The notes under the pieces are model-generated. The model searched no databases and had not been told where the DNA came from. It saw nothing but the letters and a program-made list of their open reading frames with translations. A stretch of DNA of 63,343 bases, filler included, from Chrysochromulina tobinii (Eukaryota), in NCBI GenBank assembly GCA_001275005.1. It is 9 parts of 9 records of this genome, joined end to end, with 100 filler letters (N's around TTAATTAATTAA, not from the genome) between each part and the next. Parts side by side here need not be neighbours in the genome. Positions count along the whole stretch, not along the records: positions 37,617 to 46,145 come from JWZX01000293.1; positions 46,246 to 55,289 come from JWZX01000294.1; 7 more parts are not named here. One strand, written 5' to 3'. This document shows positions 1-63,343 of the stretch, one piece after another. Position numbers and translations under genes: made by a program. Each line of letters opens with the position of its first letter. The stretch's first letter is position 1.

Positions 1-10276: not shown

Positions 10277-12685
10277 ATGGCCGACGAGCTTCAGATGCCC
10301 GACGTGCTCGAGTTGACTGGCTGTTGCCATCAAGAAAGCCAGAACCTGGCACACGGCTGCATGTTGGTTCGTTACGTTCCGGATCACTACCATCCGCTTC
10401 ACTCATATGTGGTGTGCGAAAATGTGGTGATGCCCATCAATGGCTATTACTTTTGCCACCTGGATTGCCTCCGGACGTATAACACTCACGTCGCCAATCT
10501 GGGCGCGGTTACGGTCATGCCCGACGACGGGCCCGGGGACCAGCCTTACGACATGTTCTTCTTGCCTGAGCGCCGGCGGCCCAAGGAGGAGGCCGACGAG
10601 GGCACGAAATTCCCTGAGAATGCCGAGTTGGAGGCTGGTGATGATGTTGAGCTTGATGCTGGTGATGATGCTGAGCTTGCAGGCGCCAAGAAAGGCGGTG
10701 GTCGTGGCGGCGACGGTCGTGGCGGCGGCGGTCGTGGCGGCGGCGGTCGTGGCGGCGGCGGTCGTGGCGGCGGCGACGGTGAGATTGACAGCGAGGAGGG
10801 CGAGGCTGACGCCGATGAAGGCGGCGGCGGTGGCGGCGGCGGTCGTGGCGGCGGTCGTGGCGGCGGTGATCGTGGCGGCGGCGGTCGTGGCGGCGGCGGT
10901 CGTGGCGGCAACGGTCGTGACGGCGTCGAGAAACCGGCAGAACAGCCATTCGATGGGGTCGCAGTCGGCATGCGCGTTCGGATGATCTTCAACACTCAGC
11001 CACCAAGCTGGTATGGTGGGCTGATCGTGCTACAAGATGATGACGAGCGAATTTGGATTGCATTTGACGATGGCGACCTACGTGTAATTGATGAGAATAG
11101 GTTCCTGGACGAATGGAAGGTGGGCAAGATTAGACACATGGATGTTGCAGAAGGAGGGCTGGTGGAAAATACTGGAGGCCTCGCTGCAGCCGAAGATGTG
11201 ACGTGGTATAACGGAAAGCCCGCTGGTGTGTTGCTCGGCAAGACAGGCCTCAGCATGGGAGGCATGCTCATCTACCAGTCCCACGTCGTTCAGCCTGCAT
11301 CGTTCAAGCCTGCAGGACGTCAAAGAGGGAGCAGATCGGGGGGTGATGCTCCCCAGAACATAAGAGAATACGGTGGCTGGCATACTGTTTTCAAGGGCGA
11401 TCGCGTCGACTACGCAGCCAGTAATGTTAAGGCCGGAACAACGGGCGCGCAAGAAGAAGGCCAACATGCCTCCGCAATTGTCTTTGGCTTTGCATGGCAT
11501 AAGGGCAACAAAGCAGACCAAGGGCGCAAGTTCCTGATCCTTTACGAAGAGGCCTCTCGCATCTTCTTCATTGGCATGTGCACGAGATGGCGGCGGCGGA
11601 CAAACTTCGATGTGATCGCCGCTACAAACTTCGATGAGGATGCCCACGATCAAGCTGCTACGATTAGTGTTGAGCTTTGTGAAATCATGAACGCGGACTT
11701 TGAGTTGTCCGGGCCCTTGGCCATATTGGCCCAGGATACGTTCACCAAGGTGGAGAACCAGGCGAAACATCCGCCGCCAAGTCTTCGGGGACAAAACAAG
11801 GCGGCGGCCGCTGCTGCTGCTCAGCTGAAGGCAAAAACAAAGGCCGAAGCAAAGGCCGACGCTAAAGCGAAGGCTCAGGCCGACGCGAAGGCTCAGGCCG
11901 ACGCTAAAGCGAAGGCTCTGGCCGACGCTAAAGCGAAGACAAAGCCAAAAGGAGAGGGGCGGAAACGGAAGGAGGCGGAGGTGGAGGCGGAGGGAGAAGT
12001 AGAGGACGATTCGCAGCCGAAGAAGATCAAGCCCGCGCCATCGCTGCCGCCACCAAAACCGCAGAAACCGCCAAAACTGCCGAAACCGCCACCTAAGCTG
12101 AACAGGCTTGAAGAAGCAGAGGAAGATGAAGAGGTGGATGAGGACGGTGCAGAGCCGTCGCCAAAGAAGAAGGAGACGTCTTCACCTCCGCCGAAACCGC
12201 CACCGAAATCGACCATGCTGCCGGCTGCAGTGCCGCCTCTGCCTCGCGGTTGGAAATCTAGCTTTGACGAGGACGGGGTCATCTTCTACTACAACCAGGA
12301 CCGATCAAAGGTCCAATATGAAGAACCGACGCCCCATGTCACCGCGTCGCCGCCTCCGCCGCCGCCGCGTGCGCCAAAGCCACAGTGCATGCCGCAAAGG
12401 CAGCCACAGCCAGCCGCCAAAACGCACGTCCATCCGCCAGCGTCGATGTGGTTGACGCAGCTGCAGGGCGGCTCGAGCAGCAGTACGTCTGAAAGACCAG
12501 ATGACGTTATCCCCTCGGAGCGGCGTGAGAGCGCGAGAGGTCTCCAGCCGTTGGAAATGCAGCGTCTCAGGCAGATGGCAGCGCTCAGATCTCAGCTCTT
12601 GTATGCAACCTCTGAGGAGAATAAAATGCGTATTGCTGGACTTCTGGCCGATCTCGAGCTGGCTCACGAGCAGGGTTGGACTTGA
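10277..12685 (+). CDS. Cys/His N-terminus + RGG boxes + Tudor-like + WW domain protein
   Basis: 802-aa ORF; (GGGGR)n; VAVGMRVRMIF..WYGGLI..IWIAFDDGD (Tudor-like); LPRGWKSSFDEDGVIFYYNQDRSKVQYEEP (WW). Confidence 0.75.
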   Translation: MADELQMPDVLELTGCCHQESQNLAHGCMLVRYVPDHYHPLHSYVVCENVVMPINGYYFCHLDCLRTYNTHVANLGAVTVMPDDGPGDQPYDMFFLPERRRPKEEADEGTKFPENAELEAGDDVELDAGDDAELAGAKKGGGRGGDGRGGGGRGGGGRGGGGRGGGDGEIDSEEGEADADEGGGGGGGGRGGGRGGGDRGGGGRGGGGRGGNGRDGVEKPAEQPFDGVAVGMRVRMIFNTQPPSWYGGLIVLQDDDERIWIAFDDGDLRVIDENRFLDEWKVGKIRHMDVAEGGLVENTGGLAAAEDVTWYNGKPAGVLLGKTGLSMGGMLIYQSHVVQPASFKPAGRQRGSRSGGDAPQNIREYGGWHTVFKGDRVDYAASNVKAGTTGAQEEGQHASAIVFGFAWHKGNKADQGRKFLILYEEASRIFFIGMCTRWRRRTNFDVIAATNFDEDAHDQAATISVELCEIMNADFELSGPLAILAQDTFTKVENQAKHPPPSLRGQNKAAAAAAAQLKAKTKAEAKADAKAKAQADAKAQADAKAKALADAKAKTKPKGEGRKRKEAEVEAEGEVEDDSQPKKIKPAPSLPPPKPQKPPKLPKPPPKLNRLEEAEEDEEVDEDGAEPSPKKKETSSPPPKPPPKSTMLPAAVPPLPRGWKSSFDEDGVIFYYNQDRSKVQYEEPTPHVTASPPPPPPRAPKPQCMPQRQPQPAAKTHVHPPASMWLTQLQGGSSSSTSERPDDVIPSERRESARGLQPLEMQRLRQMAALRSQLLYATSEENKMRIAGLLADLELAHEQGWT

Positions 12686-13016
12686 GAGCTGGAAGGAGAA
12701 GAGAGCATGAGAGGCTGAGAGTACATCTGAGAGCACAAGAGCAGGGGAAGCCGCGTGAGGGCGCGAGTCGCGCGATGAGAGCATGAGAGAGCAAGACGGA
12801 GATCCGCCGCATGTAAGATATCTGAGATGAGACAGAGCGTACGGTAAGAGCGGGAGGGCAGGAGGGCGTGAGCGCTGAGCCGAGCGTGAGCCGAGCGTGA
12901 GAGATAAGAGAGATCGTGAGACAGCGTGTGCGTGAGACACTGAGCGAGAGAGCGGCCGAACCACAAGAGGGACAATAGTTGTTTGAATGTGTGAGTCCGG
13001 TCTAATAACGATTCAC

Positions 13017-13403
13017 TCACTCGCCAGGACCCTGGACCTTGCGCAAAAACAAGCACACACTCCCCTTCTTGAACTCAGCTTCCTCCGTAGCGGAGAGTAG
13101 TTTTCCATGGCCTGCCCGGTATGCGCACTGCCAGCACTTCCGCTCCGAAGCCTGCTTTTCCGCCATAATGCAAAAGTGGGCTGCGGGCCACGGGCGACGG
13201 CCTACAACGTGCAGTAGGTAAGGAATGAACTCCTCATCTGGGGCTAATCGAGCGTGGCTAGCCGCATGCTCTGCGCCGGCGTGAGCGTATGCAGAGCGGT
13301 AAGCCGCGGCCAACCTGGCCTGGTGCCCAGGCGCCAAATACACTTCGGAAAATGTGCGCTCAAATTTGTGCGACACTTGCAGCCTGCCCTCGGCAAAACT
13401 CAT
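13017..13403 (-). CDS. Hypothetical protein, possibly 5' truncated by the contig end
   Basis: 128-aa non-repetitive ORF with CWQC, convergent with 10277..12685; no recognisable domain. Confidence 0.3.
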   Translation of the reverse strand: MSFAEGRLQVSHKFERTFSEVYLAPGHQARLAAAYRSAYAHAGAEHAASHARLAPDEEFIPYLLHVVGRRPWPAAHFCIMAEKQASERKCWQCAYRAGHGKLLSATEEAEFKKGSVCLFLRKVQGPGE

Positions 13404-13426
13404 GATGGGATATAGTCTTAATCTGT

Positions 13427-13526
13427 NNNNNNNNNNNNNNNNNNNNNNNNNNNNNNNNNNNNNNNNNNNNTTAATTAATTAANNNNNNNNNNNNNNNNNN
13501 NNNNNNNNNNNNNNNNNNNNNNNNNN
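13427..13526. other. Artificial contig spacer
   Basis: N44-TTAATTAATTAA-N44. Confidence 0.98.
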
Positions 13527-15999
13527 CCTCCTCCTCCTCCTCCTCCTCCTCCTCCTCGCCTTCCTTATCATCGCTCTCGACACTGTATCCTCCTCCTTCT
13601 TGGACTGCTGCTCTCTTCGCAAGCTCCTGATCCAACCACTCCGCTGCCAACCTCGCTACTGGCGGCTCAGCCGTTTGGGATGAAGTTTCCGAGGTAGTCA
13701 AGGCGACGGCCACTGCCGCGCCCTTGAGTGTTCGCTCTAAAGCGGTGCGATCGAGCCCATATGCAAGCACTCTGGAGACCAATGCATCCTTCAGACCCGC
13801 CGCTTCGTTGCCATACTTCAACTCATCCTGCGTGTTGCGACGGTATGCCAATTGATAGCAAGCGGCAAGGAGTTCCCATGCGCGCGCCCTGCAGCTTGCT
13901 GGCCAGAGTGAATGAGACGCCGCATGCCACGGCATGCAAGTGGCAGCTACCAACTGAGCGGCCTCGTACCCGGCTGTCCCTGGTCCACGCTGCAAACTGA
14001 AAAAGGCACGCGATTGAAGGAATGCGTCCTGCACTCGGCCACCCGCGCGAAGCAGGGCCTTGCATTGCAAGGCAGAAAGGAGCTCGAGATAGTGCAACGG
14101 CGACGTATGGTCGCGTGTGCGGCGAAGCCAACGGCAGACAGTAGGGTAGCCAGCCGACACTTGAATGGCTGTCGGAGCACCGGCCAGCTCTCGAGTGGCG
14201 CCATGCAAACACAGCTCCTGCACGTTGCGCAGATGGCCATGACGTGCCGCTAAGAGAAGCGGCGTATCGCCGAAGCCATCTGTTTGGTCGATGTCGGCGC
14301 CCGCTTGCAGAAGGAACCGAATGCAGCGGACATAGTTGCGCTCTGAGTCGGCATGACCTGGGCGTTGATCAGCAGCGTGATGCAAGGGCGTTGATCCATT
14401 TGCAGCCGCCGCCACCAGGCTAGCTCCCGCCCCGAGCTCATGCAGCGCATGCAAGCAGCTCACGTGGCCTTCCATGGCAGCTAGATGCGCGGGCGTCCTT
14501 CCATTTGCAGCCGCCGCCGACAGGCTGGCCCCCGCCCCGAGCTCATACAGCGCATGCAAGCAGCTCACGTGGCCTTTCATGGCAGCGAGATGCGCGGGCG
14601 TCCTTCCATCTGCAGCAGCCGCCGACAGGCTAGCAGCCGCCCCGAGTTCATGCAGCGCATGCAAGCAGCTCACGTGGCCTTCCAGAGCAGCGAGATGCGC
14701 GAGCGTCACTTCATTTGCATCCGCCGCCGACAGGCTGGCCGCCGCCCCGAGCTCATGCAGAGCATGCAAGGAGCTCAAGTGGCCTTCCATTGCAGCGAGA
14801 TGCGCGGGCGTCATTCCATCTGCAGTCGCCGCCGACAGGCTGGCCCCCGCCCCGAGCTCATGCAGAGCATGCAAGCAGCTCACGTGGCCTTCCATTGCAG
14901 CGAGATGCGCGGGCGTCCATCCTTTTGCAGCTGCCGCCGACAGGCTAGCCGCCGCCCCGAGCTCATGCAGTGCATGCATACAGCCCACGTGGCCTTCCAG
15001 AGCAGCCTCATGCGCGGGCGTCCTTCCATCTGCATCCGCCGCCACCAGGCTAGCCCCCGCCCCGAGCTCATGCAGCGCATGCAAGCAGCTCACGTGGCCT
15101 TTCATTGCAGCGCGATGAGCGGGCGTCCCTCCATCTGCATCCGCTGCCGACAGGCTGGCCGCCGCCCCGAGCTCATGCAGCGCATGCAAGCAGCTCACGT
15201 GGCCTTTCCTTGAAGCGAGATGTGCGGGCGTCCTTCCATCTGCAGCCGCCGCCGACAGGCTAGCCGCCGCCCCGAGCTCATGCAGCGCATGCAAGCAGCT
15301 CGCGTGGCCTTGAAAAGCAGCGTCATGCGCGGGTGTCCATCCATTTGCAGACGCCGCCACCAGGCTAGCCGCCGCCCCGAGCTCATGCAGCGCATGCAAG
15401 CAGCTCACGTGGCCTTTCCTTGCAGCGAGATGCGCGGGCGTCCTTCCATCTGCAGCCGCCGCCGACAGGCTGGCCGCCGACCCGAGCTCATGCAGCGCAT
15501 GCAAGCAGCTCGCGTGGCCTTCCATTGCAGCGAGATGCGCTGGCGTCCATCCATCTGCATCCGCCGCCGACAGGCTAGCCGCCGCCCCGAGCTCATGCAG
15601 TGCATGCAAGCAGCTCACGTGGCCTTCCAGAGCAGCGGCATGCGCGGGCGTCCTTCCATTTGCAGACATCGCCGAGAGGCTAGCAGTCGACCCGAGCTCA
15701 TGCAGCGCATGCAAGCAGCTCACGTGGCCTCGCATTGCAGCCCATATTGAGGGCGTCTTTCCATTTGCATCCGCCACCGACAGGGTAGCTTCCGCCCCGA
15801 GCTCATGCAGCGCAACCAAAAAGCTCGCGTGGCCTTCCATAGCAGCAATGTGCGCGGGCGTCTTTCCATTTGCACCCACCGCCATGAGGTTGGCAAGCGC
15901 CAGACCGCGAAGACTGTCGCCATCTCCTTGAAATGCAGCATTGTGTGCAGGACCCAGCACATCTTCCATGGCTGCCCGATGCGTGCCGCTTTCGTCCAC
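13527..15999 (-). CDS. Ankyrin-repeat protein (14 near-identical 35-aa repeats plus caps), 3' partial
   Basis: GxTPAHxAAxxGHVSCLHALHELGAAASLSAAxAD repeats with a 105-nt period (about 14398..15867); poly-Glu runs into the gap; start may be ATG 15969. Confidence 0.92.
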
Positions 16000-16269
16000 G
16001 CCGTCAGCGCGGCGCCTGGGCGCTGGGGCCGCCCGCTGTGAGAGAGAGAGATGTTCGAGGTTTGCCTATTTAAGACTAGCGCCGTATTGGTAACTTTTGG
16101 AGTTGAGGCGCAGCCGCTGGTGTACGCGGCTTGACCATTCCCCCTGCCCCGTGTATGGCCACGGGTAGGTCATGATTTCCTGCATGGTGCATGCGCCCGG
16201 GACAGAAGCGAGCCTGTACGCTGTAGGGAAACTCCGCGCTACTCATACTTAACACTCAAAACGCCGCCG

Positions 16270-16786
16270 CCGACGACGACCGTGTGCGTCTTGCCGGTGC
16301 CATTTGGCCGTCGGCGAAGGGCGTCACGGTGTGCCCCGCGAGTTACCCCGCGAGGAACTTGGCGGTGAACGGCGCGACGAACTGCGCGTACACCTCCTCC
16401 TGCGTGCTGTTCTCATCGTACACGTGATCGAAGGTGAAGCTCTTGCTCGGCTTGAGCGCAGAGCTCGCGTCCGGAAACGACCGGCGCGGCGAGGCACGCG
16501 GAGATTCGCTGCCGGGCTTGTCCGAGTCGTCGGAGCCGCCGGCGATCGTCACCGTGCCCTTGCTGAGCGTCAGCACACCGCCAGCGTCCTTCGCACGCTC
16601 GTGCGGCAGCAGTGGGCGGCAGCGCCCCTTGGCCACACGGAAAGCTTTGGCGTTGTCTCCGGACGACGCGGCGGTGCTCTTGCTGCCCCGTCTCGAGATA
16701 CGTCTCTGCCCAACGCCCCTTGCCCCAGCCCGTCGGCCCCTGTGCTTCCCTGTGCTACTCTCTCGACCTACCTCGGCCTCAGTCAC
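16270..16786 (-). pseudogene. Kinesin motor N-terminal fragment (pseudogene)
   Basis: RCRPLLPHE, FTFDHVYDENSTQEEVY, then TAA within a ctcgcgggg duplication and a frameshifted P-loop (GQ-/GTGKTHT); rest of the motor domain absent. Confidence 0.8.
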
Positions 16787-18417
16787 TCATCGCGCACGTC
16801 ATAGATCCTCACCGTGTGGTCGGCGGCGGCGAGCGCCACGCGGTACTCGGACTCAAGCGCTGTCCCGGGCGCGCACACGTCGAGGCTGCGCACCGCTTTG
16901 GGCAGGCGGAGCGTCGCCTTCGGCTGCAGGCTCGCTGCGTCGAGCAGCGTGAGCTCGCCACTGCCGTCGAGTGCCGCCACTCCGGCCGCCGCTACGAGCG
17001 AGGAGTGGCCTGCACCCTCGGCACGCCCCGACGAGCAGAACTGGGCCGCGTAGAGCTTGCACCCGCCATACGGGCGGACTGGCGCCCACGACGAGCTGAT
17101 GGCTGTCGCAATCGACGAGGACGCACCGAGGGGAGCCGCGGTGCGCGTGTCGAAGAGGCGGAGCTGGTTTGTGGGGGCGAAGGCGCCCACGAGGAGCTGA
17201 TGGCCTTCGCAATCGAGTGCGTCGCCGCAAACGGGTCCGCCGAGGCCGCTAAAGGCCTGGACGACTCGTGCACTTCTCAGGTCCCACAAGCGCACGGTCG
17301 CGTCCCACCCTGCGCTCGCGATCAGCTGCGGATGCCCAGGCACGAACCGAACGCAGAAGAGGCGACTTGTGTGCATGCCGGCACTAGCGGCGCTCCCGCC
17401 GCCGCCCGCGCCGAGAAAGCGTCGCATCTCCGCATCCGGCTCGCCACACGCGGTGAGCAGTTGGCGGGTAGCCTCATCATACACACGCACGACGGTGTCC
17501 TTGCCCGCCGTGGCCACGTACCCGCCACCGGCGCCACTGGCCATGCCGTCGGACTGCGAGCTAAGGGCAAGGGCATAGAGGGCATCAGCCTCCGTGAGGG
17601 AGTGGAGCGGCGGGCACGAGGCTCCGTCCGTCGAGCTGCTGCCGAGGCGCCACCAGTGGAGGCGCCCGTTGGCGGTTGTGGCGAGCACGGTGCGCGTCCC
17701 TGTCCAGCGCACACACGTCACGGGCAGTGCACCCGCCGCCACGGTGCGCGAGGCACCCTCCTCCTCCCCCCCCTCGCAGCTCAGCACGTGCGCCGGCCTA
17801 CCGGAGCCGCTGTGGAAGACGCGCACGGTGCCGTCGCCGCAGCCGGCCGCGAGGAGCAAGCCGTCGGGCGAGAAGCGCACGCAGAATGCGCTCGTCCCCT
17901 CCTCTCCCAGCTCGTCGCACCGGATCACGCGCAGAGGCTCAAAGAGCTCCGGTCGCAGCGATGTCGACAAACGCACCTTAGCGTCGGCCGGCGCGTCGTC
18001 GACGGGTGCCTCGTCGCCGGCCGTCTCCAGCTCGTCTCCGGGCGCCTCCAGCTCGCCGCCGAGCATCACCGGAAGGTCCTCGCGGGCCGCCAGTGCCGAG
18101 GCGACCGAGCGCACCTTGATCGGCGGAGGCAGCGGCGGCATGCTGTCCTCCTCGCGCCTGCGGTATGCCTGCCCGAGAAGACGTGCCAATCGCTTCCGGG
18201 CAAGAGCGCGCAGCTTCGCCTTGCGCTCTCCGTCAGTCAGCGGAGCGTCTCTTTTGACGGCTGGAGCAGAGAGCAGCACTGGCTGGGTGCTCTTCTGCTT
18301 GCTGGTCGCACTCGCGGCGCCGCCCTTTTTGTACTTGTTTAGCACCTTCAAAGCGCTCTCGCTCATCCCGGCCACGCCCGTATCCGTCTGATAGCCGAGA
18401 AAATGCTCCGGGTTCAT
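16783..18417 (-). CDS. WD40-repeat protein
   Basis: CVRFSPDG..AAGCGDGTVRVF, ATAGKDTVVRVYD, ASAGWDATVRLWD, AADHTVRIYD. Confidence 0.9.
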   Translation of the reverse strand: MNPEHFLGYQTDTGVAGMSESALKVLNKYKKGGAASATSKQKSTQPVLLSAPAVKRDAPLTDGERKAKLRALARKRLARLLGQAYRRREEDSMPPLPPPIKVRSVASALAAREDLPVMLGGELEAPGDELETAGDEAPVDDAPADAKVRLSTSLRPELFEPLRVIRCDELGEEGTSAFCVRFSPDGLLLAAGCGDGTVRVFHSGSGRPAHVLSCEGGEEEGASRTVAAGALPVTCVRWTGTRTVLATTANGRLHWWRLGSSSTDGASCPPLHSLTEADALYALALSSQSDGMASGAGGGYVATAGKDTVVRVYDEATRQLLTACGEPDAEMRRFLGAGGGGSAASAGMHTSRLFCVRFVPGHPQLIASAGWDATVRLWDLRSARVVQAFSGLGGPVCGDALDCEGHQLLVGAFAPTNQLRLFDTRTAAPLGASSSIATAISSSWAPVRPYGGCKLYAAQFCSSGRAEGAGHSSLVAAAGVAALDGSGELTLLDAASLQPKATLRLPKAVRSLDVCAPGTALESEYRVALAAADHTVRIYDVRDE

Positions 18418-18671
18418 GATGTTGGGCCGGGCGTGCTACAAACTCGATGTGGAGGGTGTTGTTCGGGCGCGATCGATTTCGTCAGATCTCGCTTCGCGCT
18501 TCGACCCAGTTCAGTTCAGTTTCGTCGCGGACCCCCCACGCTCACTCCACCTCCCGGCCCCAATGTGATATGAGGGGTGGGGGAGTACGTGCACGCGCTC
18601 ACGCGTGCGTTGCCTTGGGCCGGTGTGTGCACCGTCTCGACGGACGGCTCCGCTCCCCTCGGTCAACACAA

Positions 18672-18744
18672 GTACTGAGTACTCGCTCGCTCGGGTTCTC
18701 GGGCTACTCATTTTCAGCTACAAGTGAGGTCGGTCTCTCCCAGC
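18672..18744. repeat. Dispersed motif pair gtactgagtactc ... ggtcggtctctcccagc, copy 1
   Basis: Both motifs recur in the same order at 38835..39008. Confidence 0.55.
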
Positions 18745-18966
18745 ACACAGTTCTACCCCTGGTCCCTGGAACCCTGGAGCCTTGGACGGGTTCAGACCCG
18801 CGGGGCAAGGAACTCCGGGGAGTCTTGGACTCAGAGTCACTTGACTCACTGTCTCTGACGTTGACTTATTTAGTCTTCCAGCGCGGGTAGGAGACGCAAC
18901 TTAAGACGCAACCTTTCAAGAACGATAAGAAGTTCCATCCGTCCAAAAACACCGGGGGAAGGCTGT

Positions 18967-19066
18967 NNNNNNNNNNNNNNNNNNNNNNNNNNNNNNNNNN
19001 NNNNNNNNNNTTAATTAATTAANNNNNNNNNNNNNNNNNNNNNNNNNNNNNNNNNNNNNNNNNNNN
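18967..19066. other. Artificial contig spacer
   Basis: N44-TTAATTAATTAA-N44. Confidence 0.98.
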
Positions 19067-19103
19067 CGCTCAGCGCCGGAGCGAGCGCCCTACCGCCCCT
19101 TAG

Positions 19104-21707
19104 TTGCTTGCCCCTGAAGACAACCAATCTAACGCCTCAGCGTTAGAAACAACCGCCCCGCGCGGAGTGCTCGCCATCGGCGGACGACCGACGCGTCACG
19201 AGCGGATGAAGCCCTCGTTCGCCCTCTTCTCGCGCCCGCTCCTGCCGGGTTCCGCGGCTGCTTCCTCGACCGATGCCTCGATTACCGCCCTCCCTGGTTC
19301 TCCGCCGTCGCCCGCTCCGCCGGCCCAGGCGAACCTGCTTCCTCGCTTCGGCCTGAATCTTGAAAACCTCTCGTGCAGCCCGCCGGTGGACTGGGCAGCA
19401 AACGACCCTGCGAAGGCCGCGCCGTCCGCAGATCACACTCCGGAGCGCGGGCGTGGCGACTGGGAGGCGAGCTGGCTCAAGCGGCGCACGTCGCCATCGC
19501 GGCCGCTGTCATCCACCGAGCCCACGGCCGAAGGCGGCCAAGACATGCCTCCCGCTCCTCTCGTCGAAGCGGCCGACGACGTGCGCATGGAAGCTGAGGA
19601 CGCTGACGGTGATACAGATGACCACTCGGATGGCCGTGTGGCGGTACAGCCGCCGGCGTCACTGAACTACGCCGCCTCGGACGCCGACGAGAACATCGAG
19701 AGCATCAGCACGCCAGGTGCTGCCGCCGATGCTGCAGCCGAGGCGGCCGCTGCTGCCGCTGCCGCTACCGCCCATGTTGCGTCTTCGACCCCAGCAACGG
19801 ACGAAGATGCCACACCGATGCGTGGTGGCGCGGCCGCATTCGACGACGATGACCTCATGCCGGCGAACGCGGGGCTGGGTGTGGTGGGGACAGCCAAGGA
19901 GGCGATGGCGCTGGCTGAGGCGACGGCGCTCGCCCCCGTGCCAAGCCGCTTCCCAGCCGCGCCAGGCTCGCAGCGTGACATCGCCACCTCACCGTGCATG
20001 CCGCCCATTCCACCCTCGCCGAGTATGCTACCCTCATCGGGCTTGCTGCTCGGGCTCCAGGGCCGGCGGCCGCCCCGCCCGCCGAGCAAGGTGGTGCGGC
20101 CCGCGGGCGCTCTCGCGGACCGCCTCAAGCGTACGGCGAGCGCCCTCGCGGACAACGGCTCGACCGCTGGCCTTGGAAGCCTCGAGGGCAGCCTCGAGGG
20201 CAGCGCTCATCACGTCGGCGCCACGCCCGGAGGGCAGCCTCCCTCGAAGCATCTCTGCGGCGTGGAGCGGCAACGGTTGGGCAGCGGCGAGAGTCTAGGT
20301 GGGCACGTGCTCGGCTTCGGCGGCCTGTCGCCGCCGCTGGCAACCGGCGCGCCCGCAGCGGTGCCGCCCTTGCAGGCGCGCGCCAACCTCAGCGCACGCC
20401 CACCTCTCACCTCTGCGTTGACGCGGCCAGCCAGCGGCGCGCGGCTGCCGAGTGCGGCGTCGGCAGCGGCCTCAGCGGTGGACGGGGCGGGCAGCTTCGG
20501 CCACCGTGGACTGCGCGCCAGCACGGACGGCGAACACAGCGGCAGCCTCGCCAGCGGCCTCGGTGGCACTCACAGCGGCGGCTTGGGCGGCGGTCGTGGC
20601 GGCAGCACGCGCACCCCAAGCCTCGGCCTCGGCGGCGGTGCAGCTTGCGGCCCCCACAGCAGCATGGGTGGCACCCGACTGGTCGGCACACTCGAGCATT
20701 CACAACCGCCACCGCAGCAGCAGCAGCTGCCGCCGCGCACAATGGGAATGGTCGATGCATGCGCGCCTTCGGCTTCTGAGTCGGCTGCGCTCTTCGCTAC
20801 CATCGGCCCGCAGCTTGGCGGCGGCGGCAGTGGCTGGCGCGTCAGCCTCGGCGGTGCCACTGGCGGCGCTAGCCTCGGCGGCGCCATCGGTGGCGGACTT
20901 GCCGGTGGCCTGGGCGGCGGCCTGGGTGGCGGAGTAGGCGGCGGCCTGGGCGGCGGCCTGGGCGGCGGCCTGGGCGGCGGCCTGGGCGGCGGCCTGGGCG
21001 GCGGCCTGGGCGGCGGCATGGGCGGCGGCCTGGGTGGCAGCCAGCTGTCCCCGGCCGCTCCACCGCGCATCATCAACCCGTTCCATGACGTTGGCAACTG
21101 CGGGGCTGGTGGGGGCGCACATGCGCGCAGCGGCGCCAGCGGCCTAGGTGGGGGCGGCGGGCCCGGACTACCCCCCTTTGCGGCGGCGCCCGCTGCGGCG
21201 CCCGCTCTGCCCCACTTTGCAGGAGCACCTTCACTCTTCGCAGCAGCGCCCTCCGCGGCGGCGGCGGCTGAGTGGGGCTCGTCGCCCCCTGATCGTGAGG
21301 TGGCGCGCAAGGAGCGTGTGCGCCAGGAGACGCGCGAGCAGATCCCGCACCTGACCAAGATGAAGCAGAAGCTCTGCCAGTACTCAGCGAGCTTCTCGCG
21401 CCTCGCGAGCGACGCACTCCTCGTCGGCTGGGACGCCGACTTCGAGTGCGCGCTGCTGCGGCTCGAGGAGGACGTCGCATGTCTGCATCGGAAGGAGGCT
21501 AGCCTCGCTGCGCTCGACACGGCGCTGGACCCGATAGACCCAGACACGCGCGCGTTGGTCGCAGACGGCACGTCGCCGCCGCCGCCGCTCGCGATGGGCA
21601 GCGACGCTGAGGATGCCGAAGACGATGCCGAAGAGGACGCCGAAGAGGACGCAGAGGACGACGCTGGCCTGGGCCGGGCGAGCCTCGCTCGCTGGGCAAG
21701 TGCGTGA
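19104..21707 (+). CDS. Low-complexity Gly/Ala/Pro-rich protein with short C-terminal helical domain; probably 5' partial
   Basis: 867-codon ORF beginning right after cccttag (possible acceptor); (GGGL)n 12-nt repeats ~20900..21040. Confidence 0.65.
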   Translation: MLAPEDNQSNASALETTAPRGVLAIGGRPTRHERMKPSFALFSRPLLPGSAAASSTDASITALPGSPPSPAPPAQANLLPRFGLNLENLSCSPPVDWAANDPAKAAPSADHTPERGRGDWEASWLKRRTSPSRPLSSTEPTAEGGQDMPPAPLVEAADDVRMEAEDADGDTDDHSDGRVAVQPPASLNYAASDADENIESISTPGAAADAAAEAAAAAAAATAHVASSTPATDEDATPMRGGAAAFDDDDLMPANAGLGVVGTAKEAMALAEATALAPVPSRFPAAPGSQRDIATSPCMPPIPPSPSMLPSSGLLLGLQGRRPPRPPSKVVRPAGALADRLKRTASALADNGSTAGLGSLEGSLEGSAHHVGATPGGQPPSKHLCGVERQRLGSGESLGGHVLGFGGLSPPLATGAPAAVPPLQARANLSARPPLTSALTRPASGARLPSAASAAASAVDGAGSFGHRGLRASTDGEHSGSLASGLGGTHSGGLGGGRGGSTRTPSLGLGGGAACGPHSSMGGTRLVGTLEHSQPPPQQQQLPPRTMGMVDACAPSASESAALFATIGPQLGGGGSGWRVSLGGATGGASLGGAIGGGLAGGLGGGLGGGVGGGLGGGLGGGLGGGLGGGLGGGLGGGMGGGLGGSQLSPAAPPRIINPFHDVGNCGAGGGAHARSGASGLGGGGGPGLPPFAAAPAAAPALPHFAGAPSLFAAAPSAAAAAEWGSSPPDREVARKERVRQETREQIPHLTKMKQKLCQYSASFSRLASDALLVGWDADFECALLRLEEDVACLHRKEASLAALDTALDPIDPDTRALVADGTSPPPPLAMGSDAEDAEDDAEEDAEEDAEDDAGLGRASLARWASA

Positions 21708-22290
21708 GGCGCGCGCCCAGTCCGGCACACTGTCTGGCGCCCGGAGCGTGCGCGCACGGGCCGCGGGGGGGCTTGGGCGATCCAGGGGGGGCCGGAGTGG
21801 CGTGCTACAGGCGAGGGTGTGGATGCCGAACGTAAGAGCGCGAGACCCGCGTGAGAGGACATCGGGACTGACACTGCTCGCGTGGCAAGGGAACGCTACG
21901 ACCTACGCCGCCGGGATCCGGGAAGTAGGACGGTAGCATTGTTCTTGTGCGTTCTGGTTGCGCAAGCGTGTGCCTGAGAATCCGGGATCGATGAGCAATT
22001 TGTGGACTCTGCGACGCCCTGCACGGCACTCTCCCCGTTCGTTGCGCCCCCGCCCACATCGTGCGTTTCACATCAACCACATTGCACAAGCAATGCACAG
22101 GCGTCGTTGGATTTTTTATAATTGCCCGTGTAGGATCTCGTCTGTGAGGGGATGAATGATGGGCGCGCGCGCGTCGCGGGCGCCCGCTACAAAAAGCACT
22201 GCGCTGCGCACTACCCCTATGTTCACTGAGCGGGCGCCCAACACGACGGTGTGGAAGGACACTTGCCGGAATAGATGCGCACATCGCAAA

Positions 22291-24081
22291 ATGGCCGACG
22301 GTCTTGCGCCCATCCGGGAGTACCTGGCAGCCGTTTACCCTGCTGCTGCTCCGCGCCTCGGACACTTACCGTCAAAAGAACTGCATCAGCTCTTTGAGAG
22401 TCTCGATTACTATTACAGCTACTCTCCAGAAACGCGAGCTGCAGTGCAGCCGCCAGTGTGGACCGCTGGCAACGTGCCGCCCTTACCTTACTTGCCTCGT
22501 GGCGCATACTACCATGCGCGCGGCCATGCGCCTATGGAAAAGGGCCGACTGAACGCTATTCTATGGGGTTCGTTTGAGCGACACTCCGAACCCGTGAGTG
22601 TGATTGATGAGAAACTGCACCAAGACCAAGCCGCACAATTTCGATCGAGCTTCGGAGCACGGATGGGCCCGCAACCATCTTGGACTAGCCCTTTCGCCAT
22701 CGTGCGCTATGTGCATTTTCCAAACGGCCTTCGGACCCGAGCGTCGGCAGCTCATCCTCCAAAAGCACGGCTGGTGAGCACGGATGGCTTTTTTGATGTC
22801 ATGAACAGGAATGTGAGCAGCGCCAATGGCAAGGATACCATGATTCGTACCACATTTAGCCGAGAACCGCATCGCGACATGAGCAGCCAGCTGCATCAGC
22901 TGCGCGATGGCGACTTTGTTGAAGTCGAGCAGTGGGGTGGTCTTCTTGGATCTGAGGAATGTCCACCAGTTTGTGGGTTGTGGGCAAACATTTGGCGAGG
23001 GACTGGTGTCATGTTGCGCGTGAGCCAGCCGTTCGTGTCGTTCAGCAAGTCTACCGCAATCATCGAGATGGCCGAACGCGTTGCCGCACGCAATTTTTCG
23101 GCATTTGAAGAGTTGCTGGCACTGCTAGGGGCCGATGCTCCCGTGCGTGCTCTGCATGCCCAGCATCCAAGTGTGCCTCTTTGGGCATGCCTCAGCGCGT
23201 ACATGCTCTCAATTCTGCCTTGCGCTGGAGCCCGAGCGGCCCGTGGTGAAGCATACGGAAAGCTCGGCCGACGGTGGGCTGAGATGGCACGGCGCTCAAC
23301 ACCCGACGCTATCTTGCGATGGGCACTGGAGCTTAGAACGGCGTCGAGGGGCTCACCTTTCTCGGATGCAGAGCGTTTTGCACTCTATTGGATCATGAGT
23401 GTTTGCGGTCAGGGTCACTCGACGGTCGTGTCGCCCTTTTGGCACTCTTCGCCCGTGGGCCCCGACAGTCTTCTTGCAACGCTTGCCTGCATTCTGGGGC
23501 ACAAAACGATCGTGCTGACGGCTAGCGCCAATGATAACGGCCTGCTGCACCAAGAGCTCGTCGACTTCGAACTACCGCCTCCGATGGGTTGGCCGATTGT
23601 GCGAGCGGATGCGACCAACAATGTCAAGCGGTGCATTTCAAACGATGCGTTTGCATTCTTGGCTGAAGACCGCCGTGGTGGAGCACAGGCGAAGGCATCG
23701 AGACGGAGCCAGATGCTTGACTTTTGGAGGTCGACGGGAAAGTTCGCGCTGCCAGTCGATCCCACTGAGGGCCCCAGACAACGGCAAGTAGCTCCATGCA
23801 TGCTCGCGTTTGGTCACAGTGATGGGGGGGCGGGCTTGAATAGTGCGTGCGTTGGTCCGAAGCAGAGAACGCCTCCAACTGCCGCCAAGGCCTGCTGGGC
23901 GCATTGCAATGGTACGATGTCACGCGCAGTGCTATTAACTGCCTCATTAGGCCACGTCTTCACCAGCGGCGGTGCGAATCCGCGCCGTCGTGTGACGAAC
24001 CGTCATCTCGGTGAGAGTGGAGAGAACACCTCGAGCTTTAACAGCCGTGCAGGCAGGCGCTCGTTCGCGTACCGGCCGTGA
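22291..24081 (+). CDS. Hypothetical protein
   Basis: Long non-repetitive ORF (22156..24081); likely ATG 22291 (MADGLAPIREYLAAVYP); FVEVEQW..GLWANIWRGTGV motif; no assignable function. Confidence 0.7.
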   Translation: MADGLAPIREYLAAVYPAAAPRLGHLPSKELHQLFESLDYYYSYSPETRAAVQPPVWTAGNVPPLPYLPRGAYYHARGHAPMEKGRLNAILWGSFERHSEPVSVIDEKLHQDQAAQFRSSFGARMGPQPSWTSPFAIVRYVHFPNGLRTRASAAHPPKARLVSTDGFFDVMNRNVSSANGKDTMIRTTFSREPHRDMSSQLHQLRDGDFVEVEQWGGLLGSEECPPVCGLWANIWRGTGVMLRVSQPFVSFSKSTAIIEMAERVAARNFSAFEELLALLGADAPVRALHAQHPSVPLWACLSAYMLSILPCAGARAARGEAYGKLGRRWAEMARRSTPDAILRWALELRTASRGSPFSDAERFALYWIMSVCGQGHSTVVSPFWHSSPVGPDSLLATLACILGHKTIVLTASANDNGLLHQELVDFELPPPMGWPIVRADATNNVKRCISNDAFAFLAEDRRGGAQAKASRRSQMLDFWRSTGKFALPVDPTEGPRQRQVAPCMLAFGHSDGGAGLNSACVGPKQRTPPTAAKACWAHCNGTMSRAVLLTASLGHVFTSGGANPRRRVTNRHLGESGENTSSFNSRAGRRSFAYRP

Positions 24082-24300
24082 CACACGCCAGACGACGCCC
24101 GGTGTTAGCGATGGGCATGTTTTGGGTGGAGGGTGCATGTCCTCGTGCCTCGAGATCAGGCCGGCCCCGCTTTTACGTTTTAGAGCATTATAGTTGATAT
24201 ATACTTAATAGATAGGAACCGCTACGCACTAGTACCTTCAAGCTTTCGAATATCGATACGATACGGATAGATCGCGGAGCTTCCCGGCTTCCCATTACGA

Positions 24301-27300
24301 CTACGAGAAATCTTGTGCGTCCAACTCCTCAGCAAATCTTCGCAGTGCTGCCATCCCAAGCTGCCTCACGTCTCTTTCGATTTCGAGCCGCGCGATCTGG
24401 CACTGCAGCACATCGACTTGCAGGCATGGCGCCGCCACCCACGCCTGCTGCGCACGCGGCGATAGCTGAATCCGCTCGAGCCACATGGGCTCAGCCGGCG
24501 CGAGCGGTGTGAGCACCTCAGCGTCCGAAAAGCAGCGATCGATGTACTCGATCTCAGCGCGACCGCTAACCACGGCCACGAGCGCTCCAACCATCCGGCG
24601 CACCTGCTGCGGAGCGAACTCGCGCGCGGAGAAGCTCACGACGAGCCAGTCGCCTTGCGCCCAATCCTCCCAAACCTCCACGGGTGCGCAGGGCTGGCCC
24701 GCGAGGTGCAGCTTCGGATTACGGAGGTCATCCTGGATCGAAGAGCCACAGTGGTCGAGCACGAGCTGCAGGTGGCGGGCGTCAGCATGGGCGCCGCGCA
24801 GCCGCGCCTTCTCGCTGCAAAAGTTGTGGAAGGAGCGCGGGCGCCTTTTGATCGTCCGTGAAGCTCTGACGAAACCCTCGCCGCCCTCGCCGCCCTCGCC
24901 CCTGCCCTCGCCGCCCTCGCCCCTGCCCTCGACCTCCGAGCGGGGCTCAGTCAGGTTCTCCATCTGCGCAGCTGCCTCGCTTACCTCGCCGTCGGTCAAA
25001 CGTTTGAGAGTCGCCTTGACGCGATGATGCACGCCCAGCTTACCCAGTGCCTCTGCAGCGGCCATAGCACCCAACGCCCGGCCGCGCCACTCCTTGCCGT
25101 CGAGCACCACTACGGCGCGCGCGGCCGCCTCCGCGCTCGCAAATTGAATCTCGCAGAAGCCAGCGCTCTGCGGCACAGGCGGGCCGAGCGCCTCGAGCTC
25201 GACGCTAGCTAGCAGCGCCGCCACGCCCTCCTCGCTCGTCTCTTCGGCCAGTCCGCTGAGCCAGACGCGCGCTTGCAGCGAATCGGGCGTCGTATCGGGC
25301 GCCCGCCCCGTGCGCTCGATACGGCGCTCGGCGACACGCATCAGCAGAGCGTACGGCAGGGCGTACTTATACACAAGCCGTTGGGCAGCATGGCGCCCAT
25401 CGAGTTTCAAGCCGTCGCCGTCCAGCGGTGGCATCATGCGCGGTGCCACCGTCGCCGAGCCGTGCACGCTGACCGTGCTGTTGCCGGGCTCAGCGCTGCT
25501 CGCCGAGGCGCCATCGTGGGCGCTGTGTGTGGACGCGGCCTTCGCTGTCGCACGTTTGAGCGCGGGAAGCAGCGCTCGCGGGAAGGGACGGTTGAGCGAG
25601 TTGAAGTCCGGCGTGACAGCAAGCGAGGTATCGACGTCCGAGCCGCGGCGTCCGCCGCTGGCGCGTGCAGCAAGCACGTGGATGCCGGTACCCTGGAGCC
25701 GCTCCTCGAAGCTGCGCGCATCCTCAGCACTTGGCCGACGTGGCAGTTGCAGGAGGAACCAATTTTGGAACGCCGAGGCGTGCTTCTCTGTCCGCACAAG
25801 AGGCGTCACACTCACCTGCGCCGCCTCCTTGGCACTGGCGCCCCACACGTGCCGCGCCGCACGCAGAACGCACCCGCCCACAGTCGGACGCGAGGCCTCC
25901 TCGGCAGAGTCGCTGTGGAACGCACCGTAGAGCCGCGCGCCAGCATACGCGAGCAAAAGCGCAAGCCGTACAGACTCGCGTACTCGCGGCGCCGCCGTGT
26001 CGCAGCCCTCGCCCAGGTGCTTGAACAGTCGGGTGCGCGACGTAAAGACGTCACCGCAGTGCACACACGTAAGCGATGCCCCCGACACCGGCCCCGGCGG
26101 CGCCGGCACCGCTTCACATTCGCCCGGCTGCTCTTGCTCTTGCTGCTGCTGCGGCGGCTGCGGCGGTTGCGGCGGCTGCGGCGGCGGCGGCGGCGGCGGC
26201 AGCTGCTGCTGGCGCCATTCGCGAAGGACGGCCACGGGCTCGGGCACGCCTAGTGCCTGAACATGCTGCGAGAGGGCCTCGACAGTAGGAAAGCCGAACC
26301 CGCAGACCGTGCACACGTGCTGCTCGCCCTCTGCTGACGACATGCCCGCCTTGCCGTCCGCGTCAGTGCCTGTCACCCCTCGTAGTGCCTCGCCATCAGG
26401 CCGCGGCGTCGCGTGCCACAGCAGCTCGACGGAGCGGTCGACGCTCATGTCCATGTCGCCCTCGCTCCGTCGATGCTCGTACCCAAAACGGCTGAGCCAG
26501 TGCTTGCTGCCCAGTGCCCCGTTGCGGAATCGTTTTCGGGCTGCCCACCCTTCCTCAGCTGCCCGGCACGGCGCGATGGTCACGCGACCCTGCGGGCCGA
26601 GGCGCACCAGGCCGGCGGAGGCGGCCGGCACCGCCACGTCCAGCCACACAGGCGGCGCCAAGCCGAGGCGTCGGCCATGTGCCTCGACCGACCATGCCTT
26701 CGGCTGGTTCCCACAGAGCGTCAAGTGCACGCAGCCACCGACGGAAGGGAGGAGCGCAGCGGCGGATGCCAGGTAATGCGCGATGAGCACCTCGTGGCGC
26801 CGCGCGTGCGCCTGCACGTCGCTCAGGTCGGCGAGGCCGAGGTGCGGGTGGTTAAAGATGACGTGGTCCTGGCGGCCGAGCGCCGGCTCGGCCCGCTCGA
26901 GTGCTGTCGCGTCGATGCCGTGCCGAATGCAGACTCGACGCTCGCGTAGCTCGGCAAGTGTCGCGGCTGCTGCAGCATACGTCTCAAGTAGCTCCTCCTC
27001 ACGCAGCAAGGTGCTGGCGGTTAGCTCGATCGCACTGCCATAGGCTCGAGCGAGCGCGAGGGAGTAAGATAGATCGCCATCGCCCACCGTGAGTACGCGT
27101 GGCGGTTTGTGAACTGCTTCGGTGGTGGCCTCTTCTTTGCGAAGATTTGCAGGTCGGATAGCTATTGATTTCGTCTCGCCGTCCAGCCGCACGCCAGCAC
27201 GGCCATGCACCTGGTGCCAAGACATGACGCGCCCCGAGCAGCCATTGAGATCAGGGCGACCCGTTAGCCCATGGACGATGACGCGTGCGCCGAGCAGGTC

Positions 27301-27396
27301 GTTGAATTCGTCCGGCTCGGCCTCCGGCATCGTGAGGCCGCTGACCCTATTCTGCTGGCGATCGACGACGGGCGGCGGGGTCTCCTCCGCCGGCAT
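24301..27396 (-). CDS. Fusion: SH3/KOW-like + BMT5/DUF2431-like uridine-N3 methyltransferase + 2 C2H2-type zinc fingers + TruA/Pus1-like pseudouridine synthase with inserted RRM
   Basis: VLTVGDGDLSYSLALA, HGIDATAL, VIFNHPH (BMT5-like); CTVCGFGF..H, CVHCGDVFTSRTRLFKHL; LLLAYAGARLYG, RTEKHASA, SFHNFC, FAPQQVRRMVGAL, LAPAEPMWL (TruA-like); VWLSGL..GFCEIQF..LDGKEWRGRAL (RRM). Confidence 0.8.
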   Translation of the reverse strand: MPAEETPPPVVDRQQNRVSGLTMPEAEPDEFNDLLGARVIVHGLTGRPDLNGCSGRVMSWHQVHGRAGVRLDGETKSIAIRPANLRKEEATTEAVHKPPRVLTVGDGDLSYSLALARAYGSAIELTASTLLREEELLETYAAAAATLAELRERRVCIRHGIDATALERAEPALGRQDHVIFNHPHLGLADLSDVQAHARRHEVLIAHYLASAAALLPSVGGCVHLTLCGNQPKAWSVEAHGRRLGLAPPVWLDVAVPAASAGLVRLGPQGRVTIAPCRAAEEGWAARKRFRNGALGSKHWLSRFGYEHRRSEGDMDMSVDRSVELLWHATPRPDGEALRGVTGTDADGKAGMSSAEGEQHVCTVCGFGFPTVEALSQHVQALGVPEPVAVLREWRQQQLPPPPPPPQPPQPPQPPQQQQEQEQPGECEAVPAPPGPVSGASLTCVHCGDVFTSRTRLFKHLGEGCDTAAPRVRESVRLALLLAYAGARLYGAFHSDSAEEASRPTVGGCVLRAARHVWGASAKEAAQVSVTPLVRTEKHASAFQNWFLLQLPRRPSAEDARSFEERLQGTGIHVLAARASGGRRGSDVDTSLAVTPDFNSLNRPFPRALLPALKRATAKAASTHSAHDGASASSAEPGNSTVSVHGSATVAPRMMPPLDGDGLKLDGRHAAQRLVYKYALPYALLMRVAERRIERTGRAPDTTPDSLQARVWLSGLAEETSEEGVAALLASVELEALGPPVPQSAGFCEIQFASAEAAARAVVVLDGKEWRGRALGAMAAAEALGKLGVHHRVKATLKRLTDGEVSEAAAQMENLTEPRSEVEGRGEGGEGRGEGGEGGEGFVRASRTIKRRPRSFHNFCSEKARLRGAHADARHLQLVLDHCGSSIQDDLRNPKLHLAGQPCAPVEVWEDWAQGDWLVVSFSAREFAPQQVRRMVGALVAVVSGRAEIEYIDRCFSDAEVLTPLAPAEPMWLERIQLSPRAQQAWVAAPCLQVDVLQCQIARLEIERDVRQLGMAALRRFAEELDAQDFS

Positions 27397-27841
27397 CTCA
27401 GTGCCCGCGAGTTCGGAAGACACGTGGCGCCATGGTGGAAGGTGGATGCGTGAATGTGAATGTGTGTGTGAATTGAAAACAGGACCAACACAGTACGGCG
27501 CTCATGCAGGCGCGTCCCCGGGGGGCGCGCTTACATGACTACTGGCAACAGGCCAGCAAGCGGGGCGCCGCTAAGGAGGTGAGATTTCCTGGATTTCGCC
27601 CGGATGGTGACGGGGAGCGCCGCGCCGATCACGGCGGCGAGCGAGATGAGGCGCAGGTGGTGTGTGTGTGATCATGTGTCCGTGGCGGCGCGAGGGACGT
27701 CGGAATTGAGATTCGCGAAATCGAGATTCGCGCCCCGACTTGGTGGTCATCGTGCTCGTTAGTGGTCATCGTGCTCGTTATACAGATACAACGCTCAACG
27801 GGAATGCCTACACCGGGGCCTGTGGCCGGTGCCCGCGCGCG

Positions 27842-27909
27842 GTAAGAAAGTAAGTAAAACATGCCAACAGGTAGCGTACACGTGGCGAGGGGGATGCCCC
27901 CAGGCATAC
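27842..27909 (-). repeat. Short interspersed repeat, copy 2
   Basis: gtaagaaagtaagtaaaacatgccaacaggtagcgtacacgtggcgagggggatgcccccaggcatac matches 66..136. Confidence 0.7.
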
Positions 27910-28345
27910 AATTACCTCATCGCTAATGGGCTTTCGGCTTTGAAAGATTGAAGTTTAGAACACTGACAGTCTGATTTCACTGATCAAACTACTGTGGACT
28001 CGGCTCTGTGGAGGGTTACTGTGGGGCGCACTTTTTTGACTTAATGGGGGTCCTTCTCACTACTGTTCAGGGGTTCCCGCCAATTGGCTTAGGGTAGCTT
28101 GTTCAGTTACAAATCTCTCTACTGACACTCCCTGGGGGATAAATGCCATTCATGGCGGCTTGAACACTGTGCGCGCGGGTATGCGGGGCGGGACGGCCAC
28201 CGGGGGAGAATCGATTTGCGAAATGGAAACGGCTCCACGCGGCACCGCCTTGATCTTTCGCGCATCGCACAGAGCTCAGTCCATCTGTTCCATCTCGCCG
28301 CTGCCAGTTTGCTGCATGGCGCTGTGCGCCTTCATCCGAGCGTCG

Positions 28346-28445
28346 NNNNNNNNNNNNNNNNNNNNNNNNNNNNNNNNNNNNNNNNNNNNTTAATTAATTA
28401 ANNNNNNNNNNNNNNNNNNNNNNNNNNNNNNNNNNNNNNNNNNNN
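28346..28445. other. Artificial contig spacer
   Basis: N44-TTAATTAATTAA-N44. Confidence 0.98.
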
Positions 28446-28446
28446 G

Positions 28447-28483
<37 letters not shown>

Positions 28484-28484
<1 letters not shown>

Positions 28485-28909
28485 CTCGAGTCCCTGCTCA
28501 GCGTCGCGGTCGGTGCCGCTTCGACGACGCACGGTCGATGCGCTGCGAAGACGGTTCCGATTGCGGGCCGTGCGTGTGCAACGCGGGATGGAGTGGCATC
28601 GACTGCACACAGCCTTTGTGCCCAGGGAGCTGCTCTGGTCATGGGTGGTGCACCGACGCGGGATGCCAGTGCTACTCGGGCTTCGAGGGGCGCGACTGCG
28701 CGCAGCCCACATGCCCCAGGAACTGTTCAGGCCACGGCACGTGCGAGGCGGGCAGGTGTCGCTGCGATGCGGGATGGGCTGACGCCGACTGTAGCCTCCC
28801 TGCTCACCCTTTTCGGTCATCAACCGCCACGCGTATCTGGATGCCAGCGAGCAACCTCATGCGCGAAGCGCCGGGCACGGCACCAGGGTCGGTTGAGAGC
28901 GATGGATGA
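28484..28909 (+). CDS. Tenascin-type EGF-repeat protein, 3' end only
   Basis: CVCNAGWSGIDC, CPGSCSGHGWC..CQCYSGFEGRDC, CPRNCSGHGTC..CRCDAGWADADC; contig begins in a poly-C run. Confidence 0.8.
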
Positions 28910-29532
28910 GACATTCTGCTTCTCCGACGCGCGGCGTGGCCGTAGCGCGAAGCGCGGCAGCGAGGAAGTGCTTACCGTAAGCCTCCGAGCTCCGAGATGC
29001 GCTACACACACAGCGCGGTCGGCTTGAAGAGATTGAGTCTGCCTCTTGCGTGTTGGGAGCTGGGCTTTGTTCTCCGCGTCGCTCCGCTCCCGGCGTTCTT
29101 GCTTCTTCTCGCGGGCCATGCGGAGGCGGTGTCAGTTATCAGAGTTACGCAGTCGGCGCCCAGCGGGGCCGGGGGCGGGGCGCGGGGCGCGGAGCCGACG
29201 CGAAACCAGGAAACTCTCCGCATCGTGACCGCTAAACTCCCCGCCGTCCGTTGACCGATAGGCGGTAATTACGAAAGGTTAACTGAAGGTTAACTATGGC
29301 GCGGTCGAAGGGCGGGATAACGAACGTCGCGTACCGTTGTTCGCACGGTGCCGCTACGATTGGCTATAGACGGATCCGTGCGCCGCAGATCTCCGCGCCG
29401 GTACAGTAAGGTACAGTGCTCCCGCGCCGGCGTCCGGGTCCGCGCTCTCCCTGCGCAGGACCGCACGCGTAGCATGCGCTCTTTCTGGGCGCGACACTCC
29501 GAGTCCGACACGCCTGTGTGATCAGCGATCAG

Positions 29533-32114
29533 TTAGCACCTCTCAAAAATCTTGTAGAGCTGCTCCGTGCATGCGACCTGCACGACGGCACCATTGGTGG
29601 CATGCACTGTTGGCGGCTCGTAAGAACGCCGCATGGCCGGCAGCAACACATGTTGGATTGCCCATGCGGCCGAGCACGCCTCTTCTGTTGGTCCATCCGC
29701 GTCTACGACTTCGAGCGCTGCGGGCTCCGCGGTGTCACCCACCTCGTCCACTCGGTAAAGTGTGGCAAGCTGCTTTGCGAGCCCATCGAAGCACGGCTGC
29801 TCTGCCGTCCAGTCGACCTCGTGCACAAGCCGCCTCACAAACGCAGGCAGCCCGTTGAGCGGCGGTACATAGCCATCGACGAGCTGAGGCAGTGCACAGA
29901 GCTGGCCGTCGAAAATCTCCACAGACAAGTATTCCAACAGCATCTCCGCCTTGCTGTCAAGGAGCGCCGCGGCTTGTGCAGCCGCGCGCCGTGCCGCGCG
30001 AGACGGCGCAGCGTCGAAGCGAACGGACGGCATCTCTGGAATCGCGTCGCTGGTGGCGCGACCGCGCACCTCCTCAGGCTCATCGACCTCCGCATCGCCG
30101 CCATCGGCTTCCTCAGCATCCTCAGCGTCGTCCGCGCCCTTGCGGGCGAGGGCCGCGCCAAGCAGGTAGAGATCGGCGACGCTCACTGGCGCTGCGAGAC
30201 GGATAGTGGCGAGGTTGCCCCAGCGACGAAGCGTCTGCTGGTAGAAGAAGGCCTCCGACGCGACACCTAGATGGACGATGTAAAGCTTGGTCAGGTGCTG
30301 CAAGAGCACATAGCGCCGGTCGACGATGCCGACGAACGTGTGCTGCGAGAAGAGGGCGTGCAGCCCGCGCGAAAGGTGCGCCGTCACCCGCCGAAGCAGC
30401 GCATGGATACTTGTGAGTTCGCACGAAACCCAGGGGCGTTGCTGCGCCGCCGGGTGTACGTGCCGCTTCGCCGCGCACGCATTTGGCTGCAAGATGAGTG
30501 TCTCTCGAGTCTCGCCGCAGGCGCTCGAGGGCTCGGGGGGGGCGATGTCCTCATTTCGGCGCCGCTTCCCGCTGGCAAGGCCTTGACCGCTAGCTTCGGC
30601 CTCGGCGCCCCTTGCACCCTTACTGCCGCCCCGATGTTCACCTTGGCTACCGCCGTGGGCGCTCTCTTGGGCGCTTTCCTTGTTGCCGCCCGGGCCAGCT
30701 GGTTGGCTGCCACCGGCATGGCCACTGCTGCTGGCGGCGTCCGAGGGCCGGCGTACGTACTTGTCAAGCTCGCCTGCCGTCATGGTCGTATTGGTTCGAA
30801 CAAGCTTGCGCGGGTCAGGGCCCGTCGCCGCCTTGCTGGCAGGCCGGGGTCCGGCGCTAGCGTCAGCGGCACCGCAAGTGCCACCCGCGTCGCTCGCGCC
30901 GCCTGCGCGCGAGGTGCCCGCATTGGCGCCTGCGACCGCGCCGGGCAGCACGGCCTGCGCGAGGAAGGTGCGCGCCCCGTTGGCGCCGGCCAGGAGCTCG
31001 CGGAGCATCGTCTGCACTGCGGCGACGACGGTCTCCTGTTCGAGGAAGAAGACCTCCCGCTTCGTCGGGTGCACATTGACGTCGAGCGCCGTTGGCGGCA
31101 GCCGCAGAGAAAGGTACACAAACGGGTGGCCACCCTTGGGTAAGCAGGCGGCGTAGGCTTCTTCGACGGCACGGCGCAGACTCGAGCTCTCGACGAGACG
31201 CTTGTTGATGAAGAGCAGGAAGGCGAGCTTCTTGGCGCTATGGCTGGCGTTGCTCACAAGCCCGCGCACCGTCAGGCCGACGCTCGGTTCGGCGCCCTCG
31301 ACGGGCAAGAGCTCTCGCGCTAGGCTCGCGCCAAACACCTGCCGTATTACGTCCGTAGTCGAGTGCTCGCGCAGCGTGCGCAGCTCGGCGCCACACTCGG
31401 TTCCCTTGCTACACGAGATCGCCACGCCTGCATTGTCAATCGCGTACGCCTGCACCACCTGGAGCAGCTTCCCGTACTCCTCCGCCACGCTCTTCATCGC
31501 ACTGCGCCGTGTAGGCGCGTTGTAGAACATGTCCTCGACGACGATGGTGGTGCCGCGTGTGCCCGCGCATGGCTTGGGCTCTGCGGCCTCGCCTGGCTTA
31601 GCCGACACGAGGTGGCCTTCGGCGAAGCACGCGCGATATGCGCAGGGCGACCCGTCGGTCATGCTCGTGATGGTGACGTGCGCCACATGCGATATGGACG
31701 CGAGCGCCTCGCCACGGAAGCCAAATGTCTCAATCTGCTGCAGGTCCTCGTACTCACGCAGCTTCGAGGTAGCGAACCTTTCACAGACCCGACCAAAGTC
31801 GTCACGCATGATGCCATGCCCTGTATCCTGGATCTGCAGAAGCTTGAGCCCACCACCCTTGGCCAGCACAGCAATCGACGTCGCGCCTGCGTCGAGTGAG
31901 TTCTCGAGCATCTCCTTGAGCTGCGCGCACGAGCAGGGCGTGGCATGTTAGTAGAGATGCGTCAGTGCTGCGTCTATGCTGCGTCTGTGCCAGAGTTTGA
32001 TCGCGGATCGCGCACAGCCGAAGCGGGACGGTGAATGACCTCGCCTGCCGCGATCCGGTTGATGCATTGCTGATCCAGCGGACGAATCCGTGGCTGCGAC
32101 ATCGCTCCCTCCAT
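29533..32114 (-). CDS. MLH1: DNA mismatch repair protein MLH1; exons 32016..32114 and 29533..31920
   Basis: INRIAAGEVIHRPASA|LKEMLENSLDAG, GFRGEALASIS, DVNVHPTKREV, C-terminal LYKIFERC; GTGCGC..CAG intron 31921..32015. Confidence 0.97.
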
Positions 32115-32291
32115 GGCGGATCGAAGCCTCCGCGTCCCTCCGACTATTCTCCTACGCGGGAAATCCGAAGATTTGCACATCGCGTCTTACATGTACCTTT
32201 CTTGCGAGGTCTTCAATATTTTGAGTTCTATGTACATGTACTTTGCTTGACTTTCACAGCCAACGTTCACACGCGCACGGAAGAAACCGCA

Positions 32292-32963
32292 ATGTCGACG
32301 GTGCGCTACCGTCTTCGCACCCGCCCTCCGTCATCGCCGCCCGCCGCCCGCCGCCCGCCCGCCCGCACACCTCACGCACCTCACGCGAGCGCCGCATGCT
32401 CGCGCACAGGGCGAGCACCTACTGCATGTGCTCAACACAATCAGCTCACGTAAGCTCGTGCTCGAAGCCGAGCTCAAGGAAATTGATGAGGACATCGCGT
32501 CTAATGAATCCATGTCGAGGAAGTACGGCGCGGAGTTCTTCACAGAGGGTGCTGCCCGGCTAGCGCAGTCGCGGGTGCGCGCTTGCGAATCGCTCTCTGC
32601 GCGGCGGCTTCCTAACGTGGATGGTTGGGTGTGTGAGTCCGCAGGCCGAAAAGCAACAGAAGCTCGCCGAGATCAAGCAGCAGCTGGCTGAAACCAGCAC
32701 GAGTGTGCGACAGGGGAAGCAGCTCCTGGGTGCGCTTGCCGAGAATTACGGCAACATGGTGCGCCATCTTAGATCCCCGTGCCCGCACGGCCGCAGATGC
32801 CACGATGCCTCCTGACGTGCGCCATCCCGTGCCACAGGCGCCGCCGACGTACATCAATCCTGAGGGTGGTCAGCTTTATACGCAGCAGTTTGTGACAACG
32901 CGCGGCGACAGCCCTGCTCGCGTGCTCACCACCAGCCCAATCTTGGCCGATAGGCGCGGCTGA
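32292..32963 (+). CDS. Small coiled-coil protein (~137 aa); exons 32292..32300, 32410..32574, 32645..32758, 32838..32963
   Basis: Three phase-0 GTGCGC..CAG introns join the ORF pieces in frame; divergent from MLH1. Confidence 0.65.
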
Positions 32964-33525
32964 GCTGAGCCTTTCAGGATGCCATCCTCATTTGCGAGTC
33001 AACATAGCCACCGGCACAGCTGCGGGCCCCCACGGACCACGGACGTCGTGGAGCGCACTGATTGGAGCATTAGGAGAGTACCGCCGCATCGGCCCGCAGT
33101 CTTCATGAAATGTGAGTTCCGCGTGCAATGGTCAGCCGGCCAGAGGAGCGGAGAGAGTCAGCAGAGAGTGCGTCCGGTCGGGAGTCTGAGTGTTGATCGA
33201 GACGCCCCCCGGCCTCCACAGTCGAGTCCGTGCGTCGTCCGCGCGGCGTGCGTGCCACGAAGTCGGGGCGGCGCGGGTTCGTAAACGTTTGGTCGCGGCG
33301 CGGAAACACATACTTTTGAAGGTGGAGCATAGTAGATAGTTACACTCGAATTTGGAAAATTGCCGTTTGAAAAGTACCTTGGTTACACATCAGAGCACAT
33401 GCCCTGGCAGGGTCTATCGTGCCGCGCCGTTATGCCGGCTACGCTACGTCGAGAGCTGCACGGGTTACGCGTGTGTGCGCCCTCGAGCACTCGGCGATTT
33501 AACCCGGAGCGAGCGGACCAGACGC

Positions 33526-34113
33526 TCAGTAACCATACTTGGCGAGAATGCTGTCACCCGGCACGGCCGCAGCGGTAGCAGCGGTCTTCGCGAGGGCCGC
33601 CTTCTTGGTGTCGTAATAGACAGCGGATGCCGCCTTCCTCTTCGCCTCGAGGCGGGCAACGACGTCCTGGTACTTCCAGCCAGTCTCGTGCGAGATACGG
33701 CCCAGCACGCAATAGCGGCGCCCCGGCTTCAGGCGCGTGACCCGGAACGCGTCGGGCACGACCATGCGCTTCATCTTGTCGTACGGCTCCGGGATCCCGT
33801 CGAAGCACTTGAGGCGCTCCATAGCCAACTTGCCGCGGTGCGACTTGTGCGGGATCATGCCGCGAATGGTGCGGTAGAAGATGCGCGCGGGCCCACGCAT
33901 GTGGAAGGGGCCGTGCGCCGGGTTGGTGTTCGTCGACTTGTTCAGCCGGTCGAGGAACTTCAGCTTGTTGCGGTAGAACGAGCCAGAGATGTTGATCTCC
34001 TCGCAGCGAACGCACACAACACGCTGACCCGAGAGGATCTGCTTCGCGATGATCGACGCCAGCCGACCAAAGAGGTGGTCCTTACCATCGATGACAACGA
34101 CCTTCTCGAACAT
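33526..34113 (-). CDS. RPL13A: 60S ribosomal protein L13a (uL13)
   Basis: [45 protein letters not shown]; probable 5'UTR intron 34119..34326. Confidence 0.97.
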
Positions 34114-34773
34114 GGTGCCTGCGATAGCGTGCGAACATCAGGCGTGAGAGTGTGGTCGCACGAGAGCATGGCCAATGAATGGCGCCAGGCAGCCCTCGGC
34201 TGCGAGCCCCACCGCGTTCGATGAAGGCACGCGCGGGGCGTCCGCGCTGTGCAATACGCGCCCCATCGAGCTCAGAGGCAGCGCGCGGAGGCGAGGGGAA
34301 GACGCGAGGGGCAAGGCGAGACGCACCAATACGAAGAGCCACGGAGTCAGCCTCAATTCCCACACGTCGGAAGGCATTGTGGGGAAAAGAGGCTCCATCG
34401 ACGTCTCCAAGGTGCGATGGCAGCCTTCTTGTCGTGGCCGACCGCGTGGCGCACGACGAGTGGCGCACGACGAGTGGCCGCATGAGTGGCCCGTGTGCGG
34501 CTGGCGCCCTGAGCAGCACGCGCTGCTGCTTTGCACTCGATCTGCCGCGCCTCAGGAGAGCGCACATGCTTGCAGCTGGCTGGTCCTCTGCCGCCCGGCT
34601 CTGCGTCGCTGCGCGCTGCGCTGCTCCAATGCGGCCTTGCGCTGCCTCGGCGGCGCGCTGCGGCCGTGCCTGCTCCGCTGGAGAGCTCCACCGAGCTCAT
34701 GCATCGAACGACGCAGGCTGACCTCATGCCGCCTTACCCCTGTGCAGCTTGCAAAGCGTCGTTGCGGGATACT

Positions 34774-35226
34774 ATGTCTGATAGCAAGTCCAAGGCTCCC
34801 AAGTTCCTCAAGGCCGGCAAGGTCGTGCTGCTGCTGAATGGTCGTATGGCCGGCAAGAAGGCGGTGATCGTCAAGACTTTTGATGAGGGCACGCCGGATC
34901 GCGCGTACGGCTACTGCCTTGTCGCTGGCATCCAGAGGTACCCGCTCAAGATTACCCGGTCCATGCCCGAGAAGAAGATCACAAAGCGCTCCAAGTTGAA
35001 GCCGTTCATCAAGGTTGTCAACTACACACATATGATGCCAACACGCTATGCGCTCGATGTGGAGCTCAAGTCGGTCGTCACGACCGACCTGATCAGCGGC
35101 AGCCAGAACAACCCGACAGCCCGGCAGAACGCACGCAAGGAGGTGAAGAAGCTGCTGGAGGAGAAATACAACAACTCTCTGAAGACGGGCAAGAACAAGT
35201 GGTTCTTTCAGAAGCTGCGGTTCTGA
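34774..35226 (+). CDS. RPL27: 60S ribosomal protein L27 (eL27)
   Basis: [44 protein letters not shown]; probable 5'UTR intron 34412..34747. Confidence 0.97.
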
Positions 35227-35729
35227 GCCGATGTCGTCGGTTCTGCAGGCTCTTTTAGGCGCGCCACGAGATTGGTGCACTCTTACGTACGACCGGCAAG
35301 AGGCGGTGACATTTTCCTCAACAAGCATGTGAAATTATGGTCCTTGTTACTTTCGCTTTTCTTCATAAAAGATCAGAACAAACAGCTCTCTTGCACAGTT
35401 TCTTACCCCCTGAACCCCGGGAGCGCGAGACAGTCTGGGAGCGTCTCCGCGCGTACCGTAGATCCGCGCCCGTCCAAAGCTCCGGCGCGATCCCCTTACC
35501 GCGTTACGACCGCCGGGCCGCGGATGCCCGATTGCCGTCGGGCGGTACAGCCGGGTATGGGTGTCCGCGGGGCCGGGGGGCGGCGCAGGTGTCTCGCGCG
35601 GTGCTGTGCAGCCAGAGCAAATCTCTCGTCGGTCAATCTCGTGGCCACTCAGCCATGGCGTGGCGGGCTGCTTGCGCACATCGCATCGCCGGCACGCGCG
35701 GCAGAGGGACCGGGGCTCGTTTTGCGCAT

Positions 35730-37010
35730 TCATTCTTGCTGCAAGTCCGCCCTTTTGAGGTACTCGATGCGCGAGATATCGGCCAGCTCCCCGCCCGCGG
35801 TCTCGAGCACCTCGTGCCAGAGCGGCTTCGGCAGCCCAAGGCACTGCTTGAGCGCCAGGGGGCGCGAGCACGAAATGGGGCACCACTGGCTCCCTGCGCA
35901 GCTCACAGAAAGCCGTCGGCCAACGAACCAACGCACATCGAGAGGAGAGAGCTGCCCCTCGAGCACCGCCTCCACTACAGCCGGCACACCGCCCGTGAAG
36001 ATGCGAGTACCGGGGGCTACCTCGACGGCGCCCGGCAGCTCCGAGCCGTGTACGCAAAGGCCGGCTGCCTCCTGTAGGTCGGGACCGCCCACGTACACGG
36101 CTGCCTCTCGTGCGAACGCGCTCAAAAACCTTTGAACGAAGGCGTCATCGTACTGCGGCGGGCCGTCGCGCGCCTCGTCAGCGCCGTTGAGGAGGAGCTC
36201 GGCGAGCTGCCTGCTCATACTGCGCGCAATCGGCCGATTGATAACGACCGCCTCCGATGCGACGCTGCTGCCCTCAGCGCCGCTGGCAACGCCTTCATCA
36301 GCCCGTAGCACGAGGGCCACCTCCTGCCAGGAGTCCTGTGCGTCCCTGTACAGCTTCAAAAGCTCGCGCTGCTCAACGCGAACCGCGTCCCACTGGATGC
36401 GGCCTCCACTCGCCTTGGAGGCCACCTCCTGAAGCCCGTCAGTCACGAGGCTCTCGGCAAGGCGGTGCATGTACATAGTGTTCGAAGACCATTGCTCGAG
36501 CAGCCGCGGCGTGCCCTTGCCATCACTGATAGCAGCGGCTTCCTCAGCCGGAAGCTCCGCCAGCAAGATGGCACGCAGCTTACCAGGCCAGTAGCTGCTG
36601 TCACCGGCTCGCATCTGCCGCATGAGCTGCGATGGCAGCGGCAGCCGGCAGATGAGGCCGCCTACCTCTATGCTGCCCGATTCGTGCGCCCATGCGCCCT
36701 CGAGGTACTCGGTCCAGAGCGCCTCATTCTGCTGCTTTAAGAGCTCTTCATTTTGCGGTGCGACGGCTATCCGCGCCTTGGTGGAAGCGGGGCTCTCGGC
36801 CGTCCTTTCTTTGCCGCCGTCCTCACCTGTAACCTGGATGCCTCCAGAGACAAGGCGCTGACGGAACTCCCGCCAGTCCGATGGCGATGGCGCACAGAGC
36901 TGTAGGTCGGTTCGGTGGCACTGCTGGCGTGAGGCATCGGCTCGGTGGGGATGCGCAGTGTGGAATGCGGCGGCGACCACCGCAGGGAGAAGTGCGAGGA
37001 GTGCAGCCAT
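35730..37010 (-). CDS. DUF179/UPF0301 (AlgH-like) protein, probably plastid-targeted
   Basis: Signal + AAAF cleavage-like motif; DWREFRQRLV, WAH, VYVGGP, LALKQCLGLPKPLWHEVLE. Confidence 0.8.
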   Translation of the reverse strand: MAALLALLPAVVAAAFHTAHPHRADASRQQCHRTDLQLCAPSPSDWREFRQRLVSGGIQVTGEDGGKERTAESPASTKARIAVAPQNEELLKQQNEALWTEYLEGAWAHESGSIEVGGLICRLPLPSQLMRQMRAGDSSYWPGKLRAILLAELPAEEAAAISDGKGTPRLLEQWSSNTMYMHRLAESLVTDGLQEVASKASGGRIQWDAVRVEQRELLKLYRDAQDSWQEVALVLRADEGVASGAEGSSVASEAVVINRPIARSMSRQLAELLLNGADEARDGPPQYDDAFVQRFLSAFAREAAVYVGGPDLQEAAGLCVHGSELPGAVEVAPGTRIFTGGVPAVVEAVLEGQLSPLDVRWFVGRRLSVSCAGSQWCPISCSRPLALKQCLGLPKPLWHEVLETAGGELADISRIEYLKRADLQQE

Positions 37011-37516
37011 CGCGCCGGACACGACCTTTTCACCGAAAACCACGAGGCACCCGTTCACCAGAACAAACGGTCTTCGCACCATTCAAGGCGCGCGCGCGGG
37101 ACCTTCGTGTTTTTCCTGACGTCCCTGTCCCGCCGTGCGCCGTCGAGTCTGTGCACACCCACGGGGGCTCGACGGACTCGCGGGACTCTCACCGGTCGCG
37201 CGTGCCGCGCGACGCGGTGGAGGCCGCCCGGCGGGGGCGGCCCCCGGCCCGACCGGACATGCGGACAAGGTCGTCACGGGAACCGAAGCGATCGTTATAC
37301 GATATCAATACGATATGAACTTGGATATGAAATTACGATGGATTCCGCGATCAAGGGAGTGTCTGTGAATTAGTCCATTTCGCTCGATTTGAGTCCATCG
37401 GAACTCTCGTTCGCTGTCTCGCCGCTATCGAACGAAGGCTTCGAAGCGTCAGCGCCTCTGGTGGCGCTGCGACGCAGCAAATCGCCCGCCGACGCGCGCC
37501 CCGGCCGGCCGCGAGC

Positions 37517-37616
37517 NNNNNNNNNNNNNNNNNNNNNNNNNNNNNNNNNNNNNNNNNNNNTTAATTAATTAANNNNNNNNNNNNNNNNNNNNNNNNNNNN
37601 NNNNNNNNNNNNNNNN
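37517..37616. other. Artificial contig spacer
   Basis: N44-TTAATTAATTAA-N44. Confidence 0.98.
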
Positions 37617-37839
37617 GCCGCGGGGGCGTACATCGCCTGCCCTGCGGGCATCGCCTGCCCAGCGGCCATCGGCATGAAGGTACCTGTAGGAAGCGGCTGG
37701 AAGGCCGGCTGCCGAGGCGGGTAACCGGGCGTCGGAGGCACCATGTTCGGGCGCATCATGCCCGCCATCGGCATCGGCATCTGCGCACGTGGGCACACGC
37801 GACGCACGGGTGTGAGTGCGACGCTGCGTGGTCAGAGCG
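37617..37839 (-). repeat. 223-bp duplicate of eIF4G-like intron/exon segment 40555..40777, running into the contig end
   Basis: Colinear copy with 3 substitutions seen; includes intron sequence, so DNA-level; A-run at the junction 37840..37849. Confidence 0.9.
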
Positions 37840-37850
37840 AAAAAAAAAAG

Positions 37851-38717
37851 AGGGCCCGGCCGGTTAAAGTACGCGTCGCCGTCGACTAGGACGACGCGGT
37901 TTGCGGCGACGGCGGGCAGTGCTGGCCACCAGTGGGTACTCTGGAGCCGCGCCGCCTCGCGCCGCGTCATGTCCAAGTCCAAGCCGCATGGGCACACGAC
38001 CACCAGCTCTGGCGCCGATGCGACCAACGCCTCGGCGCTCACGGCAAACGAGCGGCCCGCACCCGCGCCCGGCGCTTGGGGCGCTGTCTCGGGCGCCTCG
38101 TTGAGAGGGTGGCGCCCGCCCGCGCGCCGAATCATCTGCGGAGTCCAATGGCCACCCACGTAGATCGGGTCTGGCCATTCGATGAACGCGACCGACGGCG
38201 GCGGCTTGGCTGATGCGTGCACGAGTTCGTCCACGGCGCGCACGCGGGCCACCAGCGCGGCGTGCGCCGCCCGGGCTTCGGATTCCATACCGACGGCCAA
38301 CCCAAGCTGCAGCACAATGTCAAGCACGTCATCGAGCGACTCGGGGTTGAGCGAGACCACCAGCGGCCGCGGGTCCATAGACTGCGCAAGGCGCTCGACC
38401 GTCATGAGGTCGATGGCGCACACGCTGCAAATATCCTGCGTGAGGATGACGTCGGGAGCGAGCTCTTTCAGGAGCTGCTCGTCCAGCGTGTAGAGCGACT
38501 GTCCGCTCGATAGCGAAGCAGAGACTTGCGCGTCCACATCGGCGGCGGTCGTGTAAGCGGTCTTCTGGCCAGTCAACACTGGTAAGTGCGTTATTTCCGG
38601 CGGATAGTTGTCCTCGTGTGAGCGGCCGACGAGCAGATGGCCGCCACCGATGAAACATAGCGCTTCCGTGGCCGAGGGCAGCACCGAGCAAACTCGCAGC
38701 TGTCGGCGGGCCGGCAT
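37851..38717 (-). CDS. BtuF-like cobalamin/Fe-siderophore periplasmic-binding-fold protein, 3' truncated at the duplication junction
   Basis: SVLPSATE, VGRSHE, PDVILTQDICSVCA, GGHWTPQMIRRAGG, CPCGLDL, VDGDAYFNRPGP, then a T-run and the duplicated eIF4G segment. Confidence 0.85.
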
Positions 38718-38834
38718 CACACCCGCTCTGCGCCTGTTAATAAACAAAGAGAATCTATGAATAGGAGCGTCTGAAGCGGCCCTCCCGCACTTTCTCGCAG
38801 TATGTATGGCTCCGCCGCTCCCGGTCAAACACAT

Positions 38835-39008
38835 GTACTGAGTACTCCAAGGGGGTACTCGCTCCCGGCACCCTACCGGCACCCGGGGGACTATACCATG
38901 GCCCGATCATGGGGGCTTCTATATGAATGCATGTACTCAATTATTGCTCGCGGTGACTAGAGGTCGGTCTTAGGTCGGTCTCAGCACTCGGGGTCGGTCT
39001 CTCCCAGC
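38835..39008. repeat. Dispersed motif pair, copy 2 (with 3x ggtcggtct)
   Basis: gtactgagtactc at 38835 and ggtcggtctctcccagc at 38992..39008, as at 18672..18744. Confidence 0.55.
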
Positions 39009-39898
39009 GGCGCACAGCGGGCACAGCAAATATGGAGCTTCTCTAGTGTCTTGAGCTTGATCTCGACCTTCTTTCTCACGCGTCTCGAGGGCGCCTGTCA
39101 GCGAACCCGGCGAAGCCTGACGACCTCGACCATCCGGTACTGAGAACCCCCTCTGCCCGGCTGCTCGTGGATCCCGCACCTGAATGGCTTACTACCACAC
39201 AGGAAAGTTTTTTCAGCGCTCACACCGACGGTGTTGATTGAGGATACGGCCCGCGGCCGCTGCGCGCTGGGCGACCGCAGACCGGGCGATAAACCGGGCG
39301 ATAAACCGGGCGACGGTCGCGCCACGCCGAAAAGGCGCGCCCTCTCCTGATACCGCGACCTGAGAGCTGAGTCCGGTCAGAGCTGCCTCCTGTGCTGGAA
39401 CGTGAAACTCAAACTGAAAGCCTGTAATGTGTAAACGAGTCGACATGGGACCGGACTCATGCCGTTCGGTCCCGCCGAGCGCCGTGTATTGCACATCGCG
39501 CTTCGCACAGAGCTCTGGAGGTATACAAGGTCAAACTCAAAGTATACCAAGATAGCTAAGAGGGATCGAACGTAGCACCGCGGACAGGGGACGGCATACA
39601 CGGGCACACAAACCTCTGAGAACACACTCTCTCTCCGCCTTCACGTCGTCGTTAGACCAATCCGTCAAACCGTGTATGGGACAAGGCGCGCTCGCGCCCA
39701 ATCGTACGAATATCGCAATATCTCGAGGCTCCCCTCCGACTCCGGACCCACGGAATGACGCAACCATGTTACGTTGTCTCCACCCCTGAAGCTCCACATA
39801 TAGTCATAATAGATCTTCTCATCGCAATAGTCGCACGCCTCATCCCAGCACATCCCCACGCGCGGCCCTCGCGGGCGTGTCCTCCGTTGGAAAAGAAG

Positions 39899-41463
39899 TC
39901 ACTCGTTGGCTATCGAAAGCCACTGCAGGAACTCGTTCACCTGGAAGAGCGCGGTATTTTTGCCCGGCGTTTCGTCGACGACGTCCTCGCGCCACACGAC
40001 GTACGCATCCTCAAAGATGATGTCAGTCTCGTACAGGTTGTAAAATACCTTTTTCATGAGGTCCTGCGGCCAGCCGAGGCGGGTAACCGGATGTGGGAGG
40101 CACCATGTGTGCACGGCGCGCCTTGAAGGGCGGTGGCGTGGGCTTGGCGGGTTTCAGCGGCGGCGCGGGCTGCGGCGGCGCCTCGCCCGGTGCCAGCGCC
40201 ATCGAGGCCTCTGGCGGCTTCGGCTTCGCATAGGGAAGGTCGATCGCCTCGCCCGTCGACGGATCCGCGATCTGGATGGCCGATGACTTGCGTGGGGGGG
40301 CCGCTGGCTGCGCGAGCGCGGACGACCCTCCTGCCCCGGGCAGCGGCGCACCCTTGCCCGGGATGGCCATCGCGGCGCCGGTAGGCGCGGCATCCGGCAC
40401 CACAGGCCGCATGCCGCCGCTCGCCGCGATCGGGCGCATGCTGCCCTGCGACAGTGGCATCCCAGCAGCTCCTCCCGTCGGTGGCGCTCCGTACATGTTG
40501 CCGCCGGGCGGGCCGCCCGGCACGGCGCGTGGGCCCGCCTGCGCCGCGTAGCCCGCCGCGGGGGCGTACATCGCCTGCCCTGCGGGCATCGCCTGCCCAG
40601 CGGCCATCGGCATGAAGGTACCTGTAGGAAGCGGCTGGAAGGTCGGCTGCCGAGGCGGGTAACCGGGCGTCGGAGGCACCATGTTCTGTCGCATCATGCC
40701 CGCCATCGGCATCGGCATCTGCGCACGTGGGCACACGCGACGCACGGGTGTGAGTGCGACGCTGCGTGGTCAGAGCGGCGGCAGGGCCTTGCCGCAAGCC
40801 AAGGACGTCCGAAGTGGCTGTGTGACTGTTCACGAGTCGCATACGCCTTGCTAGCTCGTGCCGTGCGTGAGTTCGGGTGGCGGTGCGTCTGCCACTGTGC
40901 TCGCAAGCGTGCGCGCTCGATGCAGCAGCTGTGCCGTGCCTGGCACGGCCGCGCGTGGCATCGAAGCTCATGCTGAGGCGACGTGCTGTGAGGTGCTCAC
41001 CGGTGCCATCGGCTGGTACATTGTTGGGTACATCGGCATGGTGGGCTGGCCTGCGGTTGACCGAGCGGCACGAGACGATCAGGCGCGTGAGCTGCAGGGC
41101 AGTCAGGCAGCGTTGGGCTGCTGATGAGCTCGAGCTCCCAGCTCCCAGGCGCTGGCGGCCAGTGTGGTCCAGGCCCAGCACGTACCTTGCATCGGTGTTG
41201 TATAACGAGGCATACCTGTGGGAGCCATGCCACCTGTGGAACGTCAGGCACCAGGCGCGGCTCAGTTGGCTACGGACGTGGCATATTGGCTGCTTGGCGC
41301 ACAGGACAGTCCAGTAGCGGCGCAATCTCGGCTTACGTGGCATGTTCATTGGCATGGGCTGCCCTTGCGGAAGTCCCGCGGGACCTCTGCCGGTCTGACC
41401 ACCACGGCCGCCTTGACCGCGGCCGCCTTGGCCACCACGCGGTTGGAAGGGTGGTTGAGACAT
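39899..41463 (-). CDS. Internally deleted eIF4G-like gene (N-terminal P/M/Q-rich region + W2 C-terminus); exons 41337..41463, 41186..41215, 41001..41050, 40122..40718, 39899..40063
   Basis: RKSSAIQIADPSTG (eIF4G N-terminal-like); FYNLYETDIIFEDAYVVWRED..PGKNTALFQVNEFLQWL (W2); phases are consistent if the last intron is GC-AG; no MIF4G/MA3 present. Confidence 0.7.
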
Positions 41464-42179
41464 CGCACAAATAGGACGCGCTCACGAGCCAGAGTGCGAG
41501 CCACACGCGTCGATGGGCCGAAGGTGCGCTTTACAAAACGAGCTTTGCGCAATACCGGCAAACCCCCCCTCCCCCCCCCCCCCTCGCCTTCCTGCGAGGC
41601 TCTCTCTCCGTCGTGCGCGTCTTCACCTCCTAGCCCTTTGGCAAAGTAATTTGGAGGACCGAAACATAGCGAAGAAGAGGTGTGGAAGCATTGGGTGCGG
41701 AAAAGGTTGGGAAGAGGTCAATTATACAGGAACGCATGCAGCACAGAAACACGGCGAGGGCAACTCTCTGCTGAAACGCACAGATGGAGATTCCCGGTAC
41801 TTGCCGTCACCCCGGGCCTCACACGTGCAATGCTCACGTACATGTCAATTGGTACATGTACATGTAGCTTTCCCGCGTGTTCAAGTTCAAGTTACTTCGT
41901 AAACAACAGACAACCTAACGGAAGCCCATCGAATGTGCTCTCTAAGCTAGCAGTGGGGGTGAGAGTCGTCGGAGATGGTGAGACATAACGGAAGGATCAC
42001 GAGCGGGAAGGAGACTTGAACTTGAACTTGAACTTGAACTTGAACTTCCCGCGTGCTGTTTAACCCGTTCCGAGCAGAGTTGAGAGTACGTCGCATGTTA
42101 GGGAACTTCATGGGGTAATCGAACTTCATGCGCATCGACGAACATATTTTGTGAAAAAGAATCTCTATTCCCGCCGCTT

Positions 42180-42863
42180 GTGAGTGCTTGGGGGCGCCTG
42201 ATGGTGGCCTTTGCGTCGGCCTCGCCGGGTCGGACCGCCCCTCCACCTCTGCAGCTGCAGAAGCGTGCCGATCCCTCTTGGGGGAGAGATCCGGTCGCAC
42301 AGTTCGGCCACTGCCTCCTGACGCCGCTCACGATCATCGGAAAGCTGCTCCAACGCGACCTCCTGGAAGACAGCAAGTATCCACGTCAAGAAACACCGTG
42401 CACGAGCCGCGGCAGCTCGGTATCATCTGGGCTATCGACGCCGGCGCGCTGCGGGTGCTCCCGGCAGGCCACGTCCGAGCCAGTCCATGCCCCCAATGCC
42501 CCCCGCACCCCGACGTCGCCGTCGTCTCACAACTCACCCTCGGTGCTCGGCACGAGCCTGCCGACGCCGATTCCGACGCTTCCGCCTACACTGCGCCAGG
42601 TGCAGCTGCGCTCTCTGGACCCGCTAAGCCTCGAGGACGATGATGCTGAGTGGGGCGACGTGGACGACAACTGCGGAATCGAGAATACGAATACCGCGGG
42701 GGAGACGCCGAGGAGGTCGTCACGGCGCGCGGTGGCCTCGGCGGGCGCCACTTGGGGTGACGATGACGCGCCCGACGCGGAGCATCGCGCGTTGCCGCCC
42801 CCGCCTCGCGACGACAGCGCGGCGGCAGCCGAGGGGCTGCAACTCTTCGAGTTCGACATGTGA
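42180..42863 (+). CDS. Hypothetical Ser/Pro/acidic protein
   Basis: 227-codon ORF without recognisable domain; start uncertain. Confidence 0.25.
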   Translation: MSAWGRLMVAFASASPGRTAPPPLQLQKRADPSWGRDPVAQFGHCLLTPLTIIGKLLQRDLLEDSKYPRQETPCTSRGSSVSSGLSTPARCGCSRQATSEPVHAPNAPRTPTSPSSHNSPSVLGTSLPTPIPTLPPTLRQVQLRSLDPLSLEDDDAEWGDVDDNCGIENTNTAGETPRRSSRRAVASAGATWGDDDAPDAEHRALPPPPRDDSAAAAEGLQLFEFDM

Positions 42864-43307
42864 GCGTTCGCCGTTGCGCAGACAGTGCGCAGGTCTTGGC
42901 CGTCGCTTTGGTGCCGCCGCCCGCAAGGCGAACGCGGCGCACCCCATCCCACAACCCGTCCCTTCTCATGCATGTGCGCATGCCCACGTTCGGTCATGTA
43001 CGATCGTGCACACAGAGTGCGAGCGGAGGACCGATACCCGCGTTGGGTGTCGCACCCCAGAGGCAAAGCAGCCACATCCGCGTTACAGAATGATGTAGAC
43101 ACGCTGCAGGACTGCCGCATCAGAGAACCAGCGGGGTACCCAGCGAGAAGTTAAGAGTGTGCGCACGCATGAGTGCAGCATGATGATAGGTGTGCCATAC
43201 AATCCAATAATCGGAGAGATGTCCGTGGACGGCGGGGACGACGGACGCGCGGCGGCCCCCGGTTTCAGCCTTTCACGTGGGGGTGCGGTCCGGCCCGACG
43301 GTCAAAG

Positions 43308-43375
43308 TGCACCCGACCCGACCCCGCGGGGGAAGCGGATATGCACCCGACCCGACCCCGCGGGGGAAGCGGATA
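43308..43375. repeat. 34-bp perfect tandem duplication
   Basis: tgcacccgacccgaccccgcgggggaagcggata x2. Confidence 0.9.
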
Positions 43376-43590
43376 AATTTTTATCGTTTTTCGCGCCGTC
43401 CCGCACCGTAACGTGCGCGCAAAGCCCCACAGCCTGCTCCCAGCACGCCATTGCCGATTCATCCGGGCCTGACATCGACGGTGCACGGTCACGACCCCGA
43501 CACCCCGTGCGGCTGAGCGCCGTGGGCGTAATCTTCCGGCACGCTGTGCGCCCCAGCTTCTATACCGTTCCAGCGCCGGCCATCGTCCTC

Positions 43591-46145
43591 TCAGACGGAC
43601 GTGGACACGAGGCTGCCCGTACGCCCTCGGCTGTCGTCCATCCGGGGTAACCTCGTCGGCATCTCGTTCAACTCGAACGCGCGCGTCGGGGGGGCCGCCA
43701 GCTCGTTGGTGGCGCCGGGATTGGCCCCGAAGGCGGTCAGCCCAGGCCCGTTGGTGGCGCCGGGAACGGCCCCGAAGGCGGTGGTGTGATGAAGGCGACT
43801 TCGTCCCGGTCGGAAGGCGGAGGTGCGCAGGGCGTCGTCCTGGGCGTCGCCCAGGGCATCGCCTTGGCTGCGAGGGGAAGGGAGGGGTGTGGGGAGGGGT
43901 GTGGGGAGGGCGAGCATGTATTGCTGGCGCTGCCGAGTGTACTGCTCAAGCTGCTCGAGGGCTGAGGCAGGCAAGCTGTTTGGGATGGCCGGCTCAGAGG
44001 GGGCGACGTGAATCTCCCACACGCGTCCTCTCGCGCCGTCCCGAGCGTCCCAATCGGGCGGCGCGGCACTTAGTCCGAAGCCCACCCTGGCGCCATGGTC
44101 CACCTGCCGCGAGTCACGCCGCCATCCCAAATTTGGAATCGCAAAGGACAACGTGCGAGCGCCGTCCCGATCATGCGCGCCGTCCCGATCATGCGCGCCG
44201 TCCCGAGCACGCGCGTCGTCCCGAGCAAGCGCGTCGTCCCGAGCAAGCGCGCCGTCCCGCTGGCCTCCGGAGCCGTTGGTGTGATGATCCCTGGCGCTGC
44301 TGCTGTCGGTGGCTTCTCGCTGCAGTTCGGCTCGGCGGCACGCGGCGGCGGCTCGGCGGGCACGTGCGACACTCTCTCTCGAGAGGCTCGACTGAAGGTC
44401 TTCGTAGAACCGGATGATGTTCCGCTGCAAGAAGAGCGTGTCGCGCACCTTGCGCACGCGCAGCAGGTGCTGGTTGGCCTCGAGCGGGCGCATGCGTTTC
44501 ACTTGCATCAGCCAGGCCATCGCGATGGCGGCGGAGCGTCCGCGGCCTGACTGGCAGTGGATGTACACGCCCCCGCCGCGCTTGCGATGGTGCTCGATGA
44601 ACGAGACGGCCGTTCGCATCACCTCGACGGTTGGCTCGAGGTGCGCCACGGTCTTGAGCCAGAGCAACGAGATGCCCTTCTTGCGATACACGTGGTGAAG
44701 CCCCTTGTACTCATCGCAGAGGTTGACGATCCCTTGGACGTTGAGAATCTCGAGCTCGCGCAGCTGGCTGTGGAAGAGCGGCGCCTGCCCAAGGAATATC
44801 CGCGGCGATCCGTGTTCATCCGTGGCCATCTGAGGCCATCCGTGGCCATCAGCGGCCATCAGTGGCCATCCGTGGCCATCAGCAGCCATCAGTGGCCATC
44901 AGTGGCAATCAGTGGAAATCAGTGGCAATCAGGTGCACTCAGTGGTCATCAGAGGTCATCAGAGGTCGTCAGAGGTCGTCTGAGGTCATCAGAGGTCGTC
45001 ACCTGCCCGATGATCACGGGCGGGCCTCCATCGCCGTCGTCCACATACGCCCACCAACGCGCCTTGAATGTCCTCTGGTGTCCATAAATGGTGCAAGGCA
45101 GGCATGGGCGGAAGTACAGACGGCCGATCCACTTGGCCATGCAGTAGGGCAGCAGGTGCTTCTGGAAGCACAAGTAGGGCAGCAGGATGCAAGCGAGCCC
45201 GAGAGGCACCCACAGGAAGAGAGCCCATAGCGAGCACAAGAAAGCGAGCAGCGGGCCCTCAAGCCAGCGCCGGGTCGGGCGCGTCATTCCTTGATAGAAG
45301 AAGTCGTACACGAGAGCGTACCTAATTTGGGAGGCACTCGCTCGCAATCAGGGGCCATCAGGGACCATCAGGGGAAGAAGTCGTAGACGAGAGCGTACCA
45401 GAAGGCAAACCAGCTGAGGCCGGAGGAGTTCGCCACCACGAGCGTGTCGCTCGGCAGCCTCACGCCGCTGCTCAAGGCGATGCTCACCGTCGCGGCACTC
45501 GTCGCCACGATCGTTACGCCTGAGCTGTCAAGAACGGACTGCAGGGCGATGAGCGTCGCAACGGTCGACAGTGCCGCCGACTGCGCCGCCGCCGCCTGTT
45601 GGACAGACATGACTGGGAACGTGGCCACGACGTTGACGGACGCGGCGGTTATCTGAAGCATCGACCCCGCTGGAGGCACGGCTCCGAGGCCGAGTGCTCG
45701 AGACAGCGCTCTGAGGAGGAGACGGCGACCAGTTTCGTCAAAGTCCGTTGGGGAGCCTGACGCGACGAAGGCGACGGAGACGGACGCGCTGGCAACGGGC
45801 GGCGATGGCGCCTCGCCACTGCCAGAGCCGACCTCGCCACTGCCAGAGCCGACCTCGCCGTCACCTAAATCATCTTCCGGCGGCGAGGGTGGCGGCGGCG
45901 AGGGTGGCGGCGGCGAGGGTGGCGGCGGCGAGGGTGGCGGCGGCGAGGGAGGCGACGGCGAGGGTGGCGGCGGCGAGGGAGGCGACGGCGAGGGTGGCGG
46001 CGGCGAGGGTGGCGGCGGCGAAGGTGGCGGCGGCGAAGGTGGCGGCGAAGGTGGCAGCGGCGAGGGTGGCGGCGAAGGTGGCGGCGGCCTGGGAGGCGGC
46101 GAGGGTGGCGGCGGGCTTGGCGGCGGCGGCGAGGGGGGTGGCGAG
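43591..46145 (-). CDS. Receptor-like PTPMT1-type dual-specificity phosphatase (SPPP stalk, TM helices, DSP domain), 5' partial; exons 45399..46145, 45003..45321, 43591..44784
   Basis: (SPPPP)n; hydrophobic segments; RLYFRPCLP..RWWAYVD..IGQ|APLF..GIVNLCDEY..HCQSGRGRSAA; introns 45322..45398 and 44785..45002 restore the frame. Confidence 0.85.
44785..45002 (-). mobile_element. Satellite intron (donor-carrying class): GTGACG + ~18 10-nt units + decayed copy of upstream exon end
   Basis: ctgatgacct/ctgattgcca/ctgatggcca array; intron end ggatcgccgcggatattccttgggcag vs exon end ggaggcccgcccgtgatcatcgggcag (17/27, colinear). Confidence 0.65.
45322..45398 (-). mobile_element. Satellite intron (acceptor-carrying class) starting with a 25-nt copy of the downstream exon
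   Basis: 45374..45398 matches 45297..45321 at 24/25; then ccctgatggt-type 10-mers x3 and ...cccaaattAG. Confidence 0.75.
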
Positions 46146-46245
46146 NNNNNNNNNNNNNNNNNNNNNNNNNNNNNNNNNNNNNNNNNNNNTTAATTAATTA
46201 ANNNNNNNNNNNNNNNNNNNNNNNNNNNNNNNNNNNNNNNNNNNN
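46146..46245. other. Artificial contig spacer
   Basis: N44-TTAATTAATTAA-N44. Confidence 0.98.
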
Positions 46246-46246
46246 A

Positions 46247-49076
46247 GAGCATGCGAGCTATACACGGCTGAACAACATGCTCGCTGGCCGATTTGCCGCA
46301 GGCATGGTACGTACCGTCATCGCACGAGGCAAGAAGCTTGACTCGTACTTTGCTGCCATCAAGGCGTCCGCGGCCACGTCTCTTGTCATCGATCTCTCAA
46401 ATCTGATAAAGTGCACCGACAAGGAGCTGAAACTCCTCACGGCGGCACTGCCCAATTCACTCGAGTCGCTCAACTTGCAACTCAAGGGCACTAAGGCCAC
46501 GGAGGAGGGCGTCACAGCTCTCTTCAAGCACGTGTGCAACCTCCCGCGGATGCGACGCCTCGAATCGGATGCTCTCGCATCAACGCACATGCCGCTCGTG
46601 ATGAAGATGGCCATGCTTGAAGAGTTCCCCGCCAGGGGGCGTTGGTTTCCTTGTGCGATGGCTCTCATCAATGCGGCAGCAAAGCGTGCCACTACTCTCA
46701 AGTCTCTCGACGCATCTCTCGACTCTAATTTCAGAGACGGCGCTCCTGCTGAGGGGCACGAGATGGGAGTACAGATTGGCAAGGTGCTTGAGGGCAATGC
46801 CATCAGATCGGTATGGTCTCCAACCCACAAACCCACGCCTGCGTCACAAATCAGCACCTTGCATGTGCATCACCGGCTCTACGCTTCCCGATTCCCTGGT
46901 GCACATGTGCTCTCGTTTGCAGCTCGACTTGAGAGGGAACAGGCTTGGTCCAGCGGGTGCTGCGGCTCTTGCGCTTGGGCTCGCTGCTAATTGCTCGCTG
47001 ACGGCCCTGAATTTGTCCTCTAACCGCCTCGAGGATGAGGGCGCAAGCGCAGTCTGCAAGGCCATCCAGAGTAACATGGAGACCAAGCTCGCGTCGCTCA
47101 ACTTCGAGAGTAATGGAATCGGTCCAGCTGGAGCAAATGAAGTGGCGGCTATGGTAGCCGTCACAGGCGCATTGACTGAGGTATGCTGAGCTCTAGCCCA
47201 GATGTGCTCCCTCTTGCACTGACATCTGGAGGTCCCTCATGCATAGGTGAACTTGGATGGGTTTGCTCTTCCTGTCAAGAAGCTCCAGAGCACCAATCCC
47301 GTGGAGACGCTTGACCTCTCAGGCAAGAATCTCGGCGTTGCCTCTGCGGTTGTGATCGCCTCCTTGATTTGTGCCAATTGCGCGCTGACGAGCCTGGACA
47401 TCTCCAACAACTCACTCTGCGGAGTGAACGCCTACGCCGGCACCTACACTGCAGAGGGGATCACGGCGATTGCCGACGCTCTGCGCGTCAATGGCGGGCT
47501 GACCAAAATATCTCTCGCCAAAAACGTGTTGGGGGAGGAGGGCACCAAGGCCATCTGTGAGGCTCTAGAACAGAACAAGACGCTCAAGGAGCTTGACATC
47601 AGCGGCGATAGATTCGAAAAGAGCACCATTGGTGGGACAGCAGGAGCCAAGCATGTGGCCAAGATGCTTGGCGTCAACGGCGCGCTGACAGGCATCGACC
47701 TCTCCGGAAACCAGCTGTGTGGCATCTGGACTGACGACGATGGCGACCAAAATGGCACCTACACAGCAGAGGGCATCACCGCAATCGCCGACGCCCTGCG
47801 TGTTAATGGCGGGCTGACGAGCCTCAACCTCAGCTCCAACCAGCTGTGCGGCCTCGATCATCGTGGAAGAGGAACTTATACTGCAGAGGGCATCACAGCG
47901 ATTGCCGACGCTCTGCGCGTCAATGGCGCGCTGACGGAGCTGTCGCTCGCCCAAAACAAGTTGGAGGAGGAGGGCACCAAAGCCATCTGCGAGGCACTAG
48001 AACAGAACACGACGCTCAAGGAGCTTGACATCAGCGGCGGGTACGAAGGCGACATCGGCGGGTCAGCAGGTGCCAAGCATGTAGCCAAGATGCTTGGCGT
48101 CAATGGCGCGCTGACGAGCCTGGACCTCTCCAACAACCAGCTGTGCGGCCTCAATCATTATGGGCGTGGAACTTACACTGCAGAGGGGATCACAGCGATT
48201 GCCGACGCTCTCCTTGTCAATAGCACGCTGACGAAGCTGTCGCTAGCCCAAAACAAGCTGGAGGAGGCGGGCACCAAAGCCATCTGCGAGGCACTAGAAC
48301 AGAACATGACGCTCAAGGAGCTTGACATCAGGCGGGAATTTTGGATAGGCAGCAACACTGGTGGTTCAGCAGGAGCTAAGCACGTGGCCAAGATGGTACG
48401 TGTCAATGGCGGGCTGACGAGCATCGACCTCTCCGGAAACAAGCTGAGCGGCATCTGGACTGACAGCTATGGCAACCAACGAGGCGCCTTCACTGCAGAG
48501 GGCATCACTGCAATCGCCGACGCCCTGCGCGTTAATGGCGCGCTGACGGTGACCAACCTCCTGGGCAATCAGCTTGATGCAGAGTCCGCCAAGATGCTCG
48601 CTGAGGTTGCCAAGCAGAAGGGCATCTCGCTCTGCGGCATCCAGCGTGACCAGACCACCGCTGACTTCTCCAACCAGAACCTCAAGCCGCCCGATGCTAT
48701 CCTGCTGGCGTCGGACCTGTTACAGGCCGATGTCACAGGCGGGCTGACGAGCCTCAACCTCAGCTCCAACGAGCTGTGCGGCCTCCATAAGGATGGGTGC
48801 GGAACTTACACTGCAGAGGGCATCGCAGCGATTGCCGACGCTCTGCGCGTTAATGGCGGGCTGACGAGCCTGGACCTCTCCAACAACGCACTCTGCGGAG
48901 TGACCCGCTTTGGTGGCACCTACACTGCAGAGGGGATCACAGCAATTGCCGACGCTCTGCGCGTCAATGGCGCATTGACTGAGTGCGACCTCTCGCATAA
49001 CGGCTTGGGCGAGGAAGGGAAGGCCTCCATTCGTTTCGCAGCGCAAGGAAAGGCTGGTTTCAAGCTGCATCTGTGA
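46247..49076 (+). CDS. RI-type (NLRC3-like) leucine-rich-repeat protein, 5' partial; exons ..46810, 46923..47180, 47247..49076
   Basis: LTSLDLSNNQLCG..GTYTAEGITAIADALRVNG repeats; GT-AG introns 46811..46922 and 47181..47246 keep the frame. Confidence 0.9.
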
Positions 49077-49477
49077 GCTGCAACTGTGGTCTGTGCGCGT
49101 GCTCTGCGTCTCTGTTAATTAGGGTGCTCTGGTGTGAATCTTCGCGGTGCGCGATTCGTCATGTTTCGTTCCAGCTTCCACGGACACACATTTCATGCAC
49201 GCTCTTGTCTACCTCATCCTTGAACAGGCATGAAGCGTGCTGTTGAGCCGCCGCGCATTGGGCCAGCCGCATTGTGTTGCCATCGGCGGCAGCCATTGCC
49301 GCAGCACCCTCCCGGCGTACGTAAACGGATAACACCTTCTAGGCGATTGGTACAAACATCATCGATCAATCAGTGGCATCCCTGTCCCTGCTCCTACAGA
49401 ATGATGGCCCGCAAAACTCCAACGCCGTCGCGTCCCCGTCGGTGTCGGTCGAGACGGTCTCATCTGACTCTAAACCA

Positions 49478-52400
49478 CTAAAGGTACTTGGATAGGTCGG
49501 GCCGCTGCCGACGCATCGAGGCGGCGGGGACTTCGAAGGACGCCCGGCTGCGCGCGGCGCCTGCGCCCGCGACGGAGCCCGCGCCCGGAGCCTTCGAGCG
49601 GCCTGCGCACAGCTTATCCCATGCGGGCGAGGGCGCGATGCGATCGTACAGCCCCGCACTCGCCGCGGGCACCGGCTCGCCGGGTGCGCGGGGTGTCAGT
49701 CCGTGGAGCAGCGCGCACAGCTCGGCGGGGAACGAGGGCGGCGTCGTCGCACGCTCCCGCTCGAGGCGCCAGCGCAGCATCTCGCTCCAGACGGCCCGGT
49801 CGACCAGCGGCGGCGCGATGAGCGAGAGCGTATCGGCAAGGAGGGCTTCCTTGATTTGGTAGTCTAGGGGGTTGTCTCGCGTGAGCTGCGGCGACGAGTT
49901 GACCTCGATCAGCCACGGCTTGAGCTGTGCGTCGATCAGGACATCATACCCGAAGAGCTCAAAGCTATTTGGCGACGCGGGGATCGCCTCGTGCACTGCG
50001 TACAGGGAGCGCAGGATCACGTCGACGATCCGCGCCCAGAGCACGTCGACGTCCATCCCAGCAGCCGCCAAGCGCCGCTTGAGCTGCGAGAGGGCCACCT
50101 TCGTCCCACCCTTCTCGGCGTCGACACCGGGCACCGCGGCGGCGCGTTGGGCGTCCGGCTGCTCCTTTTGGATCGAGGAATTCGTCAGATGGACGAAGAG
50201 GTTGCGCAGCTGCGTGAGCGAGAGTGTGAACGGCTCGGTCGCGAAACGGCCGAAGCCCTCGCGGTACAAGAAAGCCTCGAGAGGGTGCGTCGAGGTGACG
50301 CACACGTACAGCCGCAAGTCAAACTTGTACCCGTCGAGCAGCAGTGGATCTGCAACGTACCGTTGGATGACCATGGGCTCTCCGTACGCTACGTCGGAGA
50401 TGTCGGCCACCATCGAGATGCCTGTGGGGAGAGGGGGGGGGGGCGTGGTGAGCACATGCATGCCGAGCGTCGCCGGTCACCGAGCCGTCGAGCTGCACGT
50501 ACCTCTCCCTCGGGAGAGACCGACCGGCTTGAGGATCCATAAGTTCGTGGCTGCCTGCGCCGCGAGTGCCGCACGAGCGAACGCGGCGCTCGTGCCCGGA
50601 TCGGCGCCGTCGCGCTGTAGGGCGGACGCCGCTGCCTCGGCCGCGGCGGCCGCCTCCTTGGCCGCATCGGCCGCCATGCTGAACGCTTCGGTGAACGCAA
50701 GCAGCTCGGCAGGCAGTGTGAACGTGAGCGGCATGATGTCGAAAGACTCAGCAAGGCGCTCGGAGAGCTGGCGCTGGCGCTGCAGGTGCTTCTTGAGCAG
50801 GTCCTTGCGGGTCAGGTGGCGCGCCTGTGGGAAATGGTTGACGCGCTGCCAGGGCAGCAGCTCGGCCCACGAGATCTTGGGCGCGCGCCACGTCCACAGC
50901 ACGTCCCACGTAGCCGAGACCATCCGCTGCGCAACCGACGAGAGGGCTCCATCAGCGGCAATCAGAGGCAATCTTGAGGACTCATGAGCAAGCAGTGGCA
51001 CCCAGATGCACTCAGATGCACTCAGATGCACTCAGATGCACTCAGATGCACTCAGATGCACTCAGATGCACTCAGATGTAATCAGTCTCACCTGTGGAAC
51101 CGACGAGGGCAACTCGAGCCAGCGCAGATGAGGGAGGCAATCATAGGTCATCAGAGGCAATCAGTCTCACCTGTGGAACCGACGAGGGCAACTCGAGCCA
51201 GCGCAGCCCATCCGCTCCAGGCCGATGCCGCCCACCCCTGATCACGTCGCGCACGATGTCGAACACCTCCTGCCTCGCCTGCTGCACACGTATGTAGCGC
51301 CAGGCCCAGCTAGGCTGCGGCGGCCCGCCCTGCGCATCAAGCGCCGTTTGGAGCGCCGCCTGGGCTTGCAAGTAACCCTGTAGCAGCGGCGCGCTCGGCA
51401 CAGCGCCCCCGAGGAGTTCCTCCACCTTGGTACACGGCGGGTGGAAGCCGTTACAGCCGTTACCGGCCTTGCCAGCCCCAGTGCCCCCCGCTTTGGTGCC
51501 AGCGCCGGCGGCGCTCAACACGACGCCGGTCGGCCGTCTCGAGCCCGACCGTGACGGGAGCACTAGCAGCAGCTGCTGGAAGAGCGACCTCGCCGCCTCC
51601 GAAAAGTCGACATGCGGAGGGACGCCCGAGCACTCGACCACAGCGGCGACGACCGCCTCCGTCGCGCACGGGAAGAGGCGCAGCAGACGCGCCGTCGCGG
51701 TCGCCGCCGTCGGGGGAACGCTGCCCACGCGCGCCGAGCCGAGCGCTGTGCCGCCCTCCTCTTCGGGCCAGTTTGGGTCCCCCGCCTCGTCCGTCGCTTC
51801 GTCCGCGGCCACGTCGACTGCCTCGTCGTCGTCGTCGTCGTCGTCGTCGTCTCCATCGATCCTCTCATCGACCACTCCGGCGGCCTGCGCTGCTCGCGTC
51901 CCATTTGGAGCCACCTGTGGGGAAGGGGGGGCGCCGTGGTGAGCACATGCATGCAAGGCAGGAGGCGGAGGCCGTTGCTCTCGTCCCATCTGGAGCTACC
52001 TCGGCGGCCTCAGCCTCCGTGGCTGTGCCCTCGTCCTCGCCCTCGTCCTCGTCGTCGTCGTTGTCGTTGTCCTCGTCGTCCTCCTCCTCGTCGTCATCGA
52101 GGAACGCCGCGAGGTTCGCTCTTGGCAGTCGCCGGAATCCCATCGACGCCGCCTCGGCCTCCGCCTCGAACGCCGCGACCTCGGCCGCCGCCTCCGCTGC
52201 TGCTGCTGCTTTTGCTGCCGCCCTGGCCCTGGCCGCCGTGGCTGCCTCTGACTTGGCCGCGTGTGCCTGTGAAGAGGCAATCAAGAGGCAATTAACGACA
52301 CTCACCTCCGCCTTGGCCGCGTGTGTGTGTGAAGAGGCAATCAAGAGGCAATCAACGACACTCACCTCCGCCTTGGCCGCGTGTGTGTGTGAAGAGACAA

Positions 52401-53630
52401 TCAAAAGGCAATCAACGACACTCACCTCCGCCTTGGCCGCGTGTGCCGCCGCTGCAGCAGCTGCCCTGGTCCTGGCGGCCACGACTGCCTCAGCCGTGGC
52501 CACATCCTCCTCGTCCTCGTCCACCGCCTCCTCGGCCGCGGCAGACTCGTCCAAAGCGTCGTCCCAAGCGCGCGCGTCGTCGCAAGAGCGCGCGTCGTCC
52601 CAAGCGCGCGCGTCGTCGCAAGCGCGCGCTCCCTCCGTGGGAGACATCGCCTCCACCGACATCGCATCTGCACCAGCCTCCGCTCCCTCCTCCTCCGCCT
52701 CCGCCTCCACCTCCGCCTCCTCCGCCTCCTCCTCCGCCTCCTTCGCCTCCTCCCCTGTGTGGTCATCGTCGCCACCGTTGTCAACAGCCGCCTCTGCTGA
52801 GGGCTCTTCACATTCACACTCTGCTGAGGGCTCTTCCGGCGCCTCGTCGTCAGGAATGAGCGCCGTCTCGGGCACTGCCTTCGTTTCAGTCCCAATCTCA
52901 CCGCCGACCTCGGCGACATCTTCCATGGCGGCAGCCGCTGCCTCCTCTAACGCCACCTCCGCCGCCACCTCCTCATCCGCCGCCACACCGTCATTGGCTG
53001 CCGCCTCCTCCGCAACGACCTCCTCATCCATCACCTCAGACGCATCGGTCGGAGGAGCCTGACACAGCGGCGGCTGACTCAGCGGCGTCGCCAACCCGCC
53101 CATGAGCCTGACCGACGCCGCCGGCCGCGCCGACGCAGTCCCCGAGGCTGCCGTCGCGACCGCTGTCAGCCGTGCTGGGCGCTGTGCTGGGCGCGCGCTA
53201 GCGCCGCCACTGGCTGGTGCTGCCGCTACGGCGCCCGTACTGGGCTTGGCCACAGAGGGCGCCATCGCTGTGGTGGGCGCCAACGCTGCCGAACTGCATG
53301 CAAATCGCTTCGCCGCCTGGAGCCGCTCTATCGCCGCCCGTCGACCCGCCTCGGCTCGTTCCTTGGCCTTCTCCTTCTCGAGAGCCTCCGCGGACGCGAT
53401 CGCGGCGGCCCTCTCCGCGCGCTCGCGCCGCTCCGTCTGCTTCGCCTCCGCCTCAGCGCGTTGTGCCGCGCGGATGCGCTGCGCCAGGCTCATGCTGGCA
53501 TTCGACGGCGGCACAGAGGCGGCCGGCGGTGCGCGCGGCGTGGGCGGTGCAGAGTTCGCGCCATCTTCGGCTGCCAACCGCAAACCGCTGCTCGCTGCAA
53601 TTGCCGGCACTGCTGCTCCAGCCGCTCCTG

Positions 53631-53694
<64 letters not shown>

Positions 53695-54057
53695 TGCCGC
53701 TCCTCCTCCGCTCAGTACATCGCTGAGGCCTGCACTCGCCGGCCACAGCGCACTGGCTGCAAGCGACTGCACACGCCGCTCCATGTCAAACCCTGGGAGT
53801 GGCGCGGCGTACGGCGCTGCGGCCGGCTGTTGCGGCGTCATTGGACGGAATGGCGCGAGGATGGCCTCGCTCGAGCCGCGCTCCTCGAGCTCTTGGCCGA
53901 GCTGGTTCCGCTGGCGGCGCACGCGGTCCACATCCACGCTCGAAGCCGCGCTGGCGGAGCCGAGGTAGGCGTCCATGCTACGCACCATGTTCTGCAGCGT
54001 CGCGGTGTCCGCGTCGAAGAGCTCAAGCATGGTCGTCGGATGGAGCGGGAACGCCAT
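49478..54057 (-). CDS. Tubulin-tyrosine-ligase-like (TTLL) polyglutamylase with long acidic N-terminal region; exons 52426..54057, 52000..52245(or 52266), 51171..51914, 50503..50926, 49478..50421
   Basis: WQRVNHFP..LTRKDLL, IMPLTFTLP, WILKPVGLSRGRGI, VIQRYVADPLLLDGYKFDLRLYV, HLTNSSIQK, FELFGYDVLID..PWLIEVNSSP; introns restore the frame. Confidence 0.9.
50422..50502 (-). mobile_element. Intron with shared branch/acceptor tail (acceptor-carrying class, decayed duplication)
   Basis: gcatgcatgtgctcaccacg (50444..50463) is identical to 51935..51954, then a C-run + ccccacAG; gcagctcgacgg near the donor vs downstream exon gcatctcgatgg (10/12). Confidence 0.65.
50927..51170 (-). mobile_element. Nested satellite intron (donor-carrying class) with internal 48-nt perfect duplication and 8 ctcagatgca-type units
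   Basis: 51080..51127 is identical to 51159..51206; satellite 51001..51080; intron end ctcgtcggttgcgcag vs exon end ctcgtcggttccacag (14/16). Confidence 0.75.
51915..51999 (-). mobile_element. Intron (acceptor-carrying class) starting with a 27-nt copy of the downstream exon
   Basis: 51973..51999 vs 51888..51914, 23/27; shared tail gcatgcatgtgctcaccacg..ccccacAG. Confidence 0.75.
52246..52425 (-). mobile_element. 3 x 60-nt tandem intron unit (GTGAGT donor + ttgattgcct-type 10-mers + copy of upstream exon end)
   Basis: gtgagtgtcgttgattgcctcttgattgcctcttcacacacacacgcggccaaggcggag x3; alternative in-frame CAG acceptor at 52267. Confidence 0.7.
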
Positions 54058-54221
54058 CGGGCCTAACCTCTGAAACGCTCAAGACAACGCTCCATCCTCC
54101 TCGGCCTCTCCTCTCCTTCTTGGTCGCACTTCAGCTTGGTTCTGCACTCATCGAGCGGCGCTCGCACGAGGTGGAAGCAGTGCAGGGGTGAAGAGCGGCG
54201 CAGACCACGTGAGATCACGTG

Positions 54222-54854
54222 ATGGCGTCTCAAGCCGCGGGCGAAGTCAGGAGGCAAGACTTCAAGGTGGTCATCCTCGGCGCCTCGGGCGTCGGCAAAA
54301 CGTGCTTGGGCTTGCGATTCGTAAAGGACCAATTCGTCACGTATACAGCGTCGACGATCGGTGCGTCATTCCTGGTCAAGGAGCTGGTCTTCAACAACCA
54401 GAAGGTGACGCTGCAGATCTGGGACACCGCAGGCCAGGAGCGCTTCCGCTCCATGGCGCCACTGTACTACCGTGGAGCGGTCGCAGCCATTCTCGTCTTC
54501 TCTATCACGGACGAGGCGTCCTTCGAGAAGCTCAAGGAGTGGGTGCGGGAACTGCAGAGTAATGTCGACGAGCCGCTCGTCCTCGCGATCGCGTGCAATA
54601 AGGCCGACCTGGCCGACCAGCGCATAGTCTCGATGGAAACCGCCCAGCAGTACGCAAGCTCGATTGGCGCCCTCATCTACGAAACGAGTGCGAAGAGCAA
54701 CACGGGGGTCTCGCAGCTCTTCAACGAGGTGGCGCGCCGCCTCGCGAACACCAAATCCCGCGCCGCGGACGCGAGCTCCGGCGCAAGCAGCCTGCCTTCG
54801 ATGCCCGATCCGCTCGCAGAGCTCGGCGCACCGAGGAAGAAAGGCTGCTGCTGA
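54222..54854 (+). CDS. Rab5/21/22-group small GTPase
   Basis: GASGVGKT, TIGASFL, WDTAGQERFRSMAPLYYRGA, NKAD, ETSAK, C-terminal GCC. Confidence 0.93.
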   Translation: MASQAAGEVRRQDFKVVILGASGVGKTCLGLRFVKDQFVTYTASTIGASFLVKELVFNNQKVTLQIWDTAGQERFRSMAPLYYRGAVAAILVFSITDEASFEKLKEWVRELQSNVDEPLVLAIACNKADLADQRIVSMETAQQYASSIGALIYETSAKSNTGVSQLFNEVARRLANTKSRAADASSGASSLPSMPDPLAELGAPRKKGCC

Positions 54855-55289
54855 GGGCAGCACCCGTACACCCCAGCCTCGGCACGAGACCTCTCAGCAG
54901 CGCGTGTGCCCCTGCACCGCACAACTCCTCCCGTAGCTGCCCCGTGCACCGCCGGTGCCATCAAGGTGCCATCCATACGGGGAAAGCCACGCGAGAGAGT
55001 GGAACACGGGTCTTTCGCTCTTTCCTCTCTCGACGCTCGTCTCGGGGCCGGTCGTGAGCCGGTGCCGCGTGTGCCCAAGTTAGAGAGCTCATTCTGCCAC
55101 GCGCGACTACAATGTGCATACATGAACAGGAGTCCACGAGTTTCGTAAATTAATGTGATTTTTGAGCAAAAAGGATCCGCGGCGTGTATTATACGGCCCA
55201 GCCGGCGCGTATCGCCACCCGGACCCGCGACGCCGGACTCCCGGAGGGCCGACGGCCCGACGGCGGGGCGGGGAGGCGCGAGGCCGAGC

Positions 55290-55389
55290 NNNNNNNNNNN
55301 NNNNNNNNNNNNNNNNNNNNNNNNNNNNNNNNNTTAATTAATTAANNNNNNNNNNNNNNNNNNNNNNNNNNNNNNNNNNNNNNNNNNNN
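55290..55389. other. Artificial contig spacer
   Basis: N44-TTAATTAATTAA-N44. Confidence 0.98.
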
Positions 55390-55429
55390 AGGGAGGGAGG
55401 GAGATGACGGGAGGGAGGGAGGGAGGGAG

Positions 55430-55553
55430 GGCCCAATGCTGCTGCCGCAAGCTGCTGCGCCGCCTCTCCGACAATGTTGCTGTTGTAAGCGACGGAGAGA
55501 TTTTTCATCACCGCGTTGACCTTCAGCGCCTCCGCGATTGCCTTGGCACCCAC
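55430..55553 (-). pseudogene. LRR-gene fragment
   Basis: VGAKAIAEALKVNAVMKNLSVAYNSNIVGEAAQQLAAAALG, abruptly bounded upstream by AT-rich non-coding DNA. Confidence 0.65.
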
Positions 55554-57156
55554 GACGTGCTTTCCGACATGGGCGGTGAACCCCCAGATGGTGAAAAATA
55601 CATGCCAAATGTCAAGATACATGTATTCTCTTGGAATGTAACAGAGCATTTAAGATACATTTGAGATACATCAAGATACTTTTGAGATGTATAAATTACT
55701 AACAGGACTTCGCGACACGGCTCAAAAACTATATAAAACTCAGAATTCGTCACAGTTTGGGTGCGGTGTGTCTGAGACACTACATTTCACACTCGAGGGT
55801 CTGCGTATCGGCTCTCACCCCTCTGCGCAAGACATCTTTAGATGGGCACGGGGCGGTAGCGATCGTGCGTGTACCCTCGCGCGCATTCCGTGTAGTACTA
55901 CGGTTCCGAGCACTAAGGCTACCCAAAATGCTACTCAAGTGGTCGCTCTGTCCGCGTTAGCAGGGCCGCCGGGGCCCTCTCGCAGCTGCTATGTCTTGCG
56001 CGTGCGGGTCTTTGATGACCAGTGGCGACCACTGGCGACCGCTGGCAACCAGTGGCGCGGGTGCTCGGTACGCGCTCATGCACTATGACACTTCTGGAGC
56101 ACCCGATTCGCCTCCGCAGGACCAAGGTCGAGCGTGGATGCCTTCTGAGAAGGCTTTGGGGGCGTATGATCGTTTTGGAATTTGGAGTATGCCCCCCAAG
56201 GGCGAGCACTAGGCGAGCACCGGTGGCGCCGGTCCTCCGTACGCGCTCATACATGCAAGTCGCTACGACACGCCAGGAGCACCCGATTCGCCTCCGCAGG
56301 TCCGATGTCGAGCCTGGATACCTTCTGTGCAGGCTTCCGGGGAATGTGACGGCCCCGGAATTTGGAGTATGCCCCCATACACGGCGTGGGCAGCCCCACC
56401 GCGCCAGCGGCGCGCGGTCCGACGAAACGCGCGCGCCAAAGCCTTCTCCGCCGCCATACCGCATACGAGACGGGACGGGGTCCGCGGTTGGCGACGCGGA
56501 CGGTGCACCTGGCTGGGGCCGGTTCCAATCGACACGGTTTACGGACGCGAATGGCTCCTCGACGACCGAGCAAAAAAATAGGGAAGCGTGCGCGCGCGCG
56601 CGCGCTCCAAGCGGATGCATTTGGTAATATGGTGTGTCCGGATCTGAGGCCGAACAATTGGCGCGAGGTGAGACCGGGCTTCACACCATATCTCGAGACC
56701 AAATTGAAAGGGCGCAAATGGACTTTGAACACTTCACACCTCCTTTCACGCCGTTTCGAGTGCGGAATTTCCATTTGTTTCATGTTATACGGTGGCGCAC
56801 AATCCATGTCGGTCGGCGAAGATGAACTGTCCGCGCCGGTGGCAGCGCCCGAACGCATCGTTAAATTCTGCGGCGGCTCTGGCCGCATTTGACGTTCGCC
56901 ATCTGCCGGATCGGTCACGCCGCTCGCCTCTGGGGACCTGCGGCTAGTTGGACTCCGCGGGAGGCGCTGCGGGGCCTCGCTACGGAGGACCCGTGGTCGC
57001 CAGAGACCGCGGGAACACCGAGTCTGCGCAAGACGTCAATTTCGGCCAAGGAGGGGCGCTCTTGGCGTAGCATTCGGCAGCACTGAGATATGGGCCGCAA
57101 GGAAATGCCAGGGGCGAGCGACTCCTGTGCCATGGGCGGTGGCGCGACACGTCGTG
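55551..57156. mobile_element. Possible non-autonomous DNA element (9-bp inverted termini, internal 180-bp repeat)
   Basis: cacgacgtg (55551) / cacgtcgtg (57148..57156); catgggcggtg next to both ends; no convincing TSD or transposase. Confidence 0.3.
56049..56376. repeat. Imperfect direct repeat, 180-bp period
   Basis: ggagcacccgattcgcctccgcagg at 56096 and 56276; ggaatttggagtatgccccc at 56177 and 56357. Confidence 0.85.
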
Positions 57157-57504
57157 ATCCCAATGCAGTGGCAGCGGCGGCGGCGGCGACGGAAGCTACC
57201 TGTGCTCGACACCGCCGTCACGCGACGGTGTCGAGTGCGTCTTTGCGTTCACCGAGGCTGTGGTGACGGAGGCGGCGATGGTGGAGCGGAGCGGAGACTT
57301 GTACGATGTTGGCTCAGAGCTAGCGACAATCATGACACGTTAAATACAAGGTTAGTTATTAATAGTGCGGCCTGGTCGCGCCCGCGCGCTTCCTGCTCGA
57401 CGTAGGGAGAGCCTCCGAGACGTGGCCGAACGCGTGACGGCCTGTGCGTTCGCGAGAAGTCATCAAAGTTCAAAATTAGAACCAGTCAACCAGAGACGCA
57501 TCCA

Positions 57505-57699
57505 ATGGCAATTGGCAAAGCGTTCGCGGTACACAGCTCAGAGCTCTATGGTGCCAAGGCAACGGCGGGCGACGACGGCCTCTGTCAACTCCTCACCTTT
57601 GACTTCGAGGGCAGCGGCGAGCCACCAGCCACGCTCACGCTGCACCCGTGGAATCACGCGCCGCGCGAGCCTGCCGCGCACGCCGCGACCCCGCGTTAG
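57505..57699 (+). pseudogene. Short gene fragment ending LHPWNHAPRE
   Basis: 64-aa ORF with coding-like composition that stops abruptly; family not assignable from sequence alone. Confidence 0.3.
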
Positions 57700-57968
57700 C
57701 TCACGTGCTTGGAGATTTTGCGGATGACTGGTTGCTCTTGAATCTCGTTAAATTATATGTATCCTAAATGTAAACATGAATCAGAACATTGAAGAGATTG
57801 CTTTTCAACAAAGCATTCCCATTACACCACCAGAGTCATAACCCCTGGCTCAAGGTCAAGTTCAAGTTCGTTCCACCGTTTCCGCGACGGCACGCGCTCG
57901 TCTTCGAAGGGCAAGGCCGCGTCGCCGAGCACGAGCGCGGCGGGTCGTCCTTGCGCTGGCGCTGGCGT

Positions 57969-58068
57969 NNNNNNNNNNNNNNNNNNNNNNNNNNNNNNNN
58001 NNNNNNNNNNNNTTAATTAATTAANNNNNNNNNNNNNNNNNNNNNNNNNNNNNNNNNNNNNNNNNNNN
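57969..58068. other. Artificial contig spacer
   Basis: N44-TTAATTAATTAA-N44. Confidence 0.98.
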
Positions 58069-58689
58069 GTCTCGAGTAAGGCCAGCCTGAGACGAGCCGA
58101 GGAGTACTCGGGGCTCGAGATGTCTCGAGTAAGGCTGCACGAGCCCGAAGGCGTGGTAGTTCAAGAATAGATCCGGAGATCGTAAATGCGCCCCCTTCGA
58201 GCACGTCTTCTAGTGAAGGGGCCGAGTTCGGAGGCGCAAGAGTGGTGGATTTGCCAAACCCCGGGCTTTGCAGCCCGAGCGGTGGGCCATCGGTGGCGTT
58301 TGGGTGTACGGACACGTCACCCATCTCGTCGTCACCGCCCCCGCGCCGGCGAAGGGCCATCCGAGGCGTGCTCGGGACCTTCTCGGGGCTGGCGGCAACA
58401 TCGGTGGTACAGCCAAGTGTAGACCACGTCGACCGAGACAGTATCGGCCACTCGTACGAAGGGCTGCACGATGGTTGAGCATCACTCGCTGTTGCTGTTG
58501 TCTTTACGCAAAGACGTAGCGGTAGAAAGGTTCCAGAGATTAGGCCTGAGACGAGCTTCCCAAGCTCATGATGTCTCGAGTAAGGCCAGCCTGAGACGAG
58601 CCGAGGAGTACTCGGGGCTCGAGATGTCTCGAGTAAGGCTGCACGAGGCCGAAGGCGTGGAAGTTCAAGAATAGATCCGGAGGTCGTAA
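58069..58689. repeat. 117-bp direct repeat (58069..58185 and 58573..58689)
   Basis: 3 substitutions in 117 nt; internal atgtctcgagtaaggc sub-repeats. Confidence 0.9.
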
Positions 58690-58779
58690 GAGCGCTGTAA
58701 GATGTTGATGATAATTGGCCTGAGACGGATCTCGAGGGCCGTGGTAAGGTGCCGCATGCGGTGCGCGCACCAAGCTCCA

Positions 58780-61593
58780 GCCTGTGCTACTCAAAAGCTT
58801 CCGAGAGAGTGAGAGCAGCAGCTTTGATCAAGAGCGTTTAACCGAAAGAGCTGCGGCAGCGAGCGTCACACCCGAAACAGCTGCGGCAGCGAGCGTCACA
58901 CCCGACAGGGCGAACAGCAGTGCCAGCGAAGGGCCTGCGCCAACCAAGCCTCTTAGAGCGAGAGCAGCAACTTTGACCAACTTTGATTGAGAGCGTAGCC
59001 GACGCAGCTGTGGCGGCGAGCGTCACACCTGGCAGGGCGATCAGCGGCGTGCGTGCTGAGCAGCAAGCGGCCTGTGCCACTCAAGCTTCAGAGAGAGCGA
59101 GAGAGCAGCAGCTTTGATCGAGAGCGTATAGCTGACGCAGCTGCGGTGCCGAGTGTCACATCTAGGCGAGGAGATCCGCGGTACGCGCGTTAAGCAGCGA
59201 GCGCCTGTGCCACTCAAGCTAGAGAGAGCGAGAGCAGCTGCTTTGATCGCAGCAGCTTTGATCGAGAGCGTATAGCCGCCGCAGCTCTGCATCGGCGAGC
59301 GTAAGACCCGACAGGGCGATCAGGGGTGCCAGCGTCGAGCAGCCTGTGCCGCTCAAGCCTGAGAGAGCGAGAGCAGCAGCCTAGATCGAGAAAGCCGCGG
59401 CGGCGAGCGTCACACCCGACCGAAGGGCGATCAGCGGTGCTTGAGCAGCAAGCGGCCTGTGCCGCTCAAGCTTCCGAGAGAGCGAGAGCAGCAGCTTTGA
59501 TCGAAAGCGTATAGCCGACGCAGCCGCGGCTGCGAGCGTCACACCTGGCAGGGTGATCAGCGGTGCCAGCGCCGAGCAGCAAGCGGCCTGTGCCACTCGA
59601 GAAGAAGAGAAGCCTGTGCCATTCAAGCTTCCGAGAGAGCAAGAGAGCAGCAGCTTTGATCGAGAGCGTATAGCCGACGCAACTGCGGTGCCGAGTGTCA
59701 CAACCCGGCATCGCGATCCGCGGAACGCGCGCTGAGCAGCGAGAGCCTGTGCCACTCAAACGAGAGAGAGCGCGATCAGCAGTGCGCTTTCGCTGAGCAG
59801 CTAGCGGCCTTTGCCACTTAAGCTTCCAAGAGAGCGAGAGCAAGGCCACTTAAGCTTCCAAGAGAGCGAGAGCAGCTGCTTTGATCAAGATCGTATATAG
59901 CGTATAGCCGTCGCAGCTGCGGCGGCGAGCGTCACACCCGACAGGGCAATCAGTGGTGCCAGCGAAGGGCCTGCACCGCTCAAGCCTCCGAGAGCGAGGG
60001 TAGCGAGCGGCCTGTGCCACTCAAACCTCGGAGAGCGAGAGCAGCGGCTTTGATCGAGAGCGTATATAGCCGTATAGCCGTCGCAGCTGCGGCGGCGAGC
60101 ATCACACCCGACAGGGCGATCAGCGATGCCCGCGCCGAGCAGCAAGCGGCCTGTGCCACTCAGGCTTCCGAGAGAGCGAGAGCAGCAGCTTTGATCGAGA
60201 GCGTATAGCCGACGCAGCTGCGGCGGCAAGCGTCACACCCAACAAGGCGAACATCAGCGGTGCGCTCGCCGAGCAGCGAGCAGCCTGTGCCACTCGAGAA
60301 GCCTGTGCCACTCAAGCTTCCAAGAGATCGAGAGCAGCAGCTTCGATCGAGAGCGTATATAGCCGATGCAGCACCCGTATAGCCGACGCGATCGAGAGCG
60401 TATAGCCGATGCAGCACCCGTATAGCCGACGCAGCACACCCGACGAGGCGATCAGCGGTACGCTCGCTGCTCAGCTGGTGCCACTCAAGCTTCCAAGAGA
60501 GCGAGAACAGCAGCTTTGATCGAGAGCGTATAGCTAACGCAGCTGCGGAGGCCAGCCTCACACCCGGCAGGGCGATCTGCGGTGCGCTCGCCGAGCAGCG
60601 AGCGGCCTGTGCCACTCGAGAAGCCTGTGCCACTCAAGCTTCGAAGAGATCGAGAGCAGCAGCTTCGATCGAGAGCGTATAGCCGACGCAGCACCCGACG
60701 AGGTGATCAGCGGTACGCTCGCTGCTCAGCTGGTGCCACTCAAGCTTCCAAGAGAGCGAGAACAGCACAGCTTTGATTGAGAGCGTATAGCCGACGCAGC
60801 CGCAGAGGCCAGCGTCACACCCGGCAGGGCGATCAGCGATGCGCTCGCCGAGCAGCAAGCGGGGCCTGTGCCACTCGAGAAGCCTGCGTGTCACTCAAGC
60901 CTCCGAGAGAGCGAGAGCAGCAGCTTTGATCGAGAGTGCTGCTGACGCAGCTGCGGCGGCAAGCGTCACACCCAACAGGGCGATCAGCAGTGCGCTTTCG
61001 CTGAGCAGCTAGCGGCCTTTGCCACTTAAGCTTCCAAGAGAGCGAGAGCAAGGCCACTTAAGCTTCCAAGAGAGCGAGAGCAGCTGCTTTGATCGAGAGC
61101 GTATAGCCGTCGCAGCTGCGGCGGCAAGCGTCACACCCGACAGGGCGATCAGTGGTGCCAGCGAAGGGCCTGCACCGCTCAAGCCTCCGAGAGCGAGGGT
61201 AGCGAACGGCCTGTGCCACACAAACCTCGGAGAGCGAGAGCAGCTGCTTAGTGCTTTGATCGGGAGCGTATAGCCGTATAGCCGTCGCAGCTGCGGCGGC
61301 GAGCGTCACACCCGACAGGGCGATCAGCGCTGCCCGCGCCGAGCAGCAAGCGGCCTGTGCCACTCAGGCTTCCAAGAGAGCGAGAACAGCAGCTTTGATC
61401 GAGAGCGTATAGCCGACGCAGCTGCGGCGGCACGCGTCACACCCAACAGGGCGATCAGCGGTGCGCTCGCCGAGCAGCGAGCGGCCTGTGCCACTCGAGA
61501 AGCCCGTGCCACTCAAGCTTCGAAGAGATCGAGAGCAGCAGCTTCGATCGAGAGCGTATAGCCGACGCAGCACCCGACGAGGTGATCAGCGGT
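58780..61593. repeat. Complex satellite of ~130-170-bp modular units with higher-order (~1.2 kb) structure
   Basis: Recurrent cctgtgccactcaagcttccgagagagcgagagcagcagctttgatcgagagcgtatagccgacgcagctgcggcggcgagcgtcacacccgacagggcgatcagc; variant block at 59772 recurs at 60980. Confidence 0.92.
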
Positions 61594-61693
61594 NNNNNNN
61601 NNNNNNNNNNNNNNNNNNNNNNNNNNNNNNNNNNNNNTTAATTAATTAANNNNNNNNNNNNNNNNNNNNNNNNNNNNNNNNNNNNNNNNNNNN
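61594..61693. other. Artificial contig spacer
   Basis: N44-TTAATTAATTAA-N44. Confidence 0.98.
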
Positions 61694-63231
61694 GCACCTG
61701 TACTGCTGATGCAACCATCACATTGGCGCGAATCTGCTAAGACGGCCGGCAACCACATAGAATCATCAAACGAGTTCAGGTGCCAGCCAGCTGGAGGAGT
61801 TCCTGTACGAGCCTTCCAATTCGTGTTGGTAATGACCGAGCCCCACAAGGCATCAGAGCTTTGGCAGGCCAGCATCATGCTCGCACACTGCGTTCGCACA
61901 TACTGACCAAAGTTGGGAGATCCATAGTCACGGCCTAACACGGCAAGTACAGCACCAAAAGGTCGCGGTGCAACAAAGGATACCTGCTTTGCCACTCGAA
62001 AGTCTCCTAAAGTGCCAGTCACAGAAGCTGTGATATCTACCTCGTTAAAATAGACAGCACGAACGTCGTTGTCCACAGTAAACCTGCATGTTACAGGTAC
62101 TGAAGGTGGCGGCGAGGGCGGCGGCGGCGAGGGCGAGGGCGGCGGCGGCGAGGGCGGCGGCAATGCCAAAGCATATGCATAGACCTCGCACAAGTTTAGT
62201 ACTCTGTCAGACCCGGGAAGACGAATAGTTAGATACTTCCCAACTGCTTGACATGCATAGAGTAACGGACCAACTTCTGCAGGAGCAGTGGGAGATGCGC
62301 ACATGAGAATTGGTGACAAAGTTGTGTTGCCTACCCAAATCTCGAAATGCGCCAGCCTAGCTGAAATGGCTGTGTTACCTCCATAACGATTGTAGATGGC
62401 TACATAGGACACTCTGCGAACTCCATCCAGCTCAATCTGTAGCCATGGATTCACTTGATCTGCACTTGTTAACGAGCTGTGACAAATACTGTAATCCGTG
62501 TCAATCCCATCAATACAGTTACCAGCTGCCATCGTAATCCCATCAAGGGTGCTGCTCATGACTGCTCCAACTCGAGGAATTTGCGTCATGCTGGCCAGGG
62601 GAGGGGCTGGCGGTGGCGGCGGCGAGGACGAGGGTCTACGGCACACAGCACCAAAGCTCGATGAACAAGGCGCATCGTTCCAGAGCTCGTAGCGACCCTC
62701 GTAGCCCCCCCCCCAAAGGGCGCCACAGTCCTCGTCTATCCCTAACCCATCCCCGTTGTTGTCTGGGTTACCAGGGTACCAGTTGGAATAGTCCCACGGA
62801 GTGCCGTCGGACCACCTCCAGGTGCCCTCGCTTACCGCATCATTCGCACCGATCCAGGCAGAGGCGGATTGAGGGACGATGGCCCGCGCAGCGGCATTCT
62901 CCGCGGCGCTGTGGATGCTTGCGAGATCGCCGCCGAGAGCCTGGCATGCGGCGCGCCCAGCCGCCCACGTGCCGACGCTTGGTACGTAAATGAATGGCGA
63001 GGTCGTTTGGCATTCCACGCTCGCCATCCTGTCGAAGCTGAGGAGGATAGCCAGCCAGACTCTCCATCGAGCACATCCCGGCTGCGACCTTCCTCGCCGA
63101 CTCCCACGTGCTCCTCGCGTCCCGTCTCGCTTCGTGCTCGAACGCAGTGCTCTAAACAGCCCCACCAACCGTGCGACGAGGCCAGCCATCGCAAAGAAGA
63201 CCATCGAGAGCAGGCAAGCGAATCGACCCAT
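61694..63231 (-). CDS. Extracellular multi-lectin protein: C-type lectin + F-type (fucolectin-like) domain + further beta-sandwich, with SPPP linkers; 3' partial
   Basis: GGDLASIHS..WIGANDAVSEGTWRWSDG..WNDAPC (CTLD); CIDG..CHS..PWLQIEL..AIYNR..GKYLTIRL..LNLCEVYAY (F-type); FTVDN domain. Confidence 0.85.
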
Positions 63232-63343
63232 CTCGCCTTGGAGAGCGGTGGCCTTCCATCCAGTGGCTGTAGTGTTGGCATGCGTGTGTAAGGTGGCGCC
63301 TTGGGGGGGCGGCAGCGAACTCGGCGGGGGTGACGAGGGGGTG

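Follow-up and report, generated by a model that had tools for sequence, protein, structure and literature searches.

Many short introns of a freshwater haptophyte lineage that includes Chrysochromulina tobinii follow a common design, in which a target stretch is duplicated, a piece of another intron lies between the two copies, and a splice site is taken over from the duplication. This design is genuine and widespread in the lineage, and its best reading, with a probability of about 0.55, is microhomology-guided templated insertion at staggered breaks. An earlier note on this DNA had taken the insert for a dedicated splice-signal module; however, parents can be traced and the fillers are variably truncated copies of other introns.

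Six introns in two host genes

The window, meaning the whole stretch of DNA analyzed (63,343 nucleotides of C. tobinii, filler included), carries all six segments described in the earlier note at the coordinates given there; they lie on its minus strand, each GT...AG, and are distributed over two contigs with an N spacer between them.

43591..46145, minus strand: host gene 2, PTPMT1-like dual-specificity phosphatase (Pfam DSPc, homologues)
44785..45002, minus strand: predicted intron of 218 nt (17/27 exon match; frame)
45322..45398, minus strand: predicted intron of 77 nt (24/25 exon match; frame requires excision)
49478..54057, minus strand: host gene 1, tubulin-tyrosine-ligase-like (TTLL5-like) protein, start approximate (Pfam TTL, E 3.6e-55, homologues)
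50422..50502, minus strand: intron of 81 nt (RNA runs X11, X12, and X15; homologues colinear over the junction)
50927..51170, minus strand: intron of 244 nt (RNA joint 50926-51171)
51080..51206, minus strand: secondary event at an existing donor (perfect 48-nt duplication)
51915..51999, minus strand: intron of 85 nt (23/27 exon match; shared pieces)
52267..52425, minus strand: intron of 159 nt (RNA joint; RNA record 52073-52268)

The expected restoration of the reading frames was borne out: the phosphatase, which has a proline-rich N-terminus and is cut off by the contig end, is free of stops only if both of its segments are taken out, and the TTLL frame is open after excision of its four. End-anchored identity was compared with a control set comprising every GT/GC or AG site of the window minus strand, and similarity to the flanking exon was above chance for five of the six segments. 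The downstream exon start was matched by 45322..45398 (24/25, reached by 0/10,816 controls) and 51915..51999 (23/27, 0/10,835), and the upstream exon end by 50927..51170 (14/16, 0/3,664), the segment at 52246 (20/25, 0/3,643), and 44785..45002 (17/27, 0/3,675). Self-duplication, claimed for all six, thus stands for five but not for 50422..50502, and the assignments of two of the six examples, this intron and the acceptor at 52246, had to be given up.

In the phosphatase gene, 45322..45398 begins with 25 nt copied from the start of the downstream exon, which give the GT, and continues into a 10-mer satellite module with the AG end; 44785..45002 consists of a donor, a 10-mer satellite array, and, at 44785..44811, 27 nt copied from the end of the upstream exon and now decayed. 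The 3' end of the latter, read in frame, resembles the homologous exon and is also found in 12 of the 15 members listed of a 92%-identical protein cluster; judged from these sequences, this intron, common to the sister population, may be old. A paralogue origin of its end was rejected because homologues show a likeness to the ancestral exon.

At 85% likeness, repeats overwhelmed the RNA alignment, which gave no joint for these introns, and 97% was used thereafter. In run X11, RNA contigs connect 50926 with 51171, skipping 244 nt with a short side of 94 nt, in exact agreement with the predicted junctions; this joint is absent from DNA run X1, whose contigs show 0 differences to the region in all pieces listed. 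The 14/16 terminal copy in this intron lies at 50927..50942, next to a 10-mer array. The 36-nt perfect internal copy reported for it exists but measures 48 nt, since 36 nt of exon end are followed by 12 nt of donor; the two copies (51159..51206 and 51080..51127) are separated by 31 nt of satellite filler. This duplication arose at a pre-existing donor and created no new intron. The 85-nt intron consists of 27 nt repeated from the beginning of the downstream exon, a linker common with metagenome locus L042, and the acceptor tail, and foreign contigs stack in number on 51912-51962. No RNA joint is listed at 97% for 50422 or 51915, which says nothing on retention.

The intron formerly ended at 52246 lies within 3.3 units of a 60-nt array, each made of an exon word of about 21 nt and a mini-intron of 39 nt. 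An RNA joint at this repeat skips 159 nt (short side of 27 nt, below the 30-nt caution), and one RNA contig covers 52073-52268 continuously, at 0 differences. Together they put the splice at 52267; therefore the acceptor is the CAG of the module, which splices with its own donor and acceptor, and the last exon-like copy is retained, adding 7 codons to the TTLL mRNA.

The 81-nt intron had been considered a decayed self-duplication, but it does not match its own exon colinearly (4/12 and 8/25, equaled by about half or more of the controls), and its 10/12 match begins 6 nt within the intron. Instead, its first 42 nt are the same as part of another transcript and are followed by the shared acceptor tail. 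Three RNA runs have longer contigs that contain the stretch 50461-50502 uninterrupted between foreign flanks, with 0 differences listed for X12 and X15. It is therefore likely to be a whole-intron copy out of another gene.

Only one empty/filled pair was found, and as it is located at an existing donor, no new exonic intron has been seen together with an empty allele; part of the events reshape existing introns instead of making new ones. Relatives with 61-67% protein identity, one of them on a 219-kb contig, read through the intron sites as single ORFs. Such read-through could also represent intron loss.

Recurrence of the design in metagenome loci

The recurrence set consisted of 126 metagenome loci picked by the tail motif, with several samples and strains pooled. 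In these loci, a copy of the downstream exon opens 58/89 tail introns, compared with 0.17% in swapped controls, and 80/184 satellite introns have the upstream flank duplicated close to their end, compared with 7/735 controls; the similarity between intron and exon ends on which the original proposal depended is far above that of the controls. The recurring pattern is a duplication (median 25-26 nt), a piece of another intron, and the duplication again, with a period of about 78 nt, and of the 313 spaced direct repeats in the loci, 214 enclose a module. Similar structures appear again in independent assemblies. The duplications, about a third of the intron, are long and variable as had been claimed, at about 15-45 nt overall and 17-42 nt between the 5th and 95th percentiles (n=149; detection floor 16 nt). 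Perfect copies (35/84) are in line with the suggested spread of insertion ages. Intron length does not depend on the length of the duplication (slope 0.13, p 0.30, n=84), a finding compatible both with selection and with existing introns being overwritten.

Among 132 oriented events, the cut falls where the duplication begins in 59, where it ends in 13, and within it in 19, and 41 lack a precise cut by the test used. Both polarities occur, as reported, but the two mirror-image classes are the two ends of one continuum and not separate classes. A precise GT..AG cut is available in 73/132 events in the module sense against 13 in antisense. The splice site is taken over from the target duplication, including at the RNA joint at 50927, and a GT or GC donor stands at the start of 74/84 duplications; the duplication is preceded by the base pair AG or GG in 39/84 cases and by CG in 20. 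Short events do not survive only in frame, since multiples of three are not enriched (4/8 versus 53/124). Modules less than 1 kb apart share their orientation in 432 cases versus 16, an observation that speaks against the templated-insertion reading.

Fillers, junctions, and traced parents

The sharing of modules among unrelated introns was borne out: fillers are common to unrelated genes, and the introns do not consist of locally duplicated sequence alone. Nearly all fillers, those of non-coding examples included, are module or simple-repeat sequence, and several unrelated simple-repeat fillers follow the same pattern. Locus-specific 5' parts occur in 84/129 tail introns, and pairs with a shared linker show no overall trend to share exon starts. 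The filler ends vary on both sides; 39/62 tail fillers end 20-29 nt beyond the branch motif, forming an acceptor peak, whereas 14/62 stop before the acceptor zone. The mean microhomology at the left junction is 1.75 nt against 0.47 (n=60), and the corresponding values are 2.95 against 0.56 at the right junction (n=66) and 2.49 against 0.44 at right junctions off the acceptor (n=35). As the earlier note had stated, TIRs are absent (128 fillers; best end complementarity over 10 nt at most 7/10), and neither an A or T stretch of at least 6 (0/132 fillers) nor a stable fold or hairpin (z +0.8 to +1.6 and -0.09) was detected.

A systematic parent search returned 24 of 16,500 pairs, mostly artefacts caused by two mis-called acceptors, so only pairs verified by eye were retained. 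L090 contains about 12 nt of the upstream exon of L089 along with its intron, L039, located 3' of a stop codon, contains about 7 nt of the downstream exon of L032, and L098 and L125 have flank matches of 11 and 15 nt, one on each side. L019 and L087 come from the L074 type, L071 is a copy in cis across 1.2 kb, and whole copies are few (L019 and window 50422). Antisense copies with duplications exist at L023 (past the stop codon), L042 (57 nt, in frame), and L021, and the copy number of tandem units differs between samples. Given that the exon flanks of the parent are carried along and that antisense and non-coding copies occur, the template was unspliced, and splicing probably selects the surviving copies.

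Proposed mechanism and alternative explanations

According to the proposed mechanism, a target stretch of 15-45 nt would become duplicated, and a truncated tail-type or 10-mer-satellite intron piece would come to lie between the copies with microhomology at both ends, as seen in the loci above. The DNA strand would change template where a few bases match, probably during repair of a staggered break, with theta-type end joining as the candidate pathway. The donor would be unspliced, because parental exon flanks travel along in three pairs, and was presumably DNA and not pre-mRNA. The event would need neither orientation nor splice signals, because antisense and non-coding copies occur; spliceable copies would persist in exons as new introns, and the surplus of precise GT..AG products near 78 nt would reflect selection. 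A new intron could itself become a parent, as in the traced pairs, and its flanking repeats would allow tandem expansion or drop-out, a direction that we infer. The previous preference for a mechanism of the repair or priming kind over cut-and-paste is supported. Random-donor repair does not predict the dominance of module and simple-repeat fillers; some donor specificity thus lies beyond its explanation.

An unlikely alternative is that a reverse transcriptase, primed at a nick by microhomology on unspliced pre-mRNA or intron RNA, makes the copy, a second nick giving the long TSD (TPRT-like or RNA-templated repair). Non-LTR elements produce variable duplications and are truncated at one end with microhomology, and both traits are present here; the acceptor peak of the tail family and the near-precise ends of the whole-intron copies (L019 and window 50422) agree with it, and an RNA donor would account for the preference for introns as template. 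Nevertheless, A/T runs are missing from all 132 fillers, both ends vary, and exon flanks on both sides rule out the excised lariat as the only template. An RT is absent among the 40 window ORFs scanned, which says little, and neither an endonuclease nor a small RNA turned up in the sequences analyzed.

Donor specificity and tandem units would also be accounted for by a non-autonomous element with loose ends, in which the tail and the 10-mer are cis signals for an HUH (Replitron- or Helitron-like) mover. This is quite improbable, as there is no fixed end, terminal direct repeat, or stable hairpin, mixed base pairs precede the duplication, and unrelated simple-repeat fillers show the same pattern. 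Rfam over 44200-53000 yielded a single match (E 0.48, under its gathering score) and module motifs were absent from viral contigs (0 matches). In prokaryote genomes they had three matches, which showed no acceptor or duplication in the context displayed and were dismissed as chance.

Very doubtful is a further possibility, that the introns are old or whole copies came first and that the duplication was added later, when a repair strand copied exon or spliced mRNA over one end in an abortive intron loss. The independence of intron length and duplication size, the mirror-image polarities, the donor as the usual start of the duplication, the possible age of the 44785 intron, and the secondary events at existing donors are all in its favor; yet junction-spanning, non-coding, and antisense duplications are impossible from a spliced mRNA template, and no allele with the intron but without the terminal duplication was present in the few orthologous pairs inspected. 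Chance likeness or assembly artefact, conceivable in GC-rich repetitive DNA whose satellites are prone to mis-assembly, is negligible in view of the controls, the RNA joint, the X1 contigs without differences, and the recurrence in independent assemblies.

Comparison with known systems

Introners are described as multi-copy intron sequences in which a target duplication gives one splice site, and each family has short TSDs of a set length (3-9 bp, or 3-8 nt in Polarella); they have been recorded in marine Chrysochromulina MAGs, one with a 4-bp TSD and no TIR, and a 2025 screen gave 0 introner families for C. tobinii (PMC9860276; PMC12130899; bioRxiv 10.1101/2020.10.14.339549). The present introns are likewise multi-copy and take a splice site from the target duplication in either polarity, but introner families are similar end to end, whereas here the copies are chimeric and their boundaries are not both shared, the duplications measure about 17-42 nt, and the TIRs of MITE-type introners are absent. 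As in tandem genomic duplication (PMC3443670), a duplicated exon segment gives splice sites, and 19/132 events are cut inside it; in contrast to that process, foreign filler common to unrelated genes separates the copies and usually brings the branch point and one splice site. Direct repeats round the insert, junction microhomology, and ectopic donors are shared with break-repair intron gain, for which a review's table holds 5 unambiguous events, compared with an estimated thousands per genome here, where introns recur as donors and parents are traceable. Another parallel is intron transposition (PMC3443670), in that whole introns reappear elsewhere (L074 to L019; window 50422) and some copies are guided by flank similarity, although donor and recipient are not paralogues, most copies are partial, and parental exon flanks can be captured. 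Copy-and-paste, a variable TSD, and carried parental flank recall Replitron-1/N1 of Chlamydomonas, but the size (0.9-3.6 kb), fixed left end, terminal direct repeats, and RG target of Replitrons are not seen here (PMC10288648). A variable TSD and truncation with microhomology are shared with TPRT of SINE and non-LTR elements, whose fixed 3' end with a poly(A) or simple tail is absent. Emiliania introns contain 10-11-bp repeats; a literature search for these did not find them. The literature searches turned up no account of chimeric introns with long duplications in haptophytes; the present introns could overlap with known Chrysochromulina families in supplementary introner tables.

Significance

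The origin of new spliceosomal introns is an old question, for which recent screens favor transposons with defined ends. The introns described here would represent intron making without a conventional transposon. We put forward, tentatively and at somewhat less than even odds, that it is self-propagating without any defined element, any intron serving as template and the product, in thousands, as the next parent. The anatomy of each event preserves the target, the donor, and both switch points, and with traceable parents and alleles that differ among samples, the mechanisms are open to test. If true, tandem duplication, break repair, and intron transposition would merge into one high-rate process. 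Introner screens demand end-to-end similarity, and such introns would escape them; they may explain unaccounted intron gains in other eukaryotes. Furthermore, the flanking repeats offer a direct path by which introns can be lost exactly and short coding stretches added, such as the 7 codons in TTLL.

Exon-end duplications in two haptophyte genes

The window consists of nine contigs with N spacers between them. The named homologues of its proteins are from haptophytes (Prymnesium parvum, Chrysotila, and Diacronema), and matching sequence occurs in mixed-culture and freshwater samples; judged by GC content and habitat, the source is probably an alga resembling Chrysochromulina. Six candidate introns proposed in an earlier note were found at the positions assigned to them, all starting with GT and ending with AG:

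44785..45002, minus strand, PTPMT1-like phosphatase gene
45322..45398, minus strand, PTPMT1-like phosphatase gene
50422..50502, minus strand, TTLL (TTLL5-like) gene
50927..51170, minus strand, TTLL gene
51915..51999, minus strand, TTLL gene
52246..52425, minus strand, TTLL gene

Once the segments are removed, both frames are open, as had been claimed, and homologous proteins are colinear over the 50422 and 50927 sites. RNA run X11 contains the exact joint 50926-51171, which is absent from DNA run X1. The proposed exon-end duplication holds for five of the six introns, whose end-anchored identities beat every control site in the window; that of 50422..50502 does not. The latter had been considered a decayed self-duplication, but its first 42 nt (50461-50502; translation YVQLDGSVTGDAR, which we take to resemble an SNF2-type helicase motif) were found in three RNA runs within longer contigs with foreign flanks. 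For this reason, it was most likely copied recently from an intron in a different gene, along with the donor gene's own exon duplicate. The acceptor at 52246 also has to be revised: the RNA joint corresponds to 52267..52425 (159 nt), although its short side of 27 nt makes it weaker, and an RNA contig spans 52073-52268 without differences. The final exon-like copy thus stays in the mRNA, adding 7 codons.

Other features of the window were the following:

14372-15883, array of ankyrin repeats (14.4 x 105 nt, 86% identical) within an unbroken ORF
37620-38906, periplasmic-binding-protein domain (PF01497, E 3e-11), possibly of bacterial origin; its contig is eukaryotic and also carries the phosphatase gene
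37631 and 40569, the two occurrences of one short repeat
45878-46143, extensin-like repeat of Ser-Pro on the N-terminal side of the PTPMT1-like phosphatase domain
46246-49076, leucine-rich-repeat gene that has many near-copies in RNA runs; its introns (~65 and ~113 nt) look ordinary and have neither module nor duplication
58842-61238, complex nested minisatellite (periods 20 to 159 nt)

Abundance and shared anatomy

One scan with a 19-nt acceptor-tail motif returned 131 stretches out of an estimated 1,300, corresponding to 126 metagenome loci (758 kb; designated by L numbers). There were 149 distinct tail sites; at 100, the acceptor could be called and the flank was long enough, and removing redundancy left 89 (two from the window). 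In 58/89 tail introns, the start of the downstream exon recurs upstream (score of at least 12), versus 0.17% of swapped pairs. A relaxed motif gave 84/129, with 67 copies starting with GT, 7 with GC, and 35 being perfect; the median duplication was 25 nt and the median intron 78 nt (10-90%: 67-87). Arrays of the 10-mer satellite were followed by a copy of the upstream flank in 80/184 cases, a few of them plain tandem repeats, versus 7/735 controls. Away from the anchor motif, 291 kb contained 11 tails and 52 satellite clusters, and the window 2 and 4, respectively. This extrapolates to thousands of such introns per genome, provided that the genome measures ~60 Mb, the size given for C. tobin in PMC4580454. 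Module introns are unevenly bunched in a few genes; MLH1 and two kinases (window 29533-31947, 614-1825, and 4205-5587) are long uninterrupted ORFs.

An unbiased repeat scan, with 26 redundant loci left out, identified 313 spaced direct repeats, 214 of them with a module in between. In 149 events the repeat itself contains no module motif, and the period was 65-95 nt in 112 of these. For the 132 events with an orientation, exact GT..AG excision was available in 73 with the module in sense and 13 in antisense; with GC donors allowed, the cut fell at the repeat start (59), its end (13), or inside (19), and 41 had none by this test. Donor-side and acceptor-side modules are often two halves of a single consensus intron. 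Both ends of the filler, the insert between the two copies, are variable, and no TIR, poly(A), or hairpin was found in fillers. Junction microhomology was three- to sixfold over swapped controls on both sides, the right-hand value being perhaps inflated by nested events. Other simple repeats (6-mers, 12-mers, and 4-mers) lie between long direct repeats at L020, L085, L118, L014, L071, and L050, and the process is therefore not confined to two module families. In 4/4 linker families (L048/L111, L042/window 51915, L001/L049, and L059/L064), sister copies exit the duplication near the same linker point, a hint of favored switch points or of discrete donors.

Template and mechanism

In traced pairs, parent introns and the daughters carrying their copied pieces reside in unrelated genes. 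L090, in an aldo-keto-reductase-like gene (judged by eye), carries ~12 nt of the L089 upstream exon plus the L089 intron, with entry at a 6-nt match; L039, 3' of a stop codon, carries the tail and ~7 nt of the L032 downstream exon, with return at a 6-nt match; and flank likeness between L098 and L125 is 11 and 15 nt. Since traced pairs carry the parent's exon flanks, the copied template is unspliced. An L074-type intron is present as a whole copy in L019 and a partial one in L087, and L071 illustrates copying in cis. Antisense fillers with duplications (L023, directly past a stop codon; L042, in frame; and L021) indicate that splice signals are not required for the event. Even so, neighboring modules at most 1 kb apart had the same orientation in 432 cases versus 16. 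The L042 insertion (864-950; 57 nt) would, if unspliced, lengthen the product of its DNA-methyltransferase-like host gene by 19 residues; L068:5229-5780 holds a complete intron unit in tandem antisense copies nested in a sense-strand intron.

We favor, with a probability of roughly 0.55, DNA-level template switching guided by microhomology: a DNA strand would switch templates at microhomology at a staggered target site, and splicing would then filter which insertions persist. Against this stand the donors, nearly always introns or simple repeats, and a total intron length independent of duplication length (slope 0.13). Reverse transcriptase-primed copying of pre-mRNA is an unlikely competitor. 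Mobilization by an HUH element is less probable still; Replitron-1 is described in PMC10288648 with variable TSDs and parent-flank capture. About as improbable, and marginally the weakest, is the later overwriting of older introns.

Gain or remodeling of introns

Unit copy number varies between samples (L036/L072 and L005/L017). In the sole empty/filled pair, 162 nt were inserted at a pre-existing donor; the 48-nt event within 50927..51170 likewise occurred at a donor already present. Relatives of 61-67% identity have single ORFs through these intron sites (for 50927, one on a 219-kb contig), their gene calls evidently being unspliced. These read-through relatives point indirectly to new intron positions arising by insertion, intron loss in the relatives being the alternative. 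For the 44785 intron, an old duplication fits two observations: a 92%-identical population has the intron too, and the intron end is nearer in reading to the relatives' homologous exon than the present exon is.

As in introners, a splice site is co-opted from the target duplication; however, introners are defined by end-to-end similarity and a short fixed TSD, neither of which is seen here (compared with PMC9860276, PMC12130899, and bioRxiv 2020.10.14.339549, and further with PMC3443670, PMC11282704, PMC7407515, PMC4580454, and PMC10288648). PMC12130899 assigns 0 introner families to C. tobinii and notes an Emiliania family with 10-bp terminal direct repeats. A literature search, with subscription journals mostly outside its coverage, found no account of this intron pattern, which is apparently undescribed so far. 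The pattern is real, lineage-wide, and mechanistically informative; it represents a variant of intron gain and may prove to be a new kind.
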